Shown here piece after piece: positions 1-64,000 of a stretch of 64,000 bases of DNA. A program made the position numbers and the translations under genes. Positions within the stretch are counted from its first letter, which is position 1. Every line of letters begins with the position of its first letter. The notes under the pieces are model-generated. The model saw only the letters and a list, made by a program, of their open reading frames with translations, made no database searches and had not been told where the DNA came from. Location of the stretch: the NCBI GenBank assembly GCA_963844715.1, contig CAWJPJ010000008.1, positions 224,001 to 288,000 on the forward strand. The letters are read 5' to 3'. The DNA comes from an uncultured Phycisphaerales bacterium (GTDB taxonomy: Bacteria > Planctomycetota > Phycisphaerae > Tepidisphaerales > Tepidisphaeraceae).

Positions 1-369
1 GGGCGATTCGGCGGGAATGGAATTCGTCCCTGCGGCGGGGGGGACGTAACCGGTTTCCTTGAAGGATTTGAGGGCGGCCAATTTTTGATCGGCTTCCTTG
101 ATCAGGGTCTCGAGCTTGGCCGCGCGGGTGTCGAGTTGGGAGCTGATTTCCCGGGCCATTTCCGAAAGTTCCACGAGCACGTTTTGCATCTGTCGCTCGA
201 CGGATCGCTGCTGGGAGAGACTGGCGAAGGGGCTGGGCTTGCTGAGGGGATCCTTGCGGCGGAACATCGGCCGGACGACCGCGTAGGCGATCGTCAGCAC
301 CGCCAGGGTGATGACGAGCCATCGCGAGGTGGGATCGACGGCCGCATCGGCAAAGAAATTTACGGGCAT
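1..369 (-). CDS. Hypothetical membrane-anchored coiled-coil protein (3' end outside window)
   Basis: Manual translation, not in ORF track: MPVNFFADAAVDPTSRWLVITLAVLTIAYAVVRPMFRRKDPL...QQRSVERQMQNVLVELSEMAREISSQLDTRAAKLETLIKEADQKL; N-terminal TM helix then heptad-rich helix; open to window edge. Confidence 0.75.
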   Translation of the reverse strand, partial: MPVNFFADAAVDPTSRWLVITLAVLTIAYAVVRPMFRRKDPLSKPSPFASLSQQRSVERQMQNVLVELSEMAREISSQLDTRAAKLETLIKEADQKLAALKSFKETGYVPPAAGTNSIPAESP

Positions 370-416
370 TGCAGCGATCATCATTCCGTCGCGGGGGCAG
401 GGAATCAAGCGGTCGA

Positions 417-1514
417 TCAGTGTGAAAAGTGAATTGCCAGCAGGGCGATCGCCGCCGCGCAAGCGGTCGCGAGGATGGCGATTTTGATCGCGCTAAACGG
501 CCGCTCGCCCTGCACCAGTCCCGACCGGGCGTTAACGAGGAACCGGTAGACCCGATTGGAATAGCGATAGGCGCTGATCCACAGCGGCAGGAGGAGATGG
601 CGGAATTGCACGTCGTGATATTGGGTGTTGGCGCTGGTGATTTGCTGGTGATTGCCGCCGATGTCTCGGCAAATCGTCTGGTTGATGACGGGGGACATGA
701 GCTGCTTGGCGGCGTTGAAGCCGCCGACGAGGTCGATTTGATAACTCTGGCAGCTCATGCCGCTGAGGTATTCATCGGCGTAGGGGATGACGTGCCCGAC
801 ATCCCAGGGCTCCAGGTGCGTCGCCTGCTTGGGCGGCAAGGACTGCGTTGCCAGGACCAGGACGTCATTGAAATGATTCCGCACAACGCCGGAGGCGGGA
901 GACCATTGGGTGCGGGTGACGGTTCGGGCTGCGCATTTCCGGGCGGCCGTTGACCCATTCGGTAAAAGTTTCGGTGGTTTGGTAGTCGTCGCCGCGCATG
1001 CCGGTGTATTCGGTGATGGTGTCGGCGTTATAGGTCCAGCAGGGGATGTAAGCGCCGTCGATCCCGGCCTGCTCGTGCGCTTCGAGAGGGCAGTGGGGGC
1101 GAACCACAAGCCGGCGATCCATTTGCGAAAGAGCGAGTTCGCCTGGGCTTTATTGATCAGAAACGGCAGCAGGCCAGCGGGCTTGATCAATTTTTTCGAG
1201 ACTCCCTCGGCCACGACGGGCGAGCCGCAGAAGGCGCAGCGTCCGGCGGTGACATCGGGGGCCAGTTTCGTTTGGGCTCCGCAGCCTGTGCAGTGGACGA
1301 TCAGGACTTCGTGCAATTCGCATGTGCCGGGGGTCTGCTGGCAGTACGTTTGAAAATCGAGATAGGGAACCGGAGCGGAGGAAGCGGCGATTTCGTTGTT
1401 GGCGCCGCAGTAGGGGCAGACCAATTGATTGGTGCCGGGCGCGAATTGAAGTTTTGCGCCGCATTGGCGACAGGGAAATTGCCTTTCGAGGGATGGGGGC
1501 GCGGCGGTGGTCAC
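417..1514 (-). CDS. Zinc-ribbon (TFIIB-type) membrane protein, YdjG-like partner of SPFH protein; compensating frameshifts
   Basis: CxxC pairs (CRQCG, CPYCG, CTGCG, CAFCG), C-terminal LLPLW..Y..Y...VNA.SG.V.GERP and TM helix; the correct middle segment (GAYIPCWTY) lies in alternate frame 865..1122. Confidence 0.8.
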   Translation of the reverse strand: MTTAAPPSLERQFPCRQCGAKLQFAPGTNQLVCPYCGANNEIAASSAPVPYLDFQTYCQQTPGTCELHEVLIVHCTGCGAQTKLAPDVTAGRCAFCGSPVVAEGVSKKLIKPAGLLPFLINKAQANSLFRKWIAGLWFAPTALSKRTSRPGSTALTSPAGPITPTPSPNTPACAATTTKPPKLLPNGSTAARKCAARTVTRTQWSPASGVVRNHFNDVLVLATQSLPPKQATHLEPWDVGHVIPYADEYLSGMSCQSYQIDLVGGFNAAKQLMSPVINQTICRDIGGNHQQITSANTQYHDVQFRHLLLPLWISAYRYSNRVYRFLVNARSGLVQGERPFSAIKIAILATACAAAIALLAIHFSH

Positions 1515-1524
1515 CGAATGATCC

Positions 1525-2625
1525 TCACGGGAGTGGCGGGGGGACGGCGGCGAGGAGAGAGCCCAACTCGGCGACGCTCTGGGCGGTTGCCCAGCCGGAG
1601 AGGCCCTGCTTCCAGACCATGGTTTTTGCGGTGATTTCGCCGGCGCGGATTTTGGCGGACAGATCGTCCATGCTGAGAGGTCCGACGCGCTGGCCGTTGA
1701 TGGCGGCGAAGAATGCGGCGGCCGCCGGCGCGCCGGGCATGGGGGGAGGCGATTGCGCCGCGGATTGTGCGTTGCCCATGGCCTGGGACATTTGCCCGGC
1801 CATCTGGTAACCGGCGGCGAGTCCCGCGCCAGCGCCGGCGAGGCCGCCGGGGTTTTGCGCCGCGTCGCGGATGGCGCTGGCGGATTCGAATTGCGTGAAG
1901 GCGGCCATGTTTCCGATCACGCCCATGCTGGTTCGTTTGTCCATCGCTGCTTCGACTTCCGGGGGAAGGGAGATGTTTTCGACGACGAATTTGACGACTT
2001 GCAAGCCGAACGCCTCGAAATCGGGTTCGATGAAAGCACAGGCGCTCTGGCTGAGCTTGTCGTAATTCCCGGCGAGGTCGAGGGCGGATAGTTTGCTGGC
2101 GCCCAGGGCGTCGGCGAAACGCGAGACAACCATATCGCGGAGCTGCTCCTCGATTTGGTCGACGGTGAATCGCGCCTCGGTGCCGGCGACTTGCCGAAGG
2201 AAGGCGGCGACGTCCTTCACTTTCAGAGCAAAGGCCCCGAAGGCGCGGAGGCGGACCATTCCGAACTCGGCATCGCGCATCATAATGGGATTTTGCGTGC
2301 CCCATTTGCGGTCGGTCATGGTGCGCGTGGAGACGAAATAGACTTCGGCCTTGAAGGGGGAGTTGAATCCGTATTTCCAGCCTTGAAGAGTCGAGAGGAT
2401 GGGGAGGTTCTGGGTCTGGAGGGTGTATTGGCCGGGGCCGAAGACGTCGGCGAGTTTTCCCTGGTTGATGAAGGCCGCCATCTGCGATTCGCGGACGACG
2501 AGCTGGGCGCCGTTTTTGATTTCGTTGTCGTAACGGGGGAACCGCCAGACGAGGGTGTCCTGGGTGTTGTCGGTCCACTCGATGATGTCGATCAGTTCGC
2601 CGCGGAGTTTGTCCAAAAGGCCCAT
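1525..2625 (-). CDS. SPFH/band-7 domain protein (YdjI/virion-core-like) with C-terminal GYF_2 (DUF4339) domain
   Basis: IDIIEW..LVWRFP..IKNGAQLVVRESQ; KWGT.NPIMMRD.EFG; C-terminal GPLS..L...I.AGEI...TMVWKQGLSGW. Confidence 0.9.
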   Translation of the reverse strand: MGLLDKLRGELIDIIEWTDNTQDTLVWRFPRYDNEIKNGAQLVVRESQMAAFINQGKLADVFGPGQYTLQTQNLPILSTLQGWKYGFNSPFKAEVYFVSTRTMTDRKWGTQNPIMMRDAEFGMVRLRAFGAFALKVKDVAAFLRQVAGTEARFTVDQIEEQLRDMVVSRFADALGASKLSALDLAGNYDKLSQSACAFIEPDFEAFGLQVVKFVVENISLPPEVEAAMDKRTSMGVIGNMAAFTQFESASAIRDAAQNPGGLAGAGAGLAAGYQMAGQMSQAMGNAQSAAQSPPPMPGAPAAAAFFAAINGQRVGPLSMDDLSAKIRAGEITAKTMVWKQGLSGWATAQSVAELGSLLAAVPPPLP

Positions 2626-2998
2626 GTTCTTCTCCTGATGGAATGGAACGGAGGCGAGGATACCAGAGGGTCGGGGGGTGGGGAAAATTATAAAGAGAAG
2701 TTAGTTTTGGATAGGGGGAAAGGGCGAGGCATCTAAACGTGAACCTTGCGTGACAAGGGTACAAAAGTATGCGCTTTTGAAAATGACCGGGGCGCATATA
2801 TTAGACATAAGACGTTGTAATTGAAAGACTTGTATCTATTTTTTCCGGGCATTGTGGGTAGGCGCGCCTACTTCGCGCGGGGGGCGTAGAAAGTAGACCC
2901 GAGGGACACTTCGGGCGTGGAGGTAAGCGGCCCGCTCAGACAACCATCGTGGGTCTTATTCTTGGCGGGGTTTTTTAAAATTGATGGGTTGGCCCTGT

Positions 2999-3097
2999 CT
3001 AAATTCGCGGTTCTCGGCGACGGGCGAGGAGGGCTGTTATGCCGAGGAGGAGAAGAGAGAAGGGGGCGGGTTCGGGGACGGACTGGAAGAAAGTCAT
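2999..3097 (-). pseudogene. Isolated PEP-CTERM sorting tail (32 aa), probable remnant of a truncated gene
   Basis: Manual translation MTFFQSVPEPAPFSLLLLGITALLARRREPRI*: VPEP motif, hydrophobic helix, Arg cluster. Confidence 0.65.
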
Positions 3098-3158
3098 GGC
3101 GTTCTCAGCGGCGATTGGTTCAGACTTACAATCTGGTTGATTGATCGGAGTAACAGAA

Positions 3159-4031
3159 ATGGCGCGAGCACCGGGCAATCCTTTGGAGCCAGCATTGATG
3201 CAGCTCTTTCGGCGCGCACACGTGGCCTGCGGCTTGTTTCAACTGTTCTTTAGACAAATTGTCGAAGCAAAGCGATCTATTCGACGGGACCTCAAGAACA
3301 ATGAATCTGGCTTGCCAGCGATCTTCACGGGTTTGTCCATTCCCATTATCGACTTGAGCGGTAAGACAGACGGCGGGTGGCCTTTGAAATACGCCTCAGG
3401 CGGTTTCTCTGTGGCGGATGAAGAATATTTGGAAGCCCTACACGCACTTGATCAACGCGCGACGGCATGGACGATCTCCCAGGTTTATGAAGCGTTCGAG
3501 ACCTTCCTGAAGGATGTAATTGCCGCCGCCCTCACGGCAAACCCAAGCAGCGCGCCGGCGGACCTTGTGAAAAAAATCAATGCTAAGCATCCACCGACGA
3601 GCCTTGACGAATGGCGTTCTTTGCTGCGGAGGGCGTGCAGAGGAAAGGACAATTCGGACCTCTTTGCGCTTGCCCGCCAGCTTGCGCCAGACTTAGAGAA
3701 GATTGAAGTTAAGAACGGATTAGTGAATCTGAAGGACTGGTACGCTGTCGCGTCGAAAATGCGACACGCAGTTACACACGCGGATTATGAAATAAAAACC
3801 GATCAATGGAAGGATCTGAATGAAAGGCAACAGATGCTTTGTGAGATTTGGTTTCCCTTTAAGATGAATGGTGAGAGACGAGTCCTAAGTCTAGACAAGG
3901 CCAGGATGGACAACGCTGTAAGGATGTTCCTCCAGTACGCGTTCCAAATATTCAAATTCCTCTCTCAGGCGAACGGCCTAGATTGGAATATATTCGTCAG
4001 AGGTTTTAATACTGGAAAGGTGAAACCATAA
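3159..4031 (+). CDS. Hypothetical protein with HEPN-like RxxxxH motif
   Basis: Uninterrupted ORF, visibly lower GC than flanks, GGAG before ATG 3159; YEAFETFLKD helix and downstream RHAVTH. Confidence 0.7.
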   Translation: MARAPGNPLEPALMQLFRRAHVACGLFQLFFRQIVEAKRSIRRDLKNNESGLPAIFTGLSIPIIDLSGKTDGGWPLKYASGGFSVADEEYLEALHALDQRATAWTISQVYEAFETFLKDVIAAALTANPSSAPADLVKKINAKHPPTSLDEWRSLLRRACRGKDNSDLFALARQLAPDLEKIEVKNGLVNLKDWYAVASKMRHAVTHADYEIKTDQWKDLNERQQMLCEIWFPFKMNGERRVLSLDKARMDNAVRMFLQYAFQIFKFLSQANGLDWNIFVRGFNTGKVKP

Positions 4032-4137
4032 TCGGTAGGCCGAAAAATCGGGAAATATTTAGGATCCGCGTTTATGGCGGATGCATGAACTTATATAAGC
4101 GTAGGCCTAATCCATTGGGCTGCTGAGTTGTGATGCG

Positions 4138-5175
4138 ATGGCGCTTGTGAACCGTGAACATTTAAAGGCGTTGGTGCATTTGGATATCGCCCATCTGAAT
4201 GATCGGGATATTCCCTTTCATGCCTTACACGACGGAACCGCATGGCGTTTGTGGTTTCCTGGGCCACACGGACTTTTTGAAGCTAAGCCAGTCGACGTCA
4301 GTGAAAGTTCTTACTTTGCGACTGCGAAGGTAGCAAAAAGCGATTTCCATTCCTCGTTCTTAGAATTCCTTCAGCAACGTACATATTGGCCGGACATAAC
4401 CCGATTCATCGACGGAATTGGATCAGACCTCCTCAATCTGAGCGCGTGTCTCGCCAAGATCGAACTTATTTTTCATCATTGCCCTCGCCATTCCAATGGG
4501 TACTCGCGAATGATCGCGACGGAAATCGAATATGTTTTTCTTACGTGTAGAGGCATCTTCGATTTACTTCAGGAGATCATGCACCGACTGTGGAAGAAGA
4601 TAACACTCATCGATCAGACGAAAAAGAAGGTTAGCCTTCCAGAAAAGACCTACCGCAGGGTGGTATTAGAAGATGACCACCCACGAACACCGCAAGAGAT
4701 TGCGGAACGGTTCGTTCTGCCAATGGAAATTGCGGACGTTTACGCAAAAAGCACGCCATTCTTCTTTTGGCTACGCGATTACCGCGATTTGATTGCTCAT
4801 TCCGGTCACACGCCCAAACACGTCTTCAGGACGGAGCAGGGCTTCGCAATCTCAAAAGAGGATCGCCCGTTTAGGGATATGAAAATTTGGTGCGACGCCA
4901 ATTCGGGAAACAACGAGCTCGGGTCAGTGTTAGCAGTCGTCGCTCATGTTATCCGGACGACGTTTGGCACCTGCGACGAATTCGCGGCCGTGTTGCAGCG
5001 GTCTATCCAATTCCCGCCTCCTATTGCACCGAACCATCGCATTTTCATTCGCGGTGCCCATACCTCCTATCTCAATTTCTTAACAGATATGGTCGCGGGC
5101 ACAAGAGCTTGGTATGTCCCGCCCTCTCCAACACCTGATACTGCTCAAGCGCCCGCCACTAATACGAGTCGATAG
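4138..5175 (+). CDS. Hypothetical protein with HEPN-like motif (Cthe_2314-like pattern)
   Basis: Uninterrupted lower-GC ORF; EIEYVFLTCRGIFDLL helix and LRDYRDLIAH (RxxxxH). Confidence 0.7.
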   Translation: MALVNREHLKALVHLDIAHLNDRDIPFHALHDGTAWRLWFPGPHGLFEAKPVDVSESSYFATAKVAKSDFHSSFLEFLQQRTYWPDITRFIDGIGSDLLNLSACLAKIELIFHHCPRHSNGYSRMIATEIEYVFLTCRGIFDLLQEIMHRLWKKITLIDQTKKKVSLPEKTYRRVVLEDDHPRTPQEIAERFVLPMEIADVYAKSTPFFFWLRDYRDLIAHSGHTPKHVFRTEQGFAISKEDRPFRDMKIWCDANSGNNELGSVLAVVAHVIRTTFGTCDEFAAVLQRSIQFPPPIAPNHRIFIRGAHTSYLNFLTDMVAGTRAWYVPPSPTPDTAQAPATNTSR

Positions 5176-5189
5176 CGTGTCGGCCGTAC

Positions 5190-5456
5190 TTACCGCTTGC
5201 GGCGAATCTTGCGGTGATGTCGCTTTCGGGCAGCATCCACGGCTTTGCCCAACTCGGTTTCGTCGATTTCTCTGCCCGGGCCCATGAGTTCGGCCAGCGT
5301 GGTTGTTCGGGCCCGTTGCTCAAACGCCAGGTCGTCCTCTACCAGATCGCGGATGTATTGCTCGGGGGTAACGCCCAGTAGTCTCGCCTTGTCAGCGATT
5401 TGTGAGATCATGTGTCGAGGCAAGCGCTTGATGATATTGGGACCGGCTGTGGTCAT
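5190..5456 (-). CDS. Small ribbon-helix-helix-like putative antitoxin/regulator
   Basis: 88 aa; LP...I..IADKARLLGVTPEQYIRDLVE resembles RHH/CopG; basic C-terminus. Confidence 0.55.
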   Translation of the reverse strand: MTTAGPNIIKRLPRHMISQIADKARLLGVTPEQYIRDLVEDDLAFEQRARTTTLAELMGPGREIDETELGKAVDAARKRHHRKIRRKR

Positions 5457-5482
5457 AATTGTGCCCTTCAAACCTATTATAC

Positions 5483-5564
5483 GGATCGTAGTTGATATTC
5501 GTGCCGGCCCCTCACCCTAGCCCTCTCCCCGAGTACAGAGAGAGGGGATAAGAGGGCGCGCGGG
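5483..5564. repeat. CCCCTCACCC hairpin (REP-like) repeat, extended module
   Basis: gcccctcaccctagccctctccccgagtacagagagagggg; near copy with flanks at 24594..24675. Confidence 0.85.
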
Positions 5565-5593
5565 ATTCAACTAGAATCCTATTATATCATCGA

Positions 5594-6739
5594 TCAAAAC
5601 CGCCCTTTTCGGCCGGTTAGGGTTTTTTCTAAAACGTTTTCGAGGGTGTCGCAGACGCGGTCGATTTGGGGGGCGGTCATTCTGCTGAAGAAGGGGAGGG
5701 CTAGCGTGCGGGCGGAGACGTACTCGCAGACGGGGTAGTCGCCTTCTTTGGTTTTGATTTGGTTCATCATGTAGGGCTGAAGGTGGATGGGGGGGAAATA
5801 GTTGGAGCAGCCTATGCCTTCGGAGCGGAGTTCTCGGATGACGCGGTCGCGGTCGCCGGGTTCGAAGAGGTCGTTTAGGCGGACGACGAAGACGAACCAG
5901 CTCATGTGGGTTTCGTCCATGAGGGTGGGGAGGATGAGGTAGCGGTTGGTCATGAGGCGCTGCATGTAGTGGTGGGCGACTCTGCGGCGGTTGTCGAGAA
6001 TTTCTGTGAGGCGGGACATCTGGGCGACGCCGAGGGCGGCGTTGATTTCGCTTAGGCGGTAGTTGAAGCCGAGGCGTTGGTGGGCTAGCCAGGACATGCC
6101 GTCGCGGCCCTGGTTTCTCAGGGAGCGGCATTGGGCGGCGAAATTGTCGTCGTCGGTGACGATCATGCCTCCTTCGCCGGTGGTGATTTGTTTGTTGGGG
6201 TAGAAGCCGAAGACGGCGGCGCGGCCGAAGGAGCCGATGCAGCGGTCGGCGAATTTTCCGCCGAAGCCTTCGCAGGCGTCTTCGATGAGGATGAGTTCGT
6301 GTTTTTGGGAGAGTTGCTCGAGTTCGATCATGCCGTTGGGATTGCCGAAGGCTTCGACGGCGACGATGGCGCGGGTTTTTGGGGTGATGGCGGCGGCGGC
6401 TTTTTCGATGTCCAGGTTGAGGGTTATGGGATCGATATCCGCGAAGACGGGTTTGGCTCCTACATATAAGATGCAGTTGGCGGAGGCGACGAAGGAGAAG
6501 GGGGTGGTGAGGACTTCGTCGCCGGGGGCGATTCCGGCGGCGATCATGGCGGCGTGGAGGCCGGCGGTGCCGGAGGAGACGCCGATTCCATGGCGCCGGG
6601 AGGCCATTAGGGCGCAGGAACGCTCAAATTCTTCGATTTTTGGGCCGATGGAGAGGGTCGAAGTGTGGAGGACATCGACGACGGCGTCGATCTCGATTTG
6701 CGTAATATCCGGCTGAGAGAGAGGGATGGATGCTGGCAT
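5594..6739 (-). CDS. DegT/DnrJ/EryC1/StrS family PLP aminotransferase
   Basis: SSGTAGLH, TTPFSFVAS, IEDACE, FGFYPNKQITTGEGG, GFNYRLSE motifs; start set at MPASIPLSQPD. Confidence 0.93.
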   Translation of the reverse strand: MPASIPLSQPDITQIEIDAVVDVLHTSTLSIGPKIEEFERSCALMASRRHGIGVSSGTAGLHAAMIAAGIAPGDEVLTTPFSFVASANCILYVGAKPVFADIDPITLNLDIEKAAAAITPKTRAIVAVEAFGNPNGMIELEQLSQKHELILIEDACEGFGGKFADRCIGSFGRAAVFGFYPNKQITTGEGGMIVTDDDNFAAQCRSLRNQGRDGMSWLAHQRLGFNYRLSEINAALGVAQMSRLTEILDNRRRVAHHYMQRLMTNRYLILPTLMDETHMSWFVFVVRLNDLFEPGDRDRVIRELRSEGIGCSNYFPPIHLQPYMMNQIKTKEGDYPVCEYVSARTLALPFFSRMTAPQIDRVCDTLENVLEKTLTGRKGRF

Positions 6740-6825
6740 AAGTGAGGCGAGGCATATATTACTCGAAGTGCGTTGGTTGGTCCGACAGTAGATATAACTG
6801 AAAAAGGACGGGGTTTGAAAGGACC

Positions 6826-7099
6826 GCCCCTCATCCTGCCCTCTCCTTGGAATACTGGGGGAGGGGAAAAGCGCAAGGGACGCGGTTAGAGGGGATTGCC
6901 CCTCACCCTTGCCCTCTCCCCGGAGTACCGGGGAGAGGGGAAAAGAGCGCAAGGGATGCGGTTAGAAATAACGGCCTCTCACCTCGCCCACCGTGCCGGA
7001 ACCAAAGGCGGGGGAGAGGGGAAAATACTGAAGTAGGGCGCGGTTAGAGAAGACTGCCCCTCACCCTAGCCCTCTCCCCGGAATACCGGGGCGAGGGGA
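6826..7099. repeat. Tandem cluster of four CCCCTCACCC hairpin repeats with shared linker
   Basis: Units start ~6826, 6898, 6974, 7056; linkers end in GCGGTTAGA. Confidence 0.85.
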
Positions 7100-7103
7100 C
7101 AAG

Positions 7104-9326
7104 ATGGAAAAAAGAGCCAAATCTTCGAAGCACTCGCATTTCTGGCGGGCTTGTCGGTATTTGCTGCCTTATCGCATATATATAGCGATCTCGATTGTTT
7201 GCGCATTTTTTGTGGGTCTTACTTTGGCTTCGGGGCTGGGGGCGTTGCTGCCGTTGCTGCGGGTTTTGATTAATGGGGATAGTTTGCAGGGGTGGGCGTA
7301 TCGGCAGACGGCGGAGATGCGGCTGGGGGTTCATTTTCAGCAGGACCCGGGGATCGTTCAGATTGTTCAGATTACCAACAAGAGCGGAGGGGCCGCTGGC
7401 GCGGGGTTGAAGCCGGGGGTTGTGATTGAAGGGGCTGATCTTCCGCCGGATGCGCCGCCCAGCCCGTTTCCGGGTAGGGATTCGGATCCGGCGTATAAGG
7501 CTGGGGAGATTCTTCGGCGGATAGCGCGGGGGGGTGCGGGGTCGACTCATCTCATTATTGGGGGAGAATCCGTCGCGGTGCGGCTCAAGACGCCGGGGTG
7601 GTTTGGATTGGCGAAGGTGGGGTTGAATCTGGTTGATGCGCTGCCGGTGCGGCCGGTGGCGGCGGTGGCGGCGGTGTTTGGGATTATGGCGGTGCTGGCG
7701 ATCACGGGGCAGTGCTTTCGATTTTTTCAGGAATATCTTTCGGACGAAGTGGGGATTCTGGCGGTCAACGACATGCGGCGGCAGCTTTATGATCGGGTGC
7801 TGCGCGTTCCGATGCAGTTCTTTGGGCAAAAGGGGACGAGCGACATTACGAGCCGATTGGTGAGCGACGCCTCGACGTTGCAGGACGGTTTCAAGCAGGT
7901 TTTGGGGCAGAGCATTCAGGAGCCGATCAAGGCGATCATGGCGTTGGGGCTGGCGCTGATTTTGAGCTGGCAACTGACGGTGTCGATCGTGGTGTTCTCG
8001 CCGATCATGGTGATCATCGTGCGGAAGTTCGGGAAGAAGATGCGGCGAGCCAGCCGGGCGGCTTTGCAATCTTCTTCGGTGATGCTGGGGCAACTTGAGA
8101 GCACGCTGATGGGGATTCGGGTGGTGAAAGCCTCGGGGGCGGAACGATACGAGCGGCGGCGGTATATGCAGATCATGGGGAACCTGATTCGCGAGCAGTT
8201 GCGGATGAGCCGGACGGATGCGCTGAGCGCGCCGGTGCTGGAGACGGCGATCATGCTGATGATGGGGTGCGTGGTGCTGCTGGCTACGAAATTGGTGGTG
8301 GCGCATTCGATTACGGCGAACGATTTTCTGGTGGTGATGGGGTCATTGGCGGTGATCGCGGAATCTTTGCGGCGGGCCAGCAAGGTGAGCAATGCGCTTC
8401 AGAAAGCTAATGCAGCGGCGGGGAGGATTTTCGAGACTTTGGAGTTGCCTGTGGAGAGGGAGGATCGGAAGAGAGTGGGGGGTCGCGCCCCGCAAGCGGG
8501 GCCGCTAATGGGGGGGGAGGGGTTGCGGCGGAAGTTGCCGGTGTTGAGTTCTTCGATTTTGTTTGAGGGGGTCACGTTTGGGTATGGGAATGTCAGCGCG
8601 CCGGCGGTGGATCGCGTGGATTTGCGGGTACCTAAGGGGCAGAGCGTGGCGATCGTGGGGCGCAATGGGAGCGGGAAGACGACGCTGTTGGCACTGCTGC
8701 CGCGGTTTTATGATCCGCAATCGGGGCGCATTACGATTGACGGGCAGGATATTCGGACGGTTACGCTGGCGTCGCTGCGGAAACAAATCAGCATTGTCAC
8801 GCAGGACAGCGTGATATTTCCGGGGACGATTGCGCAGAACATCGCGTATGGAAATCCGATGGCGGCGCCGGATGCGCCGGCCACGGATGGGCGGGCGGTG
8901 CTGATGATGGAAATCGAAGACGCGGCGCGGCGGGCGTTTGCGCATGATTTTATTATTGAAAAGCCGCAGGCTTATCACACGCCGCTGGGGGAGCTGGGCG
9001 GGCAATTGTCGGGCGGGCAGAAGCAGCGGCTGTGCATCGCGCGGGCGATTTTGCGGAAGAGCCCGATTCTGATTCTGGACGAAGCGACCAGCCAGGTGGA
9101 CGCGGAGAGCGAACATCTTATTCAGCAGGCGACCGAGTCGCTGATGCATGAGCGGACGACGTTTGTGATCGCGCATCGGTTCAGCACGATTGTGTCGGCG
9201 GATACGATCGTGGTGATGGAGCGCGGGCGCGTGGTGGGGCAGGGGAAGCATGAGGATTTGCTGCGGAGTTGTGAGACTTATCAGCAGCTTTATGAGCGGC
9301 AGCTTTTTGCGACTACCGCTAAGTGA
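7104..9326 (+). CDS. ABC exporter fused permease/ATPase (MsbA-like)
   Basis: ABC membrane domain, Walker A GRNGSGKT, LSGGQKQR, ILILDEAT, IAHR. Confidence 0.93.
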   Translation: MEKRAKSSKHSHFWRACRYLLPYRIYIAISIVCAFFVGLTLASGLGALLPLLRVLINGDSLQGWAYRQTAEMRLGVHFQQDPGIVQIVQITNKSGGAAGAGLKPGVVIEGADLPPDAPPSPFPGRDSDPAYKAGEILRRIARGGAGSTHLIIGGESVAVRLKTPGWFGLAKVGLNLVDALPVRPVAAVAAVFGIMAVLAITGQCFRFFQEYLSDEVGILAVNDMRRQLYDRVLRVPMQFFGQKGTSDITSRLVSDASTLQDGFKQVLGQSIQEPIKAIMALGLALILSWQLTVSIVVFSPIMVIIVRKFGKKMRRASRAALQSSSVMLGQLESTLMGIRVVKASGAERYERRRYMQIMGNLIREQLRMSRTDALSAPVLETAIMLMMGCVVLLATKLVVAHSITANDFLVVMGSLAVIAESLRRASKVSNALQKANAAAGRIFETLELPVEREDRKRVGGRAPQAGPLMGGEGLRRKLPVLSSSILFEGVTFGYGNVSAPAVDRVDLRVPKGQSVAIVGRNGSGKTTLLALLPRFYDPQSGRITIDGQDIRTVTLASLRKQISIVTQDSVIFPGTIAQNIAYGNPMAAPDAPATDGRAVLMMEIEDAARRAFAHDFIIEKPQAYHTPLGELGGQLSGGQKQRLCIARAILRKSPILILDEATSQVDAESEHLIQQATESLMHERTTFVIAHRFSTIVSADTIVVMERGRVVGQGKHEDLLRSCETYQQLYERQLFATTAK

Positions 9327-9512
9327 ATGACGAGCGACGAATGACGAATGACGAATGATAAATGTGCGCCAGCATCCGCCGCGCCGGGCCGAATCAATGA
9401 TCTAATGTCCGAATGGGGGGCGTGCGGTTTCAGAATTTGAGATTTGAGATTTGAGATTTGATTCGTCCCGGCGCGGCGGGTGCTGGGGCACATTTTTCAC
9501 TCGTCATTCGTT
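9325..9512. repeat. Heptamer arrays (GAATGAC, GAGATTT) between convergent genes
   Basis: gaatgacgaatgacgaatgata; atttgagatttgagatttgagatttga; inverted cgtcattcgttattc. Confidence 0.85.
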
Positions 9513-10305
9513 ATTCCGGGTTGGTCTGAATCCATTGCAAATAGAGTCCATGGGGCGGGGCGGTTTGTCCGGCGGCCTGGCGGTCTTTGGCGGCTAGCAT
9601 TTTTTGGATGACTTCGGGGGGATGGCGGTTTTGGCCTACTTCTACGAGGGTGCCGACGATGATGCGGACCATGTTCCAGAGGAAGCCGTTGCCTTCGATG
9701 GCGATGACAAGTTTGTGGCCGAGGTTGGAGAGTTTGCATTGATGGATGATGCGGACGGCGGACTGGCGGCCGTGGCCGGGGCGGGCGAAGCTGGTGAAAT
9801 CGTGCTCGCCTTCGAAATATCGGGCGGCGGATTGCATGGCGGGGATGTCCAGGGGTTGCCAGCGGTGCCAGCATTGATCGGGGAAGAAGGGGTTTCGATC
9901 CAGGGCGGTCCAGATGAAATATTGGTAGCGCTTGCGCACGGCGGAGGCGATGGCGTCGAAGGAATCGGGGACGGGCTCAATTGAATAAACGAGGATGTCT
10001 TCGGGGAGTTGATGATTGAGGGCCTGACGGAGACCTTCGAGGGGGATTTGAGCTTGATCGGTGTCGAAATGGGCGACCTGACCTTTGGCGTGTACGCCGG
10101 CGTCGGTTCGGCTGGAACCGACGACGGTGACGGGGTGACGGACGACGGCGGCGAGGGCGGAGGCGAGGGTTTCCTGGACGGTGGGGATTCCGCAGCCGGG
10201 TTCGGGGGGCGGGCCTTTGTAACTGGGCAGGGCGAGTTGGCGCTGCCAGCCGTGATAGCGTGTTCCGCGATAGGCGAGGGTTAGTTTGAGGCGTTGGGTG
10301 GGCAT
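9511..10305 (-). CDS. truA: tRNA pseudouridine(38-40) synthase
   Basis: AYRGTRYHGWQ, SSRTDAGVHAKGQV, GNGFLWNMVR, TAPPHGLYL. Confidence 0.96.
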   Translation of the reverse strand: MPTQRLKLTLAYRGTRYHGWQRQLALPSYKGPPPEPGCGIPTVQETLASALAAVVRHPVTVVGSSRTDAGVHAKGQVAHFDTDQAQIPLEGLRQALNHQLPEDILVYSIEPVPDSFDAIASAVRKRYQYFIWTALDRNPFFPDQCWHRWQPLDIPAMQSAARYFEGEHDFTSFARPGHGRQSAVRIIHQCKLSNLGHKLVIAIEGNGFLWNMVRIIVGTLVEVGQNRHPPEVIQKMLAAKDRQAAGQTAPPHGLYLQWIQTNPE

Positions 10306-10433
10306 TTTCGGCGGTTTCAACCCCAACGGATGGCCATCCGCTGGGTTTGGCGGATTAACACACGCGAAATTTGCGACGATTGAACCGTCAAATCGTCCCC
10401 GTTACAATCTGTTTTTCGTAAGTTCTTCAATTC

Positions 10434-11837
10434 ATGAATGATAAAGCAGAATATCCGGCGGTTCCTGAGGCGTTTGCGGCTTTGGGGGTTCGTCCTTCGA
10501 TCCTGCGAGCCTTGGCGGACGCGAGTTTTGTCACCCCTTCGGAAATCCAAACCCTGCTGATTCCGCCGGCCCTGGAAGGGAAAGACATCCTGGGCCAGGC
10601 GCGGACGGGGACGGGCAAGACGGCGGCGTTTGGGATTCCCATTTTGCAGAAATGCACGCGCGGGTTGGCGACGCAGGCGATCATTTTGGTGCCTACGCGG
10701 GAACTGGCGGTTCAAGTCGAGACTGAGATCAAGCGACTGGGGGCGCATACGCCGATCCGCTCCGTGGCGGTCTTCGGGGGGCAGAAGATCGTTGCGCAGA
10801 TGAAATTCCTGAAACACGGGCCGGAAATTATTGTGGGGACCCCTGGGCGGGTGATCGATCTTTTGGATCGGAGGATCATCTCGTTTGGAAACATCCGATT
10901 TGTGGTTCTCGATGAAGTCGATCGGATGCTCGATATCGGGTTCCGGGACGATATCCGGAATATTCTTTCGCGCATCAAGGGCGTGCGGCCGGGATCGCAA
11001 GGGCAGGAGGGTGGGGGTGCATCGCATCAAACGATGTTTGTCTCCGCGACGATCTCCGACGAAATAGACAAGCTGGCGCGGCAGTACATGCGCGAGCCGG
11101 TGGAGAAATTGATCGCGCCGGGCGCGGATGACAAGCCGACGGTGGAGAACGTCGAGCAGTATTATTTTTCGGTGCAGCCCTGGGACAAATATATTTTGCT
11201 GAAGAAGCTTCTGCTGCGGGAGAATCCGGAACTGGCGATTGTGTTTTGCCGGACCAAGCGCGGGGCGGAGAAGCTGGCGAAGAAGCTTTTTGCCGAGGGG
11301 ATCGAATGCCGGGAGATTCATGGGAATCTGGCGCAGAACAAGCGCGACCGGGTGATGAAGAGTTTTCGCGGGGGGAAATTTGATGTCTTGATCGCGACGG
11401 ACCTTGCGAGCCGGGGGATCGACGTCGCGGACATCAGCCACATTATTAACTATGACATTCCGGAAGATCCGGAAGTTTATGTGCATCGCATTGGGCGGAC
11501 GGCGCGCATGGGGGCGGCGGGGAAAGCGTTTACGTTTGTCGCCAGCGATCAGGGGGATGAACTGACGCGCGTGGAGGAATTGATCAACATGGTTATTCCG
11601 CAGGCGACGATCGAGGGTTTTGAGCCTCGGCCTACGCCGGCGGATTGGGATGGGGCGGGGCCGGCGGCTGCTGTTTTATCCACACCGTCTAAGCCGATTG
11701 TGAGCCGATTTGAGCGGGCTTGGGGCGGCGGGACGGGCGGCTCGGGGGAATCCGCTGCCCAGAGCCCGGTTCCGCTGCCGCCGCGGACGATTGGGAGCAA
11801 AATACCAATCAATCGGCGGCATAAGCGGCGGCGGTAG
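10434..11837 (+). CDS. DEAD-box RNA helicase (DEVD variant)
   Basis: ARTGTGKT, PTRELA, TPGR, DEVD, SAT, RGIDV, HRIGRTAR. Confidence 0.95.
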   Translation: MNDKAEYPAVPEAFAALGVRPSILRALADASFVTPSEIQTLLIPPALEGKDILGQARTGTGKTAAFGIPILQKCTRGLATQAIILVPTRELAVQVETEIKRLGAHTPIRSVAVFGGQKIVAQMKFLKHGPEIIVGTPGRVIDLLDRRIISFGNIRFVVLDEVDRMLDIGFRDDIRNILSRIKGVRPGSQGQEGGGASHQTMFVSATISDEIDKLARQYMREPVEKLIAPGADDKPTVENVEQYYFSVQPWDKYILLKKLLLRENPELAIVFCRTKRGAEKLAKKLFAEGIECREIHGNLAQNKRDRVMKSFRGGKFDVLIATDLASRGIDVADISHIINYDIPEDPEVYVHRIGRTARMGAAGKAFTFVASDQGDELTRVEELINMVIPQATIEGFEPRPTPADWDGAGPAAAVLSTPSKPIVSRFERAWGGGTGGSGESAAQSPVPLPPRTIGSKIPINRRHKRRR

Positions 11838-11931
11838 GTGGCGGGGTGGTTTGCTGGAATTGCGGGAGGAGCGCGGTGCTGCGCACCGCCGCTAAATGGG
11901 GGGAGGGTCGAAATTGATCCGAGTCGATTCG

Positions 11932-13245
11932 ATGGATTCCGGTAGATCGAACGTCGCGGCGCGGCATCGGGGGGGCGGGGAGTTGGTGTGGCTACTCGCT
12001 GTGACGCTGGTGGTGCGGCTGGTTTGGATGTTTGTGGTGCTTCCGCCGCGGAGCGCTTCGATCGATCTGAACGACTGGCGGTTCGTGGCCAAGGTGATGA
12101 AAACGGGGGAGAATCCTTATGAGAAATATCCGCTGCTGAACTGGCCGCCGTTTTGGATGGAGTCGCTGGGGTTTTTAACGCACGTTTCGGAGAAGACGGG
12201 GGTTCGCCTCGAGCAGTGTATTCGGTTTTTTCTGATCGCGGGGGATTTGGGGCTTCTGGCGGCGATTTGGGCGCTGATGCGATTGCTGGGCGCGGGTCAG
12301 ATGGCGGGGCGGGTTTTATTTTGGGGGTATGCGCTGAATCCCTTGCTGACGATCCTGACGGTGCAGCATTGTAATTTCGACGCGTTCGCGATTTTCTGGG
12401 TGACGCTGTTTTTGATTTTCACGATTAAGTTTCGGCGCGGCGGGGACGAGATGGACTGGCTGTGGTCGGCGGCGTGTTTGGGGATTGGCGTTTTTACCAA
12501 GACGTTTCCGGTGATTTTGTGGCCGGTGCTGATGGGGGGGATCAAGCCGCTGAGCCGGCGGACGCGCTTTCTGGGGGCGGGGCTGTTCATCGGGCCGGCC
12601 GTGCTGGCGCTGGCGCCGCTGTTTGCGCTGTCTCCGCAAGGCATCATCAACCACGTCGTTCGCTACCAGAGCTTGGGGGGCGGGTTCGGGGTGATGTCGC
12701 TGCTTCATATCGCGGGGGCGAGCGTCAATCTGGAATGGTATGCGAAGATCTATGCGCTGGCGGGATTGATTCTGACTTCGGCGATTGCGCTGGTGATGCT
12801 GCGCAGGCGGTGGCCAGCGGAGGGCGACCTGCCGTTGCTGGTTGGGCTGGCGTTTCTGGCTCTTTTCACGCTGGGGACGGGGTACGGGTCGCAGTATTGG
12901 TTTTGGGTGTTTCCGATGTTGCTGGCGGCTTATCCAAGCCAGCCCCTCTGGTATCGACGCATCCTCTTTGCCAGCGGCGTGGTTACTGTGCTTACGAACA
13001 TCTTTGACTACGCCTTCGAGGAGTGGATGGGCGGTTTTCTGTTTTGGCGGTTCCGCTCCTTCGGACCGCGAGTGATAAAGATACTATTCTGGCAAATTCA
13101 CTGGCCCGGCATGCGGGATTTCAGCAACAGGCTTATGAACTCGGATTGGGCGCTGCCCGCGGTACATCTACCCATGACCGTGTGTGCAATGATTGTTCTG
13201 GGCGCGGGCGTTGGCGTGCTCGTAAAGCGAAGGAGGTTGGCGTGA
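11932..13245 (+). CDS. GT-C fold multi-TM glycosyltransferase (GT87/PIG-M-like)
   Basis: Polytopic; NPY..YP.LNWPP, LNP..I......FD, K.FP patterns. Confidence 0.7.
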   Translation: MDSGRSNVAARHRGGGELVWLLAVTLVVRLVWMFVVLPPRSASIDLNDWRFVAKVMKTGENPYEKYPLLNWPPFWMESLGFLTHVSEKTGVRLEQCIRFFLIAGDLGLLAAIWALMRLLGAGQMAGRVLFWGYALNPLLTILTVQHCNFDAFAIFWVTLFLIFTIKFRRGGDEMDWLWSAACLGIGVFTKTFPVILWPVLMGGIKPLSRRTRFLGAGLFIGPAVLALAPLFALSPQGIINHVVRYQSLGGGFGVMSLLHIAGASVNLEWYAKIYALAGLILTSAIALVMLRRRWPAEGDLPLLVGLAFLALFTLGTGYGSQYWFWVFPMLLAAYPSQPLWYRRILFASGVVTVLTNIFDYAFEEWMGGFLFWRFRSFGPRVIKILFWQIHWPGMRDFSNRLMNSDWALPAVHLPMTVCAMIVLGAGVGVLVKRRRLA

Positions 13246-14033
13246 AGATCGTTCGATGCGTGAGCGGGGGAATGGTTCGTTGGGGACAGTGGTTGGACGA
13301 GCGGTCGGCCTTGCGCATCGAAGGGGATATTTTTTCGCGCTATTCCGTCACGCAAGACAAAATCGCGATTGAGAAGTTGCTTGCGCCGGTCGTTCCGACG
13401 GATATTTTGTGCATCGGTGTGAATTACCGACAGCACGCGGCCGAAACCGGGATCGACGTACCGAAGAACCCGATGCTCTTTATCAAGGCGAGCAATACGT
13501 TGAACAATCCGGGCGATCCGATTCGCGTGCCTCGGCTGTCGAATCAGATCGATTATGAAGGGGAACTGGCGATTGTCATTTCCAAAGACGCGAAGGACGT
13601 TTCGCGCGAGGAGGCGATCAATTATGTGCTGGGGTATACGATCGCCAACGATGTGACGGCGCGGGACTGGCAGCGCGACAAGAGTTTGGGCGGGGGGCAG
13701 TTTCCGCGCGGGAAGAGTTTCGACACGTTTTGTCCGCTGGGGCCTTGGATCGTGACGCGGGATGAAATTCCAAATCCCAACGCGCTGCGATTGCAAACTT
13801 TTCTGAATGGTCAGGTTATGCAGGACAGTTCGACGGGGGACATGATTTTCGATGTGCCGGCGGTGATTGCGAGTTTGAGCAGCACGATGACGGTCCGGAA
13901 GGGGGCGGTTATTTTGACGGGGACGCCGCATGGGGTGGGGATGGGGAGGACGCCGGCGGTGTTTATGAAAAAGGGGGATCGGGTGGTGGTGGAGATTGAG
14001 GGGATTGGGGGGTTGGAAAATTCGGTGGAGTAA
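13242..14033 (+). CDS. Fumarylacetoacetate hydrolase family protein
   Basis: CIGVNY, DYEGEL, NDVTARD, GKSFDTF.PLGP, TGTP.GVG; GTG start after AGGAGG. Confidence 0.93.
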   Translation: MKIVRCVSGGMVRWGQWLDERSALRIEGDIFSRYSVTQDKIAIEKLLAPVVPTDILCIGVNYRQHAAETGIDVPKNPMLFIKASNTLNNPGDPIRVPRLSNQIDYEGELAIVISKDAKDVSREEAINYVLGYTIANDVTARDWQRDKSLGGGQFPRGKSFDTFCPLGPWIVTRDEIPNPNALRLQTFLNGQVMQDSSTGDMIFDVPAVIASLSSTMTVRKGAVILTGTPHGVGMGRTPAVFMKKGDRVVVEIEGIGGLENSVE

Positions 14034-14041
14034 TTGGGAAA

Positions 14042-14078
14042 TAGTTCAGTTGCTAGTTGCTGGTTGTTAGTTGCTAGT
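14042..14078. repeat. AGTTGCT-type heptamer array
   Basis: agttgctagttgctggttgttagttgctagt. Confidence 0.75.
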
Positions 14079-14155
14079 GGAGGGGTCCAAGCTTTGCATG
14101 GTTGGCCGCATCCACCGTATAATTCCGTTGCTTCGTGCTAGAAAGGCATTTCCAC

Positions 14156-14848
14156 GTGTCTCAGGTTGCGGCCAGTGGTTTGACGGGTTCATCGACGGGG
14201 TCGTCCTCGTATTTTCTGTGGCGGCGGCTGCATTCGCTGACGGGGCTGGTGTTTGGGGGGTACATCGTGGTGCACCTGTTTGTTAACGCCACGATGATTC
14301 AGGGGACTCACCCGGACATCTATCAGGCTCAGGTGGACAAGATCCACTCCTTGCCCTTCCTATGGGCCATTGAGTGGGCGTTCATTTATCTGCCTATTAT
14401 TTATCACACGATCTACGGCGGGTGGATTACCATCACGGGCCGCCCGAATGTTACGGCTTATCCGTTCGGAAAGAATTACTTCTATTTGCTCCAGCGGATC
14501 AGCGCGGTTTTGATCGCGGCGTTTGTTGTCTTCCACGTGTTTGCCATGAAAGGATTCTTCGCCGATCAACTCACTTTCGTGCCGGACCAGGCGACGGCGA
14601 GCACGGCTCGGCATATCAACTCCAGCTTTTGGGTCGCATATATCGTCTATCCGATCGGAATCACGGCGTCGTGCTTTCATCTTGCGAACGGCTTTTGGAC
14701 GCGCGGCAATTACTTGGGGGCTGACGGTGAGCGCCGGGCGCAACAGCGGTGGGGCGTGGTTTGCTCGATCTTGTTCGCGTTCACGTTGATTTGCGGTTTG
14801 CTGGCTTTGGGCGCCAGCATTCATAACGGATCGATGATCGTTCATTAG
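14156..14848 (+). CDS. sdhC: Succinate dehydrogenase/fumarate reductase cytochrome b558 subunit
   Basis: RRLHSLTG, HLFVN, LQRIS, FHLANG.WT; directly upstream of sdhA; local compensating frameshift near 14700-14740. Confidence 0.9.
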   Translation: MSQVAASGLTGSSTGSSSYFLWRRLHSLTGLVFGGYIVVHLFVNATMIQGTHPDIYQAQVDKIHSLPFLWAIEWAFIYLPIIYHTIYGGWITITGRPNVTAYPFGKNYFYLLQRISAVLIAAFVVFHVFAMKGFFADQLTFVPDQATASTARHINSSFWVAYIVYPIGITASCFHLANGFWTRGNYLGADGERRAQQRWGVVCSILFAFTLICGLLALGASIHNGSMIVH

Positions 14849-14864
14849 ACGGAGCCGAGTTTTC

Positions 14865-16770
14865 ATGGCAACGGGTGCGAAAAAGCGCGTGATCGTAGTG
14901 GGCGGCGGATTAGCCGGGTTGGCGGCGACGATCAAGCTGGCGGAGGAGGGCGTTGCCGTCGATTTGTTTTCGATGGTGCCCGTAAAGCGGAGCCATAGTG
15001 TTTGTGCGCAGGGGGGGATCAACGCTTGCAATGATATTGCGCGGCAGCAGGGGTATAGCGAGTGGATGCACTTTGACGAGACGATTCTGGGCGGGGATTT
15101 CCTGGCGGATCAGCCGCCGGTGCTGGAGATGTGCAACTGGGCGCCGCGGATAATCGATGTGCTGGACCGGATGGGTGTGCCGTTCAATCGGACGCCGGAG
15201 GGGCAGCGGGCGCTGCGGCTGTTTGGCGGATCGCTATTTAAGCGGACGTTTTTCGCCGGGGCGACGACGGGGCAGCAGCTCCTTTATGCACTCGATGAGC
15301 AGACGCGACGGCGCGAGGCGGAGGGGGCGGTTACGAAATATGAATTTTGGGAGTTTCTGTCGCCGGTGATTCATGACGAGCGGTGCGTGGGGATTGTGGC
15401 GCAGGACATGCGGACGATGCAGATCCGGGCGTTCAGCGGCGGACGCCGTGGTCATGGCGACGGGCGGGAACGGGCTGGTTTTCGGGAAATCTACGATGTC
15501 GGTGATCTGCACGGGCGGGGCGGCATCACGGTGCTATCAGGCGGGGGCGAAATACGGGAACCCGGAATTTATTCAAGTGCATCCGACGGCGATTCCGGGG
15601 GAGGACAAGTGCAGGTTGATCAGCGAATCGGCTCGCGGGGAAGGGGGACGGGTTTGGGTTCCCAGGCGTCCGGGCGATGCGCGGCATCCGAATAACATTC
15701 CTGAGTCCGAACGGTTTTATTTTCTGGAAGAGCGGTATCCCAAATATGGGAATCTTGTTCCGCGCGACATCGCGACGCGGGAAATCTTCCAGGTTTGCAC
15801 GGAGATGAAGCTGGGGGTTGGCGGGGGGAATATGGTGTATCTCGATCTGGCTGACATCGTTAAACAGATCGGGCGACAGGCGGTGCTGTGCAAGCTGGAG
15901 GGAATTCTGGAGATTTATGAGAAGTTCGTCGGGGTCGATCCGCTGGAAGAGCCGATGAAAATTTTCCCGGCGGTGCACTATTCCATGGGTGGGCTGTGGA
16001 TAGGATTCCGGAAGGATGAAAAAACCGGCGGACTGAAGTTTGGGGACCCGTCGAACATGTCCACCAACATTCCGGGATTATACGCGATGGGAGAAGTCTC
16101 GTTCGCGTATCACGGGGCGAATCGGCTGGGGGCGAATTCGCTGCTGAGCTGCATTTTTGACGGGCTTTTCGGCGGGACGTGCGTGAAGAATTATTGCACG
16201 GACGTCGCGCACGGCGACATGCCGCAGAGCGCGTATGACGTGGCGGTGACGAAGCAGACCAATCGACAGGATGACGCTGCTGGCCAGCGATGGGGATGAG
16301 AATCCTTACCTGCTTTGGCGCGAAATGGGGAGGTGGATGACGGACAATTGCACGGTCATACGGCACAACGAGCGATTGCAGCAGACGCTTGAAAAGTGCC
16401 AGGAATGGAAGGGGCGGTATAAGCGGATCAAGCTTTCGGACACGGGGATGTGGACGAATCAGAACCTGAGTTTCACGCGCGCGGTGGGGGATATGATCAT
16501 TCTTGCCGAGGTGATTTTGCAGGGGGCGCTGCAGCGGAATGAATCGCGCGGGGCGCATTTTAAGCCGGCGTATCCGCAGCGGCAATGATGAGGAATATTT
16601 GAAAGCGACAATCGCCAGTTACGATGCGGCGGCTGATGCGCCGCGGATTGATTACGGGCCGGTGGACATCAGTTTGATTCCGCCGAGGGCTGCGCGAATA
16701 TGGGAAGAAGCCGGATGCGGTGAAGAGTGAGAAGTCGCCGGCTGCGCCGCGCGTGGCCGCGGTTTCGTGA
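14865..16770 (+). CDS. sdhA: Succinate dehydrogenase flavoprotein subunit (frameshifted)
   Basis: GGGLAG, RSHSVCAQGG, QVHPT, SESARGEGG, HYSMGG, GANRLGANSL, ESRGAH spread over ORFs 14865, 15373, 16271, 16539. Confidence 0.92.
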
Positions 16771-16835
16771 ATCATGGCGAGTAACTGGACAGGGTTCCGG
16801 AGGGGTGGGGCGGAACCATAGCTGATGAGAATGGC

Positions 16836-16903
16836 TCCCTCCCGTCGTCCCGAAACCAGCGGAAGGGGACAGGGAGTGCTCCCCCGGAGTACCGGGGGCG
16901 GGA
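16836..16903. repeat. Hairpin-repeat variant with CCGAAACCAGCGGAAG insert
   Basis: Near-identical copy at 54078..54146. Confidence 0.8.
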
Positions 16904-16934
16904 AGAGTGGACTGTGCGGTGCTTAGCGTGGGTG

Positions 16935-18519
16935 ATGCTGGGTGTTCTGTTGGTCTGGGGGGCGGCGGCGCGGTGGCATCAGATTGATCGGGAAAGGCAA
17001 TTCGCGGACGAGTTTTGGTCGGTTTATCTGTCCACGGGGCGGGGGAAGATCGATTTTTTTTGCCGGCGGGGAAGCTGCTGAATCCGCCGCCGGCGGCGAT
17101 GATGGAGGGGGCGCCGGGGTGGCGCGCATATCTGGACGGGGATGATCAACGCGATTCATCCGCCGCTTTATCATGTGGTGTTGCGGTGGTGGATGGATTT
17201 ATTTGGCGAGAGCGATTCGGCGACGCGCAGCGCTTTCGGGGGTTTTTTCGCTGGCCGGGCGCGGTGATTCTCTATGACGCGGTGAGGCGGACCACGGGGC
17301 GGACGGCGCGGGGCTAATCGCGGCGGCCGATGATGATTCTTGGCCGTCGGGCAGATCGACTTCAGCCAGCAGACGCGCAGTTACACGATGATCGGGTTTT
17401 GCGGGGTGGTGGCTTGCCATGCGGCTGGTTTGAATTGAGAAGGACGGGGCGTCAGTGGGTAGATTAATCGAATTGGGGATTGCGTGTGCGGCGGGATTTT
17501 TGACGCATTATCTGGCGGCGCCCGCCGATTGCGGCGCTGGGGATTTATGTGCTGCTGCGGTTGCGAGGAAGGGATCGGCGACTTGCGGTTGGGCGCGATG
17601 GTGGGGTCGGCGGTGTTTGTGCTGGCGATCTGGTATCCGTGGCTTCGCGAGCAATTGGGGCTTTTCAGATGCCCTATGAGTGGGCGAACGAGCATAGCCC
17701 GTACGGTCACCGCGATTTTGCTGCGATTGCTTTTTCTTGCCGGTGGCGCATTTATATGGGGAAGATCGGCTTTGATCGCGAGCGGTTGCGCCGGCGGTGA
17801 TCGTTTATGTTTTGCCGATCGTGCTTATCCGGCGGCGGCCGCAAATGCTGATCTGGTGGTTCTGGGTGACGGGGGTGATGCTCCCGCTGGCGGTGCGTGA
17901 CGTGCTGCATCACTCGATGATGCTGGCGTATACGAAGTATACATTTGCGGCGTCGTTTGCGATGTGCGCGGTGGTGGCGATTCCGCTTCCGCTGCCGGGG
18001 AAGTGGGGGTGGGCGACGCCTGTCGCGATGCTTTTGAGCGTGGTGGTGGCGTCGATCGAGCGATACAACGAGGGGCCGCCGCCGTTTCCGGATTGGCGGG
18101 GGCTGGTGCGGGTGATCGATAAGGACGCGGGGCCTGGCGATCCGCTGATTTTCGGCAACGATCAATTCTGGAACACGCCGGCGTTCGGGTATATCGCGAT
18201 GGCGCACTACGCTCATGATTCGCGGCGGCCGATCATGATGCTGGATGTGCCGGCGGACGCGAGGGCGCTGGCGGAGATCTCGGCGTATAAAAAGGTCTGG
18301 CTGGTTCTTCCGGTGGCGGCGAAGAAGATTGATTGGCTTCCGGGTTGGGAGAGGGTTTGGTCGACGGGGCGGCCGGCGGCGGGATTTGTTGAGGAAATGG
18401 CGCCGGTTACTTCACCGCTGCCGTCGTCTCGAGCGAGCCGATCACGCCGCACCATGACGGGCGGGGTATTTCCGAGGGACGAATCCGGGGCGGTGCGATA
18501 CATCCAAAACATGCCTTGA
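16935..18519 (+). CDS. GT39/PMT-like membrane glycosyltransferase (multiple frameshifts; ends uncertain)
   Basis: Stitched frames: MLGVLLVWGAAARWHQID....ADEFWS, WMDLFGESD, FSQQTRSYTM, PDWRG. Confidence 0.65.
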
Positions 18520-18977
18520 ATGATGACGCGCACATCGGGGGCCTGGCCGGCGAATTGAACGGTGACGTCCATCGGCTGCAGGATTTTTTTCTGGTGATTC
18601 AGAAAGATGCCGTAGGGAGAATCTTCCTCCTGGCTGCTGGGGGATTTGCTGGTCCAGACGGCCTGGCCGATCTGGGCGGGATCGGAGATGTCGGGGAGCA
18701 TCATGTCGAAGTCGTAGGAGTCGACGGTTTCGTCGCCGGTGAGGACTCCCTTGGGCTCGTTACTGTAGAGGCGGGCTTCCAATTTGCCATCGGTCTTGGT
18801 CAGTCGGAGCATGGCGGGGCCGAAGGTGTCGGGCTGGCCGTCGATCATGAGGATGGAGGCTTGCGGCTGGGTCGTGGGCTCGGTGGAGGGGGCGGCGGAC
18901 GCCTGCGTGGTGGGGGTGCTGGGGGACTGACCGCAGCCTAAAATAAGCAAGGCGCAGCAGGCCGGGAGGAGGAACAT
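18407..18977 (-). CDS. Hypothetical lipoprotein
   Basis: Lipobox-like LILGC then S/T/P-rich linker; stop inferred after frameshift (VIGSLETTAAVK*). Confidence 0.6.
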
Positions 18978-19029
18978 CCTGCAGAGGCGACGGTTCACGA
19001 GGTTCAGTATACTCGGTTTTGAACGGATC

Positions 19030-19761
19030 ATGGCGACCATCCCACCATCGGAAACGGACACCCTTTGCGAAAGTTGCGGGTACATTCTCAACGGCCTGCC
19101 GGGGGATGGGAATTGCCCGGAATGCGGGTCTCCGATCGATCTTAGCGTGGCGGAGCGATATCGGACGGCGCCGGCGTGGGAAGAGGCGGGGCGATCGGTT
19201 TTTTGGCGGTTTGCAGTGACGACGCTGCTGGTTATTTTCCGGCCGACGCATTTTTTTCGGACCAGCACGTCGCGGGGCGATCTTTCGGCTGCGCAGCGGT
19301 TTGCTCGGATTCATTGGGCGATTACGTCGCTTATGCTGGGTGTGGGGGTTTGGATTCACTGGCATATATATCTGCGGATGGTCCGCGAGCCTGCGCCATC
19401 CGAATGGCTGAATATTGGGGCGCTGATGATTCTGCCGGGGTTGACGTATCTGGCGGTGGTGGGAACGCTGCGGCTGGCGACGAGATTGACGGTGTGGGAA
19501 GCGGGATATCGCGGGTATCGGCTGCCGTTTCGTGTGGTGCTTCGGGCGCTTTACTACCACGCGGCGCATAGTTTGCCGGTGGCGATTGTCACGTTGGTTA
19601 CGATCGCGGGGTATTGGTATTTTCAAGCGACGGGGTATTTTCGGATCACCAGCGCGCCGGATTATCTTTATGTGCTGAGCGCGGAGGTTTTTATTGGGGC
19701 GAACTATTTGTTTTTCACTTATTGGATTGCCATGCGCAATCTTATGTTTGCGAACCGGTGA
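19030..19761 (+). CDS. Zinc-finger membrane protein
   Basis: CESCGY.L.GL......CPECG then ~4 TM helices. Confidence 0.75.
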   Translation: MATIPPSETDTLCESCGYILNGLPGDGNCPECGSPIDLSVAERYRTAPAWEEAGRSVFWRFAVTTLLVIFRPTHFFRTSTSRGDLSAAQRFARIHWAITSLMLGVGVWIHWHIYLRMVREPAPSEWLNIGALMILPGLTYLAVVGTLRLATRLTVWEAGYRGYRLPFRVVLRALYYHAAHSLPVAIVTLVTIAGYWYFQATGYFRITSAPDYLYVLSAEVFIGANYLFFTYWIAMRNLMFANR

Positions 19762-19775
19762 ATAAGACAAGTGTT

Positions 19776-19858
19776 GACCGCGGATTTCGCGGATGGGCGG
19801 CGGATGAGAAGACGGAGTTCTTGAAATCTTATCCGCGTGATCCGTGAAATCCTTGGTT
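19776..19858. repeat. Imperfect inverted repeat built from CGGAT units, no gene inside
   Basis: accgcggatttcgcggat...cggat versus reverse complement of atccgcgtgatccgtgaaatccttggt. Confidence 0.7.
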
Positions 19859-19879
19859 GGCGTTCAGAGCGCGGAGACG

Positions 19880-20581
19880 ATGCGAGACAGGGTTCGGATT
19901 ATTCTGGCGGTGTTGCTGGCTGTGGTGATTGCGGGGGCGTTCTATTGGCTGTTGGGGACGGACCAGGGGCGGCAATATCTTGATCGGCAGCGATTGCATG
20001 AGATGGGGTTGCGGTTTGATCAGTGGGTTCGATTGCATCCTTTGCGGGCGCCGGCGGCGTTTGTGGGGGTTTATTTTTTGCTCGCGGTGCTGGCGATGCC
20101 TTTGTGGTGGCTTCAGATTTTGGGGGGATATGGATTTGGTCTTTACTTGGGCGTGCTGTGGTGCCAGATTGCTTCGGCGATCGCGGCGCCGGCGACGATT
20201 GGCATGTCGCGCACGCTGCTGGGGAAAGTTTTCCTGGCCAAGGCGGAATCGCGGCGGGCGGCGGTGGCGGCGCTGGCGGATAGTTTGGGGCACAATGGCT
20301 TTCTCGTTGTGATGGCGGTTCGGTTGATGCATGTGAATCCGTTTGGGCTCAGCAATTACGCGATGGGATTGACGCGAATTCGGGCTCGCGAGGCGGCGAT
20401 TGGGACGCTGCTGGGGAATATTCCGGCGGTGGCATTTTATGTGGGGGTGGGAGGCGGAATGCGGCCTTGGCGGAACTGGCACTTCATGGCGGGGCTGGCG
20501 GCGATCAATATTTTGTTGCTCATTCCGCTGGGGCTGCGATATTACAAGCCGCAATGGTTTCAGAAGATCGGCCTGGAATGA
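19880..20581 (+). CDS. TVP38/TMEM64 (VTT/DedA) family membrane protein
   Basis: GGYGFG, RL....PFGLSNYAMGLT, TLLGNIP. Confidence 0.85.
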   Translation: MRDRVRIILAVLLAVVIAGAFYWLLGTDQGRQYLDRQRLHEMGLRFDQWVRLHPLRAPAAFVGVYFLLAVLAMPLWWLQILGGYGFGLYLGVLWCQIASAIAAPATIGMSRTLLGKVFLAKAESRRAAVAALADSLGHNGFLVVMAVRLMHVNPFGLSNYAMGLTRIRAREAAIGTLLGNIPAVAFYVGVGGGMRPWRNWHFMAGLAAINILLLIPLGLRYYKPQWFQKIGLE

Positions 20582-21581
20582 CCGGGTATTGCTCGAGTGC
20601 GCGGTTTGCCGAGCACTTGACGGGTCCGCATCATCCGGAAAGACCGGATCGAATCCGCGCGATCGCGCGGGCGGTGCGTGAGGCGGGGCTTGTCGAATCG
20701 GCCGATCCGTTTCCGGAATTCGAAGTGAATTTGCAGTTGTCGCCGGTGGGCGGTTCAAAACTCGTGGAGATCGAACCTGCGGCGGCTTTGGAGGAGGATT
20801 TGCTGCGGGTGCATTTGCCTGCGCAAATTGAAACTGTGCGGCATGTGTCGAGCCAGGGGGGCGGGGTGCTGGATCAGGGGGATACGCCGATTGGGCCGCG
20901 GAGTTATGACGTCGCGTTGCTTTCGTGCGGGGCGGGGCTGCGATGCTGTGACGCGGTGATGGGCGGGAAAGTTTTGCGGGCGTTTTCGGCGGCGCGGCCG
21001 CCGGGGCATCATGCGGAGCCGGATCGGGCGATGGGGTTTTGTTTGTTCAACAATGTCGCCGTCGCGGCGCGGTATCTGCAGGCGCGAGCACGGGGTGAAG
21101 ACGGTCGCCATCGTCGATTTCGACGTGCATCATGGGAACGGGACGCAGGCGGCGTTTGAAGACGACCCAACGGTGCTTTTTATCAGCCTGCATCAACATC
21201 CCGGGACGTGCTATCCGGGGAGCGGGTATGAATGGGAAGTCGGCGAGGGGCCTGGGCGCGGAACGATATTGAATATTCCGCTGGAGCCGGGGGCGGGGGA
21301 TGAGGTTTATCTCGAGACGTTTCACCGAGCGGTACTGCCGAAGCTTGATTTGTTTAAGCCGGAGATGCTGCTGGTTTCGGCCGGGTTTGATGCGCATCAG
21401 GAAGATCCACTGGCGCACATGGATGTTACGGAGGAGGGGTTTTTTGAGATGACTGCGCTTGCTGGTGCAATCGGCGGAGGTTCATTGCGGGGGGCGGCTG
21501 GTTAGTGTGTTGGAAGGCGGATACAACCTGAGGGCGCTGGGACGCAGCGTGGTTCGGCATTTGGCGGCGATGAATACATAG
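20578..21581 (+). CDS. Histone deacetylase family protein (frameshifted)
   Basis: HPERPDR, RPPGHHA, GFCLFNN, DFDVHHGNGTQ, SAGFDAH, LEGGY. Confidence 0.93.
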
Positions 21582-21661
21582 TTGCCAGTTACCAGTTGCG
21601 AGTTGCCAGTCGATGCAGCTCTTCCACTGGCAACTCGCAACTAACAACTGGCAACTTTTTT
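21580..21661. repeat. 31-bp inverted pair of AGTTGCC heptamer arrays followed by T-run
   Basis: 21580..21610 vs 21626..21656, 28/31 complementary. Confidence 0.85.
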
Positions 21662-22649
21662 ATGCTAATTGTCGATGCGCATCTTGATCTGGCTTACAAC
21701 GCCGTGAAGGGACGGGAGGTGGCGTTGCCGGCTCGGGGGCGGCGGCCGGATGAGGATGGGGTTCCTAGCGTGAGTTTGCCGGATTTGTATGCGGGGGGGG
21801 TGAGGCTGCTGTGCGCGACGATCTTTTGCGAGCCGGGGTTTGAAAGTCCCACGGGGTATCACGATGAGGATGAGGCGCATGTGCAGGCGATCAAGCAACT
21901 GGATTGGTATCGGCGGCGGGACGAGTCGGGAACATTGAAACTCGTCCGGACGGCGGGGGAGATTCAGCCGGGGAAGAATATGCAGGCGGTGCTTTTGATG
22001 GAGGGGGCCGATCCGATTCGGGATGATCGGGATTTGCAGGAATTCTGGAATGACGGGTTGCGAATCGTGGGATTGGCGTGGAAGAAGACGCGGTTTGCCG
22101 GCGGGACGAAGATGCCGGGGCCGCTGACCGAGGCGGGGATCGAGCTGGTCAAAAAACTGGACCGGCTGGGGATGATTCACGATCTCTCGCACCTGGCGGA
22201 GCAATCGTTCTGGCAACTGTTGGAACTTTCGCAGGGGCCGGTGATGGCGTCGCATTCGAATTGCCGGGAGATCGTGCCGACGGATCGGCAGCTTTCGGAC
22301 AAGATGATCCGGGCGGTCGGCGAGCGCGGGGGGGTGATCGGGATCAACTTTTTCGACAAGTTTCTTTTGCCGCCGGATGAATGGGGGGGCCGGAAGGCGA
22401 AATTGACGGATGTGGTGGCGCATGTGAAGCATATGTGCCAGTTGCTGGGAGACGCGAGCCACGTGGGGTTGGGGACGGATATGGACGGCGGGTTTGGGCG
22501 GGAGGAGATTCCGCAGGAGATTGAGACATCGGCGGATTTGCCGCGGGTGGCGGATGCGCTGAACAAGGGCGGGTTTTCGGATACGGATATCGGGCGGATC
22601 ATGGCGCAGAATTGGATTGATTTTTTGCGCGAAATTGCCGCCGGGATAA
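21662..22649 (+). CDS. Membrane dipeptidase (peptidase M19)
   Basis: DAHLD, MEGAD, DLSHL, ASHSN, GLGTDMDG; stop inferred after frameshift (KLPPG*). Confidence 0.88.
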
Positions 22650-22681
22650 TTGGCGGCGTTTCAGTCAGGGGAGGCATCGAC

Positions 22682-23722
22682 ATGGAGAAACTACGCTGGT
22701 CGTGGATGGTCGTGTGGTTCATCGCGGCTTGCGCCGTGAGACTGCAAACCGCCGCTGGGCAAGAGGCGGGATATCGGCCGGCCGGGGCCGCTGGCGGTCA
22801 AGTCTGTTTTGCTCGATTGGACGGACGATCGCCGGGATCGCGATATTCCGGTCAAGATTTATTATCCCGACGTGACGGACGGCAGGTTTCCGGTAATTAT
22901 TTTTTCGCATGGGGTGGGCGGATCGCGGAACGGGTACGCATTTCTGGGGGAGTATTGGGCGAGCTTTGGGTATGTTTGCGTGCATATTCAGCATGTGGGG
23001 TCGGACGATACGATTTTGCAGGGTTTGCCGCCGGATGAAGTGGTCGCGGCGATGGCGCGGGCCACGGTGTCGCCGGAGAATATTATGAATCGGCCGCTGG
23101 ATGTTCGGTTCACGATCAGCAAGCTGGAAAAACTCAACAGGGATGATCCGCTTCTGAAAGGGAGGATGGATCTCGATCATATCGGAGTCGCGGGGCATTC
23201 GTTTGGGGCGTTTACGACGTTGGCGGTTGCCGGCGAGGTGTTTACATCGGCAAGCGGACGGGTGCACGATTGGTCTGACCCGCGCGTGAAGGCGGCGATC
23301 GCGATGAGCGAATCGGCGCCGCGCGATCCGGATTTGTGGGACGAGGCGTTCGCCAGGATTTCGATTCCGATGATGCATTTGGCCGGGACGCTGGACGTGA
23401 GCCCGGTGGGCGGATCCAGGGTGGAGGACCGGCGAGTGCCGTTCGACCACATTCCCGCGGTTGCGGATCAATATCTGATTATCTTGCAGGGCGGCGACCA
23501 TATGGTTTTTTCGGCGGCTCGCCGAGCGGGCCGCTGGCGGGCACGGGGAATCCTGCGATGGATCCGACGTTCCAGGTGATGATTCAGCAATCGACGACGG
23601 CGTTTTGGGATGCGTATCTTAAATCGGATGAGAAGGCCAAAACGTGGCTGGCCGGGGGCGCGTGCAAAACGATGCTGGGGGAAAATGGGGATCTGGAGAT
23701 CAAGCCGGCCAGGGGAAGATGA
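22682..23722 (+). CDS. Secreted alpha/beta hydrolase (PAF-AH/dienelactone hydrolase-like), frameshifted
   Basis: Signal peptide, FSHGVGG, GHSFG nucleophile elbow, GTLD, DHMVF. Confidence 0.85.
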
Positions 23723-23748
23723 GGAGGATAATTCAGCCGCGAACGTGG

Positions 23749-24261
23749 TTATTCTTCGACGAGTTTGGCGACCGCGCGGGCCGTGGCCATGGGGAGAAAC
23801 AGGTGCAAGGGCTGATCGAGCATTTCGACAAATCCGTATTTGAGATAAAAGGCTTTGGCGCGGTCGTGCAGGGCGATCACATCGACCGCGTAGACGCCCA
23901 GGTTGCTTGAGGCGACGGCGGCTTTTCGCAAAGCCTCGACGAGAAGAACTTCGCCGAGTTTTTTGCCTTGATATCTTAAATCGACGGCGAGGCGGCCGAG
24001 ATGAACGGTTGGAATCGGGTACTTGGGCAGGCGTTTCTTTGCGTGTTCGGGGATGACGTCGAAGCGCACGGAGCCGGTTGAAAGGGTGAAGTATCCGGCG
24101 ATCTCAGATTGCTCGCCCTGGGTTGCGACGAAGGTTCTGCCGAGGCCGGCTTTATGGTTATTTAGCGCATGGCGTTGGAGAAAGGAATTGAGGCTGGCTT
24201 CGCCGCAATCGAACGTGCCGACGTTGTGCGCGGAGGTTAGCGGCCGGATCGACCAGGGCAC
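23749..24261 (-). CDS. GNAT acetyltransferase toxin (TacT/AtaT-like)
   Basis: FDCG..SLN.FL, GYFTL, LGRLAVD..YQGK.LG, FY.KYGF. Confidence 0.9.
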   Translation of the reverse strand: MPWSIRPLTSAHNVGTFDCGEASLNSFLQRHALNNHKAGLGRTFVATQGEQSEIAGYFTLSTGSVRFDVIPEHAKKRLPKYPIPTVHLGRLAVDLRYQGKKLGEVLLVEALRKAAVASSNLGVYAVDVIALHDRAKAFYLKYGFVEMLDQPLHLFLPMATARAVAKLVEE

Positions 24262-24279
24262 CTATCGCTCCCATTTTTG

Positions 24280-24566
24280 CTATACGGCTCGCTTGCGGTG
24301 GCGTCTGGCGGCGCGCGCAAGGCGGGGTTCGGACGGGCGCCGGCGTCGAGCATGGCGAGAAAGCGATCACGATCTCGATTGGAAAGCTGTACGTGTTCGT
24401 GGCGCGAGCGATCGGCGAGAACTTTCCTGGCAGCCTCCGTCAGGGCTTCGGTTGCGAAATCCGTCAGGGAACGATTCTGAGCGACCGCAGCGCGCTCAAT
24501 TTCTGCTTTCCGGTCAGACGGAAGGCGGAATTCGATCCGGGCATCGCTATGCGGAACTGAACCCAT
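24280..24566 (-). CDS. DUF1778 RHH antitoxin (TacA-like)
   Basis: RIEFRL....K..IERAA......LTDF...AA, LS..D..RFL..LD...PN.AL; stop inferred after frameshift. Confidence 0.88.
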
Positions 24567-24593
24567 GATGGCTGTCCTAATAAGGAATTATAT

Positions 24594-24675
24594 GGATCGC
24601 AGATGGTTTTCGTGCCGGCCCCTCACCCTAACCCTCTCCCCGGGTACAGGGAGAGAGGATAAGAGAGTGCGCGGA
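24594..24675. repeat. CCCCTCACCC hairpin repeat, extended module
   Basis: Matches 5483..5564. Confidence 0.85.
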
Positions 24676-24792
24676 TATCATACATATTGTACGGCAAATT
24701 GCCACACAGAGTTTATTTAAAATTGCGCGACTATGCAAAACAAGGGCGGCCAGGTGGTCGCCCTGTCGTGCTATTGGATTAAACCGAACCGC

Positions 24793-27524
24793 TTATCTTC
24801 GGCCGTTGTGCTTGGCCTTGGTTTCGCCCATTAGGGCCGCGTGGGCGGCGGCTAGTCTGGCGATGGGGACTCGGTAGGGGGAGCAACTGACGTAGTCGAG
24901 GCCGACTTCGTGGCAGAAGTGGACGCTGCGCGGGTCGCCGCCGTGTTCGCCGCAGATGCCGCACTTGAGATCGGCGCGGGTGGCGCGGCCTTTTTGGACG
25001 GCCATGCGGACGAGTTGTCCTACGCCGCTGACATCGAGGCTTTGGAACGGGTCGCGCTCGAGGATTTCCTTGGAGAGGTAATCGGGGAGGAAGCTGTTGA
25101 TGTCGTCGCGGCTGAAGCCGAAGGTCATCTGGGTGAGGTCGTTGGTGCCGAAGCTGAAGAACTCGGCGGTTTGGGCCATTTCGTCGGCGGTGACGGCGGC
25201 GCGCGGGACCTCGATCATCGTGCCGTACAGGTACGGGACCTTGATGCCGGTCTCTTGCATGACGGCGGCGGCGGTTTCGGCGGTGATCTTCTTGCAGAAG
25301 TCGAGTTCTTTTTTGGTTCCGGCGAGGGGAATCATGATTTCGGGGAGAACCTTGGTGCCGGATTGCTTTACCTGGCAGGCGGCTTCGATGATGGCTCGGA
25401 CCTGCATTTCGAGGATTTCTGGATAGGTGATGGCGAGGCGGTCGCCGCGGTGGCCGAGCATGGGATTGGCCTCATGCAATTGGCTGACGCGGGTCTGGAC
25501 CTGCTGGAGGGTCAGGCCGAGGGAATCGGCGAGGCGCTGTTGCTCTTTTTCTTCGTGGGGGAGGAACTCATGCAGCGGCGGGTCCAAGAGGCGGATGGTG
25601 ACGGGCAAGCCGTGCATGGCCTGGAAGATTCCGACGAAGTCTTCGCGCTGATAGGGGAGCAGTTTCGCCAGCGCGATTTTGCGGGCGTCGACGGTGGTGG
25701 CGAGGATCATTTCGCGCATGTGATGGATGCGCTCCGGATCGAAGAACATGTGCTCGGTTCGGCACAGGCCGATGCCCTGGGCGCCGAAGTCGCGGGCGAT
25801 TTGGGCGTCGTTGGGGGTGTCGGCGTTGGTGCGGACGAGCAGTCGGCGATATTTGTCGGCCCATTTCATGATGATTGCGAAGGGGCCGCTCATCTGAGGA
25901 TCGACCGTGGGCATTTGGCCTTCGATGACTTCGCCGGTGGTTCCGTCGAGGGAGATGAAATCATTGGGGCCGTAGGTTTTTCCGGCGACGGTGAAGGTGC
26001 GGCCTTTGTCGTCGATGTGGATGGCGCCGGCGCCGGCGACGCAGCATTTTCCCCAGCCGCGGGCGACGACCGCCGCGTGGCTGGTCATGCCGCCGGTGCT
26101 GGTGAGAATTCCGACGGCGCTGTGCATGCCTTGCACGTCTTCGGGGCTGGTCTCCTTGCGGACGAGGAGGACGGCTTCGCCGGCTTGCGTGCGCTCGTGG
26201 GCTTCATTGGCGGTGAAGGCGGGTTTGCCTACGGCCGCGCCGGAGAGGCGGGCAAGTCCCTTGGCGATGACCATCCGCTCGGCGTTGGGATCAAACATGG
26301 GGTGCAGAAGCTGATCGAGACTGGCCGGATCGACTGCGCAGGACGGCGGTTTTTTCGTCGATCAATTTTTCCTTGACCATATCGACGGCGATCTTCACCG
26401 CGGCCACGGCATTGCGCTTGCCTGTGCGGGTCTGGAGCATGTAGAGCTTGCCTTTTTCGATGGTGAACTCGAAATCCTGCACGTCGCTGATAGCGCGTTT
26501 CGAGGGTGTCCTTGATCTTCAGCAATTCGCCCCAGCTTTTCTTGCTCCACTGGGTGCCCATTTCCTGGCAGTCGATGGGGGTGCGGATGCCGGCGACGAC
26601 GTCTTCGCCCTGGGCGTTGACGAGAAATTCGCCGAAGAATTTATTTTCGCCGGTGCTGGGATTGCGGGTGAAGGCGACGCCGGTGGCGCAGTCGTCGCCC
26701 ATGTTTCCGAAGACCATGGACTGGACGTTGACGGCGGTGCCGAGCAGGCCGTGGACGTCGTTGATCTGGCGGTACTTGATGGCCCGGTCGCCCATCCAGC
26801 TTCCGAAGACGGCCTTGATGGCGCCTTCGAGCTGATCCATGGGGTCCTGGGGGAAATCCTCGCCGACGTGATCGCGATAAACCTTTTTGTAACGCTGAAC
26901 GACTTCCTTGAGGTCATCGACGTTAAGCTGCGTGTCTTCCGAGACGCCTCGGGCTTGCTTGACCTGGCTGAGTTCATGTTCGAAATGTTCGTGATCGACG
27001 CCCATGACGGTGTCGCCGTACATGTTGATGAGCCGGCGATAGCTGTCGTAGGCGAAGCGCGGATTGTTGGTGAGATGCGCCATGCCTTCGACGACCTTGT
27101 CGTTCATGCCGATGTTGAGGACGGTGTCCATCATGCCGGGCATGGAGACTTTCGCGCCGGATCGGCCGGCGACGAGCAGTGGGTTCTTCGGATCGCCGAA
27201 TTTTTTTCCGGTGGCTTTTTCGACTCGGCACAGATGTTGTTCGACTTCCTGCATGAGGCCCTTGGGAAGTTTTTGGCCGAGGTCGTTGTAGTCCTTGCAG
27301 GTTTGGGTGGTGATGGTGAAACCGGGGGGGACGGGAAGACCCATGTTGGTCATGTCGGCGAGATTTGCGCCTTTTCCGCCGAGGAGATCTTTCATCCCCA
27401 TGTTTCCTTCAGCGCGTCCGCCACCGAAGAAATAGACGCGTTTGATTTTTTGGGAAGGTGGCGATGATTTCGCTGGGCGTTTGGAACGAGATTTGGAACG
27501 AGATTTGGTCATTAGTTTTGGCAT
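24793..27524 (-). CDS. ppdK: Pyruvate, phosphate dikinase (frameshifted)
   Basis: [68 protein letters not shown]. Confidence 0.96.
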
Positions 27525-27526
27525 TT

Positions 27527-29071
27527 TTAATATCTCCGTTTGGGAAGAAAAAAACTCCGCGAACGAACGAGCGCAGTATAGAAGTGGGGTTTATCAGTGT
27601 CAATTTTGCAAAGGGCGAGAGCGCTGTTTTCCAGCGATTTTGTGGGGGTTTTGGGCGATATCAGGGAATGGGCGGCGGGGGGGTTGTTTCCAGGAGCGGG
27701 GCGCGCTTGTGAGACTGATTCTCGACGCAGAACGCGAAGGGTATACCAGGGGAGCCAGATCGCGCATCGCCCCGTCACGGCGACGATCGTTCCAAAGACA
27801 ATTCCTGGGAGTCCCAATTTTCCATATCGGACAAAACAATAACTTAATATGACATTGGCGATGCCGCCGACGAGAACGGAGGCGGTGAAGACGCGCACTT
27901 TTCCAATCGCCAGGAGAATGGATCGACCGACGGCGCTGGTGCCGCCGATGACGGTATGGACGAGAACGAATGGAAGAATGGCGCAAGTGGCGGGGAGCGG
28001 GCCGCCGAGCCATTGCGTGAACAGGAACGGCGCGGCCAGCCACATGATGGGTGCGGCGACGAGAAGGAGGACGGCGGTGGCGAGGGTTCCGCGGACATAA
28101 TAGCGGCGGACGGTTGCGATGTTGCCCGCCGCGTGAGCCAGGGCGGTGCGCGGGAGGAGGACGGATGCGAGGGCGGAGACGAGGAGGAGCATTCCGCCGT
28201 CGATCTGGACGGCGGGGGTGTAGTCGCCGACGGTTTGCCAGCCGATCAGGCGGGTGATCAGAATGTTATTGGTTGGGGCGTAGAGATAATCGGCCATCTG
28301 CGCGGCCACGACCATGCCTCCGAAGGTGAGCAATCTCCAGGCGAGATTCGCCTTGACGCGGGTCCACCAGCGATCGAATACGCCGCTGCCATACCGATGG
28401 GAGAAGACGGACCGCAAAGTCAGCAGGAGGATTGACCCGGCAACGAGGGCGAACCCCGTCGCGCGCTGCCAGGGCAAATGCAAAACCCGGATATCGAAGG
28501 CTGTGCCGGCCGTCCAGACCACTTCGTGGAGGGTGAGGAGCAGATTGTCGACGAAGATTTTTCCGCAGGTTTGCAGGGCGGCGCCGGGGGCGTCGCTGGC
28601 CATTCGAAAGAGGGTTCCCATACCGACGAGGAACATCAGCTCGACAGCGACGCCACCGCTTTCCACGTTGGTGTGCGAGGATCTGAAACTGGCGAGGAAA
28701 ATGACCAGGAAGATCGCTCCGCAGAGGGAGGTGAGCATCGCCATGGCAAAACCGCTGGCGTAAACCGCCTGCACGGCGGGGGTGCGAATGGCGCGAAGGA
28801 GATGATCGTCATGGGGGAGGGATGTGTCGTGCAGAAGGTCGCCGGTGGAGTGCATGGCTTCGGCGGTCATGCGGATGATCGCGGGGCTGAGGCCGATGGC
28901 GGCGTATTCGAGAATTCCGACGGTGGATTGGACGAGCCCAAGTAAGGCGAAGGCGGTTTTTCCGGCGACGCGATAGACGATGGCGGTCACCACAATCCAC
29001 GCGAAGACGCGTGTGAGGGTGACGACGTAAGCGGAGATGATGTCGCGTCGAAGCGTGGAGGCGGTTGCCAC
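27527..29071 (-). CDS. MOP-superfamily polysaccharide flippase-like membrane protein
   Basis: ~12 TM helices, Wzx/MATE-like pattern; C-terminal tail may be frameshift-extended. Confidence 0.75.
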   Translation of the reverse strand: MATASTLRRDIISAYVVTLTRVFAWIVVTAIVYRVAGKTAFALLGLVQSTVGILEYAAIGLSPAIIRMTAEAMHSTGDLLHDTSLPHDDHLLRAIRTPAVQAVYASGFAMAMLTSLCGAIFLVIFLASFRSSHTNVESGGVAVELMFLVGMGTLFRMASDAPGAALQTCGKIFVDNLLLTLHEVVWTAGTAFDIRVLHLPWQRATGFALVAGSILLLTLRSVFSHRYGSGVFDRWWTRVKANLAWRLLTFGGMVVAAQMADYLYAPTNNILITRLIGWQTVGDYTPAVQIDGGMLLLVSALASVLLPRTALAHAAGNIATVRRYYVRGTLATAVLLLVAAPIMWLAAPFLFTQWLGGPLPATCAILPFVLVHTVIGGTSAVGRSILLAIGKVRVFTASVLVGGIANVILSYCFVRYGKLGLPGIVFGTIVAVTGRCAIWLPWYTLRVLRRESVSQARPAPGNNPPAAHSLISPKTPTKSLENSALALCKIDTDKPHFYTALVRSRSFFLPKRRY

Positions 29072-29092
29072 AGGGCGGGATACTATAGCGGT

Positions 29093-30516
29093 TCAGGCGG
29101 CGATAGGCATGGGCGCCGCGCCGCGAACGGCGGCGGTGAGATCGCCGGCCCGCAGCGGGCGGGTGGCCCGGCGAATCAGCAGGGCGGCGGCGAGCGCCAC
29201 GAGGGGCACGATCGGCTGGACGCGCGTATGTCCGCCGATCAGGGCGCCGAATTCGAGCATCACGAACAGAAAGATCGCCAGGCGCGGCATCCAGCGGTCT
29301 TCCCAGGGAAGCTCGTCAAATCTAACGCTGCCGGTTCGGATGCGGTCGGCCGCGTAGAGCACCGCGCCGACGCTGATTAGAAGGAGATCGTAATCAAAAT
29401 AAAACGGCATCAGGAGGGGCATCGAAACGATGGTCGCGGCGATGAGGCGATCCGTGCGCGCGGCCGATCGGGGTTGCTTGAGCGTGTAGGCGATCGCGGC
29501 GAGGAGGGCGCCGGCGAATACGGCCTCGCAAATGCCCCAGAGGACCAGAACGATGGGGGCAGTCGGTCCTTCAGCGTGGCCCTGGAACAGAAGCCGCCAG
29601 AATCCCTTGAAGGTGATGTGGCGTCCCCACATGTAATGATTCTCTTCGAGCATCCAATGAAGATTTAGGGGCATGTGATAGGCGAACTCGCGCAAGGTGC
29701 CGGGTAATGTCAGGACGTTGACGATGACCAGCGCGGTCCCGACCAGCGTGACGCCCAGAATCGCGCGGCGGCCCTGGGAGACGCAAAGCACCAATGCGAC
29801 GATCGCGCCCAGTTGCGGCTTATAGAAAAGCAGGCCGCAAACGACTCCGGCCAGAAACGACTCGCGCGCCCGCCAGAGGGTGACCACGACGGTCAGCAGG
29901 AACAATGAGAAAAATGTGTTTTGTCCGTGGCTGAAGGCCTGGAAAAACGGCAGGGTCGTCGTCATCAGGAGGGGAATGAGCGCCTTGTTCTTCCATCCGC
30001 CGGGCAACATTCGCATCAGTAATATGATTGAGCCGGCCAGGCAGAGGCCTCCGAAGCACCACCAGGTCAGAGCGCCTTCGGATAAGGGAGCGCCGCGAAG
30101 GGCGCGAACAGCCAAGCCGCGAAGGGGGGGTTCCACCACGGGCCGAAGGAATCGCCCAATTCCAGATTCGCGCCGAGTCCGGTCGTGCGTTCAAATTTTT
30201 TGGTGTATTCAAGATCGTAAAGGCGCTCGTAATGCCCGGTCCGGGCGCAGGTGCCGGCGAAATAAAAGGCGAGGAAATCGTGGCCAAGCATGCGGCGGGT
30301 GACCGCCTTGTTCTCGGGGACGAAGAAGTTGCCAATGACGAAGGTCAACGCCGCCATGAAGATCAGTCCGCCGGCTTTCCAGAATGTTTTGCGAGTCGGG
30401 GGAGTGGAGATTCGGCGCCAGATGCGGGCTCTCAAACTTGGTTTGGGCGGCGCCCCTTCGGGCGGCCGCGCTGGGGCGGAATGGGGCTCGTCGTGGCCGG
30501 CGTAGGCAACTTCCAT
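29093..30516 (-). CDS. GT87 (DUF2029) family glycosyltransferase (frameshifted)
   Basis: GHDFLAFY, PP, GQN, YKPQL, YDLLL across ORFs 30067..30642 and 29093..30139. Confidence 0.82.
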
Positions 30517-30583
30517 GGGCACAAGAGATATCGGCCCGAATCGGCAGCGCACTTGCCACGGCGACAAAACGCGAGATTGCCCC

Positions 30584-30933
30584 TTATCGGACGGGTGATT
30601 CCTGCGCGGTTGGTTTCGCGGCAGGCTCGAGCGCGGCGGCAATATCGGCGATGCGGATCGGCCATTTTCGCGGGTGAGGCTCGACCACGGTCAGGACCTG
30701 CTCCATGGTGTGCACGGCGTCGGAAAGATGATTTCGCTCGGATTGCAGGCGCACCGCCTGGGCGGCATCGTCGTACAGGCGAACGAGAGCGCTCGCCGGC
30801 GCAGGAGGCGGGCGAGCAGTCCGATATCGCCATCGGCGGCATCAACGACCGAATAACCAGCCGATCCGAGATGTCCACCCAGTAAATTCAGTTGCAGTGA
30901 ATCATCATCGACGAGAAGCACTTGCGATGACAT
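30584..30933 (-). pseudogene. Internally deleted receiver-domain gene remnant
   Basis: VLLVDDD..VVDAADG jumps to LLARL; alternate frame continues LVRLYDDAAQAVRLQSERNHLSDAVHTMEQVL. Confidence 0.6.
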
Positions 30934-30971
30934 GGGTTCCGGGACGGCGTTATAGCCCGAAGATCGTTAGA

Positions 30972-31070
30972 AATGGGGTGCACCTTTAACATGGCTAGCT
31001 ATCTGATTTTCAACTGTTAATTCACTTGCGATAGTGCGACAGCTAATCGCGAGCTAATGGGGTGCACCTT
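30972..31070. promoter_or_regulatory. Two perfect 15-bp direct repeats AATGGGGTGCACCTT, putative regulator sites
   Basis: Copies at 30972..30986 and 31056..31070 in AT-rich divergent region; contain palindrome GGTGCACC. Confidence 0.55.
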
Positions 31071-31391
31071 ATTAATGATTAGTATGCAAACAATAACCTA
31101 ACGCCAGGGCGGGGAGTGGCAAAAGAGCGCGAAGCGACGGGGGATTATCGGCCCCGTATGACGCAATGGGCCACCGCAATTTGCGACCTTGCATCCTTAT
31201 CCACAGATTGAGGCGGGCCGATACAGAACTAGTCGTCATTGCCGGAATATCCCGCACGATGCGACTGTTGGAGGGTTTTTGCAGGCGGCGCGGCGCGTGC
31301 TCTGGGGAAACAACGTCCCCGGGCTTGAGCCGCGCTGGCGGGAATTTTCTGCCAAGGGTTGATTGCCAGAGGTGCAAAGCTCCGGTGTGGA

Positions 31392-31952
31392 ATGAATAGG
31401 TCGCTCGTAGGGAAATTCATGCAATTCGCATGGATCGCTCTGGCCGTCGTGCTGGGCGCCAGCCGGAGTCTGCGCACCGACGAGCCGAGCCGCGAATATC
31501 AAGTCAAGGCCGCTTTTGTCTACAACTTCGCACTTTTCACGGAATGGCCGGACCGTGCGTTCACGGACAAGGACAGTCCGTTCGTGGTCGCCGTGATCGG
31601 AGCCGATCCATTCGGGAGTTTCCTTCAGCAGACTCTTCAGAACAAGACGATTGCGGGGCGGCCCGTTATTTTGCGACACTTCGATTCACCGGATCAGATC
31701 ACCGGGTGTCAACTCTTGTTCGTGCCCGCGGCGGAGGACGATCATTTGGATGACATATTCAAACAGGTCGCCGATCAACCGATATTGACGATTGGGGAGA
31801 CCGACAAATTTCTGGACGCGGGCGGAACGATTCGGTTTCTGCTCGAGGACGGAAAGATTCGATTCGAGATCAGCCCGGACTCGGCGGCCAGAGCGGGTCT
31901 GCGGATCAGTTCGAAACTGTTGAGCCTGGCGAAGATTTACCAGAAGCAATAG
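31392..31952 (+). CDS. YfiR family (DUF4154) periplasmic protein
   Basis: EYQVKAAFVYNFALFTEWP, ILTIGE, RFEI...A...GLRISSKLL.LA. Confidence 0.92.
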   Translation: MNRSLVGKFMQFAWIALAVVLGASRSLRTDEPSREYQVKAAFVYNFALFTEWPDRAFTDKDSPFVVAVIGADPFGSFLQQTLQNKTIAGRPVILRHFDSPDQITGCQLLFVPAAEDDHLDDIFKQVADQPILTIGETDKFLDAGGTIRFLLEDGKIRFEISPDSAARAGLRISSKLLSLAKIYQKQ

Positions 31953-31994
31953 CAGCCGATTGGTTTGGCGGCCGGAAAAAGCAAAGTATTTATT

Positions 31995-34376
31995 ATGCGT
32001 TTGACGGAATCACTCAGCATTCGCGGAAAGCTTGTCGCGGTCTGCATGACGACGACGGGCGTGTCGCTCCTGATCGCGTGCTCGATCATCCTGATGTACG
32101 ACTACCGCGAAGTGAAGGCCGAGTTTGCCGAAGACTGGATCGCCAACTCGGTTATCATCAGCGGCAATTCGACGGCGGCGGTCAGCTTCAACGACTCCGA
32201 CGCGGCGACCTCGACGCTGAACGTTCTGGCGTCCCAGCCGGAGCTGGAAATGGCGGGGGTTTACACGGCCAAGGGGGATTTGCTGGCCAGCTTCCGCCGC
32301 GCGAATTACAACGGGCAGCTTCCGACGAAAGTCGACATTAATGGCCCCCGCTTCGGCCCCGATTCGTTTGAATTCTCACAGCCGATCGTGCTGAACGGCA
32401 AAATGATCGGCCGAACATACATCCGCACGGATCTGCAGGAACTGACGCAGCGGATGCACGCCTATCTGATGGTGTTGTTCACCATCCTGGCCTGCACGAT
32501 GGGGGCGGCCTACGTGCTTGTTTCCCGGCTGCAGCGGGTCATTTCCGGCCCGATCGTGCATCTGACACAGGTGGTGAAAAAGGTTGCGACCGCGAAGGAT
32601 TTCAGCGTCCGGGTCAGTCCGGCGCAGGCGAGCAGCGACGAGATCGGCGTGCTGGTGAAGGGTTTCGACGAGATGTTGACGGAGATCCAACAGCGCGACG
32701 TTGAACTGACGCGGCATCGGGCGCATCTGGAGGAGGAAGTCAACGCACGGACGGCCGAGCTTTGGTCGACGTTGGAGGAATTGACGATCGCCAAGCGTCG
32801 CGCCGAAGAGGCGAACGCGGCGAAGAGCGCGTTCCTGGCGAACATGAGCCATGAGATTCGCACGCCGATGACGGCGATCGTGGGATATTCCGATAGCATG
32901 CTGGACCCGGATCAGACGCTGTCGGACCGGCAAGACGCGCTTCAGATTATCCGGCGAAACAGCCAGCATCTCCTGGAGCTGATCAACGACATTCTGGATA
33001 TTTCCAAGATCGAAGCGGACAAGATGACGGTCGAGCGCATGCCGGCGAATCTGCCGTCGCTGCTGTCGGATATTTTGTCATTGATGCGGCCGCGGGCGCT
33101 GTCCAAGGGGCTGGGATTCGAATTCAAAGTCGACGGCCCGGTGCCGAGTTCGATCAAGACCGACAAACTGCGCTTGCGTCAGATTCTGGTCAATCTGCTT
33201 GGCAACGCGATCAAGTTCACGGAGCGAGGGACGGTTCGTCTGGGGGTGACGTGCGAAGAAAACAACAAGGCTCTGCTGCTCCAGGTCAGCGACAGCGGGA
33301 TCGGGATCGCGCCCGACGCGATGGAACGAATGTTCCGACCGTTCATGCAGGCGGACGAGTCCATGACTCGACGCTTCGGCGGCTCGGGCCTGGGTCTGGC
33401 GATCAGCCAGCGTTTGGCGAAGCTTTTGGGGGGCGGAATCACGGTGGATTCCACGCCGGGCAAGGGAAGCACGTTCACGGTTCGCGTTGAGATCGGCGAC
33501 CTCGCGGGGGTCGAGATGATTCACGAACTGACCGAAGCGGTCCTGCCCAAGCCGCAGTCGCATGCGGTTCCAACCAAGAACTGGAGCCTGAAGGCTCGCC
33601 TGCTTCTCGTCGAGGACGGGCTGGATAATCAACGCCTGATTTCGACGCTGCTTCGCAAGGCGGGGGCGGAAGTCACGATCGCGGAAAACGGGCAGGTCGG
33701 GGTCGATAAGGCCACCGCCGCTCAACAGACCAATCCGTTTGACTTGATCCTGATGGACATGCAGATGCCGGTGCTGGACGGTTATTCCGCCGCCGCGGAA
33801 CTTCGCCGGCGCGGATTCAAGCAGCCGATCATAGCGTTGACGGCGCACGCGATGTCCGAGGACCGGGCCAAATGCCTCAACGCCGGGTGCACCGACTACA
33901 TGACCAAGCCGGTAGAAAAGCAGCTTTTGCTGGGGACGATCGCGCAGCACTTAAAGCAACTCGCCGGCGTGGCTCCCTCGGCGCCTGGCCCGGCGGCCGC
34001 TGCGTCGCCCTCATCCGCATCTCAAGGCAGCGCGATCAAGAGCGAATTTGCGGGGGATCACGAAATGCAGGAGGTTTTGAGCGAATTCGTCGCGGGACTT
34101 CCCGCCCAGGTGAAAAAGCTGGCGGAATATCTCAACGCGCAGAACGTGGACGAACTGCGCCGGGCCGTACATCAAATCAAGGGGGCAGGCGGCGGGTATG
34201 GTTTTCCAACCATGACGCAAACGGCGGCAGCCGCGGAGCAGAGCATCAAAGCGTCGGCCCCGATGGAAACGATCGTGGCCCAGGTGAGGGGATTAATGGA
34301 ATTAATTCGGCACGTTGAGGGTTACAACCCGTCGCAGGAGGGTGGCGCCGTTGCTGCAAAAGATTCTAGTCGTTGA
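31995..34376 (+). CDS. Hybrid sensor kinase: periplasmic CHASE8-like, HAMP, HisKA, HATPase, REC, Hpt
   Basis: [44 protein letters not shown]. Confidence 0.93.
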
Positions 34377-35259
34377 CGATGCCCAGCCGATGCACGCGCT
34401 GCTTCAGGCCCGGCTGAGCGCCGAGCCGGTCGAGCTGCATTTCGCGCTGGAGGGGGAGACCGGCCTGGAGATGGCCGCCAAGCTCAATCCGGATTTGATT
34501 TTGCTGGATATCGACATGCCGCAGCCCGACGGTTTCGAAGTTTGCCGCCGGCTGAAAAGCGATCCGCAAACGGTGGGCATCCCGGTGATCTTTCTCACGG
34601 GCGACACCTCGACGGAGAAGAAGATCAAGGGTCTGGAACTCGGGGCAACGGATTACATCACCAAGCCATTCGATGCCGCAGAGTTGCGGGCCCGCATCCG
34701 GGCAACGCTCCGCGCCAAATATCTGATGGATCTGCTCTCCCAGCGCGCGCTGATGGACGGATTAACCGGCCTGTGGAACCGGGTTTATTTCGAATCGCGG
34801 CTGTCGGGGGAACTGGTGCTGATTCGAAACGCGCACCGGCCGCTGTCGTGCCTGATGGTGGACATGGATCACTTCCGCGATCTGAACACGCAATACGGGC
34901 ATTTCTTCGGCGATCAGATTTTGCGCCGGCTGGCGCGCATATTGACGGAATGCTGCCGCGCCGATGATGTGGTCTGCCGCTACGGCGGCGAAGAGTTCGT
35001 CATTCTTTGCCCGAACGCCACAGCCGAACAAGCCGCCGAATTGGGCGAGCGAATTCGAAAGAAGGTTCAGGAAGAGAAATGGGATCATGATGGGAAGGCG
35101 GTGGAGATCACCTGTAGCGTCGGGGTCTCGGACCTGCGGCGCATTCCTCCGCCGGGAATGGTTGAAATGGCCGACCAGGCGGTGACGCAGGCGAAGAATT
35201 CGGGCCGCAACTGCGTCGTCATTGCCGGGTCGCAAGGCGCCAAGCGGGGAGCCGCTTAG
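34351..35259 (+). CDS. REC-GGDEF diguanylate cyclase
   Basis: [17 protein letters not shown]-site, RYGGEEF. Confidence 0.92.
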
Positions 35260-35277
35260 GGAATTGGCCGACGGACC

Positions 35278-37032
35278 ATGACTGAACCGACCGCCATCCT
35301 CCGACTGCCCGTCCTGGCGGCGACCACCGACGCCGAGGGCGTTCGCCAATTGCTTTCAGCAAGCGAAACCGAAATATTTGATATTCAATTTGTCCGGTCC
35401 CTGTCCGAGGCGGGGGAGGTTCTGAAATCCGATCGCAAGTCCCTGGTTCTTTGGGTGGATGCGGAGACGATCGACTCGCCGGAATTATTGGCTGCCATCG
35501 AGATCCCGATTGTGTTGTACGGGTCCGACGCGCACGCCCGCGGGAAGCAACTTCGGCAAGAGCAATCGCCGCGGCGTTATATCTGGACGCTGGCCCAACC
35601 CGCCGACCCGGCGCAGGCGCGGCAGCTTGCGTTGTCTCTTTGCCAGCAGCAGCTTCTCCGCAACAGCACTCTTCACGATTCGCTGACCGGGCTGGCGAGC
35701 CGGGCCTTGCTGATCGATCGCGCCACGGCGAGCGTACTGCGCGCCAAGCGCAATCCGGACAATTTATTCGCGATGCTCTTTCTGGATCTGGAGCGTTTCA
35801 AGCTTATCAATGACAGCCTGGGGCACGATATCGCGGATCAACTGCTGGTGGAGATTTCCAAGCGCATTCTCACCGTGGTGCGCAGTCTCGATACGGTTGC
35901 GCGCGTGGAAGCGGATCAATTGGCTCGGCTGGGCGGCGACGAATTTGTGCTGCTGCTCGATCCGATCAATCGTCCTGAAGACGCCGGGCGCGTCGCGGAG
36001 CGATTGCTGCGGGCGATTGCCGAGCCATTTCGGATTGGCGAACTGGCGGTGATCGCCTCGCTGCGGATCGGGATTGCATTCGGCAATTCGGCGACGACGC
36101 GCGCGAGACGGTTCTTCGCGACGCCGAGGCGGCCTTGCATCATGCCAAGCGCGACCACAAGCAGCGTTACCGGATTTACAATCCGGATATGCATGCCGCC
36201 GCCGTGAAGCGATTGAGCATGGAAGTGGATCTTCGGCAGGCGATCGAGCGGGATCAGCTTTGCCTGCACTATCAGCCGATCCATTCGCTGGCGACGGGGA
36301 AAATCGCGGAATTCGAGGCGTTGGTTCGCTGGGATCATCCGGAGCGCGGGCGGATTCCGCCGCTGGATTTCATTCCGCTTGCGGAGGAAACGGGCCTGAT
36401 CGTTCCGCTGGGTCTGTGGGTTCTGCGCGGCGTGCAAGCAGATGATGCGTTTTGCGCCGCAGGCGGCGGGGATGGATCGCGTGGGCATCGGCGTCAACGT
36501 TTCGGGCCGGCAATTTGCCCGTCCGGAATTCATCGAAGACATCCGCAACGTGCTGCGCGACAGCGGGCTCCCGCCCGGACGGCTGTGCCTGGAAATCACC
36601 GAAAGCGCCATCATGGAAAACGGCGCCCCGATGCTCGAGGCGCTGCAGGCGATCAGCAGCCTGGGGGTCCGGCTTCATCTGGATGATTTTGGAACCGGGT
36701 ATTCCTCGATGGGGTATCTCAACCAAATGCCCATCGACGTGCTGAAGATCGACCGGTCATTTGTTACTAAGATCAGCGGGAGTACGACAGGACGTCCGAT
36801 TGTTCAGGCGATTATCGCGTTGGCCAGGTCGCTGCATATGGAGGTGATCGCCGAAGGCGTGGATAGCGAGCCGATCATGTCCATCCTGACGGGCATGGGG
36901 TGCGATTGCGTGCAGGGTTATTATCTCTCCCCGCCTCTTCCGCCGGATAAAACCCTCGAATACTGGCGCAGATTCATGAACTCCCTCCAGCTTCCGATGA
37001 GCAACAAAGTCTACATCAGCGAAGCGTCGTAA
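35278..37032 (+). CDS. GGDEF-EAL protein (frameshifted)
   Basis: HDSLTGL, RLGGDEF, FEALVRW, DDFGTGYSS, KIDRSF, QGY across three ORFs. Confidence 0.9.
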
Positions 37033-37183
37033 CAATCCCCGATCGCGGTTATCGGACAAGGTGATTTCTGCTGCGGATTACTTCGTGAGCCCGCGAATAA
37101 TGGCGGTGCGTTTCCCAGTCGATCTTGAAATAAAGCGTTGCTGTTTCCGGGTTAGTCAGCCCGTGGGCATGCGGGAGAAATCC

Positions 37184-38322
37184 ATGCGAGTCGAACAGAT
37201 TGTGTGGACGCGCGACGGTGCGTCAGCCGCTGAACGGGCGGTAAATCTGGCTCAATCCGCGCAACTGGTATTCGCGTTCGGTAAAACGGATTGCGTAAGA
37301 GATTCGGCGCACTTTTTGTCAATTCGCAAGGCCTATCCCAACGCGAAAATTATCGGGTGCTCGACGGCGGGGGAAATCCACGAGCATGAAGTGCTCAGCG
37401 ACGCGATGGTGGTGACCGCCTGCTGCTTCGAGCGAACTCCGCTACGGCAGGTAACCGTGGAACTCTCGCAATGCGCTGACAGCTACGACGCCGGACGGCG
37501 TCTGTGCGCGCTTCTCCCGCGCGGAACTGGCGCACGTTTTCGTTATCTCCGAAGGGGTGAAGATCAACGGGAGCGATTTGGTGCGCAGGATTAACCAAGT
37601 ATTTGCCGCCGGGGGTTTCGGTGACCGGCGGGCTGGCGGGGGACGGGGGGCGGTTCGAGGAAACGCTCATCTATGCCGATGCACCGGCGAGGTCGGGAAT
37701 CATCACGGCCGTCGGATTTTACGGGCGATACATCAGAGTCGGTTACGGCTCGCAGGGAGGATGGGATCCGTTTGGTCCAGTGCGCCGAATCACCAAATCC
37801 AAGGGGAACGTTCTGCTCGAGCTGGACTCGCAGTCCGCGCTGTCGCTTTACAAGCGATACCTCGGCGAGCATGCGGCGAATCTTCCGGCGAGCGGCCTGC
37901 TTTTTCCATTGCATCTTCAGGGAGACGAAAATTCGACGCCGGTGGTGCGTACGCTTCTGGCGGTTGAGGAACGGGGACAGAGCATGACTTTCGCGGGGGA
38001 CGTGGCGCAAGGGTCGTTCGTGCAGTTCATGCACGCCAATTGCGACGGTTTGACCGGCGGCGCCCGCGGGGCGGCGGAGGCGGCGTGCCATGGGCCTGCC
38101 GAGGGGAAAGTGCAGTTGGCGCTGCTGATCAGTTGTGTCGGGAGGAAATTGGTTCTTAAGGATCGCGTGGCCGAGGAGGTCGACGCGGTGCGGCAAATTC
38201 TCGGTCCGCAAGTGGCGACGGCGGGTTTTTATTCCTACGGAGAAATTTGTCCCTTTACGCATTCCGGGAAATGCGAATTGCACAACCAGACGATGACGGT
38301 CACGACTTTAGGGGAGGAATGA
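37184..38322 (+). CDS. FIST N/C domain protein (NosP-like), frameshifted
   Basis: IGCSTAGEI, GGLAGD, SCVGR, GFYSYGE, LHNQT. Confidence 0.9.
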
Positions 38323-38349
38323 GCCGGCGAAGCGCGCCGGGCTGATTAA

Positions 38350-40091
38350 ATGTCCATGCATCGATTGCTAGAAAGACAAATTCGCCGACATCTGGAACCG
38401 GGGGCGCCGATTCCGGCGGCCTTGCAGGCGCTGCTCGACGCGGTGAACGCGGCGTACGAGCAATCGGACGCGGATCGCGCGCTTCTGGAGCGATCGCTCG
38501 AACTCAATAGCAAGGAACTGCTGGAGCGCAACCGGCAGTTGCTGAACGCATCGCTGGCCAAGAGCGCGTTTCTGGCCAATATGAGCCACGAAATCCGCAC
38601 TCCGATGACGGCCATCATCGGGTATGCCGATATGGTTCTCGACTCCGAGCAAACCGAGGCGGAACGGCGCGATTCGCTGCGCGTCATTCAGCGCAACGCC
38701 AAGCATCTGGCGGCGCTCATCGATGACATTCTGGATATCTCGAAGATCGAAGCCGACCGGATGACGGTTGAGAAGATTCCGTGCAATCTGTCGCAAATCG
38801 TCCACGACGTGGTTTCGACGATGCGGTTCCGGGCGGGGGAAAAGAATCTGAATTTCCATTGCGTCAGTTCCGGGCCGATTCCGAAATTGGTGGTGACCGA
38901 TCCGGTTCGACTCAAGCAAATTCTGGTTAATGTGCTCGGCAACGCGATTAAATTCACGCAGCAGGGGGATATCACGCTTCAGGTGTCTTGTTTGCCGCGT
39001 GCGGATGGGAGCACGATTCGGTGTGAAGTTCGCGATTCGGGGATCGGCATGACGACGGAGCAAATTGCGCGGCTGTTTCAGCCGTTTACGCAGGCGGATG
39101 GGTCGATGACGCGCCGGTTTGGCGGCACGGGGCTGGGGCTGGCGATCAGCAAACGGCTGGCGCATCTTCTTGGCGGGGATATTTTTGCCGAATCCAAGCC
39201 GGGCGTGGGGAGCACGTTCACGATTCAGATCGAGGGCGGTTCGCTCGAGAGCGCGGAAATGATGCCGGCAATCGAGGAGGAATCAAAGGCGGACGAAACG
39301 GCGCGGCAGCCGGCGAAAATGGAACTCCGGTTGAACGGGCGAGTGCTTCTGGCCGAGGACGGAATCGACAATCAGCGGCTTGTCGCGGCGTATCTGCGAC
39401 GGGCGGGGGCGGATTTTGTCGCGGTTGAGAATGGCCAGCTTGCGCTGGAACGGCGCAGCAGGAGCCGTTCGACGTCATTCTGATGGACATGCAGATGCCG
39501 GTGATGGACGGGTATACGGCGACGTCGGAACTGCGGCGATTGGGTTATCAGCGGCCGATCGTGGCGCTGACGGCGCACGCGATGGCGGAGGATCGGGCGA
39601 AGTGCCTGGACGCGGGGTGCAGCGAATATCTGACCAAGCCGATCGATCGGCAGGTGCTGATCACGACGCTGGCGGGGTATATGCCGCACTCGTTGGTTGA
39701 GCCGCAACATGCGGCGGCGGCGCCGGCGGGATCGGCCAATGGCGATCAATCGCCGCCAGCGCCGGAGGAGTATATGAAGCGGTTGACGGAGGGGTTCGTT
39801 GCAGCGCTGCCGCAGCGGGTTGCGCATCTGATGTATCTGCTGGATCAGCGGAATTTGGAAGAGCTTCGGCGGGCGGTGCATCGGCTGAAGGGGTCGGGGG
39901 GTGGGTATGGGTTTCCGGTGGTCTCGGAACGGGCATCGGCGGCGGAGGAGATGCTTACGAGCGAGCAGCCTATTGAGAAGATCGCGGAGCAGGTGCAGTC
40001 GCTGATTTCTTTGATTCGGAGTATTCAGGGGTATAGTCCGGAGAGGGAGGTTCTCGGCGAGTCTGCGGCGATTGGGGCGGGGAAGAGTTAG
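38350..40091 (+). CDS. Cytoplasmic hybrid kinase HisKA-HATPase-REC-Hpt (frameshifted)
   Basis: MHRLLERQ N-terminus, [30 protein letters not shown]. Confidence 0.9.
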
Positions 40092-40107
40092 GGGCGGGCG
40101 CGGCGGT

Positions 40108-40410
40108 CAATGACGAATGACTAATGTCGCCACGGCGACCCGCGGTGGTGGGATAAATGACGAATCAATGATTGAATGATCAATGTCGGCGGGGGCGGTT
40201 TCGGCCAAAAGGTAACACTTTGGTTGTGATTGGGCGGTTAGGGGAGAGCGGGGATTGAGGGGATGTATAGTTTATATTTAACAGACTTTGGAATAGTTGC
40301 TGGTTGGTAGTTGCCAGTTGTCAGTGGGGGAAATCCGAAACCAGAAATCAGAATGACGAATCTGTCCGCAGGCGAGTCGCCATGGCAGAAGCCGGAATGA
40401 CTGAGTGATG
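40108..40410. repeat. Mosaic of AATGAC, AGTTGCC and GAAACC short-period arrays
   Basis: aatgacgaatgactaatg; agttgctggttggtagttgccagttg; gaaatccgaaaccagaaatcagaatgacgaat. Confidence 0.8.
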
Positions 40411-40605
40411 AACGGTAGAGGCGCGAAGGCACGGAGGGCGGGGGCGAAGGCTGGGGGCGTTTCGGTTTTGATTATTCTTCCGCCGGCGATGCGGCGGGCT
40501 CAAACCGTCCTTTGCGGCCCGGCTTGTCGGACCGTGATTTCGATACGAAACTTGCGTGGTTGTAAAATCGCGCATTCATCCTGTCGCACTACAATAGGGC
40601 CCTCT

Positions 40606-41100
40606 ATGAATGAACAACTTTGGTCGGTGGTCATTGGCGGTGCAATAGGAATTGCAGGGAGTGTTGGCAGTCTGGGTTTCAACAATTGGCTGACAGACCG
40701 TAGTCGGCGTCGAAGCATCGCCAAAGCCTTTCAGGGTGAAATTGGAGCAATCCTCGATATCGTGCGACGTCGGCAATATCTGCGCGATCTGGATTGGCTA
40801 ATCTCTGAGTCCGGAAATCAAAATATGCCGATCAAGTTTTCAGTTCTCATCGCTCAAAGCTATTTTCGGGTCTATGAAACGAATACGAAGCATCTTGGCT
40901 TACTACGCGGCGATCTCCCGCGCCAGATTGCTCGTTTCTACACGTACGCAAAATCTCTTATTGAAGACGTTGGAATCACCGACTCTACCCAGCCAGCACA
41001 CGTTTCATCTTTGGAGCGGCTAACTGAAACGCGAGATATTCTTCGAGAACTTCTCGAAATTGGTGAACGACTGGCAACTCAATTGAATTCGTCGCGATGA
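40606..41100 (+). CDS. Hypothetical protein with N-terminal TM helix, lower GC
   Basis: MNEQLWSVVIGGAIGIAGSVGSLGF...; AT-richer codons than neighbours. Confidence 0.7.
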   Translation: MNEQLWSVVIGGAIGIAGSVGSLGFNNWLTDRSRRRSIAKAFQGEIGAILDIVRRRQYLRDLDWLISESGNQNMPIKFSVLIAQSYFRVYETNTKHLGLLRGDLPRQIARFYTYAKSLIEDVGITDSTQPAHVSSLERLTETRDILRELLEIGERLATQLNSSR

Positions 41101-41155
41101 CCAGTGTAGGAACAGACGCCATGATTCCAAAGCGGATTGGCGGTTATGCAGGGCG

Positions 41156-41640
41156 GACCCTTCGAGTTGCCTCAGGGCAGGCACGCTTCGCGAGAGCCGT
41201 CGAGCAGATGATCGGTTAAGCAGGAGGGGAGACGGCCCCTCACCCTTCCCTCTCCCCGAGTACAGGGCGAGGGTACAAATGCGAAAATGCCGCTCATCGT
41301 CCGGCGGAAACTAGCGGGGGCACGGGGAGAGGTGATTAGTCGCCATTCTGTTGTTACGCTTTTGGGGAGGTTTCTAGGTTTGCGTCCTTAGCGGTGTGCT
41401 CCCACGGCAGCGCCGTGGGCGTTCGGGGGACCTTCGCTGGAAAGGGCGTGGTATATGTTGTCAATCCGGTAGTGCGAGCACGTCTAGAAACTAGAAGCTA
41501 GAAGCTGGCGGTGTCGCATAGCACGTCAATGGTTCTAGAGGCTAGAAGCTAGGTGCTAGAACCTAGGAGCTAGAGACTAGAGGCTAGAACGGGACCGATT
41601 AGTCGCACTAAGCTAGAAGCTGGAAGCTAGAGCCTGAAGA
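41156..41640. repeat. Intergenic mosaic: CCCTTCG..CTCAGGG hairpin, CCCCTCACCC repeat, CCCACGGC palindrome, CTAGAAG arrays
   Basis: ~41156 gacccttcgagttgcctcagggc; 41235..41273; 41401 cccacggcagcgccgtggg; 41484..41632 ctagaag units. Confidence 0.8.
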
Positions 41641-42936
41641 TCAGTCACATAAAACGTCTATGCAGAGGATATACATTTTGTTGTTTCGGGAATCTCTGAA
41701 GAACGTGCTGATGGTGCGGCAGAGATTTCCTGTGGCCAGGGAGACGTAGGGGTCGGTGGTGTATTTTTGTAGCTCTACGTCCAGGAGCACGTAGTAGTAT
41801 TCTTTCAGGGAGTGATCGGCGCCGGGGGGGGCGGGGCGGAACATGACGCCTTTGGTTCTCGGGGGGAGGCGGGGGTTGCAGACTGTGGTGCTGATTTGGG
41901 CGCCGGATTCGTCGAGGACGTAGACGCATTCGACATTGGGGTAGCCGGCGATGATGTAGCCTAGGACTACGTCGAATTCCTCGAAATTGCAGCGGGTGAG
42001 CTCGCAGAGGATTTCGTTGAGGATGATGTTGAATCGGCGGTGCTGGAGCTTGCGCTGATTGATGCGGTCGATCATGTAGGATTTGTAGCGGCGGCCTAGG
42101 GCGATGACGCGACTGCCGGCGTCGGAGCAGGAGAGGGTGGAGGAGGGGGAGGGGCGGCCTAGGAAAAAGCCCTGGAGCAGGTCGGCGCCGAGTTCGAGGG
42201 CGGAGATGGCCTGGCGTTCGGTTTCTACGCCTTCGGCGACGACTAGGGCGCCGATGCGGCGCGAAAGTTGGACCAAGGCTTTGAAAGTTTCCTGGCGGTG
42301 ATAATCGTTTTCGATATCGACGACTAGATTTCGGTCGGCTTTTAACACGTCGGGTTTGATGAGGGGGATTCGGTCCAGGTTGGAATAGCCTACGCCGACG
42401 TCGTCTAGGACGAGCAGGAATCCCTCAGCGCGGAATGATTCGAGCAGAATTCGCAGTTGCTCGGCGTCATCGAAGGCGCTTTCGAGGATTTCTATTGCGA
42501 TATTGCGCGGGCTGAGATTGAGGGCGCTGATTTCCCTCAGCAAGTCGCCGATGCTGTCGACTTCTCGGGCCAGGACGGAGGCGGTTACGTTTAGGAAAAG
42601 GATCAGGTCCTCGGGGCGATTTAAGTTTGCGAAGGTGCGCAGGGCGGTGGAACGGCAGGCGAGTTCCAAATCCTGGGTGAGGCCTTCGGCTTCGGCCATT
42701 TGAAAAAGCTGGATGGGAGGGATGAGGTCGCCGGATTCGGTTCTGCCGGCGTAGTTGCCTCGGGAGAGGGCTTCGAGGCCGATAATTCCGCGCGAGAGGG
42801 CTTCGACGCCGACGACGGAGCGTTGCCGGGCGGAGAGGATGGGCTGGAAGAAGGTGACGACGCCCTGAAAATCGAGAATTTGCCTGACGGTCGCTGGGCA
42901 AACGGCGCCCTGCGGCAATGGCGCGGCAATGGACAT
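41641..42936 (-). CDS. EAL phosphodiesterase with C-terminal EAL-associated (YkuI-like) domain
   Basis: FQPI, EALSR, FLN, EILE, DDVGVGYS, EGVE, QGF. Confidence 0.88.
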   Translation of the reverse strand: MSIAAPLPQGAVCPATVRQILDFQGVVTFFQPILSARQRSVVGVEALSRGIIGLEALSRGNYAGRTESGDLIPPIQLFQMAEAEGLTQDLELACRSTALRTFANLNRPEDLILFLNVTASVLAREVDSIGDLLREISALNLSPRNIAIEILESAFDDAEQLRILLESFRAEGFLLVLDDVGVGYSNLDRIPLIKPDVLKADRNLVVDIENDYHRQETFKALVQLSRRIGALVVAEGVETERQAISALELGADLLQGFFLGRPSPSSTLSCSDAGSRVIALGRRYKSYMIDRINQRKLQHRRFNIILNEILCELTRCNFEEFDVVLGYIIAGYPNVECVYVLDESGAQISTTVCNPRLPPRTKGVMFRPAPPGADHSLKEYYYVLLDVELQKYTTDPYVSLATGNLCRTISTFFRDSRNNKMYILCIDVLCD

Positions 42937-43165
42937 GGTGGCAACTCGAAGAAAAGACCAGCGATCCCCCGCGGCGCAACATCCGCCGACGAATTGCGGG
43001 ATTCAGGATGAAGCCGGGGCGGAATGAGCAGGACCCCGATCAATCCGATTGGTTCATTTAGTGTATCGGAATAATCAAATGGATAAATCAATTGGGATCG
43101 CGCTAAACCACAAATGGGGTGCTGGGTTTTGGGGCAGGGATTTGATATGGGGCATCCGCGGAGTG

Positions 43166-43225
43166 AAACCCGAAGCCCGAAACCAGAAATCCGAATCAAT
43201 GACCGAAACCAGAATGACGAATGTC
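43166..43225. repeat. GAAACC/GAATGAC composite module
   Basis: gaaacccgaagcccgaaaccagaaatccgaatcaatgaccgaaaccagaatgacgaatg. Confidence 0.8.
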
Positions 43226-43240
43226 GCGGTGGGAAACGGT

Positions 43241-45124
43241 CTAAGAATGATTCGAGGGGTGGTAGGGTTGGTTATTGCGGAAGAGGGTTAGGCGGGTTTG
43301 GATTTTTTTTGCCAGGTCGGTGTTGCCTGCGGCTCGGGCCAGGTTTAAAGCGGTTTGGGCGGTGTTGACGGCGGCGGGGAATTGGCCGGTGGCGGCGAGG
43401 GCGACGGAGAGGGTGTCGGGGAAGGTGGGGTCGGCGTTGTCGGTGAGTTGGCAGACAAATTGGGCGAGGGCGACGGTGCGCGGGGGATCGCCGCCTTGGG
43501 AGGGGTCGGTGACGGCCAGGGCCCAGGCGAAATTGTTCAGGACATTGGGGGAATCGGGTTGGAGTTGCAGGGCCTGGTTCCATTGGATGATTGCGGCCTG
43601 GGGATTGCCTTGTTGCCAATAGGTTTCGGCGAGGTGCTCGTGGGCGTCGCCGTCGGCGGGGGTGATTTGTAGGGCGTGCTGGTAGTTTGCGATGGCCTGA
43701 TCGTATTTTTGTTGAGCGGAGAAGACGTTGCCTAGGCCGTCGTAGGCGTCGGTGTAGTCGGGCTTGAGTTGGATGGCTCGCTGGTAGTTTTGGATGGCTT
43801 GGTCGAGGCGGCCGTGTCCGGCGAGGGCGACGCCCAGGTTGTTGAAGGCGATCCAGGCGGTGGGGTTTTTGTTGGCGGTGTCGCGCCAGAGCGTTTCTTC
43901 GCTGGCGAAGACGTAGGTGCGGGCGCGGGTGAGGAGGCTTAGAAAAAAGACCACGGCGAGGGCGGCGGTTAGTTCGGCGTAGCGCCAGTTCGGGCTTGCG
44001 CGTCGCCAGAGATTTACGGCGGCGGCGGCGATGAGGGCGAGGAGGCCGATCTGGGCGGGGTAGAGCCATTGATCGGCGATGCGCGAGAAGGCGTGGTAGG
44101 ACTGGTGGAAGAAGCCGAGGATTGGGAAGAGCACGACGGCGAAATAGCCCAGGCCGAAGAGGAGGGGGCGGGCCCAGCGGTTGCGGTTCTGCCACAAAAC
44201 GGCGAGGCAAACGAGGGTGGCGAGGATGGGGATATAAGTTGCCGGGCGCGTGGGGCTCATGGTCCAGTTGGGATAGACCATCATGAGGTTCAGGGGGAAG
44301 AGGGTTTTGGCTATATAGAACCAGAGTGCGCGGCAGGCGATGGCGAAGCGAACGAAAAAGGATTCGGGCGGGGGCGGGGCTCCCTGTAGATGAACGAATC
44401 TTTGCTGGGCGATTGTGACGATGGCGGCGGCGAGGGAGAGGGCGAAGAAGGGGAAGGTGCGGAGAAGATCGGATCGATCGATGCGGCGGCGCCGCCACCA
44501 GGCGAGTCCTAGCAGGACGACGGGGGCGGTGACGATGGAGGTTTTGCTGAGAAGGGCGAGGGCGAAGGCGAGGAGGGCAAGGGCGTACCAAATCCAGCGT
44601 GGGCGCTGGTCGAAGATCAGATAGAAAAAAATGGCGGCGGCGCAGAAGAAGACGGAGAGGGTGTTCTTCTGCTCGCTGATCCAAGCGACGGTGGCGACGT
44701 TGACGGGATGGATTGCGAAGAGAAGGGCGGCGAGAAAGGAGCCGGGGGTTTTTAGTTTGCGGAGGACGAACCAGATGAGGAGGACATCGAGGGTGTGGAG
44801 AGCGATGTTGACGGCGTGATAGCCTGCGGGGCTGGCGCCGAAGAAGCGCCACTCGATCCACCAGGCGGAGTAGGAGACGGGCCAATAGTCTGGGGCTTCG
44901 GAGGTGAGCCAGATGCGGTGGAGGCCGTCGTCGGCGTGGATGAGGGTGCTGCCGGTGATGAGGGCGGGGTCGTCGAAGACGAAGCCGTCGTGGAGGGTGG
45001 GCCAGTAGATGAGCCAGATGATTAGGATGAGGAGGGAGCCGGTCAGGAGATCGGATTTGTGCGCGGCGGTTGTCGGAACTTGGGCGGGCGTGAAAGAGGG
45101 ACGGGCGGGGTGGATTTTCATCAA
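43241..45124 (-). CDS. TMTC-like membrane glycosyltransferase with TPR repeats
   Basis: FVFDD, YHAVN..LH, FAIHP..V..VAWISE, ADQWLY, then several TPRs. Confidence 0.85.
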   Translation of the reverse strand: MMKIHPARPSFTPAQVPTTAAHKSDLLTGSLLILIIWLIYWPTLHDGFVFDDPALITGSTLIHADDGLHRIWLTSEAPDYWPVSYSAWWIEWRFFGASPAGYHAVNIALHTLDVLLIWFVLRKLKTPGSFLAALLFAIHPVNVATVAWISEQKNTLSVFFCAAAIFFYLIFDQRPRWIWYALALLAFALALLSKTSIVTAPVVLLGLAWWRRRRIDRSDLLRTFPFFALSLAAAIVTIAQQRFVHLQGAPPPPESFFVRFAIACRALWFYIAKTLFPLNLMMVYPNWTMSPTRPATYIPILATLVCLAVLWQNRNRWARPLLFGLGYFAVVLFPILGFFHQSYHAFSRIADQWLYPAQIGLLALIAAAAVNLWRRASPNWRYAELTAALAVVFFLSLLTRARTYVFASEETLWRDTANKNPTAWIAFNNLGVALAGHGRLDQAIQNYQRAIQLKPDYTDAYDGLGNVFSAQQKYDQAIANYQHALQITPADGDAHEHLAETYWQQGNPQAAIIQWNQALQLQPDSPNVLNNFAWALAVTDPSQGGDPPRTVALAQFVCQLTDNADPTFPDTLSVALAATGQFPAAVNTAQTALNLARAAGNTDLAKKIQTRLTLFRNNQPYHPSNHS

Positions 45125-45198
45125 TATAAATACAGAGCAGTAGAGCAGTTAAGCAGTAGATCGGTCGCCGCGGCGACCTCTGTTCGCTGCGCGAACAA

Positions 45199-45287
45199 CG
45201 GAGAGGGTGGGATTCGAACCCACGAAGCGGTTTAAGCCGCTTACAGCATTTCCAGTGCTGCTCCTTCGGCCACTCGGACACCTCTCC
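45199..45287 (-). tRNA. tRNA-Ser(GGA)
   Basis: GGAGAGGTGTCCGAGTGG...CAGCA-CTGGAAA-TGCTG, long variable arm, GGTTCGAATCC, CTCTCCG; CCA not encoded. Confidence 0.97.
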
Positions 45288-45355
45288 AAAGGATGCGATG
45301 AGGGGAATATTACAGGGGCAGGGGGGGAGTAGAAAGCGGAGGGGGAGGGGGGAGA

Positions 45356-45394
45356 GGGTGTGAAGAGTGTGAAGGGTGTGAAGAGTGTGAAGGG
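45356..45394. repeat. 9-bp tandem repeat G(G/A)GTGTGAA x4
   Basis: gggtgtgaa gagtgtgaa gggtgtgaa gagtgtgaa. Confidence 0.85.
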
Positions 45395-45411
45395 GGCGCG
45401 GGGGGGAAAAT

Positions 45412-46263
45412 TTATTGTGCGGGTTTTTGGGAGCGGATTCGTTTGGCTAGGGCGGTGGGGAGTTCGGGGTTGGAGAGGAGGTGGGCCATTTGGTCGTCGA
45501 ACCAATTCTCTAGTTCGGTTTGGGGGGAGCCCTGGTGGCCGGCGATGATTTTTCGGGCGGATTTTATCAGGTCGGGGCGCTCGGCTTTAAATTCGTCGTC
45601 GGTCATTTTGCGGGCGCGGTCGAGGAGGGCGCTGATTTTGTTGATGAGATCGGGGTGGCCCTGGGGGCCGTCGCCGAAGCAGAGGAGGACTAGCTGGGTG
45701 GTGACCCGGTCGCGGAGAGCCACGTAGTCGTCTTCGGTGGCTTTGCGGGAATCGTCGAGGGCGCTGGCGACGGTTTCGTCGGCGTCGGGGATTTCGGCGG
45801 CGTGAAGGGCGATGAATTTCACGTATTGCGTGGTGCTGAGGATTTCGCTCACGGCGGGGGCGACGGCGCGGGCGGAGTCGGAAAGAGAGAAGGCGGCTTC
45901 GGAGGGAGCGGGGTTGCCTTTGGCGCGGTCGAAATCGGCGCGGGCCTGGGTGATTAGCGTGTCGTCGCCGGCGGCGAGGGCGTTACGCAGATTCAGGAGG
46001 GCGTCTTGATAGGGCTGTGAGACGGCTGGGTCGTCGGGGGTGATATAGGTGGGGTCGGCGCAGCCTGCGGAGAGCATTTGGATTTTTCTTAGTTGGCCGG
46101 GGGTCAGGTTGAGTTCGTCGAGGGTGGTCAGGGCGGAGGATTGGAGTTGGAGCTGGGAGATGGAATCGGTTGGGGCGGTCGTGGCGTCGGCGCGGGAGTT
46201 GGTCGAGATGGTGAGGAGAGTGAGGGCAAATGCGAACGAAAGAATGAGGGGTTGGATGCGCAT
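45412..46263 (-). CDS. Hypothetical exported helical protein
   Basis: Signal peptide MRIQPLILSFAFALTLL...SRA; uninterrupted ORF. Confidence 0.75.
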   Translation of the reverse strand: MRIQPLILSFAFALTLLTISTNSRADATTAPTDSISQLQLQSSALTTLDELNLTPGQLRKIQMLSAGCADPTYITPDDPAVSQPYQDALLNLRNALAAGDDTLITQARADFDRAKGNPAPSEAAFSLSDSARAVAPAVSEILSTTQYVKFIALHAAEIPDADETVASALDDSRKATEDDYVALRDRVTTQLVLLCFGDGPQGHPDLINKISALLDRARKMTDDEFKAERPDLIKSARKIIAGHQGSPQTELENWFDDQMAHLLSNPELPTALAKRIRSQKPAQ

Positions 46264-46421
46264 GCGAGATCCTCCGGGGTGGGGGTATTTTACTTGCTGC
46301 GATAGAGAGTGGAAAGCGGAGAGTGGGCGGGTGAATGACGAAAGGGGCGATAAATGAGTCCCTCACGCTTTCCCTCTCGCCCGCGGTCCGAAGGCAGGGA
46401 AACGATGTTTGCGTGCGACGG

Positions 46422-46993
46422 TTAGTTGGCGACCTGGGCTACGATTTGGCGATGGGCTTCGGCGGGGGGGACCTGTTCGACGTGGCCGTCCATGTAAAGG
46501 ATTTGGACGTCGACTGGGCCGATGGCGAGGTCGGGGCGCTGTTGCGCTCGGTGTTTTTTTCGTAGAGGATGATGATTTTTGGGTCTTCGCCTTCCACGTG
46601 GTCGGCACCGAGGTAAACGAAATCCGTGTGTTGGATGACCCATTGGGCCTGCTGGTCAGGAGTCAGTTGGGTGTAGTTGGAGGGGGGAGATTCGCCGTGG
46701 GGCATGGACGGGCATAAGAAATCGGTGATGGGGGTACTTTGGATTTTGAGGAGTGCGCCCAGGTCGGGGGGATAGCGACCTCTGTTGTTGTTGGCATAGG
46801 CGAGAAGAGCTTGGCCGATTTGGCGCATGTTGCTGGCGCAGTGCACGCGGTTCGCGGTTTGGGAAAATTCGCGCCAGATCATGAACGCCATTGTCAGGAT
46901 CGGGGAAAAGACGAGCAGGAGGATGATCGTGATGATGATTCGATTTTTTCCTCGGCGATTGGCGGGGCGTTGGGGAGGCGCGGGGATTGTCAT
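46422..46993 (-). CDS. DUF1559-like pilin-associated protein (frameshifted)
   Basis: TM, ANRVHCASNMRQIG, FLCPS, C-terminal ILYMDGHVE. Confidence 0.75.
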
Positions 46994-47145
46994 GAGCGGA
47001 CTGGTTGGGGAATTATTCGTTGGGTCCTGTTCGTTAAAAATACCTTCGGGATGGGGGGAATGCGCGGATCGATCCGGTGGTGCGAGCACCACCTGCTTCG
47101 CGGGGAATTGAGTTTTAGTGGGTAGATAGTCGGGAGTAGAAAGAC

Positions 47146-47252
47146 GGCCCCTCACCCGCGCTGCGCGAGAATAGTGGAACGGTGGAACAGTCGAGCAGGA
47201 GGGAAGGCTGCCCCTCACCCGGCCTCTCCCCGTGAGTACACGGGGAGAGGGG
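47146..47252. repeat. CCCCTCACCC hairpin repeats (one partial, one complete)
   Basis: cctctccccgtgagtacacggggagagg perfect stem. Confidence 0.85.
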
Positions 47253-47268
47253 TAAGAGGGGAAGATTG

Positions 47269-49142
47269 TTATTCGACGGTGACGCTTTTGGCCAGGTTTC
47301 TGGGTTTGTCTACGTTGCAGCCTCGGGCTACGGCGGCGTGGTAGGCGAGGAGTTGCAGGGGGACAACCGTTAGCAGCGGTTGGAGGCATTCCAGGGTTGG
47401 GGGGACGTGGATGATGTGGTCGCTGTAGCGGCGCATGCTGGTGTCGCCTTCTGTGGCGACGACGATGACGTGGCCGCCGCGGGCTCGGACTTCTTCGATG
47501 TTGCTGATGACTTTTTCGTATTGGAGGCCTTTGGGGGCGACGAAGACGACGGGCATGCCTTCGTTGATGAGGGCGATGGGGCCGTGCTTCATTTCGGCGG
47601 CGGGCATGCCTTCGGCGTGGATGTAGCTGATTTCCTTGAGCTTGAGGGCGCCTTCCAGGGCGACGGGGTAGTGGTAGCCGCGGCCGAGGAAGAGCCAGTT
47701 TTCCTTGTCGCAGAATTTGAGGGCAATGTCTTTGATGGCGTCGCTCTGGTTCGAGGACGGTTTGCATCTGGGCGGGGATGGCGGTGAGGCCGTCGATGAT
47801 TTCCTGGCACTGGCTCTGGCTCATGTATTTGCGGCGGCCGAGGTAGAGGGCGAGCATGGTGAGGACGACGCACTGGCAGGTGAAGGCCTTGGTGCTGGCG
47901 ACGCCGATTTCCGGGCCGGCGTGGAGGTAGATTCCGCCGTCGACTTCGCGGGCGATGGTGCTGCCGACGGAGTTGACGACGCCGAGGCAGAGCGCGCCTT
48001 TGTCGCGGCCTTCGCGGAGGGCGGCGAGGGTGTCGGCGGTTTCGCCGCTTTGGCTGATGGCGACGAGGACGGTCCCTTCCTCGACGATGGGGTTTCGGTA
48101 GCGGAATTCGCGAGGCGTAGGTGCATTCGGTGATGACCTTGGCGAGATCTTCCATGAGATAGTCGCCGAGGAGGGCGGCGTGCCAGGCGGTGCCTTGGCC
48201 GGTGAGGATGAACCGGCGGGCGTGGAGGAGCTGGCGGGTGAATTTTGCGAGGCCGCCGAGGACGATGCGTCCTTCTTTTATTTCGGCGCGGCCACGGAGG
48301 CAGTTTTCGACGGCAACGGGCTGCTCGAAGATTTCCTTGAGCATGTAGTGCTCATAGGAGCCGAGTTCGTAGGCTTCGAGCTTGTTTTCGAGCTGGCTGT
48401 AGACGGGGTTGACGTCGGCGTCGTCGATGGTGACGGTGGTGAGGCCTGTGGGTCGGAGTACGGCCATTTCATTGTCGTTGAGATAGATGACCTGGGTGGT
48501 GTGCTCGACGATGGCGCTGGCGTCGGAGGCGGCGATGTATTCGTCCTTCCCGACGCCGACGATGAGGGGGCTGCCTTTGCGGGCGACGACGAGGGTGTCG
48601 GGTTCATCCTTGCAGATGACGGCGATGCCATAGGTGCCTTCGACCTGGCGGAGGGCGGCCTGGACGGCGCGCTGGAGGAGCGAGGCACCGGCCGGGAGGT
48701 GATTTTTGATTTTCAATTCGGCATGGATGTCGGCGATGAGGACGGCGAGGACTTCGGTGTCGGTCTGACTGGAGAAGACGTGGCCTTTTTCAGCGAGGAA
48801 TTGTTTGAGGGCGACGTAGTTTTCAATGACGCCGTTGTGGACGACGGCGATCTGGCCGGAGTCGTCGACATGGGGATGGGCGTTGCATTCGGTGGGAGCA
48901 CCGTGGGTGGCCCAGCGGGTGTGGGCCATGCCGATGTGGGCTTTGGGGAGCTTGTCGGCGTGGTTGAGGGAATTTTCGAGGACGGAGATCCTGCCGACGG
49001 CGCGGCGGATGTGGAGGTGCTGGTCGGCGTCGATGACGGCGATGCCGGCGGAGTCGTAGCCGCGATATTCCAATCGCTTAAGCCCTTCGATAAGAAGGGG
49101 TTGGGCGAGTTTTTTCCCGACATAGGCAACGATACCACACAT
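47269..49142 (-). CDS. glmS: Glutamine-fructose-6-phosphate aminotransferase (frameshifted)
   Basis: [43 protein letters not shown]. Confidence 0.96.
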
Positions 49143-49289
49143 AACAGCCTCCTGGAGACGCCGCGGTCCCTGCGGCGTCTGAAGGTTCAAGTGTATCCCG
49201 CAAAGCGCCGGCGGCAAGGCGACGGCGTGTTATGGGACGGAGCGGAATTGCGCTTGACGTTACAGAGGCGCAATAGGAATCTGTCGGTC

Positions 49290-49628
49290 ATGGGCGAATC
49301 ACTCTTCACAAAAATCATCGAGCGGAAGATTCCTGCGAAAATCGCCTATGAGGACGACAGATATATCGTCATTCATGACATCAATCCGCAAGCGCCGGTC
49401 CATGTGTTGGTGATCCCGAAGAAGCAAATTGCAACACTGAACGATCTGATGGAGGGGGACCAGGAGCTGGTCGGGGGGTTGCTCCTGGTGGCGGGTAAGG
49501 TGATGAAGGAGATGGGGCAAGAGGAGTACCGCACTGTGTTTAATTGCGGGGAACAGGCGGGGCAGACGGTTTTTCACCTGCATTTGCATGTTTTGGCGGG
49601 GCGGGTGTTTAGTTGGCCGCCGGGGTAG
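49290..49628 (+). CDS. Histidine triad (HIT) nucleotide-binding protein
   Basis: DINPQAPVHVLVIPK, GQTVFHLHLHVL, WPPG. Confidence 0.94.
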   Translation: MGESLFTKIIERKIPAKIAYEDDRYIVIHDINPQAPVHVLVIPKKQIATLNDLMEGDQELVGGLLLVAGKVMKEMGQEEYRTVFNCGEQAGQTVFHLHLHVLAGRVFSWPPG

Positions 49629-49772
49629 CCGTGCTAGAGCAGGAGGGGAGGTCGCCACGGCGACCCTTCGGCAGGCGAGCAGGTGGGCGGAGGAGCAGGT
49701 GGGCGGATTTTGTCACGCACGTCTTTGGCGGTCGTCTGATTGGCGGATACTTTCACCAACGAAGGGTTCGTC

Positions 49773-51209
49773 ATGGTCGGAACATTATTGCAGGCGGAAG
49801 ATTGCTCGGATGCGGAACTGGTGGCGCAGAGCCGGCGGGGAAGCCGGGAGGCGTTTGGGCGGATCGTGCGGCGCTATCAGGGGATGATCGCTGGGTCGGC
49901 GTATTCGGTGTGCGGGGATCTTCATGTCAGCGAAGACGTGGCGCAGGAGACATTCCTGGCGGCGTGGAAGAGCCTGTCGGGTTTGAAGGAACCGGGGAAG
50001 CTTTCGCCGTGGCTGTGCCAGATCGCGCGGCGGAAAGCGCTGGATCATCAGCGAACGACATCGCGCGGGAAGAATCGGTTGGCGCGATTGTTTCAGATGG
50101 CGCCTAGCCGGGGGACGGCGTCGACGAGGGAGGAGGCACTGAGTGAGGAAGAGCGGGAGATGCTGTGGCGGTTTTTGTCGGAGCTGCCGCAGCCCTATAG
50201 GGAGACGATGGTGCTGTATTACCGGAAGGAGCAATCGACAGGAGCGGTGGCGCTGGCGATGGAGACGACGGAAGAGACGGTTCGTCAGCGGCTGGCGCGC
50301 GGGAGGGGGATGCTGCGGGAGCAGGTGGCGGTGACGCTGGAGCGGAATTTGGTTCGGTCGGCGCCGAGCGGTGCGCTGGCGACGGCGATTATTGCGGGGC
50401 TGCCGCCGCTGGCGGGTCAGGCGGCGTCGGGGACGCTGGGGGTCGCGGCGAAGGGGACGGGGGCGCTGTCGGTGAGTTTATTCATGTGGTTCACGGTGCT
50501 GTTCGGGCCGGTGTTGGCATTTGGATGCGGGATCGGGGGGATTCGAGCGGCGATGCGAGGGGCGGCGCTCTGGGGGCAGCGGTGGTTCATCGCGGGATTC
50601 GGGGTTGCGGTGACGATTTGCGTGGGGGCGGTTTATTTCGTCTACGCATTTTCGCCGTCGTTTGTCACTCACCATGACCGGAACGGATACCGGCAGATGG
50701 GGGTCATGCTGGCGATCACGGCCCTGGGGACGGCGATCATTATCTTTGGGCGGAGCCGGTTGAAATCTTTTGGATTGAGCGCGGTGGCGGGGGCAAGTTC
50801 GGCGGCGGAATCCTGCGGGCCGAAGAAAATGTCGATCTGGCTGATTCTGGCGGTCGTGATGAGCAGCGTCATGTGGATGTTCCGGTTCGCATGGCAAGCC
50901 AACGACTGGGAATCGCTTGGATTGCTTTCGGGCGTGACGGGGCTATTGGTGCTTGGGGCGATTTATTGCTGGAGACACGGAAGTTTCATGGTTCGGCAGA
51001 CTTTCACTTTTCTGTTTGTGCCGATGGTGGCGGTGTTCACGATGCTGATGGTGGACTGGCGGATGCCGTACTGGGACAGCATCATGTTTCATCGATCAGT
51101 GCCGATTCCGATTTCGTCGAGGTCGCTGGCGCTGATGGGCGTGTTCTTCGGGTGCGTGGCAATATATGTGATTGCACTGACGGGGAAGCGGCGACGGAAT
51201 CATCCATAA
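49773..51209 (+). CDS. ECF sigma factor with multi-TM C-terminal extension
   Basis: D.ELV, EDVAQETF..AW, WL..IAR, TVRQRL.RGR, followed by ~7 hydrophobic helices. Confidence 0.87.
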   Translation: MVGTLLQAEDCSDAELVAQSRRGSREAFGRIVRRYQGMIAGSAYSVCGDLHVSEDVAQETFLAAWKSLSGLKEPGKLSPWLCQIARRKALDHQRTTSRGKNRLARLFQMAPSRGTASTREEALSEEEREMLWRFLSELPQPYRETMVLYYRKEQSTGAVALAMETTEETVRQRLARGRGMLREQVAVTLERNLVRSAPSGALATAIIAGLPPLAGQAASGTLGVAAKGTGALSVSLFMWFTVLFGPVLAFGCGIGGIRAAMRGAALWGQRWFIAGFGVAVTICVGAVYFVYAFSPSFVTHHDRNGYRQMGVMLAITALGTAIIIFGRSRLKSFGLSAVAGASSAAESCGPKKMSIWLILAVVMSSVMWMFRFAWQANDWESLGLLSGVTGLLVLGAIYCWRHGSFMVRQTFTFLFVPMVAVFTMLMVDWRMPYWDSIMFHRSVPIPISSRSLALMGVFFGCVAIYVIALTGKRRRNHP

Positions 51210-51512
51210 AGTATAAATCGGTTGACGAATATCGACCTTCTGACAAATCGATTTCATCGCGCTCTATTGCAAATGTTGCAGTCGGGCGGGAAATGGGCGG
51301 CGGGAGAATTTGTCGCGCCGCTCACAAGGTGGGCCGCGTTGAATAGCGGCGATATTTCGGGGGAAAATGTGCGGAGGTGGTCAAATCATTATGGTGCAGG
51401 TGCGGGCGAAAATCGTTAATAATTTGTTAATTCGCGGATTTGCCTGTGATCGGACATCCCCGACATTTAGTCTTGTGGGTCGGCCTATTAGGGTAGGAGA
51501 GTCGGAGAGGGT

Positions 51513-52146
51513 ATGCGCGGGCAAATTCGGTTTGGGTTGGCCGCGACGGTGGCGGTTGTTGTGTCGTTCATGGGGTCGACCGCACGGGGTGATATTACGA
51601 ATTGGAATTTGTGGGATCCGGCGGGGGACCAGGTTGCGCTATCGCCGAGCAATTGGCAGAATGTGGAGGGCTCGGATTACAGCGTGATGCTGAGCGGGAC
51701 GGATACGGGGGCGGGCGTGGTGGACGGGAGTTTCACGACGGATTCTGATCTCGATCCGAGCCTGTTTCTGAGCAACTCGGTGGTGAACGATTCGGCGTGC
51801 GCCGTGGTCGGCGTATCAAGTGGCGGTGGTGCTGAGCAGTCCGTTTACGCTGTCGAGCATCGCGGCGACGACGCCGGCGGACTGGACGTATACGTCGGAT
51901 GCGGAAATGTTGAATGCGACCGGCCCATACGCCGGGCAGTACGAGCAGATTCTAAACTTCTCGGGTCCGGACAATGTTGCGCCGTCGGGGACATTTGCGT
52001 GGCAATATAATATTTCTTTTTCTGGGGCGGAGTCGTTTGCGTTCACGCAGGTGTTGTCGCCTACGGAGGTGCCGGAGCCGGCGAGTTTGAGTTTGCTGGC
52101 GGTGGGCGGGCTGGGGTTGCTGGGGCGACGGCGGCGATTGGCGTAA
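51513..52146 (+). CDS. PEP-CTERM protein (frameshifted)
   Basis: Signal peptide; C-terminal VPEPASLSLLAVGGLGLLGRRRR. Confidence 0.88.
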
Positions 52147-52208
52147 GGGACTTGCGCGTGCGCCACGGCGACCAAGGTCGCCCGCTAAAGGGTTTGCTCG
52201 TGCGTTGA

Positions 52209-53900
52209 TTAGTGGGCGGCGGGGGTTTGTAGGGCTCGGCGGACTTCGATCAGGAGTTGGTCTACCTTGAAGGGTTTGAAGAGGACGGCCTGGAGGCCTT
52301 CCTGGCTGGCGCGGACGATGCTGTGATTGGGGTCGTAGCCGAAACCGGTCATGAGGATGACGGGCATGGCGGCATTTCGTTTGTGGGCGGCGGCGAAGAC
52401 ATCGTAGCCGCTTTTGTCGGGCATTTTGATGTCGCTGATGACCAGGTCGTAGTGGGCCTGGTTGAGATCGGCGATGGCTTCGGCGCCGTTGGCGGCGGTG
52501 GTGACCATGGCGTGATATTTGCGCAGGACGTCGCAGATGGTGTTGCGGATGTTGGGTTCGTCGTCGGCGACGAGGATGGACATGCCGCCGATGACGGGGT
52601 CGGCTTCGCCTTTGACGTCGGCGGCGCCGAGGACGGTGTTGGGTCCTTCGGCGGCCTGGCGGAGGGATTTTCGGATGATGCCGACGTTGTCGAGGATCTG
52701 CTGGAGGCGGGTGCGGAGATCGTCGTGGCCGATGTAGTCGTCCATGAGGGCGCTGGCGTCGGAGGCGATGTCGTTGAGGGGGCCGGCGGCTTCGGAGCAG
52801 ACATTGTCGGCGATTTTGTGGCTGGTGCTGACGCGCTCGACGACCATGAGATCGAGAATATTCAGGGCGACGGCGACGTAGCGGCCGAAGATTTCGGCGA
52901 ACTGGCGGTCGTCCTCGTTGAAGGCGGCGCGGTGGCGGCTTTCGATGTTGAAGATGCCGATGACTTTGTCGTGGAGGCGGAGGGGGACGGTGAGGCTGCT
53001 CTTGGCGCTTTCGAGGCCGGTGACGTAGCGGGGGTCGCGTTCGACGTCGGGGCAGATGTAGCTGCGGCCGGTGGAGGCGACGTAGCCGCTGATGCCGTGG
53101 CCTTCGGGTTCGGCGAAGAGATCGATGCAGAGGGCTTCCTGGGGGAGGCCGGCGCTGATGACGAGTCTCGAGCTTGTTGGTTTTGCGATCGAGGAGGCGG
53201 ATGGCGAAGTGATCGAAGTGCATGAGATCGCGGGTGAAGCTGATGATTTTGTCTTCGAGGAGGCTCGAGGCGCTGGCCGACGTTCATGCCGGCAGAGGGC
53301 TTCGCCTTCGAGGCGGACGAGTTCGCGGCCGGCGTTGTCGATGGCGTCGATTTTCTGCTGGAGGCGGCGCGTGCCGGTGGCGTCCCAGACGACGGCGACG
53401 ACCTGGACGACCTGCCCGCGGGGATTGATGACGGGGGAGGCGATCAACTCCATGTACTGCTGGTCTTCGATATTGAGGGCGTAGCGTTTGGAACGGCTGA
53501 AGGCGGGGGCGTCGGCGGGCTGGGGGCTGACTTGCTTGCTGAAAATATCGAAGGCTTCCTGACAGGTGCGGCGGATTTTTTCGTGAACGCGGGCGGGCCA
53601 GGCCTGCATCTTTTTGTTCATCCAGTTACAGCGGCCTTCGCCGTCGACGATGCAGACGCCTTCGCCGATGGTGTTGAGGATGAGATGGGCCTGCTGGCTG
53701 ATGAGGGCGCGTTCGAGGGGGAGGAAATCGGCGGCTTCGGAGAAGACGCCGGTGAACTGGTCGGTCTTGATGAGTTCGAGGGCTTTTTCGATGGAGCCGG
53801 TTTCGACGATGTCGCACTGCAATCGAAGGGAATCGATCGCGGCGGCGTTGACCGTGGCGGGATTAGTCAGGACTAATACTTTATTCCGCGGAACTTCCAA
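52209..53900 (-). CDS. PAS-GAF-receiver signalling protein (compensating frameshifts)
   Basis: IGEGVCIVD PAS; GAF (GISGYVA..G, LTVPL, VIGIFNIES); REC (ILVADDE, SDIKMP, KPF). Confidence 0.85.
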   Translation of the reverse strand: MEVPRNKVLVLTNPATVNAAAIDSLRLQCDIVETGSIEKALELIKTDQFTGVFSEAADFLPLERALISQQAHLILNTIGEGVCIVDGEGRCNWMNKKMQAWPARVHEKIRRTCQEAFDIFSKQVSPQPADAPAFSRSKRYALNIEDQQYMELIASPVINPRGQVVQVVAVVWDATGTRRLQQKIDAIDNAGRELVRLEGEALCRHERRPAPRASSKTKSSASPAISCTSITSPSASSIAKPTSSRLVISAGLPQEALCIDLFAEPEGHGISGYVASTGRSYICPDVERDPRYVTGLESAKSSLTVPLRLHDKVIGIFNIESRHRAAFNEDDRQFAEIFGRYVAVALNILDLMVVERVSTSHKIADNVCSEAAGPLNDIASDASALMDDYIGHDDLRTRLQQILDNVGIIRKSLRQAAEGPNTVLGAADVKGEADPVIGGMSILVADDEPNIRNTICDVLRKYHAMVTTAANGAEAIADLNQAHYDLVISDIKMPDKSGYDVFAAAHKRNAAMPVILMTGFGYDPNHSIVRASQEGLQAVLFKPFKVDQLLIEVRRALQTPAAH

Positions 53901-54077
53901 TACACCCTATCCTTAAGCGGCGGTGGTTGAAGACCTTGGATTGTAATTAACGCAACATTACTCCGCAAAACAAAAAGTCTTCACACCCCATTATTCTTCG
54001 GCCGGAAGGGTTGGGGGATCAAGGTGGCGGAAAACAAGTGTGGTTTTTCGGCGGAACGCTCTTCGATCCCCGCAGCC

Positions 54078-54146
54078 CCCCTCCCATCGTGCCGAAACCA
54101 GCGGAAGGGGGCAGGGGGTGCTCCCCCGGAGTACCGGTAGAGGGGA
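54078..54146. repeat. Hairpin-repeat variant with CCGAAACCAGCGGAAG insert
   Basis: Near-identical to 16836..16903. Confidence 0.8.
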
Positions 54147-54147
54147 A

Positions 54148-55085
54148 TCAGGGATGCAGCATTCGGGCGGCGCCGTGTGCCAATAATTGGTCGCAAACTT
54201 TCGCTACGATCTGGGCCTCGAAGTGGGGGGCTTCGGCGGAGGCGGAAATGATGGGGGGCTCGCCGTCGCGTTGGCCGACGACGGCGCGGACGCGGAAGGT
54301 GCGGCCGACGAACTCGGCGAGGGCGGCGATGGGGGAATGGCAATCGCCGTCGAGGATTCGGACGATGGTGCGTTCGAGGGTGGAGCAGAGGTGGGTTTGG
54401 CCGTCGTCGAGGGGAGCGAGGAGTTCGGCGGTTTTGGGGTCGTCCTGGCGGCATTGGAGGGCGAGGACGCCTTGCCCGGGGGCGGGGAGGATTTCCTCGG
54501 TGGGGATGGGGTGCATCCAGGGTTCGAGGAGGCCGGCGCGGCTCGATGCCGGCGAGGGCGAGGATTAGGGCATCGAATTCTCCGGCGAGGAGTTTTTTGA
54601 CGCGGGTGTCGATGTTGCCGCGGATGGGGAGGATATTGAGGTCGGGGCGGAGGGCGAGAAGCTGGCAGCGGCGGCGGAGACTGCCGGTGGCGACGCGAGC
54701 GCCGTGGGGGAGATCGCGCAGAGTTGTTGCCGTCTTGGAGATGAGGAGATCGCGCGGGTCGTGTCGGCGGGGGGTGGGGCGATGCGACAAGTTGGATTGG
54801 GCGACGAGGGGCATGGTCACGGGGACGTCTTTATAACTGTGGACGGCGAGGTCGATCTCTTTGGCAAGAAGGGCTTGCTCGAGTTCCTTGACGAAGAGGC
54901 CTTTTCCGCCGGCGTCGGCGAGGGAGATGTCGGGCAGTTGGTCGCCGGTGGTTTTGATGATGATGGTTTCGATTTTGAGATGGGGGTGAAGGGCTTGGAG
55001 ATCGGCGATGACGAGCGCGGCTTTGGGCGAGGGCGAGGGGGCTGCCGCGGGTTCCGAGCCGGAGTGTGACAGGCGCAGACATCAT
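54148..55085 (-). CDS. hemC: Hydroxymethylbilane synthase (frameshifted)
   Basis: LGTRGSPLALAQ, TGSLRR, IRGNIDTR, PAPGQG, DGDCHSPI. Confidence 0.93.
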
Positions 55086-55102
55086 CGTTATCTTAGCCGC
55101 CG

Positions 55103-56029
55103 ATGGCGGGGCGTGTCTTTATTACCGGCGGGAGCGGATTTGTGGGGTCGGCCGTGGTCGGGGAGCTGGTCGGGCGCGGGTATGGGGTTAATGCGCTGGT
55201 GAACCGCAGGACGATAGCGGCGGGGGAAAATGTTCGGTTGATCCAGGCGAGCGTTTTTGACGGGGGGGCGCTGGATGAGGGGATGACGGATTGTCAGGCG
55301 GTGATTCATCTGGTGGGGATCATCATGGAGAAGCCTGGGGAGGGGATTACATTTCAGAAGATGCATGTGGAGGCGACGCGATGGGTTGTGGAGGCGGCCT
55401 GGCGGAAGGGGGTTCGGCGGTATGTGCATATGTCGGCGCTGGGGACGGGGGCGGAGGCGATATCGGATTATCACAAGACTAAATGGCGAGGCGGAGGAGC
55501 TTGTGCGGGGGAGCGGGTTGGATTGGACGATTCTCAGGCCGTCGGTGATTCATGGGGCGCGGGGCGAGTTTATGAAGATGGTGGCGGGGTGGGCGCAGGG
55601 GGACGAAGCGCGCCGTTTTTTTTCATGCCTTATTTTGGGAAGGGGTTGCTGGGGCGCGGGGGGGCGGGGTTGGTGCAGCCGGTGTATGTGGAGGATGTGG
55701 CGCGGGCGTTTGTGGATTGTTTGGAGAATCCTCGGACGAGCAAGAAGAGTTATGATTTGGTTGGGGCGGAGAGGATAACCTGGCCGGAGATGTATGGGAT
55801 TGCGGCGGAAAAGTTTGTGGGGAAGAAGAAGGCGGCAGTGGGGATTCCGGTTTGGTATGCGAAGTTGCTGACGAGGATTTTGCCGGGGGGGATGCTGCCG
55901 TTTAATCGGGATCAGGTGATTATGAGCGGGTTGGATAGTGTGGGGGATGGGGAGGGGTTTGAGAAGGATTTTGGGTGGAAGGGGCGGGGGTTTGCGGAGA
56001 CGTTGTCGGAATATTCTTATGGGATGTAA
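55103..56029 (+). CDS. NAD-dependent epimerase/dehydratase (NDUFA9-like SDR)
   Basis: TGGSGFVG, HLVGI, HMSALG, Y...K, QPVYVEDVA. Confidence 0.88.
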   Translation: MAGRVFITGGSGFVGSAVVGELVGRGYGVNALVNRRTIAAGENVRLIQASVFDGGALDEGMTDCQAVIHLVGIIMEKPGEGITFQKMHVEATRWVVEAAWRKGVRRYVHMSALGTGAEAISDYHKTKWRGGGACAGERVGLDDSQAVGDSWGAGRVYEDGGGVGAGGRSAPFFFMPYFGKGLLGRGGAGLVQPVYVEDVARAFVDCLENPRTSKKSYDLVGAERITWPEMYGIAAEKFVGKKKAAVGIPVWYAKLLTRILPGGMLPFNRDQVIMSGLDSVGDGEGFEKDFGWKGRGFAETLSEYSYGM

Positions 56030-56053
56030 GGGCGAGAAGGATACAATACGGGA

Positions 56054-56266
56054 ATGGAACCGGCGATCACGGCAGATGCGAAGGTGATGCATGGGGCGCC
56101 GTGCTTTTCAGGCACGCGGGTGACGGTGCAGACACTTTTTGATTGGCTGGAGGAGGGGCATAGCATCGACTATTTCCTTGAACAATTTCCAAGCGTAGAA
56201 CGTTCGCAGGTCGTCGCGGTACTGGAATCGGCAAAGCGCCGCACAGTTGAGGAAGCGGCGCGGTGA
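56054..56266 (+). CDS. DUF433 antitoxin-like protein
   Basis: I..D..VMHGAPCF.GTRV.V..L...L..G.SI..FL..FP. Confidence 0.88.
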   Translation: MEPAITADAKVMHGAPCFSGTRVTVQTLFDWLEEGHSIDYFLEQFPSVERSQVVAVLESAKRRTVEEAAR

Positions 56267-56304
56267 AGCTGCTGCTGGATGAGAATCTTCCTCCCAAGAT
56301 TTGA
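56263..56304 (+). pseudogene. Truncated DUF5615 PIN-like toxin (13 codons)
   Basis: GTGA overlap with DUF433 stop; MKLLLDENLPPKI*. Confidence 0.7.
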
Positions 56305-56337
56305 ACGGCCGCTTTCGCCCGACTGAAGTCGCGCCGT

Positions 56338-56460
56338 TTATCTTCCGAACATTTTGGCGATGATAAAGATTAGAAACGCGCCGCCTAGCCCTCCGCCGAA
56401 GAGGAGGTAGAGGACGGCGTAGCCGATGGCGCCGACGGGGAGAATGACTGTGTGAATCAT
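56338..56460 (-). CDS. Small 40-aa hydrophobic protein
   Basis: MIHTVILPVGAIGYAVLYLLFGGGLGGAFLIFIIAKMFGR*, GGAGG upstream. Confidence 0.7.
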   Translation of the reverse strand: MIHTVILPVGAIGYAVLYLLFGGGLGGAFLIFIIAKMFGR

Positions 56461-56553
56461 ATATGTTGCCTCCAATGGTGAGCAGCTTCGCAGAAGAATG
56501 AGAATGAGGGGATCGGGGGAGGGATGGGTTTTGGGTGGGGGAAACCCTCATGA

Positions 56554-56757
56554 CTAGAAACTAGAAACTGGAAACTAGAAACTAGAATTCCGAGTCAAAC
56601 CTGAATGACCGAATGTCTGAGTAGTTCGCACTTCGTGATCAAGCGACGATCTTTTGCGATGGGGCGATGTTCTTTCTTCGAGCGCGGCCCCTCACCCTTG
56701 CCCATTCTGCGGAAACTGGCGGAGGCACGGGGGGAGGGGATAAGAGGTCGCGCGGGT
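56554..56757. repeat. CTAGAAA heptamer module plus CCCCTCACCC repeat variant
   Basis: ctagaaactagaaactggaaactagaaactagaa; gcccctcaccc...gggataagaggtcgcgcggg. Confidence 0.8.
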
Positions 56758-56778
56758 TTTATTTTTGTCTGGGGACGA

Positions 56779-57501
56779 TCAGGCCAGGGCGGTGACGGCG
56801 GATTCTACTTGGGAGGCTATTGTGTTCCAGCCTTGGCGATTGTTGGGGGTTTCGGGGAAGGAGAGGGGTTGGCCTATGGTGAGTTGGATGGGGAGGGGGC
56901 GGGGCCAGCGGCGATTGGGGGGGAGGGATTCGAAGGTGCCGCGTAGGCGGCAGGGGAGGACGGGGATGGGGCTGGCGGCGAGAATCATGCCGAGGCCGGC
57001 TTTGAATTTGCCCATGGAGCCGTCGCGGGTGCGGGTGCCTTCGGGGAAAATGATAAAGACGCATTCTTCTTCGGCGAGGCGGGGCGCAGATCGGCGAGGG
57101 TGTGGGAGACGGGCGTCTTGCGCCGACATGGGGAGGGCGTTCATGAAGAGTGCGGACATGGCGGCGGTGACGTTGGTTTGGAAGAAGGTGTCGCCGGCGG
57201 CGATGGGGTAGGCGCTGGCGCGGAGACGCCAGGGGAGGGAGGAGGCCAGGACTAGGGCGTCGAGATGGCTGCTGTGATTGGCGGCGAGGACGAAGGAGCC
57301 GTGGGCGGGGATGTGCTGGCGGCCTTGGACTTTGAGACGGTGGAAGATTTTCAGGCTGGTGTGGACGAAGGACCAGTACCAGAAGTGGAGGAGCCAGGGG
57401 GCCAGGCCGGATTCTCGGTGGACGCTGCGGAGGCGCTTGGCGAGGGGGAGGCCCAGGTCGCGCGGCGGGTTGTAGTTTCCAGGGGTCCATGGGTGCGTCA
57501 T
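56779..57501 (-). CDS. Lysophospholipid acyltransferase (PlsC family)
   Basis: NHSSHLD, FPEGTR, FK.G. Confidence 0.92.
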   Translation of the reverse strand: MTHPWTPGNYNPPRDLGLPLAKRLRSVHRESGLAPWLLHFWYWSFVHTSLKIFHRLKVQGRQHIPAHGSFVLAANHSSHLDALVLASSLPWRLRASAYPIAAGDTFFQTNVTAAMSALFMNALPMSAQDARLPHPRRSAPRLAEEECVFIIFPEGTRTRDGSMGKFKAGLGMILAASPIPVLPCRLRGTFESLPPNRRWPRPLPIQLTIGQPLSFPETPNNRQGWNTIASQVESAVTALA

Positions 57502-57604
57502 GTGAGGGGCAAATGATCGGGCAATTCGAATTTGTTTTCGATCATGCGCCCCGCGAGCGGGGCCGCTAAACAGGTAGATCTCGGGGTCCTCCGCGGAAGG
57601 ATTT

Positions 57605-58612
57605 TTAGAGCAGTCCGCTGAAGATTCTGTAGGGCTCGTTTAGGCCTACGCCTAGATGATACCCGACGTGGTGGAAAACGGCGGGTGAGACGAGGAGGAG
57701 GCTGTTGAATCGGTCGAGGACGCCGCCGTGGCCGGGGAGGGTGGCGGCCATGTCCTTGATGCCGATGTCGCGTTTGATGCTGGAGAGGAGGAGGTCGCCG
57801 AGTTGGCCGAGGATGCTGATCATGGCACCGAGGGTGAGGGCATCGCTCCAGGTTCCGATTTCGGTGCCGCGGAAGACGAGGCGTTCGAGGACGGCGGCCA
57901 GGAGGGTGGTGAGGATGAGGGCGCCGAGCGCGCCGCCTACGGTTTTGTTGGGGCTGGTGTTGGGGGCGAGCTTTCTGTAGCCGAAGGATTTTCCGCAGAT
58001 GAAGGCGAAGACATCGTTGAGTTCGACGCAGAGGACGATCCAGAAAATGATCTGGCGGAAGCGCGGGTCGTTGGCAAAGAAGCTGAGGTGTCCGAGGCAG
58101 ACGCCGAAGAGCATGAAGCCGAAGATTCCCAGGCCGACGCGCTGGATGTAGCCCTTGGGGTCGTCGCGGGCGATGGAGACGACGGCGATGGCGCCGACGG
58201 TGAGTGGGGCGAGGGCGGTGAAGAGGCCGTACCAATTGTCGAGGGCGGCGAAATTGACGAGGAGGATTCCCAAGACGACGACAAGACTGATGAGTCGTTC
58301 GCGGAAGAGGCCGGTGGCGCGGGCGAATTCGCGATAGCAGAGGAGGCTGAGGAGTGTGACGGCGAGATTGGCGGCGGCTGCGCCGAGGAGGACGGGGCCG
58401 ATGATGAGGGGGGCGAGAATGAGCCAGGAGACGTAACGTTCCCAGAGTTCGCGGTGGAGTTTTTCGTCGAGTTTTCCGGCGCGCTTGAGGAAGTGGAAGA
58501 CGACGGGAGTGGCGGCGAGGACGGCGGCGACGGCGATGGTGAGGCCGAGGACGAGGCGCGAGTCGAAGGCGTGCTGGTAGCCGAAGAGTCTTTGATGGGT
58601 TTGGGCGGTCAT
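57605..58612 (-). CDS. Phosphatidate cytidylyltransferase (CdsA/YnbB-like)
   Basis: SPNKT.GG, GDL..S.IKR..GIKD, LPGHGGVLDRFNS. Confidence 0.92.
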   Translation of the reverse strand: MTAQTHQRLFGYQHAFDSRLVLGLTIAVAAVLAATPVVFHFLKRAGKLDEKLHRELWERYVSWLILAPLIIGPVLLGAAAANLAVTLLSLLCYREFARATGLFRERLISLVVVLGILLVNFAALDNWYGLFTALAPLTVGAIAVVSIARDDPKGYIQRVGLGIFGFMLFGVCLGHLSFFANDPRFRQIIFWIVLCVELNDVFAFICGKSFGYRKLAPNTSPNKTVGGALGALILTTLLAAVLERLVFRGTEIGTWSDALTLGAMISILGQLGDLLLSSIKRDIGIKDMAATLPGHGGVLDRFNSLLLVSPAVFHHVGYHLGVGLNEPYRIFSGLL

Positions 58613-59313
58613 TGGGCTCCCCGGAGTTTTTTAGAGATGTGATGGAGGCGGCGGGCGCAGGTGATGGCGCTGCCGAGGATGATGATCCAGAGAGCGACTT
58701 CGACGGGTTTCCAGTGTTGCCAGGCGGCGGGGGTGAGGGCGATGAAGAGGCAGAGCATGGTGACGACGAACATACGCTGCTGCTTGGCCATGGGACCGGA
58801 GAAGTCAGTGCCGGCGTTGGCGGATTTTCCGAGGATGCGGATATAGGCGGTGAGGACGGCGAGGAGGGCGGCGAGCCAGCCTAGCCAGGGGATGGCGCCG
58901 GCGGCGTAGCCCAGGCCGATGAGGGTGGCGGGGTCGGAGATTCGGTCGGGGACTTCGTTATAGAGTTCGCCGACGGCGGAGGCGGTGTTAGAGTTGATGG
59001 CGACCATGCCGTCGAGGAGATTGGCGGTGAGGCGGAGTTGAACGCAGGCGGCGGCGAGGAGCCAGAGGGCGCGGGACCAGGGGAGCGGGGTGAATCGGGT
59101 GAGGGCGAGAAGTGAGCCGCCGAGGACTCCGGCGATGGCGCCGGCGACGGAGATCTGGTTGGCGGTGATCCCGCGGGCGGCGATTTTTGGGGCGAGGTTT
59201 TGGAAGAACGAGAGTTTTCTTGCGGCGATGGGTCGGCGGTCGGTGACCTGGTAGGTGGGGTCGGGCATGAGGTCCGCTGATGGCGGAGGCGCCGTCTTTG
59301 GAGCAACTAACAT
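58609..59313 (-). CDS. CDP-alcohol phosphatidyltransferase (YnbA-like); alternative start 59268
   Basis: ANQIS, NLLDGMVA, GELYNEVPDRISD, GPMAK..R. Confidence 0.9.
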   Translation of the reverse strand: MLVAPKTAPPPSADLMPDPTYQVTDRRPIAARKLSFFQNLAPKIAARGITANQISVAGAIAGVLGGSLLALTRFTPLPWSRALWLLAAACVQLRLTANLLDGMVAINSNTASAVGELYNEVPDRISDPATLIGLGYAAGAIPWLGWLAALLAVLTAYIRILGKSANAGTDFSGPMAKQQRMFVVTMLCLFIALTPAAWQHWKPVEVALWIIILGSAITCARRLHHISKKLRGAQ

Positions 59314-59356
59314 ATCGGGTGGGGGGCGGGTTGCAAATTGACGGCCTGGGGGGGCG

Positions 59357-59431
59357 GAAATCCGAAACTAGAAACCCGAAACTAGAAACCCGAAACCCGA
59401 AACAAGCCCGAATGCCCGAATGACTGAAATG
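59357..59431. repeat. GAAACC composite module, left of protease gene
   Basis: gaaatccgaaactagaaacccgaaac...aagcccgaatgcccgaatgactgaa. Confidence 0.85.
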
Positions 59432-59472
59432 GCTATAATAGGCTTCGCGGTATCTTGAGACTGGAGTTTATC

Positions 59473-59910
59473 ATGATCGCTGAACGGGAGAAGTCGATGG
59501 GGCGGTTTTCGGTAGAAGTGGATTTGGCGAACCACAAGGACCTGATTCTTGCCGAGGCGGGCGTCATTCCACCGGATCGAATACGACGGGTGCGCGTGCG
59601 TGGGGTCGTCGATACCGGCGCAGCCCGACTTATCATTCCGGGGTCGGTCGCACAGCAGCTTGGGGTGGATAGTTCCGGCACTGCAATGGTTCGGTATGCG
59701 GACGGACCCACGGCCGATCGCTTAATCGTCAAAGACGTGCATCTGACATACGGGGGACGAGAGAGCGTCTTCAACGCGATTGTTGAGCCGGATCGGGATT
59801 CGATTTTGATTGGGGCGATTGTGCTGGAAGATTTGGATTTTCTGGTGGATTGCATCGGGCAGCGGTTGGTGCCGCGCGATCCTAAGCAGATTGTTTCGGA
59901 AGCAGAATGA
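59473..59910 (+). CDS. Clan AA (retroviral-like) aspartic protease; alternative start 59497
   Basis: VDTGA catalytic motif, ADG flap, LIGAIVLE.LD..VD. Confidence 0.88.
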   Translation: MIAEREKSMGRFSVEVDLANHKDLILAEAGVIPPDRIRRVRVRGVVDTGAARLIIPGSVAQQLGVDSSGTAMVRYADGPTADRLIVKDVHLTYGGRESVFNAIVEPDRDSILIGAIVLEDLDFLVDCIGQRLVPRDPKQIVSEAE

Positions 59911-59913
59911 GGG

Positions 59914-60162
59914 GAAACCAGAAACCAGAAACCCGAAACCCGAATCAAGCCCGAATGCGCGAATGACTGAATGTTTAACTGGGGTGGCGGCCGGCGGGGT
60001 TCGGGACGCCGTGAATGACTAATGACGAATGATAAATGACGAATCAATGGTCGAATGATTGAATGACCGAAAGGGCCATTTCGTCATTTGGACCCGCCAC
60101 GGCGGATGCTGGCGCACATTCGGGTTTGATTGGGGATTCTGGTTTTGGGCTTCGGGTTTCCG
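59914..60162. repeat. GAAACC module, AATGAC array and inverted GAAACC module
   Basis: 59914..59973, 60013..60071, 60076..60162 (reverse). Confidence 0.85.
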
Positions 60163-60168
60163 CCGCGG

Positions 60169-61282
60169 TTATTTGATCTGGACTTCTTTTCCGGCGGCGG
60201 CGGATCTGTAGACGCCGTCTAGAATTTTCTGCACGGCCAGGCCGGCTTCGCCGGGGGCGCGCAACGGTTTGTTGTACAGGCAGGCGTCTGCGAAGTTTCT
60301 TAGTTTTAGGTCGAAGAGATAGGCGAAGTCTGTGCGGGGGCCGATGTAGGCGGGGGATTCGTTGACCAGGTGGGCGGCGCGGTCGGTGAAGATTTGGGGC
60401 GGGTCCCATTGGCAGCCGCCTTTTTCGCCCATGGCGGTGTAGTTCCAGACGTCTTCCTTGATGTGAGCGGCGAAGGAGGCTTCGATTTGCATGATGGCGC
60501 CGGTGTCGAAGCGGATTTGGGCAATGGCGAGGTCTTCTACGGTGTAGGTTTTATAGTCCCAATTGGGCCACATGGAGGAGACGTTGCTTTTTTTGTTGCC
60601 GAGGTAAGTCCAGGTGTTGGCGCTGGCGGCGACGGGGTTGGGGGAGCCTAGAAGGTCGTGGGCCATTTCGATGACGTGGACGCCGATGTCGATCATGGGG
60701 CCGCCGCCTTGGAGTTTTTTTTGGCCGAAGACGCCCCAGTTGGGGATGCCGCGTCGGCGGAGGGCCTGGCATTTGACGAAGAGGATTTTTCCGAAGCGGC
60801 CTTCGTCGCGGGATTGTCGTAGATATTCTGAATTGGGGTGGAAGCGGTATTGGAAGCCTACGGCGAGTTTGCGTTTGGATTTTTTTGCGGCGGCGATCAT
60901 TTTTTCGCATTGAGCCGGGTTCATGGCCATGGGCTTTTCTACGATGACGTGGGCAGCCGGCGAGGAGGGAGTCGATCGTCGGCTCGACGTGCAAGGCGTT
61001 GGGGGTGCAGACGGCGACGGCGTCGGGGGCGTCTTGCTTGAGCATCTGCTGCCAGTGCTCGTGGAGATTTTGGATGCCGAATTTTTCTTTCATTACCTTC
61101 AAGCGGTCGGGGTTGGGGTCGACGGCGGCGATGGCTTCTACGTCGGGCATCGATTGGAGGGAGCGGAGGACGGTTTCGGAGATTCCGCCGCAGCCTATTA
61201 TTGCTATCCGCAGTTTTCTGCCCGAATGTTTTTGGGCTTTGGGGGAGGCGAGAGATTCTGTTGAGACACTTTTTTCGGGCAT
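60169..61282 (-). CDS. Gfo/Idh/MocA oxidoreductase (frameshifted)
   Basis: IAIIGCGGI, CTPN..H, GGG.MIDIGVH, VEDLA. Confidence 0.92.
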
Positions 61283-61304
61283 TTTGGGCTCGGAGAAAAG
61301 AAAT

Positions 61305-61758
61305 TTTGCCACAGATGTAAATCAGATGGACACAGATGAAAATGCGAATTCACTCATTTTTTGAAGCGTTTTACCTCTACTTTTCTTGCGAAATTGATCA
61401 GGAGGCATAGGGGCATGCCGGTTGCGGCGAGATAGTTGAGGCATTGGGCGGTGTGGGCATCGTCGAGGGTTCTTACTGCTTTCAATTCGACGAGGATTTT
61501 TCCCTCGACGATCAGGTCGGCCAGATAATCGCCTACTACGACGCCGTCATAAATGACGGTGATATTCTTTTGCTGTTCGACGCGCAGCCCGGCTTTTCGC
61601 AATTCATGCACCATGGCGTTCTCATATACCCGCTCGGCAAATCCGCAACCCAGGACGTTGGCAACTTTATAAGCACAACCAATGATCTTCTCGGTTATCT
61701 CATTCAAATCTTCATGGTTTGTATTATCTGTGTCCATCTGATTTATATCTGTGGCAAA
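61305..61758. mobile_element. Putative inverted-repeat-bounded GxxExxY element
   Basis: 33-bp inverted repeats 61305..61337 and 61726..61758 (32/33 identical) enclosing one gene. Confidence 0.6.
61354..61737 (-). CDS. GxxExxY protein (PD-(D/E)XK nuclease-like)
   Basis: LGCGFAERVY, ADLIVEGKILVELK, AQCLNYL, LLINF. Confidence 0.93.
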   Translation of the reverse strand: MDTDNTNHEDLNEITEKIIGCAYKVANVLGCGFAERVYENAMVHELRKAGLRVEQQKNITVIYDGVVVGDYLADLIVEGKILVELKAVRTLDDAHTAQCLNYLAATGMPLCLLINFARKVEVKRFKK

Positions 61759-61767
61759 GAATACATT

Positions 61768-64000
61768 TCATTTCAGCTTCGCCAGTTCGGCTTCGGCCGC
61801 GGCTAGTTGGTCTTGGGTTTGTTTGACCAGGTGCGGCGGGGCTTTGGCTGTGTAGGATTCGTTGGCGAGGCGGGCTTTTAGGGTTTGGATGGTTTTCGTC
61901 AACTCTTCGCGGCGCTTGGCGGTTCGCTCTTCTTCGGCGCCTTTTTCGATTAGTGATCTCATGAAGATGTCGCAGCGGCCGGCTCGGGTGGATATCAGGG
62001 CGGCGTTGGATTGCTTTAGTTCCGCGTGTGTTTTGATTGCGCAGACGGCCAAGTTTTCGATCAGGGGGATCGCGTCTTGAGAGAGGGAGTCGGAGTCGTT
62101 CACGGGGACGATCGCGGCGTCGACGCTCTTTTTGGCGTCGATCTGTTGGGCGTTTTTCATTTCGCGGATGGTGGAGATGATTTCCTGGAGACGAGCGAAG
62201 GGTTCGAGAGATTCCTGGTCGATTTGGCCGGGTTTGGGCCAGGGGGCGCGGATGAGGCGGTGGCCGGGTTTGTAATCGGGGGCGGGGCGGGTTTCGTTGA
62301 GGCGGCTCCAGATTACCTCGGTGATGAAAGGGATCATGGGGTGCATGAGGCGGAGGGAGCCGTCGAGGATTGTGGCGAGGATGTTTGAGGTCTGGCCGGC
62401 GGCGGCGGGATCCTTTAGCGCGGGCTTGGCGGCTTCTACGTACCAGTCGCAGAAGTCGCCGTAGAAGAAGTCGTAACAGATTTTGGCGTATTGGTCGAAA
62501 CGATAAATTTCCAGGGCGGCGTTGGATTCCTGGACGGCGCGATTGAAGCGGGAGACGATCCAGCGGTCGGCCAGGGTCCATTTGGTCGGGTCGGGATTTT
62601 CGGGGGGGATTTTTTCCAGGTTGGGGATGACGAAGAAGTTGGCGACTTGCCAGATTTTGTTGCAGAAGCGGGAGCCGAGGTCGAATTTGTCGGAGGTGTT
62701 TCGGCCCTGGGCGTCGCGCTTGACGGGCATGCGGACGTCCTGGGTTTCTGTGGCCATGTGAGTGAGGGTGAAGCGGAGGGCGTCGGCGCCGTGGGTTTCG
62801 ATGACGTCGACGGGGTCTACGCCGTTGCCTTTGGATTTGCTCATGCGCTCGCCGTGGCCGTCGAGGATGGTGGGGTTGATGGCGACGTGGAAAAAGGGGA
62901 TTCCGAGTTCCTTTCCCCTCTCCCTGTCTTCCGATAGTTTCGGCACGAGTGGGTGAGGGGCGGTCTGCGCATTTCCGGCGGTCTGCCCCTCACCCCCACC
63001 CTCTCCCAGAGTACTGAGAGAGGGAGTAAGAGGGGGGCGGTGGCCCATGTTGTACATGCCGGTCATGACCATTCTGGCGACCCAGAGTGTGATGATGTCT
63101 CGGCCGGTGAGGAGGACGCTGGTGGGGTACCATTTTGCTAAATCCGGAGTCCGGTCGGGCCAGCCTAGTGTGCTGTGGGGCCAGAGGGCACTGGAAAACC
63201 AGGTGTCTAGGACGTCGGGGTCCTGTCGAAAGTTAAATGTTTCCTCTAAAATTCTCTCGATATCCTCGTGCCCGGGCGGAACGCACATGAAGCATTCCTT
63301 CTTTCCCTCGGTTTGCATCAGGATCGTAGGGATTTCGACACCGTTTATCGCGTGACCCTTAAGGATCCCTGATTCGCCATCGTTGTGCAAAAGAAAGTCC
63401 CTAAGGCCATATTGAGCAAAGGTGCCGCGCCACACCGGAATCCGATGGCCCCACCAGAGTTGTCTGGAGATTGGCCAGTCGCGTTTTTCGCCTAGCCAAC
63501 TTAGATACTGTTGCGCGTGGCGTTCTGGGAAGAATTTTATTGTGCCGTTGCGGACGACCTCGAGGGCGGGCTCGGCGAGGGGGGCCATTTTTACGAACCA
63601 TTGGTCGCTTAGGTAGGGTTCGACGGGGGTTTTGCTGCGGTCGCTGTGGCCTACTTGGGTTTCGTAGGGTTCTTCTTTTTCTAAGAGGCCCAGGGCCGTC
63701 AGGTCTTCGACGACTTTTTTTCTCGCGTGGTCTCGTTTCATTCCTGAATACGCGCCGGCGTTTTGGTTTAGGGTGCCGTCCGGGTTGAGGATGTTGATGA
63801 GGTCGATCTGGTCGGGTTTGTTTTGGTGGCGTTGCCAGACTGCGTAGTCGTTGGGATCGTGGGCGGGGGTGACTTTGACGACGCCGGTGCCGAATTTTGG
63901 GTCGACGAGGATGTCGTCGGCGATGATGGGGATTTTTCTTTCTGTGAGGGGGAGCTTTACGGATTTGCCTATGGCCCAGTTCCAACGCGGGTCTTCGGAA
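61768..64000 (-). CDS. valS: Valine--tRNA ligase (5' end outside window)
   Basis: GTGVVKVTPAHDPND, DWPISRQLWWGHRIP, DVLDTWFSS, RMSKSKGN, FCDWYVE, C-terminal coiled arm. Confidence 0.97.
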   Translation of the reverse strand, partial: SEDPRWNWAIGKSVKLPLTERKIPIIADDILVDPKFGTGVVKVTPAHDPNDYAVWQRHQNKPDQIDLINILNPDGTLNQNAGAYSGMKRDHARKKVVEDLTALGLLEKEEPYETQVGHSDRSKTPVEPYLSDQWFVKMAPLAEPALEVVRNGTIKFFPERHAQQYLSWLGEKRDWPISRQLWWGHRIPVWRGTFAQYGLRDFLLHNDGESGILKGHAINGVEIPTILMQTEGKKECFMCVPPGHEDIERILEETFNFRQDPDVLDTWFSSALWPHSTLGWPDRTPDLAKWYPTSVLLTGRDIITLWVARMVMTGMYNMGHRPPLTPSLSTLGEGGGEGQTAGNAQTAPHPLVPKLSEDRERGKELGIPFFHVAINPTILDGHGERMSKSKGNGVDPVDVIETHGADALRFTLTHMATETQDVRMPVKRDAQGRNTSDKFDLGSRFCNKIWQVANFFVIPNLEKIPPENPDPTKWTLADRWIVSRFNRAVQESNAALEIYRFDQYAKICYDFFYGDFCDWYVEAAKPALKDPAAAGQTSNILATILDGSLRLMHPMIPFITEVIWSRLNETRPAPDYKPGHRLIRAPWPKPGQIDQESLEPFARLQEIISTIREMKNAQQIDAKKSVDAAIVPVNDSDSLSQDAIPLIENLAVCAIKTHAELKQSNAALISTRAGRCDIFMRSLIEKGAEEERTAKRREELTKTIQTLKARLANESYTAKAPPHLVKQTQDQLAAAEAELAKLK
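62902..63042. repeat. In-frame pair of CCCCTCACCC hairpin repeats inside valS
   Basis: gggtgaggggc...gcccctcaccc inverted pair plus ccctctcccagagtactgagagaggg; 141 nt = 47 codons. Confidence 0.88.

Follow-up and report, generated by a model that had tools for sequence, protein, structure and literature searches.

Does a GxxExxY nuclease gene that lies between two inverted repeat arms, in a gap between two host genes, mobilise or maintain those arms, or is it only carried by them? The locus that raises this question is found in the genome of an uncultured Phycisphaerales bacterium (G000) and in the window, which is here the whole analysed stretch of 64,000 nucleotides (G000:C8:224001-288000). 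From the comparison of sequences, the nuclease is probably the mobiliser or maintainer of its arm family, and the best reading is a REPIN/RAYT-like system run by another enzyme class, its catalysis being predicted.

The unit begins with a left arm of family A on the plus strand (61305..61337), oriented into the element and composed of an outer head and three CAGAT units, followed by an AT-rich spacer on the same strand (61338..61353), seen in the sequence, which resembles by eye the loop starts of gene-less hairpins of families A and D. Next comes the 127-aa GxxExxY/PDDEXK_3 gene on the minus strand (61354..61737), recognised as an ORF and by profile matches, with its stop 16 nt inward of the left arm, and a right arm of family A, also on the minus strand (61726..61758). 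The inverted pair reported by the preliminary description encloses the ORF as claimed, the 33-nt arms being complementary at 32/33 positions (97%) and 388 nt apart, and the ATG indeed lies within the right arm. The CAGAT periodicity claimed for the arm is also present, but with a spacing of 11 and 10 nt rather than 9-10 nt. As had been noticed, the unit fills most of the gap between valS and the oxidoreductase (454 of 485 bases). The 3' part of host valS (61768..64000, minus strand, continuing beyond the window) runs in the same direction as the GxxExxY gene and ends 9 nt away from the right arm. The host Gfo/Idh/MocA oxidoreductase (60169..61282, minus strand) has its ATG (61282) 22 nt from the left arm. 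The arm pair is not a chance occurrence, because the profile of arm family A, the family of the window gene, has 34 matches in the genome and 0 in the shuffled genome, and the DNA fold of the element has a z of -6.1, none of 100 shuffles being equally stable. An in-frame ATG inside an arm recurs at 16 of 52 GxxExxY loci. A stop-codon test gave 27/38 upstream against 2/38 when shifted, but 18/38 on the far side too, and it is given little weight because stop triplets occur in the arm heads. The element has no Rfam match.

Both junctions are bridged by short-read contigs, from run X1 (61021-61631, 0 differences) and run X3 (61172-61377 and 61548-61783), within a set of four runs from one study, possibly the source sample; no contig joint skipping the element was seen in these four low-depth contig sets. 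The oxidoreductase has an apparent frameshift near 60955, which is probably an assembly error, because a contig of run X2 lacks one base near this position, the gene is intact in relatives and the corrected frame has 370 aa. Other window genes appear similarly broken (e.g., 55103-56029). In valS, positions ~62900-63050 hold an apparent in-frame Pro/Gly-rich insert, seemingly derived from a palindromic repeat, whose 11-nt word occurs 17 times in the genome. After the oxidoreductase, at ~59900-60170, there is a hairpin array of 7-mer repeats, with shorter variants in X2 and X4 contigs; the same kind is seen in the valS gap of three relatives (G001, G002, G019).

Regarding the fate of this junction in relatives, the 3' end of valS was searched in 40 of them and 29 relative loci were fetched. 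The order of valS and the oxidoreductase is kept in four relatives, and the GxxExxY gene is absent from the gap in all four; fixation of the gene across relatives, named beforehand as grounds against the mobility proposal, was thus found in 0/4. The gap holds a different, 7-mer hairpin in G001, G002 and G019 and is plain in G004, while gene-less hairpins of the GxxExxY type directly follow the valS stop in four other relatives (L050, L052, L057, L059). Occupancy also varies elsewhere. A GxxExxY unit fills G150:C43, and the equivalent in G166:C25 is a short gap in which one other arm remnant lies. At G166:C19 a unit is present where G138:C62 is empty, and G166:C19 also has a hairpin that, by eye, retains a GxxExxY 3' remnant in its loop. 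A clean empty site for a gene-less hairpin was not found in the G150/G166 comparisons, because the gaps carry different inserts.

The genome of the window has four PF13366 genes, the other three being 39-42% identical to that of the window, and each is flanked by its own arm family, namely A for the window gene, B for L002 (36 matches), C for L003 (35) and D for L004 (77), with 0 matches in the shuffled control for each. All four families are arrays of the 7-nt unit C-R-C-N-R-A-K behind a T/A-rich head. After two weak A matches were dropped and B was recounted by pattern (34), 178 arms were retained for pairing, and 50 neighbouring pairs form tail-in gene-less hairpins of 77-195 nt, 40 arms being single. 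The two arms are of the same family in 49 of the 50 hairpins, and none of the 50 lies inside a crudely called gene. Arms of one sequence family thus enclose either the gene or a plain loop, and units of both kinds are present in this genome. Some D hairpins adjoin or sit within further composite arms. There are also 12 head-to-head pairs, 11 of them of family D with a 7-10-nt A/T spacer (C3:38380, C3:39463, C5:71316, C6:238826 and seven more), which could be circle-junction products.

Whole hairpins have been copied to unrelated sites without target duplication. Two 136-nt copies (C6:240116 and C6:635418) are near-identical through both arms and the loop, their homology stopping at the arm heads and their flanks being unrelated; the hairpins at C6:373228 and C6:850956 belong to the same subfamily. 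The lack of a clear target-site duplication, first remarked at the window unit, extends to the hairpins, as direct repeats of at least 5 nt flank 5 of 49 (10%), against 7% of shuffled pairings. Fold-back copying of one arm from the other was also considered and is not supported, since the two arms of one hairpin resemble each other no more closely than arms of different hairpins (p 0.2-0.4 in all four families). Separately, the pair L102/L103 was considered as a transposition and rejected, being one locus present twice.

The footprint of an insertion can be seen in G163, where three elements, 90-95% identical, interrupt a coding stretch that we take to be Rhs-like by its repeat pattern and of which an uninterrupted paralog exists. 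The anchors are 87 nt apart in the empty state and 545-546 nt in the filled state, with ~36 target bases replaced, nothing duplicated at the site, and the replaced 36 nt bearing words that resemble both arm heads, in inverted orientation, one at each end. This suggests that insertion may replace ~36 nt between arm-head-like motifs, as read from one paralogous case in another subclade, in which the paralog need not be the true ancestor. A gene-less hairpin in G163 has the right junction in common with the gene-bearing elements; the copies in G163 agree at this junction and differ at the left.

The enrichment of inverted repeats around other members of the family, anticipated by the preliminary description, is present for most of them. 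From 108 loci, picked by similarity to the window protein or as best Pfam matches, 15 were dropped before counting and 93 had full matches and usable flanks; an inward inverted repeat (score at least 12) encloses 76 of these 93, and 17 have no clear inverted repeat. Among 600 control ORFs there are 8 with such a repeat, and among 2000 mismatched flank pairs 7%. Among 201 genomes of the class, the protein is matched in 138, and a generic three-unit arm pattern, whose reversed control has a median of 1, gives a median of 42 arm matches (up to 570) in the 138 genomes that have the gene and of 4 in the 63 that lack it. At least 20 arms are present in 103/138 gene-positive and 9/63 gene-negative genomes. 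Arm density follows the GxxExxY genes with a rho of 0.71 over the 201 genomes, and none of 10000 within-family permutations reaches the contrast, kin genomes not being independent in these statistics. An arm pattern of period 10 occurs in 24/201 genomes, 23 of them gene-positive. Gene and arms co-vary across genomes and, as described below, along the protein tree.

The same genomes bear on the leading alternative, in which the hairpins owe their movement to a different enzyme (a Y1 transposase of the RAYT type, or host repair) and the GxxExxY gene is cargo, perhaps a toxic nuclease silenced by the arms. Y1 genes are present in 175/201 genomes and correlate with arms (0.34), and Y1 elements can occupy the same niche, as one syntenic operon gap holds a GxxExxY unit in G166 (L179, C23) and G124 (L189, C148) and a Y1 element with its own REP-like arms in G150 (L185, C96) and G138 (L186, C90). 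Moreover, arms persist in five arm-rich genomes with Y1 and without a PF13366 match at E≤1 (G203, G201, G177, G136, G218; 43-126 arm matches, 92-97% complete). However, the partial correlation with arms is 0.68 for GxxExxY given Y1 and 0.20 for Y1, and arms lie within 400 nt of 49/58 GxxExxY loci of the class but only 1/35 Y1 loci; they lie as near to 23/40 GxxExxY loci from other taxa, which the pattern fits less well. Without GxxExxY, the median is 4 arms whether Y1 is present (n=49) or absent (n=14), whereas the median is 18.5 in the 12 genomes that have GxxExxY but lack Y1. In G000, the five Y1 genes (L005-L009) carry terminal repeats of their own, unlike the GxxExxY arms, and PADLOC gave no match for the two proteins tested. 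This alternative is therefore unlikely. As side observations, L006 and L007 look like near-identical copies, and G203, with 126 arm matches, 97% completeness and 30 contigs, has repeats that may be orphaned or served by another partner enzyme.

The protein itself matches PF13366 (E 1e-41) and TIGR04256 (E 9e-42), with 142 bits against cut-offs of 35 and 22, conserves G32, E35 and Y38, and in the matches to the window ORF only PF13366 was found. Its nearest named relative, at 69%, is from a Tepidisphaeraceae genome, in keeping with a probable planctomycete host. Across 136 alignment rows K86 is invariant, and G30, G32, E35, Y38, D74, E84, Q98, Y102, N115, F116 and R124 are at least 90% conserved, giving the arrangements E84-x-K86 and Q98-x-x-x-Y102. 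Such acidic-D-ExK residues and the QxxxY helix we take to be motifs of the Cas4, lambda exonuclease and RecB-type enzymes. PDB sequence searches retrieved no relative of the window protein; its structure model (pLDDT 92.9) has Cas4 SSO0001 as the best Foldseek match (E 9e-4), followed by alkaline exonuclease, lambda exonuclease and Hjc, and VIA gave Z 8.1-8.2 and rmsd 2.3-3.5 over 85-98 aligned residues for three chains, with no standout. The top structural matches are all of the PD-(D/E)XK fold, which agrees with the fold first ascribed to the family, and the protein is predicted to have a Cas4/lambda-exonuclease-like PD-(D/E)XK core with conserved catalytic-type residues. The modelled core resembles Cas4, lambda exonuclease and RecB-type nucleases (4ic1, 3syy, 1avq, 3u44). 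Unlike Cas4, the protein has 127 aa, with a best Z of about 8, no Fe-S cysteines stand among the invariant or near-invariant columns of the GxxExxY alignment, and no CRISPR/cas context was seen at the locus, the neighbours being valS and the oxidoreductase. The gene is under purifying selection, with a dN/dS of 0.07-0.13 in 4 of 12 pairs, the other 8 being saturated at synonymous sites. A phage vehicle is not supported, because a viral-contig scan for GxxExxY gave a single weak, partial match. In the accessible parts of earlier reports, PF13366 is listed with the function 'Unknown' and many transfers (PMC3424549), and a GxxExxY gene was called cas4 by another tool (bioRxiv 10.1101/2021.01.26.428298).

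The fold also admits an enzyme that acts at the RNA or repair level, by stem processing or cruciform resolution, and is kept because hairpins exist, without moving them. Hjc resolvase and splicing endonucleases are among the fold neighbours, the arms are predicted to fold as RNA into a long stem in which the start codon is paired, and the hairpins lie outside genes, with some excess in gaps between convergent genes (16/50 vs 308/1728); in addition, co-occurrence does not give direction. This account leaves unexplained the new hairpin copies with precise ends, the insertion of the gene into new gaps and coding DNA, and the crossing of phyla by gene and arms together, as L004 groups with two Verrucomicrobiota proteins, L127 and L132 (support 100), whose arms are similar, which suggests from sequence that gene and arms may have been transferred as one. 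It is slightly less likely than a Y1 mover.

The relation between arms and proteins can be followed in a quick tree of 92 proteins and 121 columns, with many open forks. Its 28-row side has 20 G-ending arm labels and 2 T-ending, and its 64-row side 39 T-ending and 1 G-ending, 30 of the 92 rows being unlabelled and the support of the split being 89, unstarred. The sole G-ending exception on the T side, L122 (Chloroflexota), is a chimera that combines an N-terminus of the T clade, on the side of a GAT arm, with a C-terminus of the G clade, on the side of a downstream GAG arm. The most clade-diagnostic columns are 115-119, with a two-residue insertion, and also 27, 36, 40 and 101. Two further records, L140 and L141, are titled Borreliella garinii and come from a cave-type MAG, the label being doubtful. 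Arms next to a gene would be expected to mirror the gene tree through physical linkage by itself. In a genome-wide comparison, made with clade profiles trained partly on the tested genomes, a T-only pattern and kin that are not independent, G-clade genes account for the density of non-T arms (t 12.6) more than T-clade genes do (t 1.9), and the density of T arms is related to T-clade genes (t 6.2) and to G-clade genes as well (t 4.1). Among genomes with at least 10 arms, T arms make up a median fraction of 0.51 in the 14 T-only genomes and of 0.07 in the 65 G-only ones. The tracking of protein clade by arm type is thus real and the match leaky, as at least 20 T arms are found in 16 genomes classed G-only, and non-T arms are numerous in G125, G018 and G150, which lack a G-clade gene. 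That the arms are recombination or slippage hot spots, spreading by homologous or microhomology exchange with cassettes swapped and the nuclease merely stimulating breaks without sequence specificity, is quite improbable, for although the L122 chimera, mixed and nested arm clusters, the common right and different left junctions in G163 and the leaky clade matching fit it, 49/50 hairpins are of one family though four families are interspersed, and it is the G-clade genes, far more than the T-clade genes, with which G arms vary.

Returning to the nuclease as mobiliser or maintainer, the window unit would be the member that carries the gene within a family of short hairpin elements. Its nuclease is likely to recognise its own family's arms and to cut them, by which the hairpins would spread. 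The gene would lack a promoter of its own and be expressed by read-through from the upstream operon, and pairing of the start codon within the RNA stem of the two arms would keep expression low. With the least certainty, a metal-dependent site formed by E35, D74, E84 and K86 might nick an extruded hairpin or cruciform at the heads, head-like words at the target or an existing arm might be nicked too, and host repair might then join the unit by microhomology, removing a few dozen target bases and duplicating none. A single nuclease of 127 aa is not known to have a joining activity. Nick-and-repair chemistry at the arm heads specifically is put forward as a doubtful proposal.

Several known systems resemble this unit in part. 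Intervening sequences of 23S rRNA that bear an ORF have it in the loop of a long RNA stem and encode a four-helix bundle; unlike them, the unit described here lies between protein genes and carries a nuclease. The analogy with RAYT that was drawn at the outset fits, in that each repeat family has a single gene and many hairpins without one, and in that genes and repeats are found together from genome to genome. As far as the accessible text of the reports goes, REPIN-RAYT systems and REPtrons likewise have inverted doublets forming extragenic hairpins (PMC3116915, PMC3337134, PMC3733652), one distinct short gene per repeat family with several systems per genome, a gene under purifying selection and the same intergenic niche. 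The doublets are seen here as 50 tail-in hairpins among 178 arms, with 40 singles and 0/50 in called genes, and the genes as four distinct single-copy genes with four arm families, a pairing that is leaky across genomes. According to the same portions of those reports, the REPIN-RAYT enzyme is an HUH/Y1 transposase, whereas here it has the PD-(D/E)XK fold, and the arms are palindromes tagged GTAG or CGTC, whereas here they are arrays of a 7-nt unit and the GTAG/CGTC terminal tag is absent from the arm heads of families A-D. Since enzyme class and tag differ, the unit does not belong to the REPIN-RAYT systems. Furthermore, unlike RAYT as far as described there, the GxxExxY gene often lies in the loop of one hairpin, is not tied to one locus, and seems to have passed between phyla together with its arms.

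MITEs with autonomous IS partners, or TIRtrons, are similar in their terminal inverted repeats and in having gene-bearing and gene-less copies, as given in the available part of the source (PMC3733652), and one gene-less copy here has a gene remnant in its loop. By that partial account, the units differ from MITE/IS pairs in having no DDE or Y1 transposase and no target duplication; no DDE transposase was found inside the units examined, and assignment to MITEs fails because target duplication is absent. Finally, the Rpn/YhgA-like PD-(D/E)XK 'transposase' family was suggested to favour the movement of DNA, and its members were subsequently reported to be toxic proteins of defence (PMC5350276, PMC10400941, in the accessible text). 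It is of the same superfamily as GxxExxY and a different Pfam family, and an arm partner is not evident in that text. In a search that left subscription journals and supplements outside, no description linking GxxExxY, PF13366 or TIGR04256 to repeats was found, and mobile DNA of this kind would apparently be undescribed.

To this, the locus adds four systems in one genome, a Y1 control, a clade-by-arm test and one empty-site footprint. It is a tentative thought, somewhat short of an even chance, that GxxExxY proteins at large are the mobilisers of a widespread class of mobile DNA, in which a stand-alone Cas4-like PD-(D/E)XK nuclease would replace the DDE, HUH, tyrosine or serine enzyme, clades would read the last base of the 7-nt unit through a few near-C-terminal residues, insertion would occur at head-like targets by replacement without duplication, and four systems would run side by side in one genome. 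The PF13366 family gains a concrete candidate substrate, and the four proteins and four arm families of a single genome are a ready test of specificity. If the enzyme does move the hairpins, it would transpose DNA by a chemistry that belongs to none of the known enzyme classes, and would account for an abundant repeat class, with a median of 42 and up to 570 pattern matches in the gene-positive genomes of the class. The family is also an independent setting in which to ask how populations of repeats are maintained over time, together with the single-copy enzymes that belong to them.

Follow-up and report, generated by a model that had tools for sequence, protein, structure and literature searches.

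How has a gene for an essential enzyme, valyl-tRNA synthetase (ValRS), come to carry dozens of extra codons made of a dispersed repeat, and what does the enzyme do with them? The window analyzed here, a 64,000-nt stretch of the genome of a soil planctomycete (G000) whose closest named ValRS homologs are Tepidisphaeraceae proteins, holds the 3' three quarters of valS at positions 61768 to 64000 on the minus strand; the start lies past the window end, and the whole gene occupies G000:C8:285768-288701. The 977-aa product scores above the NCBIfam valS cut-offs (TIGR00422, 945.5 bits against a cut-off of 612.1), its HIGH-like (HLGH) and RMSKS motifs are both intact, and it is encoded by the sole copy found by tblastn in this genome, which is 85% complete. 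The first-pass annotation had claimed 47 in-frame residues at a point where ValRS usually has 1 or 2, and both statements were borne out. The insert (62902 to 63042, minus strand, 141 nt, His554 to Gly600) reads stop-free from YNMG before it to IPF after it, and empty-loop relatives have one residue at this site, for a net gain of 46 codons over the empty allele. Alignment to Thermus thermophilus ValRS (1gax) places the site in the turn M507-G508-E509-R510-P511 (MGERPF). This turn is the N-terminal end of the strand leading to the KMSKS loop and, by textbook geometry, an edge of the Rossmann sheet remote from the active site, so an insert at this place would be harmless. An ESM Atlas search returned nothing but class I synthetase look-alikes, all below 0.9.

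The same annotation took the insert for two opposed copies of a dispersed repeat, a description that holds for the first copy as it was given and for the second only after amendment. Copy 1 (62982 to 63034, plus strand, thus reversed relative to the mRNA, and read as PLTPSLSTLGEGGGEG) is a canonical copy of BoxC/TM type by nhmmer, blastn and the TMECO pattern. Its nhmmer E value of 8.4e-11 (rank 77 of 168) is partly circular, since it fits the seed pattern, but plain blastn also aligned it with other genome copies at 86-88% identity over 41-51 nt. Copy 2 (62911 to 62960, minus strand, read as PHPLVPKLSEDRERG) is not a canonical copy and was missed by the repeat profile: it keeps CCCCTCACCC and GGGAGAGGGG, has its C-rich arm and loop replaced, and belongs to a variant subfamily, with 93.75% blastn identity over 48 nt to C7:794972-795018. 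Both halves are thus related at the DNA level to dispersed repeats. The variant pattern had 31 exact matches in the genome, 0 in the reversed control and 0 in 60 relatives, and 17 further matches (L045-L061) fell in three other Phycisphaerales assemblies. A version allowing 3 mismatches was discarded, as it gave 46 matches against 64 in the reversed control. Between the copies lies a spacer of ∼25 nt (62961 to 62985) around which the inward-facing CCCCTCACCC ends pair, at the position that a DUF559 gene takes in full cassettes, and the insert ends with a Glu-Leu-Gly cap (62902 to 62910, minus strand).

Genome-wide, a profile built from 75 seed copies found 168 non-redundant copies at E<0.01 and 0 in the reversed genome; with 28 variant-only matches, this amounts to 196 repeat loci. 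The word CCCCTCACCC occurs 123 times, compared with 9-24 times for four rearranged words. The unit of ∼50 bp occurs alone or in pairs, with 7-65 nt between the two copies, and it is read in several frames. The about ten intergenic sites announced for the window were a fair count: it holds nine other copies, six of them outside crude gene calls. These comprise an intergenic canonical copy (5506 to 5556, plus strand), further canonical profile matches at 6822-6874, 6894-6949, 7051-7107, 24617-24668, 41231-41283 and 47206-47256, an intergenic copy of the variant subfamily found by pattern (54075 to 54121, plus strand) and, inside a 113-aa frame that is itself doubtful, another variant-like copy (56686-56748). 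The copies at 6822 and 6894 are within a 5' extension of an open reading frame, the likely true start of which, by reading, is further downstream.

Most repeat copies are non-coding, but ValRS is not the only host. Among 27 candidate frames that span a copy in the genome, 21 were scanned, and in six hosts besides ValRS, Pfam matches flank or enclose the copy: AlaRS, TsaD, a DnaE2-like polymerase, a MOSC oxidoreductase and two TPR proteins. Copies are probably also hosted by a type ISP enzyme, an aminotransferase and a ketoacyl synthase. In several other candidate frames, the copy precedes the likely start.

We then compared the ValRS site among relatives, as fetched from all 130 family genomes with a ValRS match (141 searched); 125 loci were parsed with frame-independent anchors, and the 5 without an anchor were dropped. 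Sixty-three loops were empty, 1 had 12 extra nt and 61, this genome included, had at least 15 extra nt. By content, 64 were empty or nearly so, 17 held BoxC and 44 held other inserts, unrelated repeats in many cases. By eye, these include REP-like inverted pairs, heptamer arrays and a conserved 25-aa type, some of which may belong to named families such as GTAG-REP. Empty loops, BoxC and two other fills all occur within a single genus (g18). The inserts range from 6 to 118 extra codons, and their sequence is not conserved between close relatives, but of the 61 loops enlarged by 15 nt or more, 59 have a length divisible by three and no stop, and 37 different lengths are represented. The two out-of-frame loops (G152 and G150) have short open frames and belong to genomes of lower completeness, so that their frame breaks are likely sequencing errors. 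Conservation of frame suggests that the segment is translated and argues for the first-pass claim that the repeat adds new protein sequence to ValRS. Among database homologs the loop was filled in 116 of 119, a rate that is biased and not a frequency, as the 120 homologs were found with an insert-bearing query; one of the filled loops belongs to an entry named Fontivita pretiosa (P0020).

The fills change quickly along the tree. The sister ValRS (G001, 99* in the tree) has an empty loop although its genome contains 24 strict copies and DUF559, in line with the earlier proposal that the repeat is or was mobile. A single clade of 5 BoxC carriers was rejected on a 28-row tree (p-AU 3e-154), and at least 10 changes were forced for BoxC carriers on a 73-row tree; such trees count changes but do not separate gains from losses, and resolution is weak in the two FastTree trees of 73 and 68 rows (420 and 212 columns). 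A single clade was likewise rejected for the homologous-looking 25-aa insert (p-AU 0.002), which makes loss or recombination part of the scatter. The inserts of G000 and G002 have similar flanks, as a single shared insertion might leave, but the trees group G000 with the empty G001. Pairs of enzymes that are 87-91% identical over ∼950-1010 aa (best HSP; for example P0002/P0037, P0055/P0081 and P0045/P0090) have unrelated loops. G146 and G097 were left out of the trees as too short, and the unpublished G004 contributes to counts and trees one row (+8 aa) that no conclusion needs. A target-site duplication, such as a MITE would leave, was not found in 31 loops, where the shared junction word averaged 3.9 nt in own pairs and 4.0 nt across genomes; the inserts are possibly too old. 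Together, these comparisons show the loop to be a tolerant landing pad, refilled or replaced by unrelated repeats faster than the enzyme diverges.

The end of the insert behaves differently from its interior. Many inserts, regardless of which repeat they contain, have a Gly in front of [ILV]PF: none of the 64 empty loops has it, compared with 15 of 16 in-frame BoxC loops and 16 of the 43 other in-frame ones. Moreover, a host codon just upstream, Met549 (63055 to 63057, minus strand), co-varies with Gly-capped loops. In the YN-motif clade, Met was present in 29 of 32 Gly-capped loops and in 0 of 38 others (G150 and G146 left out), which gives this column a p value of 1e-16, the next best among ∼137 columns being 3e-4. 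Six independent pairs on starred branches of the 68-row tree agreed (median p 0.03; G150 and G117 left out). Packing of the cap against Met549 would explain the link, as would conversion of a short tract as a unit.

Next to the repeats, one gene family recurs. Close pairs of copies in the genome (<150 nt apart, n = 46) are arranged reverse-then-forward in 29 cases, in the opposite way in 1 and in tandem in 16. A scan of opposed pairs for enclosed genes, at spacings up to 700 nt, yielded 3 reverse-then-forward pairs among the 9 pairs that are 150-700 nt apart, and these enclose exactly the genome's 3 DUF559 genes, at copy spacings of 369-403 nt; the DUF559 gene on C7 carries a frameshift, and the one on C4 is intact and encodes 141 aa. 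Of the best-scoring DUF559 loci of 29 relatives, one from each genome, 25 are flanked on both sides by the repeat, compared with a repeat match in 0 of 56 control windows; of the remaining loci, 1 has a downstream copy only and 3 have none by profile. Over 140 genomes, 52 have both DUF559 and repeat, 9 DUF559 only, 30 the repeat only and 49 neither, counts in which kin are not independent. In Escherichia coli K-12, the DUF559 gene ycjD has a degenerate copy at its end and TMECO #9 is located ∼170 nt downstream, reversed; no upstream repeat copy was found there. Passages of PMC1189080 describe YcjD as related to Vsr, which makes the partner a PD-(D/E)XK/Vsr-like nuclease. We found no paper joining the BoxC repeat and DUF559 in a literature search judged by titles and abstract openings, with subscription journals mostly outside its range.

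The ValRS doublet has the layout of a DUF559 cassette shell without the gene. Full cassettes are also found in frame in other proteins, several of them synthetases, and one ValRS (P0141) carries a full cassette in frame at a different loop, ∼30 residues upstream. The flanks of free-standing cassettes usually contain stops, so a reading frame across them is not an inbuilt property. DUF559 was absent from this loop in all 125 family loci (largest extra length, 354 nt) and in the 119 parsed database homologs; thus, the doublet probably arrived already empty, rather than being the relic of a local cassette.

The explanation that we consider probable overall is that the insert is a translated and tolerated non-autonomous doublet of BoxC/TMECO type in a ValRS loop, spread with the help of DUF559. 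The doublet consists of a reverse copy, a short spacer and a forward copy, and in the full form the gene of the Vsr-like nuclease DUF559 replaces the spacer. Doublets would be copied to new sites, most likely helped by DUF559 in trans, much as REPINs are by RAYT; we lean slightly towards this mode of mobilization. One doublet may have landed in, or overwritten, the surface turn of ValRS, where it would survive because the frame was kept and the loop is translated. Judged by its reading frame, the insert is very probably translated as a Pro/Gly-rich, probably disordered loop. Loop content would be close to neutral, and the Leu-Gly end with Met549 may form a stable local allele that accommodates the insert, a correlation whose cause we can only infer. 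More tentatively, and with less confidence than in either part above, BoxC might form the end of a mobile element whose driver is a Vsr-like nuclease instead of a transposase, with empty doublets moving in trans. The ValRS loop with its Met...Leu-Gly frame might then be a short exchangeable allele that passes between relatives by conversion and is overwritten by one repeat system after another, much like a homing site that works without splicing.

Readings in which the segment is an artefact or is spliced out are unlikely. An error of assembly or base calling, in the insert or in the variant middle of copy 2, could be suspected from the split frames present in the assembly, from the lack of the variant pattern in the 60 relatives and from the confinement of its 17 collection matches to three assemblies. 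However, contigs from sequencing runs reproduce the insert: X1 record 8 covers 62589-63033, with all of copy 2, and X2 record 16 covers 62963-63113, neither with a differing letter or a gap. No listed record by itself reaches across the whole insert, but the two overlap, so both junctions are covered together by two samples (4 runs of one study, in which X1 may be the assembly's own sample). In addition, BoxC is present in the same loop of sixteen relatives, and a peptide matching the long variant is encoded in this loop of P0006, a JGI record and, at 83.8% identity, the closest ValRS in the database. The insert is therefore real and an artefact very unlikely, with a practically negligible chance; a long-read artefact as the source of the copy 2 variant was rejected on contig coverage and the P0006 peptide. 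Removal of the segment as RNA (splicing or ribosome bypass) or as protein (intein-like) could draw on the transcript of the insert, predicted to form one closed multibranch fold with its ends near each other. This reading is highly improbable, since precise removal does not require the stop-free frame kept in 59 of 61 loops and exact excision would leave one residue fewer than in the empty allele. An Rfam scan of 61000-64000 found no intron family, only 2 chance-level matches below the gathering score and away from the insert, and the ends of the insert (His...Gly before Ile) are without intein residues. Domestication, in which ValRS has its translation, folding or partner binding adjusted by the mRNA hairpin or a Pro/Gly linker and some insert is retained by the host, would be compatible with a transcript more stable than shuffles (-70.6 kcal/mol, z -3.8), with inserts in about half of the family and with a Leu-Gly cap and Met549 that stay while the interior changes. 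It is nevertheless improbable, given that 64 of 125 loci, the sister gene included, are without or almost without an insert and that the length and sequence of the others vary as widely as described above.

The main rival of DUF559-assisted spread leaves the translated loop as it is and changes the mover: doublets would spread through the host's own replication and repair, by gene conversion, repair or template switching where forks stall, DUF559 being only a captured passenger. We hold this to be unlikely, if still the alternative to be taken most seriously. It would account for the 30 of 82 repeat-positive genomes without a strong DUF559 match, for the lack of a target-site duplication in the 31 loops (unless these are too old) and, by a shared route, for heptamer arrays and several REP-like families in the same loop; effects of triplexes on replication and repair have been proposed in passages of Holder et al. 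2015 (PMC4666352). Also against a DUF559 mover, ycjD is without an upstream copy and its TMECO is opposite-facing, and the TMECO motif in E. coli K-12 is described, in parts of PMC4666352, as always intergenic and unlinked to mobile elements. On the other side, a missing DUF559 says little in genomes that are incomplete, and the flanking is specific (3 of 3 genes here and 25 of 29 in relatives, against 0 of 56 controls), no other gene being found between opposed copies 150-700 nt apart in the genome. Spread assisted by DUF559 remains our preferred reading.

In-frame palindromic inserts are already established, as RPE and as intragenic REP dimers, so a single one in ValRS is not surprising. What this locus offers is a natural series of >60 insertions into a single turn of an essential enzyme, one class of which is tracked by a host residue, and with it a direct way to test how proteins cope with sequence derived from junk. 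BoxC is an orphan repeat that became known in the 1990s. DUF559 is now a candidate mover for it, its origin having been left open in the consulted portion of Holder et al. 2015 (PMC4666352), and as E. coli K-12 has ycjD with a neighboring TMECO, the idea is testable in a laboratory strain.

Among known systems, the repeat is close to BoxC/PIT/TMECO, an intrastrand-triplex repeat, as presented in excerpts of PMC4666352. The profile from our genome matches E. coli TMECO #9 at an E value of 1e-9, and copy 1 has the three-block motif (CCCTCNCCC / GGGNGAGGG / GGGNGAGGG, with at most one stem mismatch allowed) with one mismatch; the ViennaRNA analysis of the repeat bears on its hairpin part only. 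Five inverted pairs are described for TMECO in K-12 too, and so is a proneness of the repeat to deletion (PMC4666352, in part). The first loop of TMECO is 3-6 nt long according to the same excerpts, compared with ∼8 nt here (8 nt in copy 1), and copy 2 is without the C-rich arm; accordingly, the strict TMECO consensus had 0 matches in the genome and 65 when the loop was widened to 3-14 nt. Unlike K-12 TMECO as portrayed there, the planctomycete repeat has copies in coding sequence, copies on either side of DUF559 and a variant subfamily; the words "nuclease" and "planctomyc" are absent from the available main text of Holder et al. 2015 (PMC4666352). By these motifs, the family is a long-loop relative of BoxC/PIT/TMECO and not TMECO proper. 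The first-pass annotation had missed this kinship, along with the likeness of the doublet to a DUF559 cassette, the variant nature of copy 2 and the refilling of the loop by many unrelated repeats.

Rickettsia palindromic elements (RPE), which the first-pass annotation had named as the precedent, are a fair precedent for in-frame insertion but a different family. In the portions of PMC10969869 and PMC2229807 at hand, RPE likewise insert in frame in conserved genes and have intergenic copies, their palindromic unit is ∼100-150 bp, and an RPE-bearing guanylate kinase is translated and active. An RPE is described there as one stem-loop of 105-150 bp with terminal inverted repeats and a conserved peptide, features that the ValRS insert lacks: it has two short opposed units with a variable spacer, the repeat is read in several frames and a candidate nuclease partner exists, a distinction made by description. 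GTAG/CGTC REP dimers are likewise carried, without loss of frame, by genes for tRNA synthetases, DnaE2 and other proteins in the account by Di Nocera et al. 2013 (PMC3733652, in part), where intragenic dimers are commonest in the PVC member Opitutus terrae and neutrality in loops is proposed. REPs in genes of the same category are usually at different sites in that account, whereas here one loop holds many families, and "Valyl" had 0 matches in 4 supplementary files of PMC3733652. The GTAG/CGTC end tag is absent from the consensus of our repeat profile and from 25 seed rows inspected by eye. An intein or self-splicing intron differs in its end residues, by reading, and no Rfam intron family matched. 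A parallel in organization is REPIN-RAYT, which in passages of PMC8049555 also consists of two inverted repeats with a short diverse spacer, is non-autonomous and has a low-copy partner gene flanked by the same repeats, like DUF559 here; the two-inverted-copies layout is seen in the 29 reverse-then-forward pairs against 1 opposite. The partner described there is the HUH (Y1) tyrosine transposase RAYT, whereas here it is the Vsr-like nuclease DUF559, the only kind of gene found between opposed copies 150-700 nt apart, where no RAYT was seen. The ValRS doublet works like an intragenic REPIN, outside the RPE, GTAG/CGTC REP, RAYT and strict TMECO systems.

In three family genomes (L063 in G007, L067 in G026 and L071 in G056), ValRS has long in-frame inserts in loops other than the one that carries the 47-codon insert of valS, and, judging from their motifs, we take these inserts to resemble Y1/RAYT transposases flanked by REP-type peptides. 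A second variable segment spans valS residues about 425-490 (window about 63230-63430) and is longer than in 1gax, the T. thermophilus ValRS structure. It is unrelated to the same segment of P0006, the closest database homolog, whose segment resembles that of P0095, a more distant homolog. This segment of valS may be another exchangeable loop.

The variant BoxC subfamily also has a long form, in which the variant unit continues into a second canonical hairpin, at seven listed sites of the source genome (C6:135755, C6:1095773 and C6:1081659; C7:1379758; C8:302320, C8:331119 and C8:446501). BoxC copies with other short units nested inside them occur in the loops of the database homologs P0013, P0014 and P0038 and of the family genome G153. 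In E. coli K-12 (locus L225, NC_000913.3:1351204-1351430), a degenerate BoxC copy forms the end of the DUF559 gene ycjD, and TMECO #9 lies about 170 nt downstream of this gene; the main text, at least, of the TMECO paper (Holder et al. 2015, PMC4666352) mentions no nuclease.

Residual single-base insertions probably remain in the assembly. The oxidoreductase-like gene at window 60169-61312 is split over two frames, and one base, at position 60955, is missing in a run contig (depth 2.2). One base is likewise missing in run contigs at positions 55489 and 57464; frameshifts seem to affect other ORFs at these positions. Two similar heptamer-based repeat blocks (window 59350-60080) enclose an ORF (59455-59910) that resembles clan AA aspartic proteases and scores under the NCBIfam cut-offs. 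Joints at 59957/59966-60117 in run contigs skip 150-159 nt, with other letters between, and possibly derive from other organisms or repeats.

Directly downstream of valS lies a GxxExxY gene (window 61306-61760; TIGR04256, 142 bits), flanked on both sides by inverted CCACAGAT...ACACAGAT repeats. The genome contains 19 such units, versus 0 in the reversed control, and one pair, at C6:1098731/1098809, encloses no gene. GxxExxY is presumably another nuclease-like family, distinct from DUF559. Its unit is like the BoxC-DUF559 cassette in its repeat-gene-repeat layout and in having an empty doublet but is built on a different repeat.
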